Source of the DNA: Torpedo marmorata
Lineage: Eukaryota
Length of the DNA: 64,000 bases
Reading direction: 5' to 3'
Assembly (NCBI GenBank): GCA_977017645.1
Contig: OZ360247.1
Span: 41,354,001 to 41,418,000 of the forward strand
How positions within the stretch are numbered: position 1 is the stretch's first letter; each line of letters opens with the position of its first letter. Below the pieces are notes generated by a model. The model was not told the DNA's origin and ran no database searches. It saw nothing but the letters and a program-made list of their open reading frames with translations. Shown here piece after piece: positions 1-64,000 of the stretch. The translations under genes and the position numbers were made by a program.

Positions 1-838
1 TCCGATCTATCTGATTTCGTCTTCCAATTCTATGAGCTCTTTCCAGCTCCACTGGTTGATCAAAAGCAAACGTTTGCATAAGCCAATTCTGAAAAAATTG
101 AGTTGGTTCTTGTGGTTCAAAACCTTCAGGTAATCCCAGTATTTTAACATTATTCCTTCGGCTTTGATTTTCCATCTGGTCCATCTTCTGCAGTAACTGA
201 TCTCTTTGTTTTTCCCACCCAGTAAATGTATCATCCATTCTGTCCACTCTTTCTCTGTATTCCATAAGTTCATCATAATTATTTTTAACATCATCTTCCA
301 CCTTCTGAACTCTAACATCCATCTTACCCATAGCTATTTCCATTTTCTTCATATTCTGCTTTGCTTCCTTAAATTCTCTTTGCATATGCTGTTCAAGCTT
401 TGTAATGGCTTGTAGTATTTGCTGTTGGTTATTTTTCATAGACCAAATTTCCTTTAACACATCATCTGGATATGGCTCATACTCTTCACTTTCCCCTTCT
501 TCAAATTGCTGGACATCTCTCTCCTTAGTTTCCGATTCTGACGATGTTTCTAGCTCCCCAGTCTGTAGTACAGTCTGGGGAGCGTCTTTTCTCTTGATGT
601 ACTCTTCAGATGTAGGTCGCTGAAATTCACGCGATCTTACCGATTCGCGCATGCACGTCATATCCGAAGCTCCTCTTGTAGTTTTACGTCGGGCGCCGGC
701 GCCATCTTCCGCAGCTCCCTGCGGGGACAGCGCCGGCGCTCCCGACTCACCCGACAGTCTTCCGCGCTGCGCTTTAGGCAACGTCAGAACCATAGTAACC
801 AAGAGATACAATTGCAGAATATTTGAACACTTGGTCAT
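1..838 (-). mobile_element. L1 (LINE-1 clade) 5' part: uninterrupted ORF1 running off the window's left edge
   Basis: Manual minus-strand translation from ATG at 838 is open for 279 codons to the edge: acidic linker, coiled coil (LQAITKLEQHMQREFKEAKQNMKKMEIAMGKMDVRVQKVE), then ENQSRRNNVKILGLPEG and ELERAHR, typical L1 ORF1p RRM motifs. Absent from the ORF track because it has no stop in the window. Confidence 0.88.
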
Positions 839-1119
839 CTTTTTTTAGCATCAAAATTAATTAGTACAACAAATTATTCTTGAAACATCTTTAACAAAGT
901 AATAAGAACTTCATAGATAAAGTGCTGTTGATAAAATTCTGATATGAATGTGTGCATTGAGTGATTGGGATAAATGAGAATAATTTCAGACATTTTAGGA
1001 GTTGTCTTACAGAGATGATAAAGGCATGGGTTCATGCTTGGAATTGCAAAGTTTTGGCTATGGCAGCTAAAGGTAAGCCTGCCAGTAGTGGGCATTGGAA
1101 ATTGGAGATTCCAACCCCC

Positions 1120-2250
1120 CACCCCCTGCATTTGGATCCATGACTTCCTATCCTGCAGGCTGCAATCAGTGAGGATTAGTAACAGACCTCCTCCATGATC
1201 ATCCTCAACACCAGGGGACCACAAGGCTGTATACTCAGTCCCCAGCTACACTTCCTGCACACCCATGACTGCATGGTCAACACCACTCCAACTCCATCGA
1301 TAAATTTACGGATGACACCACCTTCATAGGTAGGATCTCTTAACAATGACCATTTGGAGTACAGAAGGGACTAGCAGCTTGGTGGCAGGACAACTTCTCC
1401 TTCGATATCAAGACCGAGGAGCTGGTTACAAACTTTGGAAAGGGGCATATCACACTCCCTGATCTGCATCAACTGTGATGAAGTAGAGAGAGTAAACAGC
1501 TTTAAGTTCCTGGGGGTTAACATCTCCAGTGACTTGTCCTGGTCCTTCCGCAATGGCCAAGAGAACATTACCAGTGCTTTTGTTTGGGCGCCTGCCTACA
1601 TTTTGCTCATACCTTGATGAAGGGCTCAAGCCCGAAACGTTGGTTATGTATCATTATCTTTGCTATATAAAGTGAGTTTCTCCAGCATTGTTTTTACAAG
1701 CATACCAGTGCCTCTACTTCCTCAGGTTTGAGGAAATTTGACATGTTACTTGCATCCATTAACTTCTACAGATGCACCATTGAAGACATCTTGTCAGGCT
1801 GCTTCACTGTGTAGTTGGGGAACGGCTCCACACAAGACTGCAACAAAAAAAAAATCAGAGGGTTGCGAATGTGGTTCAGGCCATCACACGTAAACCCTCC
1901 TCTTCATCGACTCCATCTATAACCCCCACTGCTGCGAAAAGCAGCTATATTAAAAGACTCTTTCCACCCTGACCACACTCTCTTCACTTCCTTAAAATCA
2001 GGGAAAAGTTTCACGAGTATAATCATGCACCACCAGATTCAAGGACATTTACTTTCCTGCCATTATCAGACTCCTGCACGAACCTCAAAATAGTCAAATG
2101 CCCTTGCTCTGTACCATGTGATCTCTGCACTTTTGTACTATGTCGTACTAGTTATACAAGGCATAGATGTCTAGATGCACTGCTTGCAAAACTAACTCTA
2201 TCACTGCATCTTGGTACAGGTGACAATGCACATGAACTTGAACCTGAAAC
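1120..2250 (+). mobile_element. Degraded Rex1/Babar-type LINE 3' half (RT and tail)
   Basis: Frameshifted RT motifs (ILNT..QGC, KFTDDTT, VERVNSFKFLGVNISSDLSWS) and a GAACTTGAAC-type tail near 2235. Confidence 0.8.
1578..1702 (+). mobile_element. Penelope-like element terminal fragment with hammerhead-like motif, nested in Rex1
   Basis: TTGATGA-A-GGGCTCAAGCCC-GAAACGTT at 1614-1641; flanked by direct repeat TACCAGTGC (1569-1577, 1703-1711). Confidence 0.7.
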
Positions 2251-2514
2251 ATTAACTCTAAGCACATTTCTCTCTTCATGGACTTTGCCAGTCCCGAATA
2301 TTTCCAAGCTTGTCTGTTTTTGTCACATTTCTCATGCTTTTGCCCCACCAAAGCCTTGCACTCTGGTAACAAGACCTTTTCTTTGGTTCCTCTACCTACT
2401 TGTATGATTGTATCATGAGGATGTTACAGAGATGGGTTTGTTACAAAACCTTGGAGCGATTTTGGAAAAGATGGATTGGTAGTCAAAATAAAGCAGTGAG
2501 CAGAAAATGTACTA

Positions 2515-3080
2515 CAGGTCGAGTACCCCTTATCCGAAGATCCAAAAATCGAAAAGAAATTTAGCGTCGACATGACATCACAAGTGGAAAAAAAATTCAA
2601 CACCTGACTTGCCCATGTTGGTGTCAGTTTGATTACAATAACAGTTTTTAAAAAAAATAAATTAAAAAAAAAAAATCTTTGCTTCTGGCCGGGAAGATGC
2701 CAAACGTAGCTGGGTCCAAGTCTTCAGCATCGGCTGCAGCCGACGACGGCAACTCTATTCTCAACATCGGGTGCGGTGCCATCCGCATCAAAGAAGTCGC
2801 CTCGGGCTCCCGGGCAGGAGCGGGGACCGTCGGGGAGGTGGTCTTCTTTTGTAAGCAGAGATCAAGTTGTTTTTTTTTGGTAAATACTAAACATTATTTC
2901 ATGTGAATTTTCCACTTGTGGCATCATGTCGGCTCTCAAAAAACATGCCGTTGTTTGTTGTTTCTGTTTAACCGCTCTTACAGGTATTATGCTGATGCTA
3001 CTTAATTCCATTGTTCCAAAATCCGAAAAAAACGAAAAACGTCTGGTCCCAAGCATTTCGGATAAGGGGTACTCGACCTG
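2515..3080. mobile_element. pogo/Tigger-family non-autonomous DNA transposon (Tigger4/MER46-like ends)
   Basis: Perfect 24-bp TIR CAGGTCGAGTACCCCTTATCCGAA (2515-2538 / 3057-3080), TA on both sides. Confidence 0.9.
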
Positions 3081-3459
3081 TATAGGATGAACTGTGTTCA
3101 CTCCATCTTTATTCAGCAGTATACATTAATTAAAAGCACAGCTCTAATCATCATGAAATTGCTTCACTCTCTAAGCTAACCAATCTTGGGATGCAAGGAT
3201 GTTGACTTGCAGTTATGTGTAGACTGGACTCTTTATGATTCCAAAAGCACAGGAAATTTGCTTTGGAGTACAGTATTTGAATTGTTTGTTCTACTATTAC
3301 TACTAAGATTTATCCTGTACCACACAAAATCAGGTTTAGCCAACCATTTTATTAGTCTATCAGGTTTAACATTGAGTGCCTAATCTCCCACAGCGAATGC
3401 TTTCTAGATAATAAATTCACCAAAGACAGCTACAAAATGAAAGAATCTAATATTCCTTG

Positions 3460-4170
3460 TATTCAGCACTGAGTCTCCTAAAATTAACATCCTGGAGTTA
3501 TCTTTGACCAAAATCTTGATGAGTAGCACATAAATTCGTTACAAGAACTGGTCAGTCGCTGAGTTTTGTGTGATGCATGACTTGCATCCTGACCACCAAA
3601 GCCTTTCCACCAACTACTAAGTATTGGTCAAGAGTGTGAAGGAATACTCTTCACCTACCCATGTGAATGCAGTCCCAGCAGAACATGAGGCTTATCACAA
3701 TCCAAGGTGAAGTATCCTGTTTGATTGTGTAGTGCAGTGCATATGGTACTGTGGTTACTTACCTTGGCTGCTCTGATGGCATTCCCAAGCCTATGGTTAT
3801 CTGTCACAAAGGACAAGCCATTATCTGGGGACTCCCTTAAAGTTGCACATCCTTTTGACTTGGAAATGTATTGTCCCTTCCTTCGTCTAAATTCTAGAAC
3901 TTCCTACCAAAAAGCATTATGGGAGTGCTTTCACCAGAAGGATTGCAACAGTTCAAGAAAGCGTTAAACCAGAAAGTCTGCAGATGCTGGGGTCGAGTGC
4001 AACACACATATCTGCTGCAGGAACTCAGTAGGTCATGCAGCATCCATAGGAATAAAAGTGTAACCAACATTTTGGGCTTGGGCCCTTGTGCAGGTTCAAG
4101 AAAGTGGTTCTTCACCACCTTCTGAAGTGCATTGGCAGTCAATAAATGCTGGGCTTGTCAATGATGCTCC
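3460..4170 (+). mobile_element. Old CR1/L2-group LINE 3' relic
   Basis: Degenerate LGV..DQ.L..., VKSV.EYS motifs and AATAAA-containing 3' end; interrupted at 3962-4093. Confidence 0.6.
3962..4093 (-). mobile_element. Penelope-like terminal fragment inserted in the LINE relic
   Basis: 11-bp TSD GTTCAAGAAAG at 3951-3961 and 4094-4104; CTGCAGATGCTGG...GAACTCAG terminal motif shared with other copies. Confidence 0.72.
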
Positions 4171-4194
4171 CATCTTCAGCATTGCCAGCATGTG

Positions 4195-4600
4195 GCTAAG
4201 CACAAAATTGAAGAACTGCATATTGTCTTCTACCTGGTAGCCTACAATTCAACAGTATGAACATTGAATTTTCCAATTTTGGGTAATCCATCCTGATCTG
4301 GTTCCACCGTTTCCATTTGTCCTTCACCTGTCCCATTCTCCCAGCCGATTTCAGTACTGCTGTTCCCCCAGCTGGTTTGCATTTCCACTCCGCTACCTGT
4401 CTTCCCATTCCACCTCTCACCTTCATCTGTCTGATATCCTATTACCTCTTGGCCCCTCCTTAGCCCTCCCCTCCTTTTTGTCCTTACAATCTCCCCCTCT
4501 CATTTTAGTCTCAAAAAAGGGTCCCGACTTGACTATTCATTTTTTTTCACCATGAATGCTGCTTCATACTCTGAGTCCCGCCAGCTTTACATCATTGCTT
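4195..4600 (+). mobile_element. Penelope-like 3' fragment (GIY-YIG C-terminus and pyrimidine-rich UTR)
   Basis: KHKIEELHIVFYL...QFNSMNIEFSNF resembles the PLE KRKLEEQHLIFRLG...MNIEFSNF terminus. Confidence 0.7.
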
Positions 4601-5004
4601 TAAAAAAATTGTGCCCAATTGCCAGCACTTAAATATGTCTATTTTCTCCTTGTCTGTTTAAGTGCTAAAATCCTAATCTCTTCATGTTAAGATTATTATC
4701 ACGCTTGATGTTCTGATGAAGTTTCCACTGCTGCTGGTTCATCCTATTTGTGGAATAGGAAGTGGCTCTGGTACCTGCTGTCGTTCAGTGTAGCCAGCAA
4801 TAAGAGCAGAAAAAAATGCCTTGCCAGAGCTGTTGATAATTGTGCAATTACAGTTCACAAGTCAATTTCTTATACTTTTATTGTACTATTTTAGTAATCC
4901 GAACACCAAGATGAAAATTAGAAACCAAAAGAAATTAGACTTCACTTCTGTAGACTCTTTCATGTCCACAGGTGATCAAAATGTTTTCCAGAAATTGAGA
5001 GATT

Positions 5005-5466
5005 CTTGATGTGTAGTCAATGTAAAAAAAAATGCAACAGCCATTTTGTGTATAAAAAGTCCCCATAGAAAGCAATGTGATAATGATCAGTTATTCAGCT
5101 TTGGTCTGAGATTGGATGAATTCTCATCTTCAAAGTATATTTTTGTATCTGAGGAACAATAATGCCCTTGATTTAATGTTTTGGTTTCTTCCATTCTTCT
5201 CTCCTACCAACTCCATAAAAAAACATAAAAATATTTATGTTGCGTGAGGTGAAAGAAAACCAGGCTTTTACTTAAATGTGCTGTGGCCTCCTGGAGGGCC
5301 CCCATTGAGAATGGCTGATGTATTATCTGAAAGCCATCATCTCCTGCCCAGCACTTTATCCAGCAGTGGAGTACCAATCTTGATTGTGTCAAATTTCTAG
5401 AGTTGGACCTGAGCATGCAACATTATGATTAAGATTTTTGAATGCTAGCAACTGAGCCACAACTGA
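5005..5466 (-). mobile_element. Ancient DeuSINE (SacSINE1/AmnSINE1-like) relic
   Basis: CAGCCATTTTGTG...AGCAATGTGATAATGATCAG Deu-domain-like segment and GCTAGCAACTGAGCCACAACTGA head-like end, matched from memory. Confidence 0.6.
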
Positions 5467-6910
5467 TGAGTGGTAATAACTGGAAATAAATGTGTAAGAT
5501 TTCAGTCAGAAATGTGTCTAATTCCACAGTCACAACCTACCAGCAATTTCCTCTTTCTAAATAGGTAGTCTTCAGTCACAATTCTTTTGTCAACTTTCGT
5601 CAGCATGGTTTGATCCTATAATCTTTGTCCATTTCAAAAATGTTATTGTCACGTACAAAACAAAACCTCTTGTAGCTTACTGCCAATTATAAGTAATTGT
5701 TGTAATTGCAATTGGACTAAATGTTCCCACTATTTTAATAAATAGCCATTATAAGTTAGCACCAGTGTCTTCACCCTAATTTTAATGTTTTCCTTTAAAG
5801 TACTCATAACTGGAATAGGAACACTGCTATAACATCAATGGCAGATTTAAACTGAAAATGGTTCTGTACCTTTTTCTCTAAAAGCCCCCAGTATAAATAC
5901 AATTTGCATCACAGGGTTAAAAGTTATGTGGCCTGGAATATGTTATTACCTTGTATCTTGATACGTGCCAGTTTGCACTGAGCCATGTCATCCAACCACT
6001 GTAACCAGCACAACTGGAGGATCTGTAGTTTGCCTTTATTCGTTGTATTTATTATCTTCCTTTGATACAATTTGTGATGTAAGGACCTGATTTTTGCCTA
6101 AATGGCGGATGCAAAGACATCTTTCCAGCATGTATACACTCGCATTGAGATTAAGTGGTCTTCAGAAATGTTTATTTGTGTAGTTACATGTATTTTGTTG
6201 TATTGTGCTATAGAAGTAAGACTTAAAAGTAGCATCAGGAATTAACATTCACAAGATGATTTTGACTGGTTATTAATATAAATGAGTCTGCGCTAAAATT
6301 ATTTCTCTTCCCGCCCACCCCACCACCTCCCACCCCCTTCTTCGCAGCCCACACTGTATGTACCTACAATCCTCTGAAAGCTTTTGCTGGTTTTGCTGAA
6401 GTGGATAATGGTTCATCTGATATGTAGAATACCAGTGATGCCTGTGTGTACAATATAGTCAATCAACCACACATTCAAGAGAGTGTCAGTGGCAATATAC
6501 AAAGTTATCCATTTCATTGGTGCAGGATGAACACATTTACTTGCTCTTTCTTTAAAAAAAAGTAATTTTAATTTGTATTTTATTCTGGTAGAAAAATTAT
6601 TAACTTCATTTAAACTGAAAACAGTATGATGGCATTATGCCCTTTGTAGATGGTGTTGCTGAATTGCATTTAACAGCATTGAATTGTAGAAAAAAATCAA
6701 AAGAAGCTGGTCTATTGCAAAATGCATAATTATTGTGTGATAAGTATGAGATTGAGCAAAAGATACTTGAACAGGAATGCTGTACCTTCAATTAGTTACT
6801 TGATTGTAAACTGCTACTTTTATGTGTTCTCATAGTTATTATCAAAATTCCAAATGTAATAAACTTGCTGATTTTTCAGGTAACAAGAATTTTGTTTCTT
6901 CTAATTGCAG

Positions 6911-8140
6911 CTAAAGATTGAAAATATTTCTATCTTCCCTTTGGTTGGGTACCCTCTACAGGAGAATTTCTATTTCCGTTATACATGTTTGATGGACAAA
7001 CAGAACAGCGCATGTTTGAGCCTCACCTCTGATGACTACATTGTAGTGATAAAATGGAAGCAGTCATTTATTTCTAACAAAATAGTGCTGACTGTTTTCA
7101 GTTGGATCTTTCTATTACTCTTCACACAGTCCAAATGGTTGCAGGAATTTGAACTTATTACTGTGACCTTAACATTGGAAACTTTCAGTCAGATCCTAGT
7201 CTTTATTTATACATCTAAACTAAATGTGAATGCATGTGATGTACAAAAGGTGGTAAACATAGTTAAGGACCTTCAAATGAATAACGCTGTCAACTCTTGC
7301 AAGAATCTGATCGACAACTGTTCTTCATATGTTGCTGGAATGGCCCAAGAGGGAAAACAGTGCTCCCAGATCCCTCCTCAATTTTATGGTAATGTCGACA
7401 GAGAACTTGATTTATCAACCAAGATTTGTCCCAGAGAAGGGAATAAATCCTATCTGGTGAAAGTTGAGGATGCAATGGCAAAACGACACTTGAAAGCAAG
7501 AGATCGAGCATATTATGAAGAGAGTAAAGGAGTTGAAAATGTTCATGAAATGGAAGGAGATGCAGAAAATTCTGACTCAGATGACCAAGGATCTTATAAC
7601 CGTGATCAAATTATTGTTGAAGTGAACCTTAATAATCAGACTTTACATGTGTCTAAAGGGACAGAAGGTGTAACTTCACAGTCTGAAAAATCAACTGTGG
7701 TTGACTCGAGTGATGGAGAGAATGATGAAGGGGATGATGATTTGGAAGATGAGGACGAGGATGACGAATTTGACATAGAAGATGGGCAAGATGATGAAGA
7801 AATAGAAGAAACCAAATACAGAAAACCTAAGGAAATGACTAGGTTGAAAACAACAGAAGCAACTCTTTCAAGGGAAAGTGCAAAGATTCAGCTGCCTGAG
7901 CAGAGAAAGAAAAAAACTAAAATTTCGAAACCTTCAAGCCAGAAAGAAAAGCAGATTGAAGAAAAACAGAATCTCACCTGTGAAAAATGTCCCAGAGTCT
8001 TCAACAATCGTTGGTATCTGGAAAAACACATGACTGTCACTCACAGTCGAATGCAGATATGTGATAAGTGTGGAAAAAAATTTGTGTTGGAAAGCGAACT
8101 TGTTCTTCATCAACAAACTGAGTGTGAAAAGAATATTCAG
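6911..8140 (+). CDS. ZNF652: ZNF652 first coding exon: degenerate BTB-like N-terminal extension, acidic region, zinc fingers 1-2
   Basis: Acceptor ttcttctaattgcag|6911, donor CAG|gtaggc at 8140 (1230 nt, phase 0). Encodes MNNAVNSCKNLIDNC..VAGMAQE..ELDLSTK, DQIIVEVNLNNQTLHVSKG and LTCEKCPRVFNNRWYLEKHM...CEKNIQ, matching ZNF652. In-frame ATGs at 6992 and 7277; the 5' boundary and start codon are inferred. Confidence 0.9.
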
Positions 8141-8749
8141 GTAGGCCACAGCTTTTTGTTATATTCATAAATGATAATGTTTACACATTCAAAGTTAGCA
8201 GATCATTGGGCAGAAATTATAAAATGTGTCATTTCTTTTAGGATCTGCTTCCTTGTTTTTGAGCTTTGCTAGTTTTTCCCCTTGGCAGCATTCACACAAG
8301 TAGAAAAGATACAGCCTGCTGATAATCCAACAATGTTGTTTTAGTTGATTTGGGTGTTCAGGAGTAATGGATTATTTACCTTTTCCATCATCTACTGGCA
8401 GGTGGGATCAGAACCAGTTGTTGCTAACCATTATCTTTCCATTGAGATGAAGTGAATGTCTCCATGGAGTGGAGAATGTATCTGACTTTTTCTGTTGCAT
8501 TGTGCTGTAGTAGATTTAGCATGCTCTGCTTCTTTATGATACAGCGTCTCAAAACCTATTTCATGGTCCTCTTTTTTTTTGTACACTGTTCAAAATTCAA
8601 TAAAAAATTATGGTGATTTACAAAAGGATATTGCCCAAGGTCAGGTTTGTGCAATTATATATGCTACCTATTGTATTTGTGCGTGGGTTGATTTGCCTAG
8701 TCGGCACGCAAAACAAAGCTTTTCACTGCATTTCTGTACATCTGATAAT

Positions 8750-9345
8750 AGGCACTTCAAAAATGTGATTAGCACAGGTGGGCATCTTGGTTTACGTGGA
8801 CGAATCGGTCCGAAGAGCCTTTTTCTGTGCTCCGACTCTCTCAACCGTAATCAAGAATAGAAAGGGTAGTCATTTGGACATGAAGATTAATTAGAGAATG
8901 CCAGCGTGGATTTATTAAAGGCAAATTGAGTCTACTATGAGAGAACTTTTGATGAAGGGATGGAAAGCTTCAGTGATGGAAATGTGGTGGGACTGGTAGA
9001 TAGGTGGCAAATAAAATATAATAGTAAAAAATGTGAAGTGTTACATTTCAGTCAGAAGAATGAGGCGATATGCGCAATAGAGATTTGGAAGTATAAGGAG
9101 CGATTTGGAGGTAGAAATACATAGTTTGTTGAAAGTAGCAGGGTTGGTTGAGAATAGTTTTGTTTTTAAAAACATGGAAGTTCAAGAAAGCAAGGAAATC
9201 CTAATCTTTATAAAATGCTGGTGAGAGTGGAAGAGATTTCCCAAAATGATTCTAGTGTTGAGGGGCTTTAGATATGAGAGTTTGCAAGAGGATCTTGCAG
9301 CAATGTTTAATCTCATGAAGGGTATAGATAAAGTGGATGGAAAGA
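8750..9345 (+). mobile_element. Old CR1 fragments
   Basis: CR1 3'-tail-like GGGCATCTTGG...GAAGAGCC...TGTGCT and degenerate RT-downstream motifs (KCEVLHF, MKGIDKVD). Confidence 0.55.
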
Positions 9346-9469
9346 AAATGCTATCATCAACGACATCTTCCTTTCTGCATTCCATCAGCAGCATCCAAAT
9401 TCATATATCCCTTTCCTTGCACCTTCTCAAACTACCCATCCCTTACTACTATCCAGCAACGCAAATACT

Positions 9470-10220
9470 CTAGATGAAACAATTCATTAGCTGTATTAAT
9501 TTAATTTTCTGTATTCAGTGCTCATAATTTTGTCTCCTTAATATTGGAGACATCAAATTCAGACTGGATGATAGAATAGAACACCTTTATTGAGCACCTG
9601 CTTTCTGTCTACAAGGATGGTTTGAGCTTCCAGTTGCTTCTCATCTTTTTTGTCCACCTGACTTCCACTCTGACTTATCCATGTTTGCCCTACTACTTTT
9701 TTTCCAATGAAGTCAAACGTAAACTTGAGGATCATCGTCTCATCTTCCAACTCGGTAACAATTCCAGAAAACTGGCTTTTCTAGTTCGTAAGACCTGACC
9801 ATTTCTGAAGATAGGTCATCAAACTGTAATGTTAACTTTTTTTTCTCTTTCTAGGGGTGCTCTCTGACCTGTTAAACATTTTCAACAGTATAATGAACTT
9901 CAGATTTCAAAGCTTGTATTTTATATCCAGTTCCAGCATTAATTTTTTTCTCTTCCCTATCCTCAGTTAATTAACTAATGAACAAACCTTCACCCTCTCT
10001 CAGCCAGTACTACCACCTTTTGTGTCATTCAATCTCTCAAGGTTTCCTATCTCATGGAATCCCATCTCCCAGTTCTCTGCAACTTTTCTGAGTTTAGGTG
10101 AATAGTGACTGACGTGAAAAGGTGTCTGTTTCTACGTTCAAGCATGCTATCTGATCTTCTGAATGTTTCCAGCAGTTTGGTTTTATTTCAGATGTCCAGC
10201 ATCTGTAGTTTCTTGCTTTT
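9470..10220 (+). mobile_element. Old Penelope-like fragments
   Basis: IYCIQC..YIGD, KRKLE...HLIFQLG GIY-YIG remnants and CCAGCATCTGTAG terminus. Confidence 0.55.
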
Positions 10221-10539
10221 TGATATGGTTAGTTAATGTAAGGTTTAAAAAAAATGAACTCTAGGTTAGAAAATACTTTGAACCAGACGGGTCATTAGAC
10301 CCGAAACATCGTTTCGCCAGGACTTTTGTGTACTGCAGGGTTATTATGACAGTTCATTAATTTCACAATTAAAGGGTCACAATTCCTGGAGCTATGTTTT
10401 TAAAATTCCAGATTATTTATTTAATGGATCAGATTCATACTTGTCTTTCTACATTTGTCAGTCCAAGTCTCTGGTTTAATAATCTGTCAATTTAACCTAT
10501 TTTATCTCTTTTTTATATTTCATGTTGAATTGTACTCTA

Positions 10540-11035
10540 CAAAAACACAGAAACGGCAGATGCAGGAATCTTGAGTGAACAAGAGGCTGGATGGGCTCAG
10601 CGAGTCTGGCAGCATTCATGGTCCTTGGGTTGGGACCCTTTGTCGAGCGAAAGTAGGAAGGGGAGTTAAGTATGGAAGGGTGGGGAGGGGCCCAGAGGTG
10701 ATGGGATTCTGCACAAACGAGGATAGAGATGGAGATACAGGTAGAAGAAGAGTCCACTGGGGAAGGTGTAGGTAGAAAGGTAGAACAGGAGCAGGTAAGG
10801 GACATTTTGAAACATGGGAACAAATCGGGTTGGGGGGTTACCTAAATTTAGAGAGCCCATTGTACATGCATTTGAGTTCTAGGTTCCCCAGGAGGAATAC
10901 CTGTTTATGTTTGGCCTCATCCTGGCAATGGCTGAGGCCAACAACAGACTTATCTGCATGTTGAAGGTAATTAGAGTGGCTTACAATTGGGAGTTCCTGC
11001 TTGTACCTAAAGATAGAAAGCCAGTGCTGTTGCCT
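10540..11035 (-). mobile_element. Penelope-like 3' fragment
   Basis: Minus ORF 10838-11044 VVGLSHCQDEAKHK resembles the PLE GIY-YIG end; terminal GCAGATGCAGGAATC motif. Confidence 0.65.
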
Positions 11036-11584
11036 AATTTGCAATTAATCATATTCTACATTGTTAGAAATGAGAAGCAGAGATTTGTATTGTTGAATTT
11101 ATTGAAACTACATGAAGACAAAGAATCATACAGCAGTCAGAGGTTTGAAATCGATCTGATGTCTAATGAAGTAAAATCAGTTAATTTTATGTCTTCTTTC
11201 AACAAAACTTTAAATTGGAGAGGTAGATTCCACATATGGTTTCTAGTGACTATCAGCAAATTGCAGTTTTAATATATGGTACCTGAAATCTCAAAGTACT
11301 TTATACATGGGATGGATTGGAGACATTTCTAAGTTACTTTTTTGTGAAATGAATTGTTGGTTAATGTTTTAAATAGTATTGGTAATTGAAAGAATAAGTC
11401 AGACCACAGGGAGAACTCTCTGTTTATCCTGTCATATTTTCTGATACCTGTCTGACCACAAGAATGAGGCAGATGTGAAATGATTTAACAATTCACTTGT
11501 ATTATAAAGAATTTCTCAGGGTCTTGGAACCTCTCAATTACCTTTGTTATCAATTTTGTTTTGTTTTTTGAAATTGAACTATAA

Positions 11585-11835
11585 AAAAGTATCAATTTGC
11601 ACGCCGCAAACTAAGCTCGCACAGCCACAATGAAATAAGTGGCCTTATCAGCTGTGAGTTGTATCTGAGGGATGAGCACATTGACCATCTTACCTTACCA
11701 TGCTGCTGTTCCTTGAATAGTTTCATCACACATTTATTACAACTCCTCAAAACAGAAATTGAAGTCTCAACTGCAAGGAATTTTATTTTCAGTTATTGCT
11801 GACATGTGCTCAGTTCCTGGAGTAGAATTTAAACA
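11585..11835 (-). mobile_element. DeuSINE-like relic
   Basis: CAATTTGCACGCCGCAA...TGAGGGATGA...TGCTGTTCCTTGAATAG, similar to the copy at 5005-5466. Confidence 0.45.
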
Positions 11836-12959
11836 TTTTTATCACCAATCTTCAACAAGAAGAACACCGATGACTGTTTTGTAAAAATAAAAAAATTGCT
11901 TGTTATTTTTCCTTCTCACCACACATGAACAATCTATACCAGGAAGTAGCTAAAACGAATCGTGACGGTGCATTCAAGAGGAAACTAGATAAGCAGTCAG
12001 AGGAAGAGGAAAATGTTAATAGGATATGGCAGAGGGGTGGGGGGAGATTTGCAATACATAAACACTAGCAAGGGACCTCTGGGGTGAATAGCTTGTTGTT
12101 GTGCTACAAGTAGCTTTATAAATGTAAAATAAAAATTGAGATCTTGGAAATTTAAATAGATTCTTGGCAGATTAGATAAATGTCTTTTTGTGGCTGCTGT
12201 GCCAAGTATCGCTGCCACTCGCTAATGACGTTTTAAGATGGCTAATAAAGTCTCTAGGAGGGGTAAAGTTCACAAAGATTTTTGTGGTATTATAGTTGCT
12301 ATATAAAATTTTACTTTAAGGGGCTTTATTTTGTTTCATTGTTTTAACAGGTGGATGATACTCTAAGTACAGGACGTGTAAAACATTTTCACATTTATAA
12401 CATTTATGAATTACTCATATTCCTCCTCCTTTGGATACATTTTAACAATTTTAAAGTATTCTTGGGTGAATTCACTAATATCCAACTCTAGGGAGCAGGG
12501 TCATAATTGCAGAAAGTTAGAGCTCGGCTCTAATTTATATTTCCATTGATCATACTTTTTACTAACCTCCATAATATTTGGTCATTTTCCATCAGGAAAC
12601 TGCAGATAATTCATGCATAAGGTTATGTAAAAGCCCATATACAATATGTTACTTCTATATAAATCTACTAATTTGAATTTCCTAAAACCTAATGCTGGAA
12701 ACCATAATGGCATGTCAGAGAAGCATGCCCAAACCCAAGCACATGAGTAAGTGTAGGCATTCTCATAGTGCAGAATGCTATGAATCATTGTTTTTGCAAG
12801 AACTGCCTGCCATCTGTATCATGATTTGAAATCAACAAATATTCTGTTTGATTCATATGTAACTCTAGGCATGCAAATTAATTCTTGCTTTACTAGTAGC
12901 AATCATGTTGCTTTTCACATGCACACCATTTATCCCAATTACTGCATTTGCTGTGGTCT

Positions 12960-13405
12960 CCTCCACATCAATCAGACCAAACGTAGATTGACCAACTGTT
13001 TTGACATGCATAGTGGATATCCTTAACCCCAACACATGAATGTTGATTTTTTTTCCTAGTTTTGGTAAACCCCCCCCCCCCTCTCCCCCACCTCCTATCT
13101 GGTTCTACTGTTTCCATCTCTAACTACTCCCATTCTCACTTTTCTCTCTAACCCTCCCCACAGCCTCCCAATGGTTCTCTCCTTCTCCTGTCTCTCCATC
13201 TCTCCCACCTTCTGTCCAATTCCTTGGCCTCTCCCCAGCCACCCCCCCCCTCCCTTGATGTACCTGATATTAGCTTTCTGATTTTAGTTTTGATAAGTGG
13301 TCCTGACTGACAATTGCTCTTCATGGATGCTGCTTTGACACGTTGAGTCCCTCCAGCTTCTTACTGTTTGCTCAAAATTCCAGCATCTGCAGTTTTTGTT
13401 TCTTC
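12960..13405 (+). mobile_element. Penelope-like 3' fragment
   Basis: CGLLHINQTKRRLTNCF GIY-YIG remnant, C-rich UTR and CCAGCATCTGCAG terminus. Confidence 0.65.
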
Positions 13406-13863
13406 ATAACATTGCCTTCATATAGTGGAAGCAAGGGAGCTCACAGTGTGTGGAAGGCTGCTGAATTTTAATGAAGGTGATTTCTGAATGCTTTGTAGGA
13501 TGAACAAGAGCAGCTCTTGGGCTAGAAGGTCGCAATAATCTGGGCTGGCTGGCTGACTGACAACAGAAAGATCACTGGTGAGTGGCAGTGTAGAAGTAAA
13601 TATATTAACCACTGTCAGCACACCCTCAACCACTCCCCCCCCCCCCATGCTGGAGCCCCCATGTATTAAAAGACTCTGGCTCTAAGGGGATATACAGGGG
13701 ATGTTAGTTTATATTTGTGAGCCAAATAGAGTAAAATGATTGAATTGATTAATGTGTTGACATAAAACAAAATATTGTGTCCTTAGGAGGATATAATAAT
13801 TAAAGACAAAAGAGAAGGTAAAGGACCATTTGCAAAAGAGAAATGGGGTTGCAAATACTGGTA

Positions 13864-14311
13864 CAGGTGCCTAACTTTTATTCGAAAACCTTGGGTCCGG
13901 ACACTTTTCGGAATTCGGATTTTTTCGGATTATAGAATTATTTTAACGGCGGAACTTTTAAATAATTGCGTTGCTTCAGATTTGCGCAAAACAAAGACAC
14001 TCCAACTAGAAGGGTTTCTGGACGGCGGCGTTGGATGGTGGGGGGTTACGGCAGCACTGGATAGGGGGGTTGCAGCGGCGCTGGACGGGGGTGTTCGCGG
14101 CGGCGCTGGACGGGGGTGGGGGGGGTGGTAAATGAAGTGAGATAAAGATAGACCGTAAAATTACTTGCGTACTTTTTATTTTTAAGTAAAACATACAGTA
14201 AAACTTCAAACATTAACTGGCTCAAACGAAGCTAAACACCTGAAAATATACTGGAAAAAATGTTCGGTTTTCGGAGGTTTTCAGAATTTCGGATAAAAGG
14301 TTAGGCACCTG
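13864..14311. mobile_element. pogo/Tigger-type MITE with internal G-rich minisatellite
   Basis: TIR CAGGTGCCTAAC(C)TTTTAT.CGAAA at both ends with TA flanks (13862-13863, 14312-14313). Confidence 0.88.
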
Positions 14312-15789
14312 TATCTCATTTGAAATAGTTGTTTCTGGACTCATGTGATAAGGATTGTGTCAATCCGAGTCTTCCAAGTAATTTTTGGAGAGGTTTGACC
14401 TTCAGTAAATTCTTCTGAGCATTGATATTGACAGCTAAAGCCACATGGCTTCATGAGATTGCTACACCATTCAATAAGATCATGGCAGATCCTATGCCTC
14501 CAGTGCACTGTTCTGCCAAGTCCTCGTATCCTTCGTCTCCTTTGGTGTTAAACCTGTAACTTTCAATCGAGTCAATAACTTGAGCATCTGTGGAACAGAA
14601 TTGCAAAAATTTTTAGCCCTGTGTAAATTAATCTCAATACTGACTTAAATGCCTGAAACCCTTTTTTTTTTAATGCATACTTCCTGATTCTAGACATTCC
14701 GGTTAGAGGAAAGGGCCTCCTGACATCTACCTTGGCAGTTCTCCTCAGAATTAAGTCTGCATCAAGGAGATATCCTCTCATTCTAAACACTCATGCATGT
14801 GAGTCAGTCATATTCAGCATCTCTTCATAGGATATCATCCTCATTCAAAGAATCAGTATTGTAAATCTATACTGTATTCTTCAAGCATCTTTCTTTGCTG
14901 AGGGAGACCTGGTCACCACTCCACTTCAGTATTTTGGCACTCCAATTATCCATTACACTGATCATCTGTCCCAAATATTTCTACATCCATGTAATCCATT
15001 AAATTCTCCGATTGCATTTTTCAATTGAGGTGACTTGCATAATATATCGTTCAACTTTTTTTGTACTTGCAACCAGCAGCAACTTTGCTGCGTTGTTCTT
15101 CTGGATATAAGATGCATTTTATGCTTAACAAATACAAGAATAGAACTGGTCAGTGTGGACATCTTATTATCAGAACATGAATGACTTTTGATAACAATAG
15201 ATCTACAGAATAATTAAAATTTTACTGCCCTTTGTGGCAAGCACAATACTTTCTACTTGCAATTACCAATGCCACACAGAGGTTGTGAAAATTGGGAAAT
15301 GGAAAAGTAAATTTCTTGATGCAAATGTTATTGCTTTGTTGACATTATTCTTCAAATTATTATTGTGCTCTATGATCTCAGTGAGATTTTTATCTAAATT
15401 CCAATACACTTCGATAATTAAAGTTTAATGTTCCTTTTGCTGACCAATTTGCTTATTGTCCTCTTTGGGTTCACATTCTGAATCTCGTGCAGAAGCACAC
15501 AAACACGTTTCTCACCTTTTTATTAAAAAAAAAAAAAATGCTGCTTTTTCTATTCTGGCAACCTTAAATTTATTCATGTTCAAATTCATTTATCATCTGA
15601 TTGTTTTGTCAGGTCATACTGGTACAGCGTTCACAGTGCACAACAGTACAAATACAGACATCACACACATACAGGCATATGATACAGATACACAGAACCT
15701 ACAGTATGTACATATATTAAAATAAATATTATTAATAAATAGTAGAGTCACGAGGAGTTTCAGGTCACCGCGAATTGATGAGACTGGGG

Positions 15790-16230
15790 AGGTTACAGGG
15801 GAGATTCCACCAGGTGTTACTTGGAATTAAACATTTCTGTTATGATAGACTTGATAGGCTGGGTTTGTTTTCTTGGAGAACAGAAAACTGAAGGTGTACG
15901 TGATAGGGGTGTACAAAATTATGAAGGGCATGGGGAGAAGCTTCCTCCCCATAAAAGAGATGCCAAAAACTAGAAGGCAAATGTATAAAGTGAGGAGTAA
16001 GTGGATTTGAGTATTTCTTTTCACCCAGACGGTGGTTGCAATGTGCAACATGCTGCTTGAGAAGATGGTGCAGCCAGGTATTCTCGTAACATTTAATATC
16101 TGTATAAACACTCGAGTCTCCAAGACAAAGAAGGCTACGGATCAAATGCTTGTCAATAAGATCACTATAGATGACTACTTGATGGTAATTGGGAACATGG
16201 AAGGGTCTGTTTCTGTGCCATGACTATAAT
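15790..16230 (+). mobile_element. CR1 3' relic
   Basis: RLGLFSL..RKLK...VYKIMKG and GAAGGGTCTGTTTCTGTGC tail. Confidence 0.65.
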
Positions 16231-19200
16231 TAGTGCAATGGAAAAGAATTTGACAGTGATTTCAGTCTGAGCCCTTACTGCTGCCCTCACATTTCCAGCG
16301 GAAGTTGCTTGAGCTGCAATGGAAGTTGAGACACTGGCCATCAGATACTAATTGCCTCGTGGTTGGGCCAAAGGTGTTAGGCAGAGACCACCTTTTCCCA
16401 CCACCGTCCATAATTATTAAAAGTGGGTGCTCTCCAAAAGCAGATAACTTTAAAGTTTTGTGCGTAGCCCTGCCCGCGAGTGAGCTAATTGAGTTGACTA
16501 TAACTTCCATGCTGCAAAAGATGAGCTATAAACTTTGCACACAGTCCTTATCATTGAGTACAGAATTCCGAATATATTGAACATTCTTCATTGTGTACAC
16601 ATGGGACAGGATTGATAGAACTCATTGAAGTCCTTTGCACCAGAACTCAGGTATTTGTGAAGTAGCACCTTTCTTTACTCTTCCTCTCTATTTCTTTCCA
16701 ATTAGTTTCTGGTTTTCATTGCCTTGTCCTGCAAGAATGCAAAAATGTGTCCGTGAAAATGTTCGGGTACTTTGGAAAGCGTGCTTGAATGGCTCAGCAT
16801 GTTAAAGCTGTGATCTGCACATGAAAGTTGCAGTAATGTGGGTTTGAGGTGTGGTGGATTGTGAGCAAGTTGGGTTCAAGTTTGATAAGGAGAATTTCTT
16901 AGCAAGTTGTGCAGATGTGACAAGTTGAGCATCTGAAGCTGGTTGCATGATTGGTAGGATCTGGAATTTTAATGCATATTTATTGATTTTTAAGTGTGAG
17001 GTAGTTCACTTTCTTACTCCACTGCAGCCAGGTCCTTTTGGCTTGATTCCTGCTATTGTTTTCCATGGACTCTATTCTCATTGCCTTCTGAGTGAGAGTG
17101 TGCAGGGTCTCTTGTGGATTTATTCAAAACAATTAACTTCTAGTTATTCACCCTCCAAAAGCATGGCACCTAGTGCAGTCACTCCTCAATTCTTTCTTCA
17201 GAAAAATAACAATAATCAGCATGTTTGACTTTGGCTCCGTGGAACCAGTATGTGAATTGACAGGGAGCATGAGAATGAGATTCTGCCTGCAATTTAATTA
17301 ACCATAAGTTATTTTAGTTTATTTAGGTTGTCATTTATTGCCATCAGGCAAGTAAGATACAGGTGCAGGAGTAGGTCACATGGTCCTGTACAACATTCAA
17401 AAGGGCAATGCCTAGCCTCGCTGCACATTGTTTGCTTTTCAATCTTTAAAATGTCTTTTTTTTTACTTTTTGAATTGTAGAAAGATACCTATGCTTGCTG
17501 TTGGTTTATTTTTTATCTTCATTCAGAATGCAAAGTTTCTTTACATTGCTTTTTAGAGGTTCTTTTGTCATTTAGGTTTTATCACTATGTTTAATTTCTG
17601 CGAACCAGTACAAGGCATGGGAGTGTAGGAGCTGCAACTCATAAATTTTTCAATTGGAGATCATGTTGTATTTCTATATTTATTCAGAACAATGGTAAAT
17701 ATTTTGGAGAATTATGTTCAAGTTACACAAATGTGCTGCAGTGATTAATCTCTTCTCCTCCTCCTACTCTCCACCAAGTTAAAATAGGAAATGGGAAGAG
17801 ATTGAATCACTGTAGGGTTAAAATGTACTATTAAGAACATATTCATCTCACAGATTTATTATCTGCCTGGTCTTTAAGGAGTAAGCAGTTTGATAAGTTC
17901 ATGTGTAGTCATCAACATTGATGATAATTTGTCTAGTATGTTTGGGTTTCAGAAGCAACCAAAAAAAAGTCTTATTGAATACTGGTGTATTAAATGAGCA
18001 AAATTTCTACCATCCATCACTAATCGGATTATTCTCCCACCCCATTTGGTTGAGAGGTGATTCAAACCCACACAAGTAATAGAATTTTCCAGTCATTTTT
18101 ATTGTCTTTTAGATTGTGTAGTACTTGTCCATTAATTCATCATAAGCCACATAGATATTTGTTAACTTGCTTAATCTAGTCTTTATCGAGGTCACTACAA
18201 TGCAGCTATACAAATCTTCAGTGTGCACTGGTTTTAGTTGGGTAACATCTTGTTTATTTTTTAAATAGCACAGTGTTTTCATAATGTAATAATTATTAGA
18301 ATTTTGCTGTATTTATTTTCTTTAAAAGTCAATTAATGTAAAGTCATTCATATTGTTCATGGGGAAGCTGTGTGACATTTCTTATCTGGGCCATGGTTTC
18401 CCATCTTGTCTGAAATCTTCTTGTTTCCTGATAAGCAAATGAACTTGTACTGCAGAAAAGCTACAATATTCCTCCTATTGGACTATTCAGAAATCCCAGT
18501 GATTCAATATCTGGCTCACCGGGTGATTTTTATCGTGCTTCTTTGTGCTTTCTGGGACCCTGGGTCCTGTACTTTTTTTCCACTTCTGGGTTCATTGGAA
18601 AATATATCTTGTAATACCATGTTACATATTTTTTGATTCACTTTAAAATATGTGGAGGTATTAATAAAAATAATATCCATTGATCTGGAAAATTCAGACA
18701 GTGCAGCACTACTGAAGTCCTTAGCATGCCACATTATTGGAGTTTTGCTCATGTACTAAAACTGATGCTTCATAAAGAAACAACACTTCTATTTTGTTCT
18801 GATCTCCTTCTCTCCTCCAAAGGTACCCCTCCCTCCACACACAAACCCTGAACTGATTATTCTGAACTAGCAGTTTGGTGGTTTTATCCTTGTCCATGCA
18901 GAATGTTATTAGGAAATTCTAATTCTTGGTTGGATGTTCCCAGATTTATCTTTGATCTTCAAACTTTTAATTTTTCTGGCCATTCACATTCACAAAAGTA
19001 AACTGTTGAGTTTACTATCTATTTTTCACCCAGGAGGGGATACAAGAGCACAACAGTCCATATGTTACAATCAACCTTAATAATAAAATAAAATGTAAGA
19101 GTTTTAGGTTAGAGGCAGCTATGTATATTCTGCATCCTGAATTGGAGCAATATAGTTGCAGCGATCATGTTTGGTGAAGGGTTTCTTCTATTTAAATGTT

Positions 19201-20914
19201 TTAATGAATCTTTTAAGCCTGGTATCAAATTTAATTTTAAGAAAATCCTACTAAGATCCAGATGATTTCAATCAATTTCTGGGATCAACTGAGGCATTTA
19301 GTCATGTGCAATTTTCTTAATAATTTATAACTATAGTTTTTCTTTATATCGCTAGCCCTGTGGCTGAAATAATTTTTTGCATCTGAGTAGAAGCTTATTA
19401 AGTTACTGACACTATTTCCATAATAATTTTGTGAGGTGCAGCAGGACATTCGGTAAAGGGTTGAAAGTAATGCTCTGCTCATGAATTGCCCTGATAGGTG
19501 TAAAATAAATTGCTTGCTATTAATCAATTAAAAGCAGAACTATGCATTGAAATAAAAAGATTATTTGTAAAAATTAAGTTGCATTTTAAATGAAAATCTA
19601 TGCCCCTTATTCCCCATACTAGATGTGCCAGATATACCGGCATAAAGAAGCAAAGCCAGATAAGAAATATACCTATCCCTCATCTCAGCAATGTACAGAA
19701 TGGCCCCGAACTTTACGATTGAGTCAGGGCAAGATAAAAAGTCTTGATGGGCTCGGGTCTTAGTCCCAGCACCTTCCCAATTTACCCTGCAGTACACAAG
19801 CACAGATGTCTGGGATCCGATATTGCACATCATTGCATTTTCTACGCACTTGCCAGGGCTGTTCACATATTCTAATCTTGGCCATTAATTTTCAGCAAAA
19901 AAAATCATTATTTCCATCTAAAGTGGAAACTCAGGAAAAAGTATGTAATAATTTTTCTGCCAATTGCAAATCTCTTGGCATCATAAATTTTGAAGTTGGA
20001 GAATGGGTTTCGAAATATCTTTTTAAGGAAACGAGGAATTATCTATTATAGTGCTGATAAAATTGTTCTTAATGTTTTGTACTGCATGTGAAAAGGACTT
20101 AAAAATATAGAAAATGAAATCCCAACACATGGTCTGTAGCTCACTATTCCCTAAATGCCTCTGAAACATTTCTAACATTAGATACACCCGCTCCAAAGCC
20201 TCCACATCCTTTCTAAAGTATGGCGACCAGAACTATACACAACCACACTTGTTACCAGTTCAGGTCAGTAATACAATTGAAATTTTCATTCACCTCTCTC
20301 TTAGAAAATTATTGCCTCTTTCTATCCATTAACTCCATTTCCATACTTCTGCAGTCAGACTCGCTGCCTTCACACTTACTTGACCTAAATCTCATTCCAC
20401 CTCAGACCCAAATAATTCCAAGCTGATGTAACACCTACATAGTCCTATATCAACTTTTGCAACCTCATTGACTTGCAGATCCACATAAATTTTTACAAAA
20501 CAGCACATCTTCTAAGTCTCAATTAGCAATGTGAGATTGCAAATATGTATCGAGGAAATGTCTATAATACAGCTTATAAAATTGTTCCTTGTGTTTTGTA
20601 CTGCACCCGTTTCTTGATGTATTGCTTTATTCACATTCTTTAAATTCATGTGCTGAAATATGTTTAACAAATTTTTGCTTTCAGTTAAGTTTTTTATATG
20701 GACGAGTAAAGTGAAAAAAATATTTTCACTAAATTTTAAATTGCTTATATGGCTTAAAGCAGGAAGAGCACATCAGGTTTAAATCCAGTGATCCAAATGA
20801 TTTGTAGCTGACTCAATTTCTGTCATCTCACTTTAAATGTCCACTGCATTCATTCGTTGACTCTAGCCCATTTCATAGTGTAGGTCAATGGAAAAATTTA
20901 GCATAGATTAAATA

Positions 20915-22070
20915 TGAAGCTCTATGTGAACATACAAAATAGGAACACTCAGCCCCTTGTGCCTGCTCCATCATTTAATAAGATTGTGGATGATCTCATT
21001 GTAACCTCAAGTCTATATTCCTGTTTATCCACGGTAACCTTTCACTCCCTTGCACAGCAAGTATCTGCCTCTGCTTAAAAATATTCAAAGACTGCTTCCA
21101 TCTCTCTTAAAGATGTCCATAAGACATTCAACCCTCTGGGGGAGGGAGAGGGGGAAGATGAGATGGGAAATTCACCTCAACTCTAAAATTCAAACTGTGA
21201 ATTCCAGTTCTAGATTCTCCCACAAAAGAAAACAGCTTCTCCACATCCACACTCTTAAGAACCTCAAGGATTTTGAAAGTTTTTGTTTCCTTTCATTCTT
21301 CTAAGCTCCAATGAGTACAATCCCTGCCTATCCAAAATCTCTTTATTAAACAACATTCCTTGTATTAATTTAACAAACTTTCTCAGAACTGCTTTCAGTA
21401 CACTAACATCCTTCCTTAAATCAGGAGACCAATACTGCACAGCGTTCCGGATGTAGTCTGAACCGTAGCCTATTTTGTATTCCATCCCCCCAGCAATAAA
21501 CAATAACATTCTGTTAACTTTCCTAATCATTTGCAGAAGCTGCACAATAGCCTTTTACAAATTGTGCATTTGGATAGTGAGATCCCTTCGCAGCTCAGAC
21601 CTCTTAACTGGTAAGCAACATGTTTCTTGCATTTCTCCACATTACATTCCATTTGCCAGATCCTGGTCCACTCATTTCACTTATCTGTATCCCTTTCTAC
21701 TTCTTTGTCCTTTTTACAATCTGCTTCCCTACCTATCTCTTGCCGCCAACACATTTAACAGCCATACCATATGTGCTGCATCTAAGTTATTTCTACAAGC
21801 CATAAAAATTGAGCTCCCACATAATCCCTGTGGCTCACCTCTCATATTTCGACATTCAATAAAAGGCACATTTCTACTTATTCTGGTCCCTGTTAGCTTC
21901 CAAATCTTCCAAATCCACTAATAAGTTTCATCCTACACCATGAACTTTTATTTTCCACAATAACCATGGATGCAGCAAATAGATTTTCAGAAGGCAATTG
22001 AAGTATGGTCGTCCACTGACCCATTTAATTCATTGCACATATTACTTCTTGAAAGAATTCCAATACGAGA
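20915..22070 (-). mobile_element. Old CR1 relic
   Basis: Minus ORF 21264-21545: VQYWSPDLRKDV..L..V.RKF..LI.GM..LYSLE.RRMKG. Confidence 0.7.
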
Positions 22071-22530
22071 TCAATAACCAAATAATCTATTTTTGGTAGA
22101 CATACCGGTAGTTAAGTGAGCAATATTGAACAGAACATGAGCAAAAGATACTGTTGTTACGATATATTTCCTGCAGATGGCATAGGAATCCAACTAATTA
22201 AATTAGACATGTAATGTTCAAGGTTAAATGTGAAGCCTCACCCAAGGTAATCAGGTTTCTGTAAATTTTTGTCAGGCTCTAGTTCCTGTTGTTCCTGGTA
22301 AAGTGGTCTGTTAGTTAACTGATGATCACTTCTGAACAAATCAAATTATTCCAAAAATGAAATGAAAATGGAAATTTTGAACCAAATTAGTCCGATGTGG
22401 TAAATTTGCCCAAATTAGAGAAGACCACAAAGCAGTTATTGCTTGGTTGATAAATGAACTTGTTGTTGAAGCCACGAGTCCACTCTATATCAAATGACTC
22501 TTTCCCAATGTTTAGGTGACCAAAAGCTAC

Positions 22531-23232
22531 TGTTACAAATTCAAACCAGCAATGACAGAAGACGCAATGCAAAAGGGGAAAAATTGAAAATTATATTTAT
22601 TAAAGACAATTAAACATATAATTTCAAAACAATCAACCCCACTATAAACGTCTATAAACACTATTCTATCTAAAGAGTGTGTGTGTGTGTGTAAAGCCCA
22701 AACCATTACAGCCCATGCCCAACCCTCATGTGAAAATGGAAAACCTTCCCTAAACCCCTAGGTCAGTCATAAAAATAAGTCAGACCCAAAAATACAGTCC
22801 ACAAAATCACTCTATATGTTCAGGGTCCAAATTCAGCTCTGTGTGCTGGCACGAAGGACTTCTTAGTGAACGTTGGAGAGAGAGACAATGACTGTTTAAG
22901 CTTACGAATGCTTGGCCTGCTTTTCTTCCCTGATGACTTTCCCTTTTGGTAGATGCACGAGGGTTGCGGTTCCAAATCAGTATACCACTGATTGAGGAGT
23001 GTACTTGGATCTCACAGCCTGTCTCGCTGTTCTCCACAAACGTGGCTTTATCTCAGGATTTTGCTGATACAGGAGGCCATGTGCTATTCTCCTAGTCTTT
23101 CTCACTGGAATGCACAAGCCTCTGGTTTTGCTGTTGTTGCTTCAGCCTTTTGCAACTCCAAACTGAATGCCTTTTTGCAGAGGTTTGCACCTGCTTTTGC
23201 AAAAGTGCAACAAAGTATCTTTCCACAGCCTG

Positions 23233-23269
<37 letters not shown>

Positions 23270-23390
23270 GAGCACAGCCAGTCCTGGGCAAGTTAACTCT
23301 TTCAGTACCTGGTCCCAGTGTGTACTCAAAAAGACTTCATCCTTCCTACTGACCGTCCGCAGTCCAAATGGTCAGTCATGATCCATAACT
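22531..23390 (-). mobile_element. Solo LTR (Gypsy-like, 860 bp)
   Basis: Termini TGTTAC...ATAACT (one change from ATAACA), 4-bp TSD CTAC (22527-22530, 23391-23394), minus-strand AATAAA near 22596; internal (TG)n and (TC)n tracts. Confidence 0.7.
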
Positions 23391-23559
23391 CTACATATAT
23401 AGCGGTAAACAACAGTGATCCATTCTGATCTGATGTATTATTTTAATGAATTAAATTATATTTTTGACTATACTTGGGGATCCTGTGTTTAGAAGCAAAT
23501 AAAATACATGTGGAAGAAGTTGAACAATCTAGTTTGAAACAATGGAAATGGGAAAAAAA

Positions 23560-24340
23560 ATGGTGGTGCTGCTAGAGCTGCTGCAAAGGCAGCGCTGGTG
23601 CGGACCCGCGAAGAGGAGACACAGTGCTCCTCCCCAGGGTTCTACCACCCAGTCAAACTATCGACGGCTCTGTACAGGCTTTAAATGGCCTATTATTTTA
23701 AAATCTTGCGTCTGGGCCCAAGATGGCGGCAACTGTGTTCAGCAGCAGTCTCGAGTGGTTACAGACTCTGGGGAAGCAGAGGCCTGGTGCAGGGCACCAG
23801 AAGAAAACAGGGAGACCACCCCCATTTGAGAAGGAGAAGCAGACAACCCACGGGACAGCAACTATGGCGGCAGACCAGTGAGGGGCTCTGCGGCTGAAGA
23901 GCACAGAGGTGCCGAACTGTTGGTGACCCAAGGCGAGGAACCCTTGCAGGCTGCTGGTGGCTGTGGTCAAAGGACTCACACCAGGATGCGGACTGCTGGA
24001 GACTGGCTTGAGACTGGCTGAAGGGGTACCAGCTATTGGAACCGGGATGCGAGAGGGTGCCAATGGTGCTGAAGGCTTCCTGTTCATGTCAGGGGTTTGG
24101 ATCTGGAGCTCAGGTTGCTGATGGTTTGGACTGAAGTCTGTGTGGCTGCGGAAGCTCTGGAGGCGAATCCATGGACACTCAGTAACTTTGGGGGGAATCT
24201 CCTTTGCTTCTCTTTCTCTGACTCTAAGAGGCGCCTGGCAATTTCTGCTGATGGCAAATCTGTCTGCCTTATGGCAGACTAAAGCAAATTTCGTGTAATA
24301 TTACACGTGTTTTATTACATGACAATAAAGGAATCTCGAA
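23560..24340 (+). mobile_element. Non-coding, GC-rich non-autonomous retroelement with Rex1-type 3' tail
   Basis: AAGATGGCGGC (YY1-type motif) near 23720, hairpin GTCTGCC-TTAT-GGCAGAC (24262-24279) and ATGACAATAAA tail; related partial copy at about 27370-27700. Confidence 0.6.
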
Positions 24341-24529
24341 TGTAGATTTCTTGCTTGCTAGGTTTGGTTACTCAAGCACAGCTTTGGATTTCCAGTTCAT
24401 AGACTCTTAAATGATCAAAAATAAATTTAAGATATCAAATATTTGTGTAAATGGAGAATTGGATTTATTTCAATCCATAATGAATCCATGTAAATATATT
24501 CATTTTGCTCACTATCCATTTGTAGATTC

Positions 24530-25115
24530 ACAGTCATACAACACTGAAAGAAGCCCTTCAGCCCACCACTATTGCCAAACATCAAATACTTCTCTATTCT
24601 CATCCCATTTACTATCAGTTCTATGACAGATCCTCTCTTGCTCCTCATCTTAAACTTGTGTTTTCTGGTTCTAGGCATCTATGTTGTGAAGAAAAGGGTA
24701 TCCACATCCATTCTATCTACCCGAGTAAAAATGATGGCTGTTTTTTTTAAAAAAAGAGATTAAGTTGCCTGGGACTATCCTTGATGGAATTTAGAAGAAT
24801 GACAGGGGTTCGTGTAAAAACATATACAATTATGAAAGGAATAGATAAGATCTTTGCAGGACAATTTTTTTCCACTGATAGGTGAGACTAGAAGAAAGGG
24901 GACAGGATTCGGGAGAGGTTTAAGGCCGATGAGGAGGAACTACTTTTCCCAGAGAGTAATCGATCTGTAGAATTCTCTGCCCAAAGTAGTAATAGAGATT
25001 GCCTCATTAAATACATTAAAGATACAGATTGATTTTTGCATAGTAGGGGCGTTGAGGGTTAAGGGAAAAGGCAGGTAAATGGAGCCGTGTCCACTGCCAG
25101 ATCAGCCATGGTTTC
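24530..25115. mobile_element. Two CR1 3' fragments in opposite orientations
   Basis: Minus-strand tail at 24530-24720; plus-strand LEFRRM.G..IMKGIDK through CAGATCAGCCATG tail. Confidence 0.6.
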
Positions 25116-25545
25116 TTGTGTTAAGACCTGGGGAAAAACATTATAACAGCAATAGATAATTAATCACCTTGAGACTTCTTTCTATTCAACTAGTTTATGG
25201 CTGACCCCAAATCCCATCGTCTAAAAGTGAAAGGGGAAATGGAGAGAATGGCTGGTGATTAGTGACTGAGAGATTTTGAAAGTGTTTCTTTTTCTGAGTT
25301 CTTAAAAGTCCACATGGCAGTTGTCATCGCCAACCGTGACCTCGCTCTGGCTCGAAGTATATTTGAGTACCCAAAGAGTCTCATTATTCATGTGGTTGAA
25401 ATGTCAAAGGGCTTCACTGTTTATGGAATTTTGCTACAGGTTGGATTACAGAGAAAAATGGCAGTGAAATTAATTCCACAGTATGTATCACCTGGTTGAA
25501 CACACTATTATGTAAAATGTATAAAATGTTCCTGTTTTCCCTTAG

Positions 25546-25693
25546 TGTGTTTCCTGTGGAAAATGTTTCAAGAAACTGTGGTCTCTGCATGAACATATTA
25601 AAGTTGTCCATGGCTTTGCTGAAAAGAAATTCTCCTGTGAGATTTGTGAGAAGAAGTTCTACACAATGGCTCATGTTCGAAAACATATGGTTG
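25546..25693 (+). CDS. ZNF652: ZNF652 internal coding exon (zinc fingers 3-4)
   Basis: cttag|TGT...GTT G|gtaag, 148 nt: [49 protein letters not shown]. Confidence 0.96.
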
Positions 25694-26129
25694 GTAAGTT
25701 TTAAAATATGAGTACATTGCCTATAATTGAAGAAAAATAAATTGCTTTCTGATGATTCAGAATCAAGAAAGAGAATGAAAATTTCTTGTATATTTCATAA
25801 AGGTATTATTTTGAAATTATACAATTACACTTGAAAAAGAAACAAGTCACCAAAACATAGAATTTGGTGAACCAATAAATGTAAATTGCAAGGTAATGAT
25901 CCTTCAGAAATTTAATACATTAGCTGAAGCGACTAAGTGAACTTAATTTGGATGGCAAATTATGGGACGACATAACCGGCAGTCAATAGTCTGAACAAAT
26001 ACCAATGATTTTTTTTCTAATCTATCACACATGAATTTTGATGAAGCACTGAATATTTATAACTTGTTTTGTTTTAACATGCTATTATATCTCTAGCTTT
26101 TTAAGGACTCTTCCTCAATATACGGGGAT

Positions 26130-26725
26130 AATGAGTTTATTGTGATGATGTGCGTATGCTCCAAAATTCTTGCTGCAAGTGAACTGTAAAAAAAAAATCC
26201 CAGCTACATAAGTAAACATAATTGAATTAAAAAGAGGCAATAAATACAAAAGATAGATAATAAATACAGTAAAATCCACGTTATCCAGAATTTAAGCAAC
26301 TGGCAAAAAAAGCAGAAAATAAATACCGGTAGGTAAAAAATAAAGCTTAAAATTGGCGCCCCCTAGTGGTTCATTTGCCAATACATGCAATGCACAATCT
26401 CAAGCAACCAGAAAATTCACTTATCCGGCATGTACCAATCCCCGTAGGTGCTGGATACTGGGGGTTTTACTGTATTCACAGTTATTGCAGTGCAAAAAAA
26501 GTGACTTTGCAATTGTGCAGGTAGTCCTTTTGTGGTGTTGGAGCAGTCCATGATTAGCAGAGATTCAAGGTCCTGATAACTGTTGGAAGGAAACTGTTTT
26601 TGAACCTAGAGGTGCTGATCTTCAGGCTTCTGTACCTCCTGCCTGAAGGTAGCAGTGAGAAGAGGTTGTGACCAGGTTGATGGTGTCCTTTATAATGTTG
26701 GCTGCTGCTTTGATGCAGCACCTTC
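26130..26725 (-). mobile_element. Rex1-type 3' relic interrupted by a MITE
   Basis: Minus ORF 26554-26745 HQPGHNLFSLLPSGRRYRSLK.STSRFKNSFLP. Confidence 0.75.
26267..26472. mobile_element. About 205-bp pogo/Tc1-mariner MITE
   Basis: CAGTAAAA.CC...GGTTTTACTG TIRs with TA flanks; second copy in opposite orientation at 54827-55030. Confidence 0.85.
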
Positions 26726-27704
26726 CAATTGGTCATCCTCCTCACCTGAATTCACACGAGTCGATACCTGGGCCAGCCTCTAGCCTCCAGGTGTATAAAA
26801 ATGAACTTTTTTTTTAATATACCCTGACCCTGCTCCTGGCTGTGATCCGCAGGCAGCACTTGACAACAGATTTAATCTGATGTGCATTACCAAATTAGCA
26901 GCTCAAAGATGATAAACATTGAATTATTTATTTAATACCACAGAGTATTATTTTTATTAGTCTTTGTACCTAGTATTCACACCCATCTGGTTTATATTTC
27001 TTTAAAAAAAGTTGGATTGCTGCAGGGTTAGGAAAGAGGGAAGTATTGCCATACATCTGGGTGCTTCTTTGCTCGAAGTGCTGAGAATGACAAATCTAAA
27101 CCCTTGAAGTGCCCTTAGTAATCACCATAAAGTCACTTAACAACCACCTGCAGCAAAAAGAGCTCTTTAAGCACCCTTGAACATTCAGTAGTACCTTGCC
27201 ACCCCATTTTTCCCTATATTCTCTACATGATATTTCTCCATGGTATCACTCCATTTCACCATACATTTTATTGCTTTTGCATTTTTTTGATCTATTACAT
27301 AAAGTTGCTAGAATAAGTCGGAAGAGTTTGTTTAAACTATGTGTAATCAAGAGGTTGTAGCATAAGAGGTTGGCTGTGGACCACTCGGGCTGTGGGCTCT
27401 GGGGCATCAGCAGACCAGAACAGGGCACCAAAGCAGGAGACCACCTCCCGCTGAGGCAGGGATGCCTGGGAGAGGACCCTACAGGGAAGGTGACCATGGC
27501 AGCAGACCAGAGAGGAGCTTGGCAGCTGCAAGACTCACACAGGCTGCTGGAGACTGGCGGCTAAGGGGCTCAGACTAGGCTTCGGGCTGCTGGACACTGG
27601 CTTGTAGGAATCTGATATTGGGATCCGAACTTGTGAGGGCACTAATGGGAAGAATGGATCCTGAAGAGACTCGGGTGCTGACAGCTTCTTGATTGAATTG
27701 CATA

Positions 27705-27915
27705 TCAGTTACAGCACCTGTGACCCAGGTTCGAATCCGGCGCTTTCTATAAGCAGTTTGTACGTTCTCCCCCCGACCTGCGTGGGTTTTCCCCAGATGC
27801 TCCAATTTCCTCCCACCCTCCAAAAGTGTACGAGGCTGGTAAGTTAATTGGGTGGCACAGGTTTCAATGGCCGGTTATCAATTCCTACCATGTTGTATTG
27901 TGAAATGTAAATAAA
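27705..27915 (+). mobile_element. tRNA-derived V-SINE (HE1-like)
   Basis: B box GGTTCGAATCC (27728-27738) and V-domain GTTTGTACGTTCTCCCC..CTGCGTGGGTTTTCC...TTTCCTCCCAC. Confidence 0.85.
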
Positions 27916-28870
27916 GTGCCACTATGGTAGCATCCACCAAAAAGGTATAAATTCGGTTTGTATTGCTATAGGCCTATCAAAATCATTATCATTTCAATTA
28001 TGCACACTAATTATGATACAGGGGATGCATCAAGTCAATGCTAGCTCCAAATAGAGCAATCCCATAATCTTATTCCCTGGTAGATCTGCAATTTATTCCC
28101 TCTTTTATTTTCTGTTTTCATAATTCTTTTTGCCACTTGCCTACATGAGCAATATACAGTAGAAAATTAACCTACCAGTTTGTCTTTCATCAAATATCAG
28201 TGAACTGTACAACAGTGCAACAGGTATTGATTCAGTAGTTGTATCACAGAAAAACAACTACTGTATCAAAGTTTTTGACAGATCAAGGGAGCAAAATAGT
28301 TCCTAAATTATCTTGGTGTAGTTTCTGCTTATTCTTCATCATTCAACCAAGCCTAAATCATTAAGAAGTTGCCCATGTGGCCAATAACAAGAACAACAAT
28401 CCATAAACTGAAAAAAGATTAAAGAATTCAATTTTGATGCATGGAAATATGAGAAATAGAATTTAGTCTGGAGGAGCATGAACTAATGCATGTAGAGATT
28501 TGGTAAGGTAGTGAATATTAATTGGTAGGCTTCCCAAAAGTGTAGAAAAAGAGAGCTTGGCATGCATGTGCATCCTTAACCTGAACTTGGCAGAAAGGTA
28601 GATAAGGTAAATAAGAAGGCATGTTGGATGTGTTCCTTTTGTGGCCTAAAATATTGAATGCAAGAACAGAGGTCAAATTAGAAATAAAAACAGAAAATGC
28701 TGGGAACACTCAGCAGAGGGGGCAGCAGCTGCTGAAAGAGGAGCAGTTAATGTTTCAGATCTTGGAGCCTTTGTTAGAACTGGAAAACAAGAAAAAAAAG
28801 GAAGTTTTCAGTATTGAGAAAGTAGAGGAGAGATGGATAGAACAAAGAGAATATCTCTGATGTTAAAGTA

Positions 28871-30445
28871 AACAGTGCCTACTAGAATCCCTGAAAAGGC
28901 TGAGGACCCTGTGATATCTGTCTCTGAGGGCAACATCAGAACATCATTCAAGAGGGTGAACCCTTGCAAGGCGTCAGGTCCTGACAGCGTACCTGGCAGG
29001 GTACTGAAAATCTGCGCCAACCAACTAGCCGGAGTGTTCACGTACATTTTCAACCTCTCATTGCGGTAGTGAGAGGTTCCCACCTGCTTCAAAAGGGCAT
29101 CAATCATCCTGGTACCCAAGAAGAGTAGTGTGAACTGCCTCAACGACTACCGCCCAGTAGCACTAACTTCTACTGTGGTGAAATGCTTTGAGAGGCTGGT
29201 CATGGCCAGAATTAACATGTACGTACCTAAGCAAAGATCTGGACCCACTACAATTCACCTATCGTCACAATCGCTCCACAGCAGATGCAATATTGCTGGC
29301 TCTCCACTCAGCTCTGGATCACCTCGAAAACAGCAATTCATACATACGACTGCTCTTCATCAACTACAGCTCGGCCTTCAATACCATTATTCCCTCAGTG
29401 CTGGTCAAGAAGCTACAAACTAGGCCTCTGTACCCCCCTCTGCAACTGGATCCTTGACTTTCTCATCGGAAGACCACAGTCAGTACGAATTGGAAACAAC
29501 GTCTCCTCCTCACTAATTATCAACACAGGCGCACCCCAAGGATGCGTGCTTAGTCCACTGCTCTACTCGTTATACACCCATGACTGTGTGGCCAGGCACA
29601 ATTCCAATGCCATCTCCAAGTTTTCCGATGACACCACATGTGTTGGCAGAATCACAAACGGCAATGAGGAAGCGTACAGGAGGGAGATAAATCAGCTCGT
29701 TGAATGGTGTAACGACAATAACCTTGCGCTCAACGTCAGCAAAACCAAGGAGATGATTGTGGACTTCAGGAGGAAGTCAGGATAACACTTCCCAGTCCTC
29801 ATCGAGGGCTCAGTAGTGGAGAGGGTCAAGAACTTCAAATTCCTGGGTGTCAACATCTCCGAGGATCTGTCCTGGAGCATCCACGTTGATGCAATCAAAA
29901 AGAAGGCTCGCCAGCGGCTATACTTTGTGAGGTGCCTGAGGAGATTCGGTATGTCACCGAAGACTCTCGTAAACTTCTATAGGTATATCTTGGAGAGCAT
30001 TCTGGCTGGTATGGAGGTGCCAACTCTCAGGTCAAGAATAAACTCCAGAGGGTTGTTAACTCGGCCTGTGACATCACAGGCACCAGACTTCACTCCATTG
30101 AGGACATCTACATGAGGCAGTGTCTTAAAAAAGCAGCCTCTGTCCTCAAAGACCCCCACCACCCAGGCCATGCCCTCTTCACTCTGCTACCATCAGGAAA
30201 AAGGTACATGAGCTTAAAGACGAGCACTCAACGGCACAAGGACAGATTCTTCCCCGCTGCCATCAGATTCCTAAATAATCAATGAACCAAAGACACTGCC
30301 TTACTTTTCGCGCACTATTATTTATATATATTTTTTATAGTGATGTCGTAAGGTGGTTATAATGTGAATGCTTGCACTATGATGCTGCCGCAAAACACCG
30401 AATTTCATGACTTGTTCATGACAATAAATTCTGATTCTGAAATTC
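28871..30445 (+). mobile_element. Young 5'-truncated Rex1/Babar LINE (RT), frameshifted
   Basis: [67 protein letters not shown]; tail ACAATAAATTCTGATTCTGA. Confidence 0.93.
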
Positions 30446-30446
30446 T

Positions 30447-30945
30447 GGGTAGAGGACACAATAAAACAGCAGACCCCATATCAACAGTTCAACACTATTT
30501 TATTACTTTATAATGTAATCGGGTACTTCCTCATAAGCAAAGCTGTTGTAACTAACAACGGGGTTTTACTACAAGAAAGCCCACTTGGTGCTCCGAGACA
30601 CAGATATTTATACACGCTGGCCTCCTTGTTACATCATCTTAAAAGTGGTAATTAAATAATTCATCAAAAAGCGGGATCAAAGCAATATGTGAAGTCAGCT
30701 ATCCTGTCCCACAGTCCTTATCAAAGGTTGTTTATCATATTGACCTCCTATAAAGTATGTCCAGTTCAAAGTCTTATCTCCCTATGGTTCCTTACCCGAT
30801 ATTGCCTCTAAAACTGTTTGTCACACGCCTGGCCATCCGTCCGGTCAAACATTTATCAACCATTGCTTTAATTGTGAGGTTCAAAGGTTACATTCATAAG
30901 GTGTGATCAGTTTCTGTAGCCCCACTATAGATAATTGCTCAACTG
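30447..30945 (-). mobile_element. Possible LTR-like segment
   Basis: Minus-strand TATAAATA (about 30605) about 110 bp upstream of AATAAA (about 30498), an LTR U3-R layout; termini and TSD not resolved. Confidence 0.35.
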
Positions 30946-31065
30946 TACCATTGTTAAGATAAATATTCAAATGTATTTTCTTTCTGGAAGCATATAATCT
31001 GCGAGAATCAGGGAAATCTCAGCTGTAAGAATATCTTGGGTGGAGGGGAGACAAGCACTCTTGGT

Positions 31066-31790
31066 TCAGATTTCAGATGTATTTCATATTTATTGTCAGA
31101 GTACATACGTGACATCACATACAACCCTGAGATTCTTTTTCCTGCGGGCGTGGCAAAATTACTACTAATTGGTAGTGCAGAAAATAAACTGTACACAGCG
31201 TAAAACATGTAAACAATCAAAGAACTGTAAACAGATAACGAATGTAAACAAGCTATGCAATACAGAGAGAACAAAAAGAAAATCAATAAAATGCACAAGA
31301 CAGAGTCCTTAAATGAGTCTCTGATTGAGTTTGTTGTTGAGGAGTCTGATGGTGGAGGGATAGCAGCTGTTCCTGAACCTGGTGGTGCGAGTATTGTGGC
31401 ACCTATACCTCTTTCCTGATCTGATGGCAGCAGCGAGAACAGAGCGTGTGCTGGGTGGTGTGGGTCTTTGATGATTGCTGCTGCTCTCCGACGGCAGCGT
31501 TCCCTGTAGATGTACTCAATAGTGGGGAGGGTTTTGCCTGTGATGTCCTGGGCTGTGTCCACTAACTTTTAGAGGGCTTTACGCTCAGGGGTATTGGTGT
31601 TTCCATACCAGACCGTGATGCAGCCGGTCAGCACTTTCCACCACACCTCTATAGAAATTTGCCAGGGTTTCTGATGTCATTACCAAACTTCCGCAAACTC
31701 CTGAGGAAGTAGAGGTGCTGACGTGCTTTCTTCACAATGCCATTGGTGTGTTGGATCCAGGAAAGATCCTCCAAGATAGTGACTCCCAAG
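31066..31790 (-). mobile_element. Rex1-type LINE 3' fragment
   Basis: ORF 31008-31562 ITGKTLPTIEYIY...IIKDPHHPAHALFSLLPS; TGACAATAAA and TCTGAAA-type tail. Confidence 0.88.
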
Positions 31791-32534
31791 AACTACTCTA
31801 CTCTCCCAAGTTTCTACTTTCTCACTGATATGAAGGCAGTTACAAGCACATTGTGCAACCAAAGTTTTTAATTTAACCAGAGTACTGTTACGAAAATGTG
31901 AAGTGTCAATGCTAACATTGTTAAAAATCTATATTGATGGTGCCAGTTTGGGAAATTGATAGTTTCTTTGGATCTACATTTTAAAAAGGATTCAAACTTT
32001 AGTTACCATTTGTGCCTTGACTCTTGAGAATCTGAAAATCCTTTTGGGCAACTAAATAAATTTATTTTTTTTACTGTGATCCAATTATCTACTGCAGTGT
32101 TTCCTCTGCTTCATTATCAGATTTGGAACAGCATTGCCAGATGCTTACCACACTTGGCTGTAATGTACTGAATCAAGGGAAAATGTGAATGCAGATTGCT
32201 TTCTTTCTTTGCAAAATTTCCAAACTTGTACTCCTTGTACGCTGTAGTTGTATTTGAAGTGAATAATTTTGTGCTAATTTACTTCAGACACACAAGATAA
32301 ACATTTGTAGTTCATTTAAAAAATGAGTGGATTTTACATTGGAATAAAAGTGCTCAATTTTGATGTAAGAAAGCACTGAGATGTAGCACTACACTGACAA
32401 TTATAAAGGTGTTAATTACAGTAACAATAAAAGTTATAATATGCAGTCTACAGCTTTACTAATTTAAATATCACAGCAAATATTTAATATACAATTTGGT
32501 TTGGATTTGTGTTTGATTTTTGAGGAACTTGAGT

Positions 32535-33090
32535 TTGCATCAACATGCATTCCACCTGAGTAATACACAATCCAATGGTATGAAGATAACATTTTCCAAT
32601 TTCAGGCAACCCTTCCTATCTGTGTTTACCCTCCCTCTCCTTCTGATCCACCCCTGGTCCTCCCATTTTTGATCTCTTTTCCACAGCCTCTCTCCAGCCT
32701 TCCCATCACCCCTTTTGCCCTTCACTGGTTCCATCTGTCTACTGTCCACAGATTCCCTTCCCCATCTGGTTCCACCTTCACATTTCTCCCATAAATTGTT
32801 GCTGTTATCACCTTGAATATCAGATTCCAGCTCTTGTCAGCTTTTTGTGTTCCGCTAATCACCCTCCAGTGTCTGTTCCCACCATGATCCCCTCCCCCAC
32901 TCCACTCAATCTGGCCATCATCTCTCACCCCTCAGTCCACCTATCACCCACCAACCCCTGTCTCCCACCTCCCCCTTTCTGTATCAGGTGCCTTCCATCA
33001 CCATGATGTAGGGTCTCAACCCAAAATGTCAGCAATTACTTTTCCCTCCACAGATGCTGCTTAATTCGCTGCTCCTCCATTCTTTTTTCT
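32535..33090 (+). mobile_element. Penelope-like 3' fragment
   Basis: NGMKITFSNF end, pyrimidine-rich UTR, degenerate TGATGTAGGGTCTCAACCCAAAATGTC motif. Confidence 0.65.
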
Positions 33091-33186
33091 GTGCTTGGGG
33101 TTGATTCATCTATTTTTGTAAATATTTTGCATAATGACGTTATGAAAATGATTGTGACATTTTAAAGTGCACAATGTACTAATTGA

Positions 33187-33360
<174 letters not shown>

Positions 33361-33402
33361 TAATATGTTTTATTTTGTTTATTCATAATAATATATAAGC
33401 TG

Positions 33403-33642
33403 GTCAGACCTACAGCACGATAACAGGCCCTCTGGCCCACGAGCCCCTGCCGCCCAATTACACCCAATATTGACCAACAGCCCCCGTACGTTTTGAAGGA
33501 TGGGAGGAAACTGGAGCACCCAGAGGAAGCCCATGCAGACACGGGGAGAACGTACAAACTCTTTACAGGCAGTGCCGGATTCGAACCTGGGTCACTGGTG
33601 CTGTAATAGCATTGCGCTAACTACTACACTAACCGTGCCACC
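33403..33642 (-). mobile_element. V-SINE (HE1-like)
   Basis: GGATTCGAACC (reverse B box) and GGGAGGAAACTGGAGCACCC...GGGGAGAACGTACAAACT. Confidence 0.88.
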
Positions 33643-34235
33643 GTTTTGTGTTTTATGACCTGGTTTTCCAAATGTTTGGAAAACAAAATTAAATTTTAAA
33701 GATGCACTAAGCTAATTAGTATGTCTTCAGAAATTTCTCGGTGTGGAATGTAAATTTCTTGCATGAATATTTTAAAATGTATGGGCCAAGAAATTATGTG
33801 CACAACATAATTGAATTTCTTCATAAAATTTATTGCAATGCACATCTGGATACTAATTGTACAGCAGACAGAGTCTGTGATTTTTCTTCTGAATCTTCTA
33901 TAAATCTGATATGCCAATCCCCGGATGTGCCAGACTTGTGAAATGGTATGCACCTCGTATCAAGTGTAGGTTAAACAGGACTTGCAGGTTAAATTCTATG
34001 AAGTCCGGCTTCAGTTAAGATAATTTCAAGTAAAAATACTTACCCCTTATGATATATCTCTGGTGGATTCCCAACACCCCTTCCCTGTCACAACTATCAC
34101 GCCATTGACTGACTACTTGACTCTTGCTGACTTGACCTTTGCTGATCTTTCTCACTTTCTCTGCCTTTCATCACCAACATTAACCACATGATCATTCCTA
34201 ACATCTTTGGACTCATTCACAATTACATTTTGCAT

Positions 34236-37200
34236 GAACATAGAACAATACAGTACAGTACAGGCCCATCGGCCCTCGATGTTGTGCCGACCCATATATT
34301 CCTTCCTAAAAAAAATACTAAACTCTCCCTTCCCTGTAACCCTCTATTTTTCTTTCATCCATGTGTCTGTCTAAGAGTCTCTTAAATGCCCCCAATGTTT
34401 CAGGCTCCACCACCATCCCCGGCAAGGCAGTCCAGGCACCCACAACTCTCTGTGTAAAAAAATTAAAAAAATAAAAACTTACCCGATGTCTCCCCTAAAC
34501 ATCCCTCCCTTAACTTTGCACTTATGTCCTCTGGTGTTTGCTGATCCTGCCCTGGGAAACAGGTATTGGCTGTCCAACCTATCTATGCCTCTCATAATCT
34601 TGTAGACCTCTATCAAGTCTCCTCTCATCCTTCTACGCTTCAAAGAGAAAAGTCCCAGTTCTACTAACCTTGCCTCATAAGACTGGTTTTCCAATCCAGG
34701 CAACATCCTGGTAAATCTCCTCTGCACCCTCTCCATAGCTTCCACATCCTTCCTATAATGAGGTGACCAGAGATTTGTAGAGTAGCAATATGACCTCTCT
34801 ACTCCTGAATTCAATCCTCCTATTAATGAAGTCCAGCATCCCATAGGCCTTTTTATTTATTTATTTATTTTTTTTAATTTAAATTTTTAAATCACAAAAT
34901 ACATAGAATAAAATCCATATATTTGAAAATACATGTGATATACATTTTCTCCCCCCCTTCCCACCCTCCCCTCCCTAACCCCTACATCCCCACTACTCTA
35001 AAAAAAATATATATAAAAAAATATATAGTAAAAGAGAAAAATAAAAAAGAAAGATAGAAAAATAGAGTGAGGAGAAAACAAGCTACAAACTAATTCTACC
35101 ATAGAGGTTATTTTCGCCAGTGGATCCGATATCCAGAGAATTTAAATTGTCAAATAATAACCATTCCCTGTCAATCAAATCCACCAGCGTTTCCCTCTTA
35201 ATCTGCTGTATATACATTTCCTCCTCAACTAGAATAAAAGACAGAAATAGAAAAAAGAAAAACTCCCCTATAAAAAACACTGGTCTTCTACTCCCAGTGT
35301 TACCCCCCTCCATTGACCATAGGCCTTCTTAACTATCCTATCAACCTGTGCGGCGACCTTGAGGGATGTATGGATTTGAACCCCAAGGTCCCTCTGTTCA
35401 TCCACACTCTTAAGTAACCGACCATTAACCCTTGTACTCAGGCTTCTGGTTTGTCCTTCCAAAATGCATCACCTCACACTTATCCGGATTGAACTCCATC
35501 TGCCACTTTTCTGCCTAACTCTGCATCCTGTCTATATCCTCTTGTAACCTTCGACAACCTTCAGCTCCATCCACAACTCCTCCAACCTTCGTGTCATCCG
35601 CAAACATACTGACCCATCCTTCCGCCTCTTCATCCAGGTCATTTATAAAAATCACAAAGAGCAGGGGTCCCAGAACAGATCCCTGCGGCACTCCACTAGT
35701 CACCGACCTCCAGGCTTTCCTTCCTACTTTCCTTCCTCTACTACTCTCTGCTTTCTTCCTTCAAGCCAATTTTTTATCCACACAGCCAAGGTTCCACTGA
35801 TCCCATGCCTCATGACTTTCTGGATGAGTCTCTTGTGGGGGACCTTGTCAAATGCCTTGTTAAAATCCATGTAGACCACATCTACCGCCCTACCCTCATC
35901 AATTTCTTTTGTTACCTCCTCAAAAAACTCAATTAGACTCGTGAGGCACGACCTTCCCTTCACAAAGCCATGCTGACTATCCTTGAGTAGACTGTACTTC
36001 TCCAAATGCTCATAGATCCTATCCTTAAGAATTCTCTCCATTAGTTTGCACACCACTGATGCAAGACTCACCGGTCTATAATTCCCAGAATTCTCCCTTT
36101 TATCTTTTTTAAACAAGGGGACTACATTTGCCATTCTCCAATCCTCCGGCACATCCCCTGCGGCCAAAGAGGATTCAAAGATCATCGCTACTGCCCCAGC
36201 TATCTCTTCTCTCACTTCCCACAACAGCCTGGGATATATCGCGTCCGGCCCCGGGGACTTATCAATCTTGATGTTTTTAAGAAGATCCAACACTTCCACT
36301 TCCTTGATCTCCACATTGTCCAGCACACAGGCCTGTTCAATTTAGGACCTCCCCAACCTCCTCTGCTTCCAGGCACATGTTGCCTCCTTTATCCTTCAGC
36401 GGCCCCACCTTCATTCTCGTCATCCTTCTGTTCTTCACATACGCATAGAACGCCTTGGGGTTCTCCTTAATTCTACATGCCAAGGCCTTCTCATGCCCCC
36501 TTCGAGCTCTCCTAAGTCCTTTCTTAAGCTCCTTCCTGGCTACCATATACTTTTCATGAGCTCTTCCTGTTTCCTGCTTCCTATATCTAATGTCTGCTTC
36601 CTTCTTCCTCTTGACTATTTGCCTGACCTGTTTCTTCAGCCACGGTTCCCTTTTCCAACCATCTTTTCCTTGTCCCAGTGGGACAAACCTATCTTGAACC
36701 CTGCACAAGTGGTCCCTAAACTTCCTCCACATTACTTCTATGCTTTCACCCTTAAACATCTGTTTCCAATTTACTCTCGTTCCTGCCTCATCCCTTCATA
36801 ATTAGCCCTTCCCCAATTAAGCACTTTCCCATTTTGACTGTTTTTATCCTTTTCCATAGCTATGTTGAAGCTAAGGGAGTTGTGGTCACTCTCACCAAAA
36901 TGCTCCCCCACTGAGAAGTCCGCCACCTGACCAGGTTCATTCCCCAGAACCAGATCCAATATGACCTCTCCTCTCGTCGGCCGGTCCACATACTGTGTCA
37001 GGAATCCTTCTTGAACACACCTGACAAATTCAGCCCCATCTATCCCTCTTGCAGTCAGTAGGTGCCAGTCAATATTAGGGAAGTTGAAATCACCCATAAC
37101 TACAACCCTGCATTTCCCACACCATTCCAAAATCTGCCTGCTTATCTGCTCCTCGGTATCCCGAGGGCTATTTGTGGGCCTATAGACTACTCCCAGCACA

Positions 37201-37460
37201 GTGATAGCTCCGTTCTTATTTCTGACTTCCAACCACACCGACTCAGTGACAATCCCTCTGCAGCGCCCTCCTTTTCTATAGCCGTGATGCTATCCCTGAC
37301 CAGTAATGCTACTCCCCCCCCCTCCCCCTTTTCCACCTCCCATCCTATTTTTTTTTAAACACCTAAACCCTGGTACCTGCATCAGCCAATCTTGCCCTTC
37401 CTCCAGCCAAGTTTTAGTGACGGCCACAACATCGTAGTTCCACATACTGATTCATGCTCC
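34236..37460 (-). mobile_element. CR1 LINE, 5'-truncated, APE endonuclease and RT, frameshifted
   Basis: VVVMGDFNFPNIDW, ILDLVLGN, SDHN (EN); [55 protein letters not shown] (RT). Confidence 0.95.
34852..35316 (-). mobile_element. L1-like 3' UTR fragment inserted in CR1
   Basis: 11-bp TSD CCATAGGCCTT (34841-34851, 35317-35327), minus-strand (TAAA)n tail and G-rich tract. Confidence 0.78.
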
Positions 37461-37463
37461 ATT

Positions 37464-38320
37464 GTAAAAGGGCGTGGAAGCAGGAGCTCCAAAAGTCTTT
37501 TCCTGCTGAGATGTGAGAAAAGATTCTAAAATTGGTTAATACTTCATCAATGTGTGCTAGACACGCCCTGTATTTTTCCTAATTTTTATCCAATCTGTGA
37601 TAGGTGTAATTTGCAAGTGGCTTTATTGATCCATATGTTTTGGTCCTGTCCGGTTCTGGAAAGATATTGGAAAGATGTCTTTGGTACTCTTTTAGTAATC
37701 CTCGCAATTAATTTACAACCAAATCCCTTAACTGCTCTTTTTGGAGTTTTAGGAGCAGATGTTGGTCGTTGTCCGGCTTCTGCTCATCGGATGATAGTTT
37801 TTACCACCCTGATGGCTAGGAGAGCAATTCTTCTTAAATGGAAGGACCCCACTCCGCCTACTATAGTTCAATGGTTTTCTCAAACCTCGGCCTGTTTGAA
37901 TTTAGAGAAAATTAGAAGTGCTACATTTGATCTATCTCTCCGTTAAATATGAAGAAATTTGGCGCCCATTCATACAATATTTTCGTATGATATAATTTCT
38001 AACGTTTATTGTCCCTTCCTGATTTCATTAAGCTTTTTTGGAGGAGGACCCGGCTTCTTATGTTTGATGAACTCTGATCCAAGGCTTTCCAGTTTTTGTT
38101 TTTGTGGGGTTTTTTCTTTATTAGATTAGTATAGGGGGTTTTACTTTAATGTGAATTTTTTCCTTTTTTTTTCTTTGATTGAGTATGGGGAGATGAAGAT
38201 ACTATTATTATGTACTGATTGCTGTATATTGCAATCTTTTCAATCATGTATCCTTAATCTCTCCATCCATTGTTTATTGTATGTTTTATATTAAAATCAA
38301 TAAAAAGATTGAAAAAGAAA
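37464..38320 (+). mobile_element. 5'-truncated L1 (ORF2 C-terminal CCHC region and 3' UTR)
   Basis: CDRC...HMFWSC, ARRAILLKWK; AATAAA and A-rich tail; 15-bp TSD GATYCATGCTCCATT (37449-37463, 38321-38335). Confidence 0.88.
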
Positions 38321-39423
38321 GATCCATGCTCCATTAGCAGGTTCTTATTGCCTTTATGTTGAGCTCTCTTTTCATAAATTATATAGCCCAGGGGATTTAC
38401 AAATGATTGATATTTTCATGATTTTTGAAGTTTATTTATTATTTCTGCTTCTATTGTACTCTAATATTTTAAAGTTATTTGAAATGGTGTATATTGCATT
38501 TGGGTACACAGTGAGAATTCTTTAAGTCGATTATGAGCAAACTGATACCAATGATGCAATTGAACTGACACTTGATTGCTGTAAGGCATTTGGAAGAAGC
38601 AGGGTTCTTGCCATAGAAATTACGAGATATGTAGGGGGCTTTCTTTAAGGTCAGCAGCAAGTACCATTGCTTTGCCACTGACCACAATCTCTAAATTAAA
38701 AGAAATCACTACTTTATTGCCTATTTTGTCACAGGATGCCTGAAGACAGCTTAATTAAATGCGTAGGAGCAGGAGTAGGCCGTCTGGCCCATCGAAGCTG
38801 CTCCGCCATTCAATCTGACCATGGCTGATCTGACCAGCCCTAAATAGTAATTATTAATCTGTGAAGCTTTTTGCCAAGTTATTAGATATATCAAACGATG
38901 TCAAAAAGTTGACATGATTAAACTGGATATTGGAAATTCATCCCAGAATATAACTGAATAGTGTAGCTGGACATTGTACAATACTTCATTGCAATCAGTT
39001 TTACTCGTTAGACCTGTACAGTATGACAGGTGAAGCCTGATTTCATTAAAAATTGTGATGTTGCATGTCTTCTGTATGACACGAGTTCATTACTGATTGT
39101 TGCTAATCTGAGTTTGGATGCAGTTCAAATACAAAGTATTCATGAGCTAATTGTGAGACCACATTTTATTATCAGTCAGACAGACTGTTGGAATATCATC
39201 CAGGGTTGATATTCCAACAACAAGCAATGTGGTCATAAAGATTTGTTAATGGAGAACTGAAGTATTCATAACTCAAATTATTATACATGATAATTTATAT
39301 GAAACTTAATAATTCTTTACAAATTTGAATAATGTTCTAAATTGTTATTTGTTTGCTCCCAAATACTATCATCTTTGAAAAAGGACTGTGAAATTAAAAT
39401 TCTAATTTATCATTATACAATGA

Positions 39424-39609
<186 letters not shown>

Positions 39610-39744
39610 TGACCAAAACTTGATATCTGCTTCAAATCTGATTTCATAATTTTGTTTTAGTCATACTGCATCAACACCAGGTTTCACTTGTTTACATTCT
39701 GTGACTAAAACTTGATATCTGCTTCAAATCTGATTTTATTTTTT

Positions 39745-39968
39745 AATTTAGACATGCAGCACAGTAACAGGCCCTTCCGGCCCACTAACTCATGCTACCC
39801 AAATACCCCAATTAACCTACAGCCCCTGTATGTTTTGAAGGGTGGGAGGAAACCGGAACACCCGGAGGAAACCCACGCAGACACGGGGAGAATGTACAGA
39901 CAGTACTGGATTTGAACCCAGTTCGCCGGCGTTGTAATTGTGTTGCGCTAACCACTACGCTAAACCAT
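39745..39968 (-). mobile_element. V-SINE (HE1-like)
   Basis: GGGAGGAAACCGGAACACCCGGAGGAAACCCACGCAGACACGGGGAGAA and reverse B box. Confidence 0.88.
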
Positions 39969-40687
39969 GGTGGTTTTCAATGTGCAATTTATGAAATTTA
40001 CAGTTGTCAACATTTATATGAGTATTTCAAAGGAAACCAGTTTTATCCCAAGAAATATTTTCAGGGTGGGGGGGAATCATTTTGTTTGTATCATGAGAGG
40101 TGTATGGAATCTAATTTAGTTTCTTTGGTCGGCATTGTTTTACAGCACCAAAAAAGACCCTTCAGCCCAACTTGCCCATGTTCAGACTTAATAAAGACAA
40201 AGGCAAATGAAGTAAAAATTAATTTTATTTACGAGTTAAAATGTAAACAAGTGAAACCTGGTGCTGATGCAGTATGGCTAAAACAAAATTATGAAATTTA
40301 AACCCAAGTGCTGTAATTGTTTTCATTGTGCATTCAAACTTAAGACGAGCAAATCTCTTGGCAGAAACTGGAAATTATTTAAAATTGCATCAAGACCACT
40401 TGCTTTCAATGCAGTTTCAGAAAAATAGAGAGTTGCTTACATCTTGGAGATCATTAAAAGATATCAGGATAAATGAAAAGATTATTTCATCTTGTATAGT
40501 GTCAAGTCATTTCCCAGAGCCTTTATTTGCTTTAAGGTATTTTGGAGAAAGTTCCAAGTGATTTTTCTGACTCCCATGCCATTCCTTCAGGTTGAAAGAT
40601 TAGTTCACATTATTGAAAGGACATGATGGAACTGAATAGTCTTGCTCTTTTTTTTTCTTGTGTACAATAACAAAAAAGTACAGTAGT

Positions 40688-41162
40688 NNNNNNNNNNNNN
40701 NNNNNNNNNNNNNNNNNNNNNNNNNNNNNNNNNNNNNNNNNNNNNNNNNNNNNNNNNNNNNNNNNNNNNNNNNNNNNNNNNNNNNNNNNNNNNNNNNNNN
40801 NNNNNNNNNNNNNNNNNNNNNNNNNNNNNNNNNNNNNNNNNNNNNNNNNNNNNNNNNNNNNNNNNNNNNNNNNNNNNNNNNNNNNNNNNNNNNNNNNNNN
40901 NNNNNNNNNNNNNNNNNNNNNNNNNNNNNNNNNNNNNNNNNNNNNNNNNNNNNNNNNNNNNNNNNNNNNNNNNNNNNNNNNNNNNNNNNNNNNNNNNNNN
41001 NNNNNNNNNNNNNNNNNNNNNNNNNNNNNNNNNNNNNNNNNNNNNNNNNNNNNNNNNNNNNNNNNNNNNNNNNNNNNNNNNNNNNNNNNNNNNNNNNNNN
41101 NNNNNNNNNNNNNNNNNNNNNNNNNNNNNNNNNNNNNNNNNNNNNNNNNNNNNNNNNNNNNN
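40688..41162. other. Assembly gap (475 N) in last ZNF652 intron
   Basis: Run of N. Confidence 1.
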
Positions 41163-41449
41163 GAAAAAAATTGAATGGAAAAGTTGATTTCCTTATGTCA
41201 GCCCTGCCTAACAAGCAGAGAATGCTTCTCTATTCATTTCAATGGCTAAAGTAGCAGGGGTGATTAATGTAGATGATTTGAATTATGTGAGTTTTTAACT
41301 GCTCGAGTTAGATTTAATGTTTTGTTAGATTTTATTCGTTTTAGATAAATTTAATATGCAAAATATCTATTGAGTAAATTGCATTCCATTGGAAAAACAA
41401 AGATATTACACCAATTAGTGATGTGAACAGAATCAAATTCATATGCCAG

Positions 41450-42230
41450 CATGAGTCAGCATACAGAGATGAGGTGCAGTCGCTAATGGAATGGTGCGGA
41501 GCCAACAACTGCATCTGAATGTAAACAAAACGAAAGAGTTGGTTGTCGACTTCAGAAGGGCCCGGGGGGAATCATTCTCCATTGACCATGGACGGCTCCA
41601 CCGTTGAGGTCGTAAAGAGTACCAAGTTTCTTGGAGTGCACTTGGCGGAGAGTCTCAGCTGGTCCCTCAACACCAGTTCCATAGTCAAGAAAGCCCAGCA
41701 GCATCTTTACTTCCTGCGAAGGCTGAGGAAAGTTCATCTCCCACCCTCTATCCTTACTACATTCTACAGGGGATGTATTGACAGTATTCTGAGCAATTGC
41801 ATCACCGCTTGGTTTGGAAACTGTACCATCTCGGACTGAAAGACCCTGGAGAGGATAGTGGGGTCAGCGGAGAAAATTATTGGAGTCTCTCTCCCCACCA
41901 TGACGGACATCTACAACACACGATGCATGAGGAAGGCTAAAAACATTGTGAAGGACTTCTCACACCCCTTTGGTAAACTGTTTTCCCTTTTGCCATCTGG
42001 AAGGAGGTACCGAAGCACTCGGGCTCGTACGTCCAGACTGTGCAACAGTTTTTTCCCCCAAGCCATCAGGCTCCTCAATTCCTAGATATATATGTGTATC
42101 AGCACGTTATAGTTTTTCTATTGTATTATGATATTTATGTACATCTGCCCATGGTCCTGGAGAAACGCTATCTCGTCTTACTGTGTATATGGTAATGAAC
42201 GACAAATAAAGGTGACTTGACTTGACTTGA
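41450..42230 (+). mobile_element. Rex1-type LINE 3' fragment
   Basis: KFLGVHLAESLSWS..KKAQQHLYFLRRLRK, FSLLPSGRRYRS; tail AATAAAGGT(GACTT)3. Confidence 0.9.
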
Positions 42231-43286
42231 ATATGAATTACTTTGTGATGATATCTAATTTAATGGTATTATTAAAAAGTGAATCAAATGCCTGGAATGT
42301 ATTCTGGCATAGACAGGAGTGGAGGACATCAACATCCATCTAAGAGTAGTGATTTGGAGCACCACAGCTGAATAGGTCTGTAAACGTTCAGTCCCAAGAC
42401 TGTGTTTGCACAAGATCGTGAAAGAACGAACATGAGGAAGCATTAATATACTGTTATAGCTACATTTGTCTAGGTGACAATCAATCACAGCATCCTTCTT
42501 GAGATGAGGTCCTATCTTCATAGCGTCGATGTCCTCTATTTTGTTTAATGGCATTAATAACATGCTAAATGAGATCCAACAGCTCAAAACTGAGGATGTA
42601 TAAAACATTGAGAACAATTAATTAAAGCAGCAGATTTGTATTTCACCATAGTTAATAACCCTATTGCCTTAATTATCCCTCATTCCATTATTATTGTCAG
42701 ACAAGGTATCATCCTTAGTTCAGTGAGAAATACGGAAGAGTATTCACAGGAGATGCCTAAAAAGAATTAGGCACCAACCGAGTGAAACTGCAAAGTACGC
42801 CTTTAGAATGCTAAAGAGAAGAACGGCAAGATGTGGATCAATGCTAAGCAATCATTCAACTGATGAATCAGATAAAACTTTTGCATTCCACGACATCGAG
42901 TCACGAATACCAATAGATTATTAATAACTAACGGGAAAGGCTACTCCATGAATATGATTATTGGCAGCAAAGCAATGAGTGCAAAAGATGAGACGGAGTG
43001 TTTGTGTTTAATCTTCATCCAGAATTGCTGAATAGTTGGACCATATCACACTTCTGGCATTAGCACTGTTACAGAAGCCAATCCATTCAATTTTGTTCAC
43101 AGATTCTGTTGCAGAAAATTACCAAGCCCATTAGATACAGTGAAGGTTTGAAACCTTGACAGTATGTTGGCCGTAGTACCAAGGCTGGTGCCCCAGACCT
43201 AGCCTCTAACCAGATTGTTCTAATTTAGTTACAGTGCAACACTTACTCAACTTGGCAAAGTACCTCGCAATATTCCGTCCATATAA

Positions 43287-43898
<612 letters not shown>

Positions 43899-45120
43899 GA
43901 ACTCAGTATTTTTACTTTCCACTGTACTGATGGTTTGTTGATTCTCCTGTGAACTGTGCACTAAGCAGCAAAACAAAGACTGAGTAATCATGGTGAACCA
44001 CAAAGATTATTTTTTATTAAATTTTAATGTACTTTAAGATACACAACTAGCCCATTGAACAGCAAAATAATTTTTAGTTAATTCCATTGTGTGCGGTAAC
44101 TAAGCTGTCTGCTTACAGTGAACTAAGGTTTTTACCTTGTTAATTCAGATGTAACCAGTTTTGTCACTTCATATCTTTTTAAGATATGTTTTATATCTTG
44201 GATTATATTTACATTAAGAAAATATGCTTATTCTTTTGATTTAATATTGTGGGAAATTTTAATCCTTTAAATTAAATAATCTCATTCTCTTGTGAAGTAC
44301 AGGAGAATTATATATTATCACTGTGCTGCAATGATTTATGAAGCTAACAATGAAGACTTGACCATGTCTAGACTAACCTGTCTGTATGAAGCATTATGGA
44401 AAAGTTCTGTTTATACGTGTCTTACATTTTACTGAAAGAAGTTTCTATATGTCTATGTAGAAAATATAGAAGCAATTTTAAGATCCAAATGTATGTCATT
44501 AAGCATTGTAATAATTATATTTTTGTTCTTGTAGCTGCTATATACATAAAATTCCAATTTGAAAATACTTAGAATATTTATTCCAAGGAGGTATATTTTG
44601 TTATTTATTCCAGTTTAAAAAGTTGGTATATTTTGCAGGTAAGCCACATTCTAAAACTAAACAGATGACGTGCAGCACAAACCTGTACGTGCGTTTTTTT
44701 TCATCCTCTAGAAGTCGTATGTGCAGAGTGCAAAAAAAACAAATTGGGGAAAGATACTTTGGAGATAAGTTAGATGTCATTGATATCTTTGCAGAACTGG
44801 TTTTATGTTTTATACACTCCTTGTTCCAAGCACAAGTTTCATTGAGCAATGACAAGAACTCGCATTCATTGGTTTTATCAGTTTTCACTCAATTTCTATT
44901 AAGAAATTCAAATTACTGATCTTAAACAATGTATGAAATCTGCTAACATCACAAGTTCAGGCATTCTTGAGTTCCATATGAAAGGATGTAATTGTGTGAG
45001 TAGCTTCCAATTGAACGAGGACATCAACTCTGAACAACAAAGTTTTCATGTCCACATATGCCATACAAGTTGCATTTTTTCAAATTCCACCCATATAAGC
45101 TATTTCTTATTTCCAGCAAG
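43899..45120 (+). other. Probable proximal ZNF652 3' UTR (AU-rich, repeat-poor); end undefined
   Basis: Follows the stop codon; only ATTAAA variants (about 44016 and 44271), first AATAAA at 46260. Confidence 0.55.
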
Positions 45121-45132
45121 ATTGGCATGGCA

Positions 45133-45315
45133 GAGTGGCACAACTGGTAGAGGAACTCAGTGGGTCAAGCAACATCAGTGGAAGATAAAGGTTGTTGCTT
45201 TGGGCTAGAACCCTCCATCAAGTCCCTTGATCTTGACGAAGGGTTCTGGCCTGAAACATTATTGATTTTTCTCCCACTGCTTGACCCACTGAGTTCCTTC
45301 AGCAGATTGTTTTTC
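45133..45315. repeat. Fold-back of two inverted Penelope-like termini
   Basis: Perfect 21-bp arms AGGAACTCAGTGGGTCAAGCA (45151-45171 / 45278-45298) plus imperfect inner arms (45202-45222 / 45232-45252). Confidence 0.8.
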
Positions 45316-45844
45316 CACTGTCAAAGTGGCATGGGCAAGTAACTGCAGTAAAGTTTGTAGATGGTACAGGTTGACAGCCGTGGTGCAATAATGGAGGGAA
45401 TGATGGTTTAGAGTGGCTGAAGAGGTGACAATCAAGTGGAGCTGTAATGAGCTGGAGAAACTCAGCAGGTCATTCAGCATCCATAGGAAGTAAAAGGTAA
45501 CAAACATTTCAGTCCCAATGTTTCACCAAGAGGTGTCTCTCAGCTGTAAGGGAAGTGATCCATGCCTCCCAGCATCTCATTGTGAATTTTTGTTGTTGAA
45601 AGGCTGCATTTTGCAACAGGTGCCTGTTTGTGGAGGACCTAAGCATGTTGACAATAGTTTGCTTAGCCTCTGAGCATGCACAAACGCAAATATTACTGAA
45701 ACCTGCTACTCAATTTCTGTGACTTGAAAGTTTCTGTGTAGTTCTGAAGATTAGCTCCTTTCCAATGAGAGATTTCATGGAGATAAGAAATATCTGCAGT
45801 CAGAAGGACTGGGTTGGGAATTGATGCAGCCTTGTTTGACACAA

Positions 45845-46060
45845 GCCTTCATTTGTTGTGGCCTCTACATCAGTGAGACCAAAAGCAGATTGGGTGACTG
45901 CTTTGCTGAACACCTGCTCTCTGTCTGTGGGTCTATCCTTGAACTCCTAAGTGGGCAACAATTTCAAGTCTTTCTTGTCAATAGGGAAGCAGAAAATTAC
46001 TGAGTTTGCCACAGGTAAGGCTACATTGACAAGACTAGAGAGCAGCACAAACAAGCAGCA
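45845..46060 (+). mobile_element. Penelope-like GIY-YIG fragment
   Basis: CGLYISETKSRLGDCFAEHLLSV. Confidence 0.7.
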
Positions 46061-46134
46061 AGTGGCTGATCAGAAGATGTATAGCTCAAAGTATTTTCTT
46101 GCATTGTGATGACTAAGTTTCCATTGTCCAGCAT

Positions 46135-46850
46135 CTGACAATGAGTTTATTGTTGTATGCATTGTACAATGTGCATATACAAGGAAATTCTTATTTGCTG
46201 CAGCAGAATAGGTACTTTGTTTAAAAAGAATAGTATACTTGATTGAATTAAAAAGAGACAATAAATACAAAAAGAATAGATTGGTCAGAAATATTCAGTT
46301 ATTCTCGTCCAAAAGTTCAAGTTTATTATTATTATTCAATTGTGCAAGTACAATTGGACGAAACAGCATTCTTCGGTCCTCGGTGTAAAAACATTCAAAT
46401 ACATATATAGTCATATCACACATATTTACAAGTGATTTATATGCAGTACATATAAAAGTGACTTAGCAATAATGCAAACAGCCCTTTTGTGGTGTTGGAG
46501 CAGTCCCTGATTAGTGTAACAAGGGGAGGTTCAAGAGCCTGATTGCTGTTGTTGGAAAGAAACCTCGACGTAGTCTTCTGCCTGAAGGTTGCAGTGAGGA
46601 GCGGTTGTGATCAGGATGATGGGGTCTTTTATGAAGTTGGTTGCTTGCCTTCTTGAGGTAGCGCCTCACATAGATGTTTTAAGTGGGTGGTTGGTTGGAG
46701 CCTGTGATAGACCTGGCTATGCTGGTTACCTTCTGCATTCCTGGGCAGTCGAATTCCCAACCAGCCTGTCAGCATACTTTCCAAAGTACAGCTGTAGAAG
46801 TTTCATAAGAGTATTCGACAACATGCCAAATCTCCTCAAATGTGCTTTGC
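46135..46850 (-). mobile_element. Rex1-type 3' relic(s)
   Basis: Shares ATTGAATTAAAAAGAG.CAATAAATACAAAA and CCTTTTGTGGTGTTGGAGCAGTCC with 26130-26725. Confidence 0.7.
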
Positions 46851-47464
46851 ATTTGGGAAAAGATGCAGCCTAGTTTCTTGATTAAAGCAAACATTTGCTG
46901 AATTCAAACAAGAGCTTCAATGCATTGAAGGGATTGGATAAGTATTCATATTGTTTGAAAATCGGAACAAAGATCTTGACTCAGAAAAATATTTACGAAT
47001 TGGATTATTTTCAGGTTCCCTTACTATTTACAATTTCTGCACCATTTTCATATGTGATGCAAAATACTTCTGTTCTATCATATTCTTTCTTGTGTTATAT
47101 AGAATCATCGCTGCCAACTTATTCCAAATTCCATAACAATCCAGTTTAGTGAACAGCTCATCTAAAGTTTTCTGACACCAATAGTCAGAATTGTCATGTA
47201 AACCAGGTTCAAGACTTTTGTCTTTTTCTGAAACATTGCAATTGTACTTAGTCTGTTGTATTAAAAGGTCCCACAATAAAATTGACGTTGATTTATTGAC
47301 AGGCACCATCCAACTCTGGGAGCTCAACAAGAAATTCAGCTAGCTTTGAAACCTTCAAGAGCATGTTCAGCGGGCATTCTGTGCGCACTTGTTACCTGCC
47401 GTGTTGTAATTCCAACAGAATTGTGTGAATTTACTGTTGTAACCCAGATGCTTTGCCAATGAAA

Positions 47465-47990
47465 TAATAGAACATAGAAAAGTACAATACAGGAACAGGT
47501 CCTTTGGTCTGTGATGTCTATGCTGACCATGATGCCAATTCAAAAATATATCTGCCTGTGTGTAGTCCATATTTCTCCATACCCTGCCTGTTCGTGTGCC
47601 TATCTAAATGCCTCTTAAATATTCCTATTGTATCCACTTCCACTACCTCTCCTGACTGAGTATTCCAGGCACCTACTACTCTCTGTGCAAAATTCTTGCC
47701 TCACAAATCTCCTTTAGACTTTCCCCATCTCATCTTAAATGTATGCTCTCTAGTATTTGAGATTTACACCCTGGAAAAAATATTCTGACTACCTACCCTC
47801 ACAATTTTATATACCACTCTCGTATCACCTCGCAGCCTTCTATGCTCCAGAGAAAACAATTCAAGTTTGTCCAACCTCCTCTTATAGCTATTAACTTACT
47901 AATGAACTTCTTCACCCTCTCCAAAGCTTTGTCATCCTGTAATGTAGAAACCTGAACTGCACACAATGCTCCAAATGTGGCCTCAACAAA
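47465..47990 (-). mobile_element. CR1 3' relic
   Basis: ATAGAACATAGAA tail and colinear similarity to 34236-34780. Confidence 0.75.
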
Positions 47991-49295
47991 GGTGAATTTC
48001 TTTCATTCTAATGCTGTTGATCAAAGTGGCTCTGATGGCATAGGACATGTCAATACGTTTGAAAATCATCTTTACTAGCAGGGTGCAATCAAATGTAAGT
48101 GCTAATAATGCAGAGGTTCAAAGTTCCTCTTTGATCAGATGTTATACAGCTTAATAAAATTTGCACTTTAAAGTGTCTTGTATTTATTGTCTCTTGTAAA
48201 GAAGTATTGCATTTTATTTACAGTATTGACAGTATATTTCTTTATAGTTTCTAGTTATCCTGATTCATTTTCATGGTGAAAATTTAAAACTCAAATCCTT
48301 TTTCTGATTGGGGCTTGTTTCACTTCTCAACTCACAAAATAATCTTGCAGGGAATAATTTTTTTAATGATTCATACTGGTAAATAGTAATTAGATGGTTC
48401 AAGCATCAGTGGAAATAGCATCCATTTCACTTCAGTTGGTGTTGAAATTCTCCAGGAAAATAGCAGCATTAGCCCCTACTAGAAAATTGAGATGGTATCA
48501 CTGGCTCAGAACACCAAGAATTCAAAATAATTCTCAATGGTTCTTTTAGGAACAACCATTTCAATTTTTATTATTTGGAATTGATATGTAAACTGCTCCA
48601 TTTCCTTCTAGTCCATTAATGAATATCCCCACCTGATGTATGATTTCTCTGAAGCTCCTTTGTGTACATAGAATCACAATCATAGCATATGCCATATAAA
48701 TAAGCCATTTTGCCCAGCATCCTTACTGCTGGTTGTGCACCATTCAAGCATCATCTAAAACTATTAATGTGCCCATCTATTTCCTTCTCTTTTACATGCT
48801 TGTCCCTTTATATGCATGTATACCATCTGCCTCAACCCCTCCCTATGTTACTGAGATCCCCATTCTGGCCACTTTTTGGGTAAATGAATTTCTTCTGCAT
48901 TCTCAATTGAATTATTTAATGACTATTTTGTATTGATCTCTACTTATGCACTTCCCCACAAGTGGAAAGGTTTTTGTTGTATCCACTCCTACAAAGCCTT
49001 TTATAACTTTAAATACCATTATTATGTCATCCCTGAAACTTATTTTTAAACCAAGGGGAGGAGGACACATCTGTTCATTCCCTTCTAAAGTGTATTCCAT
49101 CACATGTTCGTATCATCTATATATGCATTGTCTACACACCTTCCATTGTCTGTATTTTTTTTTAAATGGTGATTCGAAGTGTATGCATTACCCTATGTGT
49201 GTTCCTACCTCGGTTCAGTATAGACTGAGCAGAAGTTCCCTACATTTCAGTTCCTTTTAGAATTGCTAGGTTTACTTTTATTGTGAATATGCTCA

Positions 49296-49492
49296 TTTGT
49301 GGAGCAACATTAACTGATCAATATGCATGTACTGTGACATCTCTTTGTGGAGCAACATTAACTGATCAATATGCATGTACTGTGAGATCTCTTTGTGGAG
49401 CAACATTAACTGATCAATATGCATGTACTGTGAGATCTCTTTGTGGAGCAACATTAACTGATCAATATGCATGTACTGTGAGATCTCTTTGT
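49296..49492. repeat. 48-bp minisatellite, four copies plus 5 bp, inside an old CR1 relic
   Basis: Unit TTTGTGGAGCAACATTAACTGATCAATATGCATGTACTGTGAGATCTC; one mismatch in copy 1. Confidence 0.97.
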
Positions 49493-49894
49493 TCCTCTAC
49501 TCCATTTTCCATGCAAAAAGTAATTTTGTTGTTCTTCCTATTAAAATGTATCAGTTTAGAACTTCTTTTGCTAATTATTTGCCCACTGAAAGTTTATCAA
49601 ACGCCTGCTATAATTTGTCACATCATTGACTTTCATCTTTTTTCCTCTGGGATTTGACTTAATCTGCAAGTTTAGAAATTACATTCTTTACTTCACCAAC
49701 TATTCATTAAATTGGAGGCCGCTGTGGTCCCCGTGTTAGTCCTTGTGAAACGTCACTACTCAGCTTCTTTCACTTTGAATAGCTTCCTTTCACTCCCACT
49801 CTATGCTTGTTCATCTTTAACCCAGATAGCAGTCAATCCCCTTGTCTCCTGACCTTGCATTCTCTGACCTCATTCATTGGTTTCTTATGAAATG

Positions 49895-51390
49895 ACTGAG
49901 GTGGAGTGGAGAGAGTCACCCACCTCTTTGCAGAATGCAGATTTGCTAAGAGTGTATTGATCGATGCAAGGGATCTTGTCACGGTTCATCCCCAGCAGCA
50001 GCGTGACAGAGGACTCTGATTTAGGGGCTGTTCCTGAGGAAGCACGCAGAGACAGACATCCAGAACTGCTGAAAGATCAACTCGGTGAAAGACTCCCTTC
50101 GATCTGCCCGAAACTTGTTGGTCTTATCAGCACACAGATGTCGGTGAGGGGATGCTGCCAACTGGCACATTCCAGGCTACAGGAGTATGTACTGAGGCTT
50201 GATTCAGCCAACGCGAGAGCGCTGTGGGGGAAGGACCACAATGTGGAGCAGCTATTCTGAATGGGGGACATACGCCCCCCCCCCCACCGGGGGCCACAGC
50301 ATGTTTAAGGGGGGCCATGAACGGAAATCCTTAATAAGGGGGAGGCAAGATGTATAGGGGGGCACAGATCTGCAGGAAAGTTTTAATGACCTGTTAAACC
50401 TCAATATCCCATATTGGATTCATTTGAGGAACAACCCACCAATGTTGATGCAGAAATTCAAGAGCGGTTGGTTGATCTTCAGAGTGATATAACTGCACGC
50501 CGTTAAGTTCAATCAATTTATTTTTTTTTTAAAGTTTTTGGGTTAAATGATATGCCGAATAGATTTCCAAAATTATGGGAAAAGGTGGAAATATTTTTCA
50601 TTGCCTTTCCCTCAGTATTACTTAGTTGAATGTGCATTCACCAAAGTAGTTTCCTTGACAAAATCCAGGAACACACTTGATATCACAACAAGAGGAGACC
50701 TTTGACTGTCATTATCCAATTTGGAGCCTGACATCAAAAAACTTGCACAGGAACATGAAGCTTAAGGATCTCACTAAAATTTTCATTTTATAAGAATAAT
50801 TTTTTTAAGTTTTCACATCCTCAAGTTTATGCTTCAGGTTCCTAATGACTCATTGTGTGCAAAACTCTCAGAATCATTTTTGAATTTTTTGTATTATGTA
50901 TGTTCATGTATTCTTTCCTCTGTGTTCAATAACAATAATTTCCTGTTTGTTCTGGAATTGCAAGCCACAGTTGTAAAGCCTTGTTTTTGTTTCACCTCAC
51001 ATAACGTAATTTTTTTTGTTTTTTACGTAGTCGTTAGGAGAGACATACAGAAGTAAACAACTAAACATGATTGCTTTCACAGGGAAGGGGTCCCATAAAC
51101 GTTGAACAGAGTCCTAAAGGGGCCCTAGCCAAAACAAAGTTTGAGAATGGCTAGTCTAGAGTCCTACAGTCACCGGGCATTGAGGGGCTGAGACCGAGGG
51201 GAAGCCCCTCAAACAACGGGGGGGGGGGGGAGTAACGACAAGGTGCTCTGTTGGTGGCAATGGTGTAGTTAGAGAATGTATGTAACAGTGTACATTGATA
51301 GAAATGTATGGATGTAACACTAAGGATGTGAAAAGTCCTTGAACGTTTTTTGTAAATAATTTATTGTGAATAAAGTTATTTTTGGGGAAA
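49895..51390 (+). mobile_element. Tx1-like LINE 3' end split by a hAT element
   Basis: VTHLFAEC, MQGILSRFIPSSSVTEDS, LAHSRLQEYVLR, ANARALWG; resumes at 51154 and ends in AATAAA and an A tail. Confidence 0.72.
50249..51153 (+). mobile_element. Internally deleted hAT (Charlie/Buster group) transposon with transposase C-terminal relic
   Basis: Imperfect TIRs CAGCTATTCTGAA / TTGAGAATGGCTA; right flank GTCTAGAG (Charlie-type NTCTAGAN target), degenerate left copy ATGTGGAG; residual FPKLWEKV..IAFP..YLVECAF...SRNTLDITTRGDL..SLSNLEPDIKKL. Confidence 0.82.
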
Positions 51391-51574
51391 AAAATGAGAG
51401 TTGCTTATGAAGGGCATTTTGAAAATTTAGATTAATTATACTTACTGTAAGCACCCAGTAACTTCAAAAGGTTTGGTCAAGCATGATTTTCCTTTTGAAA
51501 TCTTTGCGAACTAATAATTCCACTTTTTGTTTCTCGATGTTCTACTCTGCTGCAGTGGGAATCGAATGTTTGTC

Positions 51575-53250
51575 TTGCAACTTATTTTGCATCAGTCTTC
51601 ACTGTGAAAGACATTAGCAATGTGCCGATTGTCCAAGGGTATCAGAAAAGTTAAGTGAGTGCAGTTACTATTACAAGGGAGAATGTGCTCAGAAAGCTGA
51701 ATGGGACTCTAAGGGTAGATAAATCTCCCAGACCAGATAGATTGCACCCTTGGGTTCTGAAAGAAGTAACTGCAGAGATTGTGGAGGCATTGGTAATGAT
51801 CTTTCAGGAATCAATAGGTTCTGGCATGGTTTCAGAGGACTGGAAAATTGCAAATGTCATTCCACTATTCAAGAAGGGAGGGAGACAGCAGAAAGGAAAC
51901 TATAGACCGGTTAGCCAGACATCAGTGGTTGGGAAGATGTTGGAGTCAATTGTCAAGGATGAGGTTACGGAGTACTTAGAGGCACTTGACAAGATAGACC
52001 AAAGCCAGCATGGTTTCCTTAAGGGAAAATCTTGCTTGATAAACCTATTGGAATTGTTTGAGGAAGTGACAAGCAGCCAAGATAAAGGAGAGGCGGTGGA
52101 TTTTCAGAAGGTCTTTAACAAGATGCAGCACATGAGGCTACTTAAGATAAGAGCCCATGGTATAACAGGAAACATACTAGCATAGGTAGAGCATTGGCTG
52201 ATTGTGAGGAAGCAGAGATTGGAATACAGGGATCATGTTCTGGTTGGTTGCTAGTGGTGTGCTACAGGAGTTGGTGTATGGCCGCTTTTTATGTTGTTTA
52301 TCAGTGATTTGGATTATGGAATGAATGGCTTTGTGGCCAAGTTTGCAGATGATATGAAGATAGGTGGAGGAGCAAGTAGTGTTGAGGAAACAGGGAGGGT
52401 GCAGAAGAACTTAGATTAGGAGAATGGGCAGAGAAGTGGCAAATGAAATACAATGTTGGAAAGTGTTCGGTCGTGCACTTTGGTAGAAGAAATAAACGGA
52501 CAGACTATTTTGTAAATGGGGAGAAAATTGAAAATTCCCAGATGCAAAGGGACTTGAGAGGCCTCGTGCAGGATACTCTGAAGGTAAACTTAGGTTGAGT
52601 TGGTGGTGAAGAAGGCAAATGCAATGCTGGAATTTATTTCAAGAGGAATAGCATATAAGAGCAGGGATGTGATGTTGAGGATTTATAAGACCTCACAGAG
52701 TATTGTGAGTAATTTTTGGCTCCTCATTTAAGAATGGGTGTGTTGACATTGGAGAGGGTTCAGAGGAGGTTCACAAGGATGATTCAGGGAATGAAAGAGT
52801 TATGTGAGGAATGTTTGACAGCTCTTAGCCTGAATTAATTGGAAATTAGGAGAATGCAGGGGACCTCATTGAAACATTTCGAATGTGGAAAGGCATGGAG
52901 AGAGTAGATGTAGAATAGTTGTTTCCCATGCTGGGAGAGTCTAGGTCAAGAGCGCGCAACTTCAGGATTGAAGGGCATCCACTTACAACAGAGATTCTGA
53001 GAAATTTCTTTAGCCAGAGGGTGGTGAATCTCTGGAATTTGTTGCCACAGGTGATTGTGGAGGCCAAGTCATTGGGTATATTTAAGGCAGAGATTGATTG
53101 GTTCTTGATTAGCCAGGGCATCAAAGGTTATGGGGAGAAGGCTGAGCAGTGGCACTGAGTGGGAGAATGGATCAGCTCATAATTGAATGGCTGGACAGAC
53201 TCAATGGGCTGAATAGCCTATTTCTGCTCTTGTGTCTTATGGTCTTATAT
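51575..53250 (+). mobile_element. CR1 LINE 3' half (RT), decayed
   Basis: DWKIANVIPLFKKG, NYRPVS, SQHGFLKGKSCL, KFADD, FSQRVVNLWN; TCTTATGGTCTTAT tail. Confidence 0.92.
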
Positions 53251-53698
53251 TGAGTCTATTATACCGTGGGCATATTCAATTCCCCCTTCTTCAGTAAAGA
53301 GATATATTAGCAATCCTGCACTATACCTTCTTCTAACCAATTATGAAATATGTGTAGTCTTGCTCTGCTATCTTTTCCATAGATTCTTTCAAGATATATT
53401 GACGTAATTCATCTGGACCATGGGTTTTTCTTTCCTGTGTATAATTGGTAATATATTCCTTTTTTCTATTTTAAATGCACAGTTTATTACTCGTCTCATT
53501 ACCATTCTGCTTTTCTTTTTTAAAAAAAAGCAAATTTAAATAATTATGTAATATTTCTGGCATCTCATTATCATCATGGTATTGTCCAATCTATCCTTTA
53601 ATACCCCTTTTCTCATGCCAACCTTTCCTTTTTATCCACGTGTCTGTAAAATATTTTGCTAGTTTGCTTTATGTCCCTTGATGATTTAATTTCATATT

Positions 53699-53897
53699 GC
53701 CTAACAGCACCAATAGCCTGAATACGACTGGGATTGTCTGATCTCGGAAGCTAAGCAGGCACAGGACTGGTCAGTACTTGGAGGGGAAAAATAGTGACCC
53801 TCTGTCTGCCTTACGGTAGACAAAAATTAAAGAATTTCATGTATGTTACATTCTAAATGTAGTATTACGTGATAATAATGGAACCTTTACCTTTACT
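53699..53897 (+). mobile_element. 5S rRNA-derived SINE (SINE3-type) with Rex1-type tail
   Basis: Head resembles 5S nt 1 to about 90, including GTCTGATCTCGGAAGCTAAGCAGG (box A) and AGTACTTGGA.GGGA (box C); then hairpin GTCTGCC-TTAC-GGTAGAC, GAATTTCATG and (ACCTTT)n end; possible TSD TTGCCT. Confidence 0.8.
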
Positions 53898-54061
53898 TTG
53901 CCTTCCCAATTCTTTCTTATTATTATCCTAGAACCCTCTGCCATCCATGTGCACCTCTTGCCCTCTCCTCAATTGTCTTTATGACTCTCTTCATCCATGG
54001 AGCCTAATGAGAGTTTAGCTTGTTCTTTGAGCAGAGTATATTTTTCTCAGTGACATTCCAG

Positions 54062-54415
54062 AGAAACACAAGACCGCAGATGCTGGAACTTGGAGCAACA
54101 AAAAAAAAAAACAAGTTGCTGGAGGAACTCAGCAGGACAGGCAGCATCTGTGGAAGTAAAGGGATCACAAAGATTTTAGGTTGAGGTCCTTCATCAGGGT
54201 TGAAACGCTGATCACTGCTTCCCTCTCCACAGATGTACCTGACTGGCTGAGTTCCTTCAGCAACTCGTTCTGTGCTATTGTTATTCTACTCCCATTACTT
54301 CCGCACTCTCAGTCCGGATGCAGGGTATCGACCTGAAATGACAATTCCTTTCTCCATACTGACGCTGCTCAACCTGCTGACTTCCTTTGGCTCCAGATTC
54401 CAGCATCTGCAGACT
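54062..54415. mobile_element. Inverted plus tandem Penelope-like termini
   Basis: GCAGATGCTGGA...GAGGAACTCAGC facing GCTGAGTTCCTTCAGCAAC, then CCAGCATCTGCAG. Confidence 0.7.
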
Positions 54416-54429
54416 CTCCATGCTAAAGG

Positions 54430-54700
54430 AACACCATATTGTGGAAGGTGTCACCTTCAAGTAAAATGTAAACTGGGGCCTCACTGTCAGGAGGACATGG
54501 AATGTTTGAATTAAGAGCAGAGAGGCTTTGTTGCTATAGCCAAAGCCACAAAATGAGATTAATATGCCATTAATCTGCTCTTCGTACAGTCTTGCTGTGT
54601 GAAAATTAATTTGTTTTATTTGCTTAAAAAAACATTAGTACATTTCAAAATTAATTTATTGGTTGTAAAATGCTTCAGGGCATCCTAATTTATGTTCCAA
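54430..54700 (+). mobile_element. DeuSINE-like relic
   Basis: TCTTGCTGTGTGAAAATT and ACATTTCAAAA...ATTGGTTGTAAAATGCTT..GG.CATCC, resembling SacSINE1 Deu domain and tail. Confidence 0.55.
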
Positions 54701-54826
54701 TGTATCATTTTTATTGTGGTATGCTTGTAGTATGTTAACCTCTGGCCTGCCTTCATTTAAGATCGATAGATAAAGCTTCAAACTTCTCTCTTCATATCTA
54801 AGACATCAAGTTTATTTTCACATGTA

Positions 54827-55030
54827 CAGTAAAACCCCCGGTATCCAGCACCAATGGGTATTGGAAGCTGCCACATAAGTGAATTTTCCGGTTGCTTGAG
54901 ATTGCGGGTTGCACGATTGGTGAACAAACAGCAAGGCACACCAATTTTCAACTTCTGTATTTTTCACCTATTTCTTTTCTGCTTTTTTTTTTGCCGGTTG
55001 CTTGAATTCCAGATAACAGGTGTTCTACTG
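54827..55030. mobile_element. Second copy of the about 205-bp pogo/Tc1-mariner MITE
   Basis: CAGTAAAACC...TTCTACTG with TA flanks; colinear with the reverse complement of 26267-26472. Confidence 0.85.
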
Positions 55031-55894
55031 TAACCAAGAAGCAGTGAAAAGGTTTGTTTAGTAATCAGCTCGTAGAATAGCAACATTATTTTGTCATGTG
55101 AGGCTTGCTTAGGAATCTGGCACTGGAGGAAAATAAACTGTCCTTGAATCTGGTGGTACATGATCTCATACCTTCCTTCCTGAAGGGAGAAGGGTAAAGA
55201 GGGTTGTGGCTAGGGTGGGATGAGTCTTTTAACATGTTGGCTGTTTTTCCAAGTCAGCAGGAAGTACAGGTGTAGTCCACGGAGGGGACAGGGGGATTGT
55301 ATGATCTGAGCTGTGTTCACCTCTCTAACTCCAAGAGATTACCGCTCCCCCCTCCTCCTGTTTGCTGTTGTGCCCTCCCTCTCTTATCCGCCTCCTATTA
55401 CCTCCTGCCTGTGGGCCTGTGCTCCTCCCCCAGCCCCTCCCCACAATTTTGTTCAGGCACCTGCCTATATTTTGCTCCTATCTTGTTGAAGGGCTCAAAC
55501 CTGAAACATAGGCTATGTTTCTTTATCTTTATCTTTGTTATACAAAGAACACATGCTGAGTTTCTCCAGCATTGTGCAGAGATTGTGTTTTTACCAGAGA
55601 TTACTTTTATTAGCTGGACTACCTCACTGTGATTTGCACAGCTGGGTGTGTATAGTTTGACCAGACAGATGGTCTGATCATAATTCCTATAATTACTATC
55701 CTACCGTTTCTCAGTATGGTTAGACCTTCTTTTATTTTGGTGATTGTTGTTCTGCAATTATTAAGTGTAGCCCTGCAGTGCACTGATGAATAAGCTTCTA
55801 AAGTTTGTTGTTGGTGCTGAAGCTTTTGGAAACATTCTGACATAAGGGAAGGTGGCACATAAATGCAGCTTTTGTTTCTCTTTCATTTTAATTT

Positions 55895-56126
55895 TGATTT
55901 AGACACACAGCACGGTAATAGGCCCTTCTGGCCTGCCAGCCCGTGCCGCCCAGTTAACCTACAACCCCCGTACATTTGGAAGGGTGGGAGGAAACCGGAT
56001 CACCCAGAGGAAATCCACGCAGACATGGGGAGAACGTGCAAACTCCTTATGGACAGCGCCGGATTCGAACCCAGGTCGCTGCTGCAGCAATAGCATTGTG
56101 CTAACCGCTACACTAACTGCTGCCCC
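55895..56126 (-). mobile_element. V-SINE (HE1-like)
   Basis: GGGAGGAAACCGGA...GGGGAGAACGTGCAAACTCC and GGATTCGAACCC. Confidence 0.88.
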
Positions 56127-56251
56127 TTGCATGTTGAGCAAATGTTTCACAATGACTACCATTTCTTTCTAAATCTTGATCCTTGGCTATTTCAACATTA
56201 TTCATAGAGAATGCTGCCCTGGTTTCCTTTTTTTTTGCCAATTTCTATTTT

Positions 56252-59200
56252 CTTTCTTTTAATAATATTTTTATTGAATTTTACAAGGATAAACAAAGCA
56301 GGAGGAAGTCAGGAGAACACGACCCAGTCCTCATCGAAGGCTCAGTAGTGGAGAGGGTCAAGAACTTCAAATTCTCGGGTGTCAACATCTCCGAGGATCT
56401 GTCCTGGAGCCTCCACATTGATGAAATCACAAAGAAGGCTCGCCAGCAGCTATACTTTGTGAGGTGTCTGATGAGATTCAGTATGTCTCTGAAGACTCTC
56501 GTAAACTTCTACAGGTGTACCGTGGAGAGCATTCTGGCTGGTTGCATCACTGCCTGGTATGGAGGCGCCAACTCTCAGGACAAGAATAAACTCCAGAGCA
56601 TTGTTAACTCGGCCTGTGACATCACAGGCACCAGACGTCACTCCATCGAGGACATCTACACAAGGCGGTTGTCTTAAAAAAGCAGCCTCTGTCCTCAAAG
56701 ACCCCCTCCACCCAGGCCATGCCCTCTTCACTCTGCTTCCATCGGGAAAAAGGTACAGGAGCCTAAAGACGAGCACTCAACGGCACAAGGACAGCTTCTT
56801 CCCCGCTGCCATCAGATTCCTGAATAATCAATGAACCAAAGACACTGCCTTACTTTTCGTGCACTATTATTTATATTTTTTTTATAGTAATGTCGTAAGA
56901 TGGTTATAATATGAATGTTTGCACTATGATGGTGCCGCAAAACACCGAATTTCATGACTTGTTCATGACAATAAATTCTGATTCTGATATACAGAAAATT
57001 TGTAAAGTACACAACATAGATGTCAAAAAGTAAAGAACACAACAAGATTGTCAAACTTATAAAGCACATCCATGTTATACAAGCACAATTTATAAGTTTA
57101 TCCCAAAAAGCCCTCAACTCTTTAGCCCCATCTATAAACCAGAATTTTATATTTAAAAGTGTGTTTCGTTGCTGGAGTAACACATTAATTTGCTGGAAGT
57201 CGGGTTTTATATTTAGAAAAGAAAAAAGGAAAAGAGAAAAAATGAATGAAAAAAAAGTTTTTTTTAACTGAGGTTCTGAAAATAATTCAGGAAAGGTCCC
57301 CACACCATTTGAAACTTTTTGTTTGTATTACTAATTGAATAGTGAATCTTTTCTAGATTTAAACAAGACATAATATCCCTCAGCCACTGAGCGTCGGTGG
57401 GCGGGGCAGCATCTCTCCATTTTTTTAATACCGCACATCTAGCCAAAGGAGAGGCGAAGGACAGAGTGCGACATTTGATTGGAGTTAAACAAACATCGTG
57501 TTCTCCAGTGGTACAAAAAAGGGCAACCAAAGGGTTGGGTTCCAGATTTAAATTAAGGATTAGGGACAAGGTTTGGAACACATCCCTCCAGTATTTTTCA
57601 AGGCTAGGACACGTCCAGAACATGTGAATAAGGAAAGCTTCACCTCTCCTACATTTGTCACAACAAGAATCCACATTTGAGTAAATACGAGATAATTTGA
57701 CTTTGGGCATATGAGCCCTATGCACAACTTTAAATTACAACAGACAGTGACGGGCACAGAGGGAAGAAGAATTAACCAACTTAAAAATTAAATCCCAAAC
57801 CTCATCTGACAGTGAAAGGTTTAAGTCCTGTTCCCAGGCAGTTTTGATTTTATCAAGAGGGGCACGTCTTAAACCTGCCAACTTATCATAGATAACAGAT
57901 ATTAAACCTTTGCGTGAGGGTCGTAAACTAAGAAACACATCAACAATATTCATACCAGATATCCCAGGGACGTTTGGTAACTGAGAGTGGAGAAAATGCC
58001 TGATTTGCAGATATCTGAAAAAATAACTATTTGGCAGATTGAATTTTTCAGAAAGTTGTTCAAATTATGATAAAAAAGCTCAATACCCATTCTATACCAT
58101 ACTTGAAATGCAGAATCATGTAAAGAAGGTTGGAAGAGATGATTGGATAGAGTAGGACTTGAAAGAGAAAAACCACAAAAACCAAAATGTTTTCTGAACT
58201 GATCCCATACTCTCTCAGTATGCCTGATAACCGGATTATCAATTGATTTATTTAAGGAAAGAGGAAGTGAGAATCCAAGATGTGCTGGAATGGAAAAGTT
58301 TTTAACAGAATTCAACTCCATTGCTACCCATAATGGACAGTCAACTTGGTTATGAAAGTATAACCAAAACGTAAGGTTGCGTATATTGGCCGCCCAGCAG
58401 TAAAATTGGAAATTAGGCAGCACCATGCCTCCATCCCTTTTAGATTTTTGAAGATGAACTTTATTTAGTCGAGGGTGCTTACCCTTCCATATATAGGACG
58501 ATATAACAGAATCTAATGAGTAAAAAAAAAATTAGGAATGAAAGTCGGTATAGACTGGAAAAAAAAATTTAGGCAAAATATTCATTTTGATAGAGTTAAT
58601 TTGGCACACCAGGGATGTAGACGGGTGACCACTGCGTTAGGCACTGTTTCATGTGGTTTAACAGTGAGAATTTTTTCTTTAAAAAGACACGTTTTCTTGT
58701 GACTGTAATACCAAAATAAGTAAATTGATTTTGCACAATCTTAAAAGGAAAGTTAGTATACACTGATGTAAGTTTATTCACAGGGAAAAGTTCACTTTTA
58801 TGTAAATTTAGTTTGTATCCTGAGAACTGACTGAATTGGGTGAGTAATGACAGCATGGGGGGTAGAGAGGTATCAGGGCTTGATATGAAAAGCAAGAGAT
58901 CATCCGCTTAAAGAGAAACTTTATGTTCAACTCCCTCCAAATCCCTGAGATATCCTCACAACTTTGGAACGCGATTGCTAATGGCTCTATGGCCAGATCA
59001 AAAAGTAATGGGCTTAAAGGGCACCCTTGATGGGTTTCCCGTTGGAGATTGAAAGGTTGTGACTGTTGAAAGTTGGTGAGGATTGAAGCAGTAGGGCACA
59101 AGTACAGTAATCTTATCCATGTAATAAAACTTGGTCCAAAATTGAATTTTTCTAAAATCGCAAATAAATACTTACACTCCACACAGTCAAACGCTTTCTC

Positions 59201-62200
59201 CGCATCTAGAGAAAGAACACATTCAGGAACCACATCCGAGGGTGAGTACAAAATATCAAATAGATGACGCACATTAAAATAAGAGTAGCGGTTTTTAATA
59301 AAGCCGGTTTGATCTTCGGATATAATTGATGGTAAAATGTTCTCCAATCTGCGGGCCAAAACGTTAGCCAAAATTTTGATATCAACATTTAATAAAGAGA
59401 TTGGCCTATAGGAGGAGCTCTATGTTGGATCTTTACCTTTCTTTACAGCAAGAATGATACATGCCTCTTTGAATGATGCTGGAAGTTTACCTTGTTTAAA
59501 CGAGTCAGATAGTACAGAACTTAGATGAGATGAAAGCAAAGAAGAGAATGATTTAAAAAATTATGCAGGAAACCCATCAGGACCTGGGGATTTTCCAGAT
59601 TGCAATGAAGAGATAGCTGCAACTATTTCATCTAATCTCTTTTTGTTATCGTGGAAACTGTAGGGATGTTTAAACGATTTAAGAAATTCTCCCATCAAAC
59701 TGTTATCATTTGGAAATTCAGAAGTATGAAGTCAAGAATAGAAATTCCTGAATGTATCATTAATCATAGAGTGATGCGAAGTAACGTTGCCATCATCCAT
59801 TTGATTTTTTGTGATTTGCCGGTTTGCTTCAAATCCTCTCAACTGATTAGCTAACAGCTTACCAGGTTTGTCACCTTGGATATAGAACAAACTCTTACTC
59901 TTCAAAAGTTGACGTTCAATTGGATATGTCGAGAGGAGGTCGAATTTAGTTTGAAGTTCCACTCGCTTTTTATATAGTTCCAGATTTTTAACTTGAGTGT
60001 ATTGTTGATCTATTTCTTTAATTTTATTGATTAATTCTAATCATTCTTTATTGGCCTTCCTTTTCATATTCACTGTATAAGAAATCATCTGCCCCCGAAG
60101 GTAGGCTTTCAAAGCATCCCAAACAATCAGGCCAGAGGTTTCTACTGAGGTATTCGTATTTTTTAAAAAAAGGTAATCTGCTCCTCCATAAATTTCACAA
60201 AGCCATTATCTGACAATAGAGTCAAATTGAAATGCCAGTGTCTTTTTATTTGAGGAAGATCAGGAAAAATCATAGATAATACAACAGGGGCGTGATCTGA
60301 TATCACTATACTTTGATAATCACAAGAGCGGGTCAATGGGATCAGTTGATTGTCAATAAGAAAATAATCAATCCTAGAAAAGGTATGGTGAACATGTGAA
60401 AAGAAAGAATACTCTCTCCTATTTGGATGAAAAAAACGCAACACATCAGAGATACCATAATTTGATAGGAAGGATTGTATAAGTAAGGCAGACTTACTCA
60501 TTATGCCAGGGTTAGGAGAAGATCGATCTAGCACAGGATCTAACCAGCAATTGAAATCCCCACCAAGCACAAGGGAATATCAGCTCAGATCCGGTAAGGA
60601 AGAAAAAAAATGTTCAAAAAACCCCACATCATTCGTGTTAGGGGCATAGACGTTAGCAAAAACTACCATTTTATTATACAATTTCCATGAGACAATGATA
60701 TAACGACCGTTTGAATCTGATATTACATTGTGATGCACAAAAGGAATATTTTGATTAATAAGAATCGAGACCCACCTAGCTTTGGCCTGGAAAGTGGAGT
60801 GAAAATGTTGCCCCCTCCACCGTGCCATGAGGTGAGAATTATCAGAGCTACGAATGTGTGTTTCTTGTAAAAAAAAGCAATTGCTGTTTCAAGTTGCTTA
60901 ATGTGTGAGAACACTTTCCTTCTTTTAACAGGGTGATTAAGACCCTTGACATTCCAGCTGATGAACTTTAAAAGGCTATCCATTATCCCTGGTCGAAAAT
61001 GTCGGTTGGTAAGCACAAATGATATCAAACCTCCAGATGTCGGCCTTGAGACAGGAACATAAAACAAATACTAGAATAGAGATAAACCCTGCATAGTCAA
61101 GGTTAGTATAGACTCCTGGAAAAGTAACGACAATGAAACACCCACCCCCCTCCCTCTCCCCACCCCAAACCAAGACAGCTGTCAAAACCCACAGCAGAAA
61201 GCTCTTAAAATACCCATTTCCAACCCAAAAAAATCTTCCTGTCCCACGTATCATCATCTTCAGCTCCATTATTGTTATTCAAAATACATTTAACACTCTC
61301 AAAGCAACATTTAACTTTGTTGGAAGCACAACCATGTAAGAAAAAAAACTAATTCCTCTTAAAATTTCTTAATGTAGTTCTGAAAAGTATACTATAAAAT
61401 AGAAATATAACCTACTACTTTAAAAAAAAGTATAAACTTTCCCGATAATCTTCTCACAGAAACTGAATAGATCACTAAATTTAAGGCAGAGGACTACAGC
61501 CCAAGTGGGTATTTTATCCCATAAAATGTTACTAAGGCAGGGAGGGCCTCGCCACCCGAATACTGTATGACATAGGCTAGAAAAATTAGAAGTAATAATA
61601 GTCAATCAGCCACCAACACCAAACAGACATTTACAATGGGCGCGATGGCGAGGGAAGACCGTATGTATAACTCCGTGCCTCATCGATTGAGGGCAGCCAC
61701 TTATGCCCGCTGGGGAGTGTGATGCGGAGTCGTGCAGGATACAGCAGGGAGGGCTTGAGTCCTCGATTATATAGATCCGACATTACCTCCCGGTACTCGG
61801 CTCATTGATTCAGGACTTCGGGACTGTAATCCTCCACAACCCGGATCTGCTGACCACGGCATTCCAGTTTCCCTCTCTGCCGGGCCTCATGTCCTTTATC
61901 TGATAGCGATGTAGATGGATAATAACCGAACGCGATCTCTGCCCCAGAGCCGGTTTAGGTACTAATGGGCGGTGAGCTCTATCAATCTCCGACGGAGATG
62001 GGAGCATCTCATTCCCAAAAACCTCGCATAGCAAATCAGAGAAGAATTTTGAAGGGTGTCCTCCTTCAATAGATTCCACCAAGCCCAGGATACGTAGGTT
62101 TTGCGGTCTGCTCCGGCCTTCCAGGTCAACGACTTTAGCCATTAGCTTCGAATTACTTTCTCGTAGGTTGGGGCAAACATCCTCTAAATCATTAACACGC

Positions 62201-62572
62201 TGGCTCAGGTCGCCCGAAGTGAGCTCCAGAGATGATAGTTGTTGGCCGTGCTCATCCACTAATTCCCGGACTTGATCGAATTTGATTTCTAGCAAGTTAA
62301 AAGAAGTTTTGAAGTCAGCTGCTAACGCCTGTCTGAGTTGGTTCAGTAGCTTGGAAATAGCCTCTATTGTTAGGCTAGTTGCCGTTTCTTCTTTTTACCC
62401 AGATTTACCACTTTTTGTAGCCATTTTGAGGCAAATACAAATAAAAGAAGAGCAAAATGCAAAATCTGTATTACTTTGGTGTGAAATAAAGAGGTGAAGG
62501 AGTGAAAAAATAGAAAGTAGGCAGGAACTCCTGATCTTTGCTTCTACACCATACTGCTGCCAACCGGAAGTC
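56252..62572 (-). mobile_element. Full-length, decayed L1 (5' UTR, ORF1, long spacer, ORF2, 3' UTR)
   Basis: 15-bp TSD GCCAATTTCTATTTT (56237-56251, 62573-62587) at a TTT/AAAA site; 5' GACTTCCGG; ORF1 from 62424 (DLEGRSR..NLRILGL, EIDRAHR); ORF2 60983-57264 (SWNVKGL, GGDFN, SRIDYFL, SDH, DQTGF, SLDAEKAFD, QGCPLSPLLF, CDKC..HMFWTC); many frameshifts. Confidence 0.95.
56298..56988 (+). mobile_element. Young Rex1/Babar 3' fragment inserted in the L1 3' UTR
   Basis: Nearly identical to 29765-30440, including the ACAATAAATTCTGATTCTGA tail. Confidence 0.93.
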
Positions 62573-62794
62573 GCCAATTTCTATTTTAAATATGGTTTGT
62601 GGTGTTCTATCAATGATTTAGTTCATAAAACTCATTTCCTTCCACATCCCCTCCTATTTATGTATCTGGGAATATAAATAATCTGTTTTGGTCTTCTGAC
62701 TTGATCCATTAGAAGCAGTAAAATTGCCAACACTGATTCCTAATGGAGCAAACTTATCTTCTCCCTGCTGACACAAAGTGCCTGTCCTAAGAAA

Positions 62795-64000
62795 TTCAGC
62801 AGATATTGCAGCATCTACGGAAGCATTGTTTTGGGTTGAGGCAGTGCAATAGGTCTGGGTACAGAGGGAAGGTAGCCAGTATAATGAGGTGAGAGGGAGG
62901 GGTGAGACAGCGGTCGTAGGCGATAGGTAACCCCAGGTGAGATGGGGGATGATGGTCAGGTGGAGCAGTTAGGGAAGGGTGAGAGGGGAGTTTAGAGTTG
63001 GTGGGTAATAAAGACTTAATGATCAGGCGGATGGAGCCAGGTGGGTGGTAGGGGAGAGGCAGGGTTGGCGCCAAGGGGGGGGCATTCGCGGGCATTGCCC
63101 CCCAAACGAGGTGTTGTGACCCCCACACGCTTGCAGCCATCGCCCCCCAGACCACTGTCAGACCCATTCGCGCCCCCTGACTACGGTCAGACCCACCCCT
63201 GCCTCCGTCACTAGCGTGCATCAAGCGTCACTAGCGATGCTTGACGCACGCTAGTGACGCTAGAGACTCTCCGCAACCACGTAATATAAGCAGCGCTTTC
63301 GTCGGCTACGTCGGAGGACGTTAATGTTTGGCAGGTAGGCACTACCACCAGCAGCACCCCCCCCCGCTGAGCGTTAGATTGTGCCTCCCCCGGTTACCCT
63401 AATGCCCCCCGCTAAGACTCGTTCTGGCGCCGACCCTGGGGAGAGGGAAGGTGGAGCCGGAGCTGGAAGGTGATGTGGAACCAGTTAAGAGAGGTGTAGG
63501 AAGGATAGGCCAAAGGAAAAGAGGCCTAGATGAATGTGTGCACAGGTGATGGGCACGTGGAATCTGGCAGGGGAGGGTAGAGAATTAAGGTAATGAGGAA
63601 TGGAAAAGGTGAACAAAGAGAACCTAGGTGGATCAGCGGGAACAAGAAGTGAACACTGGAATGGCCATTTTACAGCCACTAACAGTGCCAGAACTATTTC
63701 CACTCAATAACTTCTCTTTTGATTCTGCCTACTTTCCACAAATCAAAGGTATGGCCTCGGGCACTGGTCCTAGCTACACTTGTATTTTTGTTGCCTATGT
63801 GGAACTGTCCTTGTTCCAAATCTACTCTGCCATTTCAACTCTTTCTCTGCTGCATCAACAAGTGTGTTGATGCCACTTACTGCACTCGTGCGGAACTCAT
63901 CAACGTTATCACCTTTGCAATTAACTCCCACCTTGCCCTCAAGTTCACTTGGACCATTTCTGACACTTCTCTCCATTCTCTTAATCTCAATAGACAAACT
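62795..64000. mobile_element. Penelope-like element: inverted terminal segment followed by + strand RT relic
   Basis: LNNFSFDSAYFPQIKGMA.G..PSYTCIFVAYVE and ALKFTWTISDTSL are PLE RT motifs; the purine-rich inverted UTR upstream fits the usual PLE arrangement. Confidence 0.75.
63060..63438. mobile_element. Young CpG-rich hAT MITE with central palindrome
   Basis: 14-bp TIR CAGGGTYGGCGCCA and perfect 8-bp TSD GGGAGAGG (63052-63059, 63439-63446). Confidence 0.92.

Follow-up and report, generated by a model that had tools for sequence, protein, structure and literature searches.

An in-frame BTB remnant in ZNF652 of Torpedo marmorata and other elasmobranchs

The first large coding exon of ZNF652 in the electric ray Torpedo marmorata begins with a worn but open BTB domain. 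Within the 64,000 nucleotides analysed here (the window), codons 6911-7318 are uninterrupted and BTB-like, and a C2H2 zinc-finger array follows C-terminally in the same frame. We lean, with modest confidence, towards the reading that ZNF652 here retains its ancestral BTB domain, likely translated, reduced to its core, probably deficient in dimerization and held under weak purifying selection. That the remnant is translated in some form appears highly probable from the conservation of its frame.

Domain loss is usually visible only as a before and an after, while this one family shows four states: the domain is intact in ZBTB47, worn yet still in frame in the ZNF652 of sharks and skates, flipped in frame in that of electric rays, and missing from that of bony vertebrates and perhaps stingrays. 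How the BTB is lost can thus be tested, with a suggested order of dimer arm, then surface, and start codon last. The early jawed-vertebrate ZNF652 would have been a BTB zinc-finger protein, and the start methionine of human ZNF652 would be an internal methionine of the last BTB helices. The remnant may also offer a natural core-only ZBTB-type BTB domain for studies of folding and of dimer quality control. The scope is one gene, with no known link to a phenotype. The elasmobranch remnant is present, uncommented, in RefSeq models and apparently undescribed: a literature search largely outside subscription journals found no report of a BTB domain in ZNF652 or of shark ZNF652, and the accessible portions of PMC3971581 and bioRxiv 10.64898/2026.09.10.750468 do not mention ZNF652.

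Gene model, gene identity and distribution of the remnant

The gene model comprises the following features, all on the forward strand.

6911..8140, +, first large coding exon of ZNF652, with BTB remnant, acidic linker and zinc fingers 1-2 (from the frame and contig ends)
6880..6910, +, 31-nt exon extension from an alternative acceptor (AG 6878-6879; from the sequence and the run X2 contig)
25546..25693, +, zinc-finger exon
33239..33354, +, zinc-finger exon
39448..39592, +, zinc-finger exon
43417..43898, +, final coding exon, with zinc fingers, Pro/His-rich tail and stop
G000:C61:41486280-41486972, +, PHOSPHO1-family gene, outside the window (PF06888 match)

An ORF scan of the window finds the main frame open over 6905-8170, which carries it past the exon's donor at 8140. 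An earlier note on this DNA, made from the sequence alone, had counted 122 stop-free codons between the acceptor at 6911 and the ATG at 7277, with nine out-of-frame ATGs and one in-frame ATG (6992) in that interval, and both counts were reproduced. The acceptor is placed as in ZBTB47, the paralogue in the same genome. The exon chain from 6911 has 706 codons and gives the product lengths predicted in the note, 679 residues from 6992 and 584 from 7277, as well as 563 from 7340. We preferred this second-ranked chain for its exon 3/4 junction (GT..AG), which reproduces the M-V-A-H of Narcine; the top-ranked chain of 701 codons lacks five residues there.

Contigs from three sequencing runs (X1, X2 and X19; presumed RNA or of unknown kind) span the exon. 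The X1 contig aligns from 6910 with 29 letters beyond it, the X19 contig begins at 6911, the X2 contig aligns from 6879 with 27 letters beyond it, and all three depart from the genome sequence at 8140; run X6 gave no coverage of the exon 6911-8140. These ends suggest splicing at 6911, plus an alternative acceptor at 6880. The join of an upstream exon to 6911 is a candidate. The 6880 extension carries a main-frame TAA at 6902-6904, and transcripts using that acceptor would therefore start at 6992 or later. Acceptors at 7102 and 7189 were rejected as main sites because the X1, X2 and X19 contigs continue through both; the note had named these two as examples (as 7101 and 7188, the G of each AG), and the contigs are unbroken there. 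Compared with the window, the aligned length of the X19 contig is 20 short and its distance is +1 at 7009 and at 7106, which suggests one additional base in that run somewhere between 6911 and 7009.

Elsewhere in the window, introns and flanks hold LINE-type retrotransposon fragments (2-844, 29073-30285, 35724-37289, 51655-52185 and 57264-62394), which we take to be ORF1-like, endonuclease and reverse-transcriptase-like LINE frames. A short tandem repeat at 49229-49657, downstream of ZNF652, shows up among the listed ORFs as a recurring peptide.

The proposed homology to the BTB domain of ZBTB47 is borne out. Pfam BTB (PF00651) matches residues 39-136 with 46.9 bits and E 3.5e-12 (cut-off 20.5), and the product from ATG 6992 scores 47.8 bits against the same cut-off. 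ZBTB47 of the same genome is the best other genome match (45% identity over residues 3-138, E 9e-24), the ESM Atlas likewise calls BTB (0.91), and the PDB sequence matches of the segment are BTB chains of BCL6, MIZ1 and PLZF.

The gene itself is ZNF652, as the note had assumed, on the evidence of a tree and of synteny. In a tree of 20 rows built without the BTB sequence, 13 ZNF652 rows fall on one side of a 100/100 branch, the window grouping with elasmobranch and bony-vertebrate ZNF652 and apart from ZBTB47. A PHOSPHO1-family gene lies about 88 kb beyond the ZNF652 stop on the same strand, and the gar model P0117 fuses ZNF652 with a gene of that family. A second PHOSPHO1-family member was seen on contig C39. 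The nearest named protein is ZNF652 of Narcine bancroftii, at 89-90%.

The suggestion that birds and alligator have a ZNF652 with intact BTB was rejected, since the two such proteins tested group with ZBTB47. All 245 ZBTB47-like proteins among the 291 compared carry a BTB domain. P0006, P0136 and many bird records named ZN652 that have an intact BTB are ZBTB47 by tree (the two tested) or by linker score. Misnaming of ZBTB47 as ZNF652 in databases could conceal or mimic a BTB remnant.

The elasmobranch proteins are gene predictions, which show open frames and from which translation is inferred. The remnant is in frame in 11 of the 12 shark and ray species named among the matches listed. The remaining species is Hypanus, whose only available model (isoform X2) is without the remnant and starts at MAQEG. 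The BTB profile scores in 28 of 29 elasmobranch entries versus none of 16 other ZNF652-like entries (291 proteins compared), and Pfam BTB at E 1e-8 is reported in 8 of the 12 remnant-bearing proteins scanned. One elasmobranch cluster was sampled through 15 of its 21 members. When only the linker after the BTB was used as query, the same five clusters came back; they were therefore not selected for the BTB. ZNF652 of chimaera, lamprey and amphioxus was not found among the 23 of 32 matches examined (10 of them named), and the sole Callorhinchus match reads as ZBTB47. The note had seen here an intermediate stage of BTB loss in this lineage; the intermediate position between ZBTB47 and the BTB-less ZNF652 stands, but the stage is elasmobranch-wide rather than confined to one lineage.

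Offsetting deletions and alternative starts

The 5' part of the exon, in which translation may begin at several points, has the following features.

6911..7003, +, homologous to the N-terminal extension of ZBTB47 (region of beta1/alpha1; alignment to ZBTB47)
6985..7032, +, frame +2 ORF of 15 codons, MFDGQTEQRMFEPHL (sequence and protein alignment)
6992..6994, +, first in-exon in-frame AUG, giving a 679-aa product; homologue of the CLMD Met in ZBTB47
7006..7030, +, off-frame stretch of about 8 codons between a 4-nt and a 2-nt deletion (DNA and protein alignment)
7031..7318, +, BTB core remnant, 96 codons (profile match, rates and predicted structure)
7277..7279, +, LQM Met, the bony-vertebrate ZNF652 start, 584 aa, weak context
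7340..7342, +, MAQEG Met, 563 aa, strong context; start of the sole Hypanus model available

In a DNA alignment to ZBTB47 the window lacks 4 nt after 7005 and a further 2 nt at about 7027-7030. The stretch ahead of the first strand, which the note took for eroded, is not a product of point decay: it consists of the roughly eight frameshifted codons (7006-7030) between the two deletions. The note's colinear alignment to ZBTB47 holds up, though as two offsetting frameshifts of different age and not as simple continuity.

The other frame between the deletions is the annotated one elsewhere. The peptide MFDGQTEQRMFEPHL matches the annotated N-terminus of Amblyraja at 15 of 15 residues, and the methionine equivalent to 6985 is the annotated start in ten species (two skates and eight sharks), while in the window the 6985 ORF is a short upstream ORF. 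The same ten species retain the Cys of the ZBTB47 CD motif and therefore have the 4-nt deletion without the 2-nt one; both deletions are found in the window and in Narcine bancroftii. By parsimony, the 4-nt deletion would be older than the divergence of sharks and rays, put at 306 Ma in the accessible part of PMC3692497, and the 2-nt deletion would belong to the electric rays. Assembly error was rejected as the origin of the 2-nt deletion, since Narcine shares it and the X1, X2 and X19 contigs keep the window spacing from 7009 on. One skate protein, P0123, has a frame-changing indel relative to the window just upstream of the 6985 start.

The tally of nine out-of-frame ATGs is correct, but one of them, 6985, is the annotated start in other elasmobranchs. 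The context of 6985 is weak, that of 6992 adequate and that of 7340 strong. Narcine isoform X3 starts at the equivalent of 6992. Between 6992 and the LQM Met lie eight out-of-frame AUGs, one of which (7054) has a strong context. Protein alignments agree with the note that the bony-vertebrate ZNF652 start is the LQM Met of the BTB domain; this residue is Thr in Rhinoraja and Heptranchias (2 of 12 taxa).

The stretch 6911-7003 would be in frame only through an AUG in an upstream exon, and is likely 5' UTR in most elasmobranchs. An upstream-exon AUG at about 41306082 (G000:C61), 47.9 kb before the start of the window, lies in a CpG island six codons before a donor; its N-terminus matches that of Narcine isoform X1, and it would give a product of 712 residues. 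The 200 kb upstream yielded no first exon of the Narcine isoform X2 type (MVWK). Whether both deletions are within translated sequence would depend on use of the upstream-exon AUG; that AUG and AUG 6992 both precede the site of the 4-nt deletion.

It could be proposed that the 2-nt deletion was kept in electric rays since it re-attached the beta1/alpha1 arm through the upstream AUG, the 712-residue form being capable of dimerization. The in-frame AUG in its CpG island, with its match to Narcine isoform X1, would suit this proposal, as would the 29 letters of the X1 contig before 6910 and the gap-free alignment of the first 31 codons to ZBTB47. Against it, window and run X2 differ over 6911-7033 by five non-synonymous and no synonymous changes, run X19 appears to have its extra base between 6911 and 7009, the X2 contig takes the 6880 acceptor and so breaks the upstream frame, and the second half of alpha1 is scrambled, with residues 1-39 predicted at pLDDT below 50. 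We regard such a resurrected dimer as quite improbable. A broader two-step version is unlikely, if less so: the 4-nt deletion (more than about 306 Ma ago) would have left a folded monomeric core, and the later 2-nt deletion would give electric rays a translated long-form BTB. Were this true, the arm would have been disconnected for more than 200 million years and then reassembled, with the intermediate still living.

On the reading we prefer, of an ancestral core-only domain, the 4-nt deletion would have occurred after the ZNF652/ZBTB47 duplication and have been in place by the time of the shark-ray ancestor, uncoupling the beta1/alpha1 dimer arm, and the other-frame AUG at 6985 would have taken over as start. 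In electric rays the further 2-nt deletion would have moved the start to 6992 and brought the upstream-exon AUG back into frame. Ribosomes would initiate ahead of the remnant, so that a stop or frameshift within it would reduce ZNF652 output, because eight out-of-frame AUGs precede the LQM Met, and the frame would in this way be locked. Selection against misfolding would spare the buried core while the surface drifts, and bony vertebrates, perhaps also stingrays, would have escaped through a downstream start.

The pair in the window resembles the compensatory frameshift pairs described by Biba, Klink and Bazykin (2022, PMC8935012). The two deletions here, both non-triplet, are 25 nt apart, sum to 6 nt, have no intervening stops, lie close to the 5' end of the gene and are common to two species. 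In the model of that paper, as far as its accessible text goes, the intermediate is deleterious and unfixed, whereas the uncompensated state of ZNF652 appears to be fixed and extant in ten other species; the intermediate would have survived because the new AUG bypassed the uncompensated state. The pair is thus a rare one whose intermediate can be sampled. The accessible text of PMC8935012 gives 624 candidate genes, six of them stringent cases of compensatory frameshifting, and those 624 could bear on novelty.

Two further observations concern the 5' end of the exon. Third codon positions of 6911-7003 differ from those of ZBTB47 (L002:1495-1587) at 11 of 31 sites, whereas the BTB core has 61 such differences in 96 (Fisher p 0.007), and the last intron bases before 6911 align with ZBTB47 too. 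Nucleotide-level constraint at this exon end in both paralogues is possible.

Constraint on frame and fold

Changes in the core were counted over 12 taxa on an assumed species tree. The 96 columns hold 111 parsimony amino-acid changes and no stops, where 6.4 stops would be expected from the window's own nonsense-to-missense ratio (P 0.002, rising to 0.012 once Hypanus is scored as one stop). When frameshifts are included, the probability of at most one disablement is at most 3e-4, at an assumed rate of one indel per 10-23 substitutions, the low end of which was taken from gaps in run X2 intron pieces. The three core indels, of 3, 1 and 1 codons, are all in frame. When ZBTB47 DNA was allowed to decay neutrally, by substitutions only, until it reached the observed identity, the frame stayed open in 29-52 of 1000 runs.

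These figures bear on whether the remnant is an untranslated fossil, that is, 5' UTR ahead of a start at LQM (7277) or MAQEG (7340), with a frame that is open by chance because elasmobranchs mutate slowly. The strong context of 7340 and the weak contexts upstream would fit a fossil, as would the Hypanus model beginning at MAQEG, the slow chondrichthyan rates reported in the accessible part of PMC3692497, and the fact that two frameshifts did become fixed near the 5' end. The absence of stops among 111 changes, the in-frame indels and the rarity of open frames under neutral decay speak against it, and the LQM Met has been lost twice. 5' UTRs are usually poor in AUGs; out-of-frame AUGs before 7277 (9 in 366 nt) have the same density as in the coding part (21 in 801). 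We consider a fossil improbable.

A translated leader without function, its frame selected and its residues drifting neutrally with no stable domain, is a more serious competitor, although we think it unlikely. Here the question is one of constraint on residues. Core-type positions, defined as the 33 sites that are hydrophobic across eight other BTB domains of the genome, hold 23 of the 111 changes versus 34% expected (p 0.002, and similarly at two other thresholds), while a control of 14 hydrophobic non-core sites holds 26 changes. The rate of change at BTB-core positions is half that at other positions. By group, the core share is 13 of 65 changes in sharks (p 0.01), the only group in which the sparing is significant by itself, 8 of 33 in batoids (p 0.16) and 3 of 8 in the electric-ray pair. 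Asp41 (7031-7033), Lys57 (7079-7081), Ser64 and Tyr100 are invariant in all 12 taxa; Asp41 belongs to CDV and Lys57 to AHK, so that the note's description of both motifs as eroded does not extend to these residues. The BTB-profile score of 56.4 bits far exceeds the 26-29 +/- 8.5 reached by stop-free neutral decay of ZBTB47 DNA at equal identity, where it was attained in 0, 1 and 0 of 400 runs; for four shark sequences, 4-10% of neutral runs attain the observed score. Invariant Asp41 and Lys57, core sparing and profile score all argue against a neutral leader. Between run X2 and the window, non-synonymous core sites differ at 8 of 213, compared with 115 of 1376 in introns (p 0.02), the latter from six low-depth run X2 intron pieces among those listed.

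Other measures fit a neutral leader. The core has a tree length of 1.24 (gamma 5.0), against 0.70 and 1.53 for the linkers and 0.11 for the fingers, so that its rate is even across sites and closer to that of the fast linker than of the slow one; shark and gar, by comparison, share 94% identity in the BTB of ZBTB47. Window and run X2 differ by eight non-synonymous and three synonymous changes in the core (pN/pS 0.74-1.0, near 1) and by ten and four in the linker, counts that draw on 30 of 54 differences (up to 7603), a range covering all 23 listed residue differences to P0122. In electric rays alone, sequence constraint beyond the frame is not significant. By BLOSUM62, mismatches in the remnant are no more conservative than under neutral decay, and at core sites the hydrophobic class is lost at the expected frequency (9 of 23 changes). 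Synonymous sites are saturated between the paralogues (pS 0.86), which makes ZBTB47 unusable for dN/dS. As to the Narcine lineage, P0122 has three changes from the window in zinc fingers 1-2 and flanks (7960-8140), at 95% versus 97-100%, at positions nearly invariant among the window, skates and most sharks, a hint that ZNF652 may have evolved faster there.

Structure prediction gives a similarly divided picture. With the 12 remnants alone as alignment, AlphaFold2 returned pLDDT 40 and no BTB fold, again as a neutral leader would have it. With a 55-row alignment that added ZBTB47s and other BTBs, residues 40-138 took the order B1-B2-A1-A2-B3-A3-A4-A5 (block pLDDT 59-75, mean 58, pTM 0.51; residues 1-39 below 50), and the model matches BCL6 and PLZF structures at E of about 1e-7 and TM of about 0.6. 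Since it leans on intact homologues, we take the model to indicate compatibility with a BTB fold rather than folding. A prediction of the complex between the ZBTB47 BTB and the remnant, run without alignments or controls, scored 0.01, which speaks neither for nor against pairing. The dimer deficiency that we propose is deduced from the predicted products of ten species and from the 679-residue form, none of which includes beta1/alpha1.

The A1-A2 stretch (7067-7123) has a best 19-residue hydropathy of 1.64-2.03 in all 12 taxa, versus 1.09 in ZBTB47. It could be imagined as a neofunctionalised degron or a membrane- or chaperone-binding patch that tunes ZNF652 dose. AT-biased drift would by itself favour hydrophobic codons, however, and the stretch fits BTB helices in the model, and we find such a new function hardly credible.

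Comparison with ZBTB47, bony-vertebrate ZNF652 and other BTB domains

ZBTB47 (ZNF651) resembles ZNF652 in acceptor position, colinear BTB, linker motif and zinc-finger array, and both are among the partners of MTG16 (as given in the accessible text of PMC5735743, with the alias in that of PMC9468604). The two differ in the state of the domain. Across jawed vertebrates the BTB of ZBTB47 keeps 86-94% identity and an intact AHK signature. The ZNF652 remnant shares 44-57% identity with that domain, no longer has the signature and bears two deletions in the alpha1 region.

The ZNF652 of bony vertebrates (squirrel, duck, lizard, coelacanth and gar) forms one clade with the window gene (100/100), and a PHOSPHO1-family gene lies downstream, as in the window and as the fused gar model has it. 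In contrast to the elasmobranch gene, the BTB is found in none of 16 of these proteins, most of which begin with the Met equivalent to that of LQM or with MAQE.

The remnant is best likened to a truncated BTB of the ZBTB47 type, and can be placed outside the canonical BTB zinc-finger class because it lacks both the class signature and the long-form arm. The AH[RK]xVLAA signature (B2-A1), as quoted in the accessible text of PMC1257465, is absent, the window reading SNKIVLTV, and its His is replaced by Asn or Ile in 12 of 12 taxa. The long-form beta1/alpha1 extension is missing from products that start at the 6985 equivalent or at 6992; it occurs only in the possible 712-residue form, with about eight codons off frame and pLDDT below 50.

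Compared with the long-form BTB domains of BCL6, PLZF and MIZ1, the remnant has a like predicted core topology and retains the Asp and Lys of the charged pocket, which PMC1257465 and PMC9468604, in their accessible parts, place at the start of B1 (Asp) and of A1 (Lys/Arg). Beta1 and most of alpha1 of those domains, the strand-exchanged dimer interface according to the same part of PMC1257465, would lie outside the predicted remnant product in ten taxa and in the 679-residue form, and would be partly scrambled in the 712-residue form.
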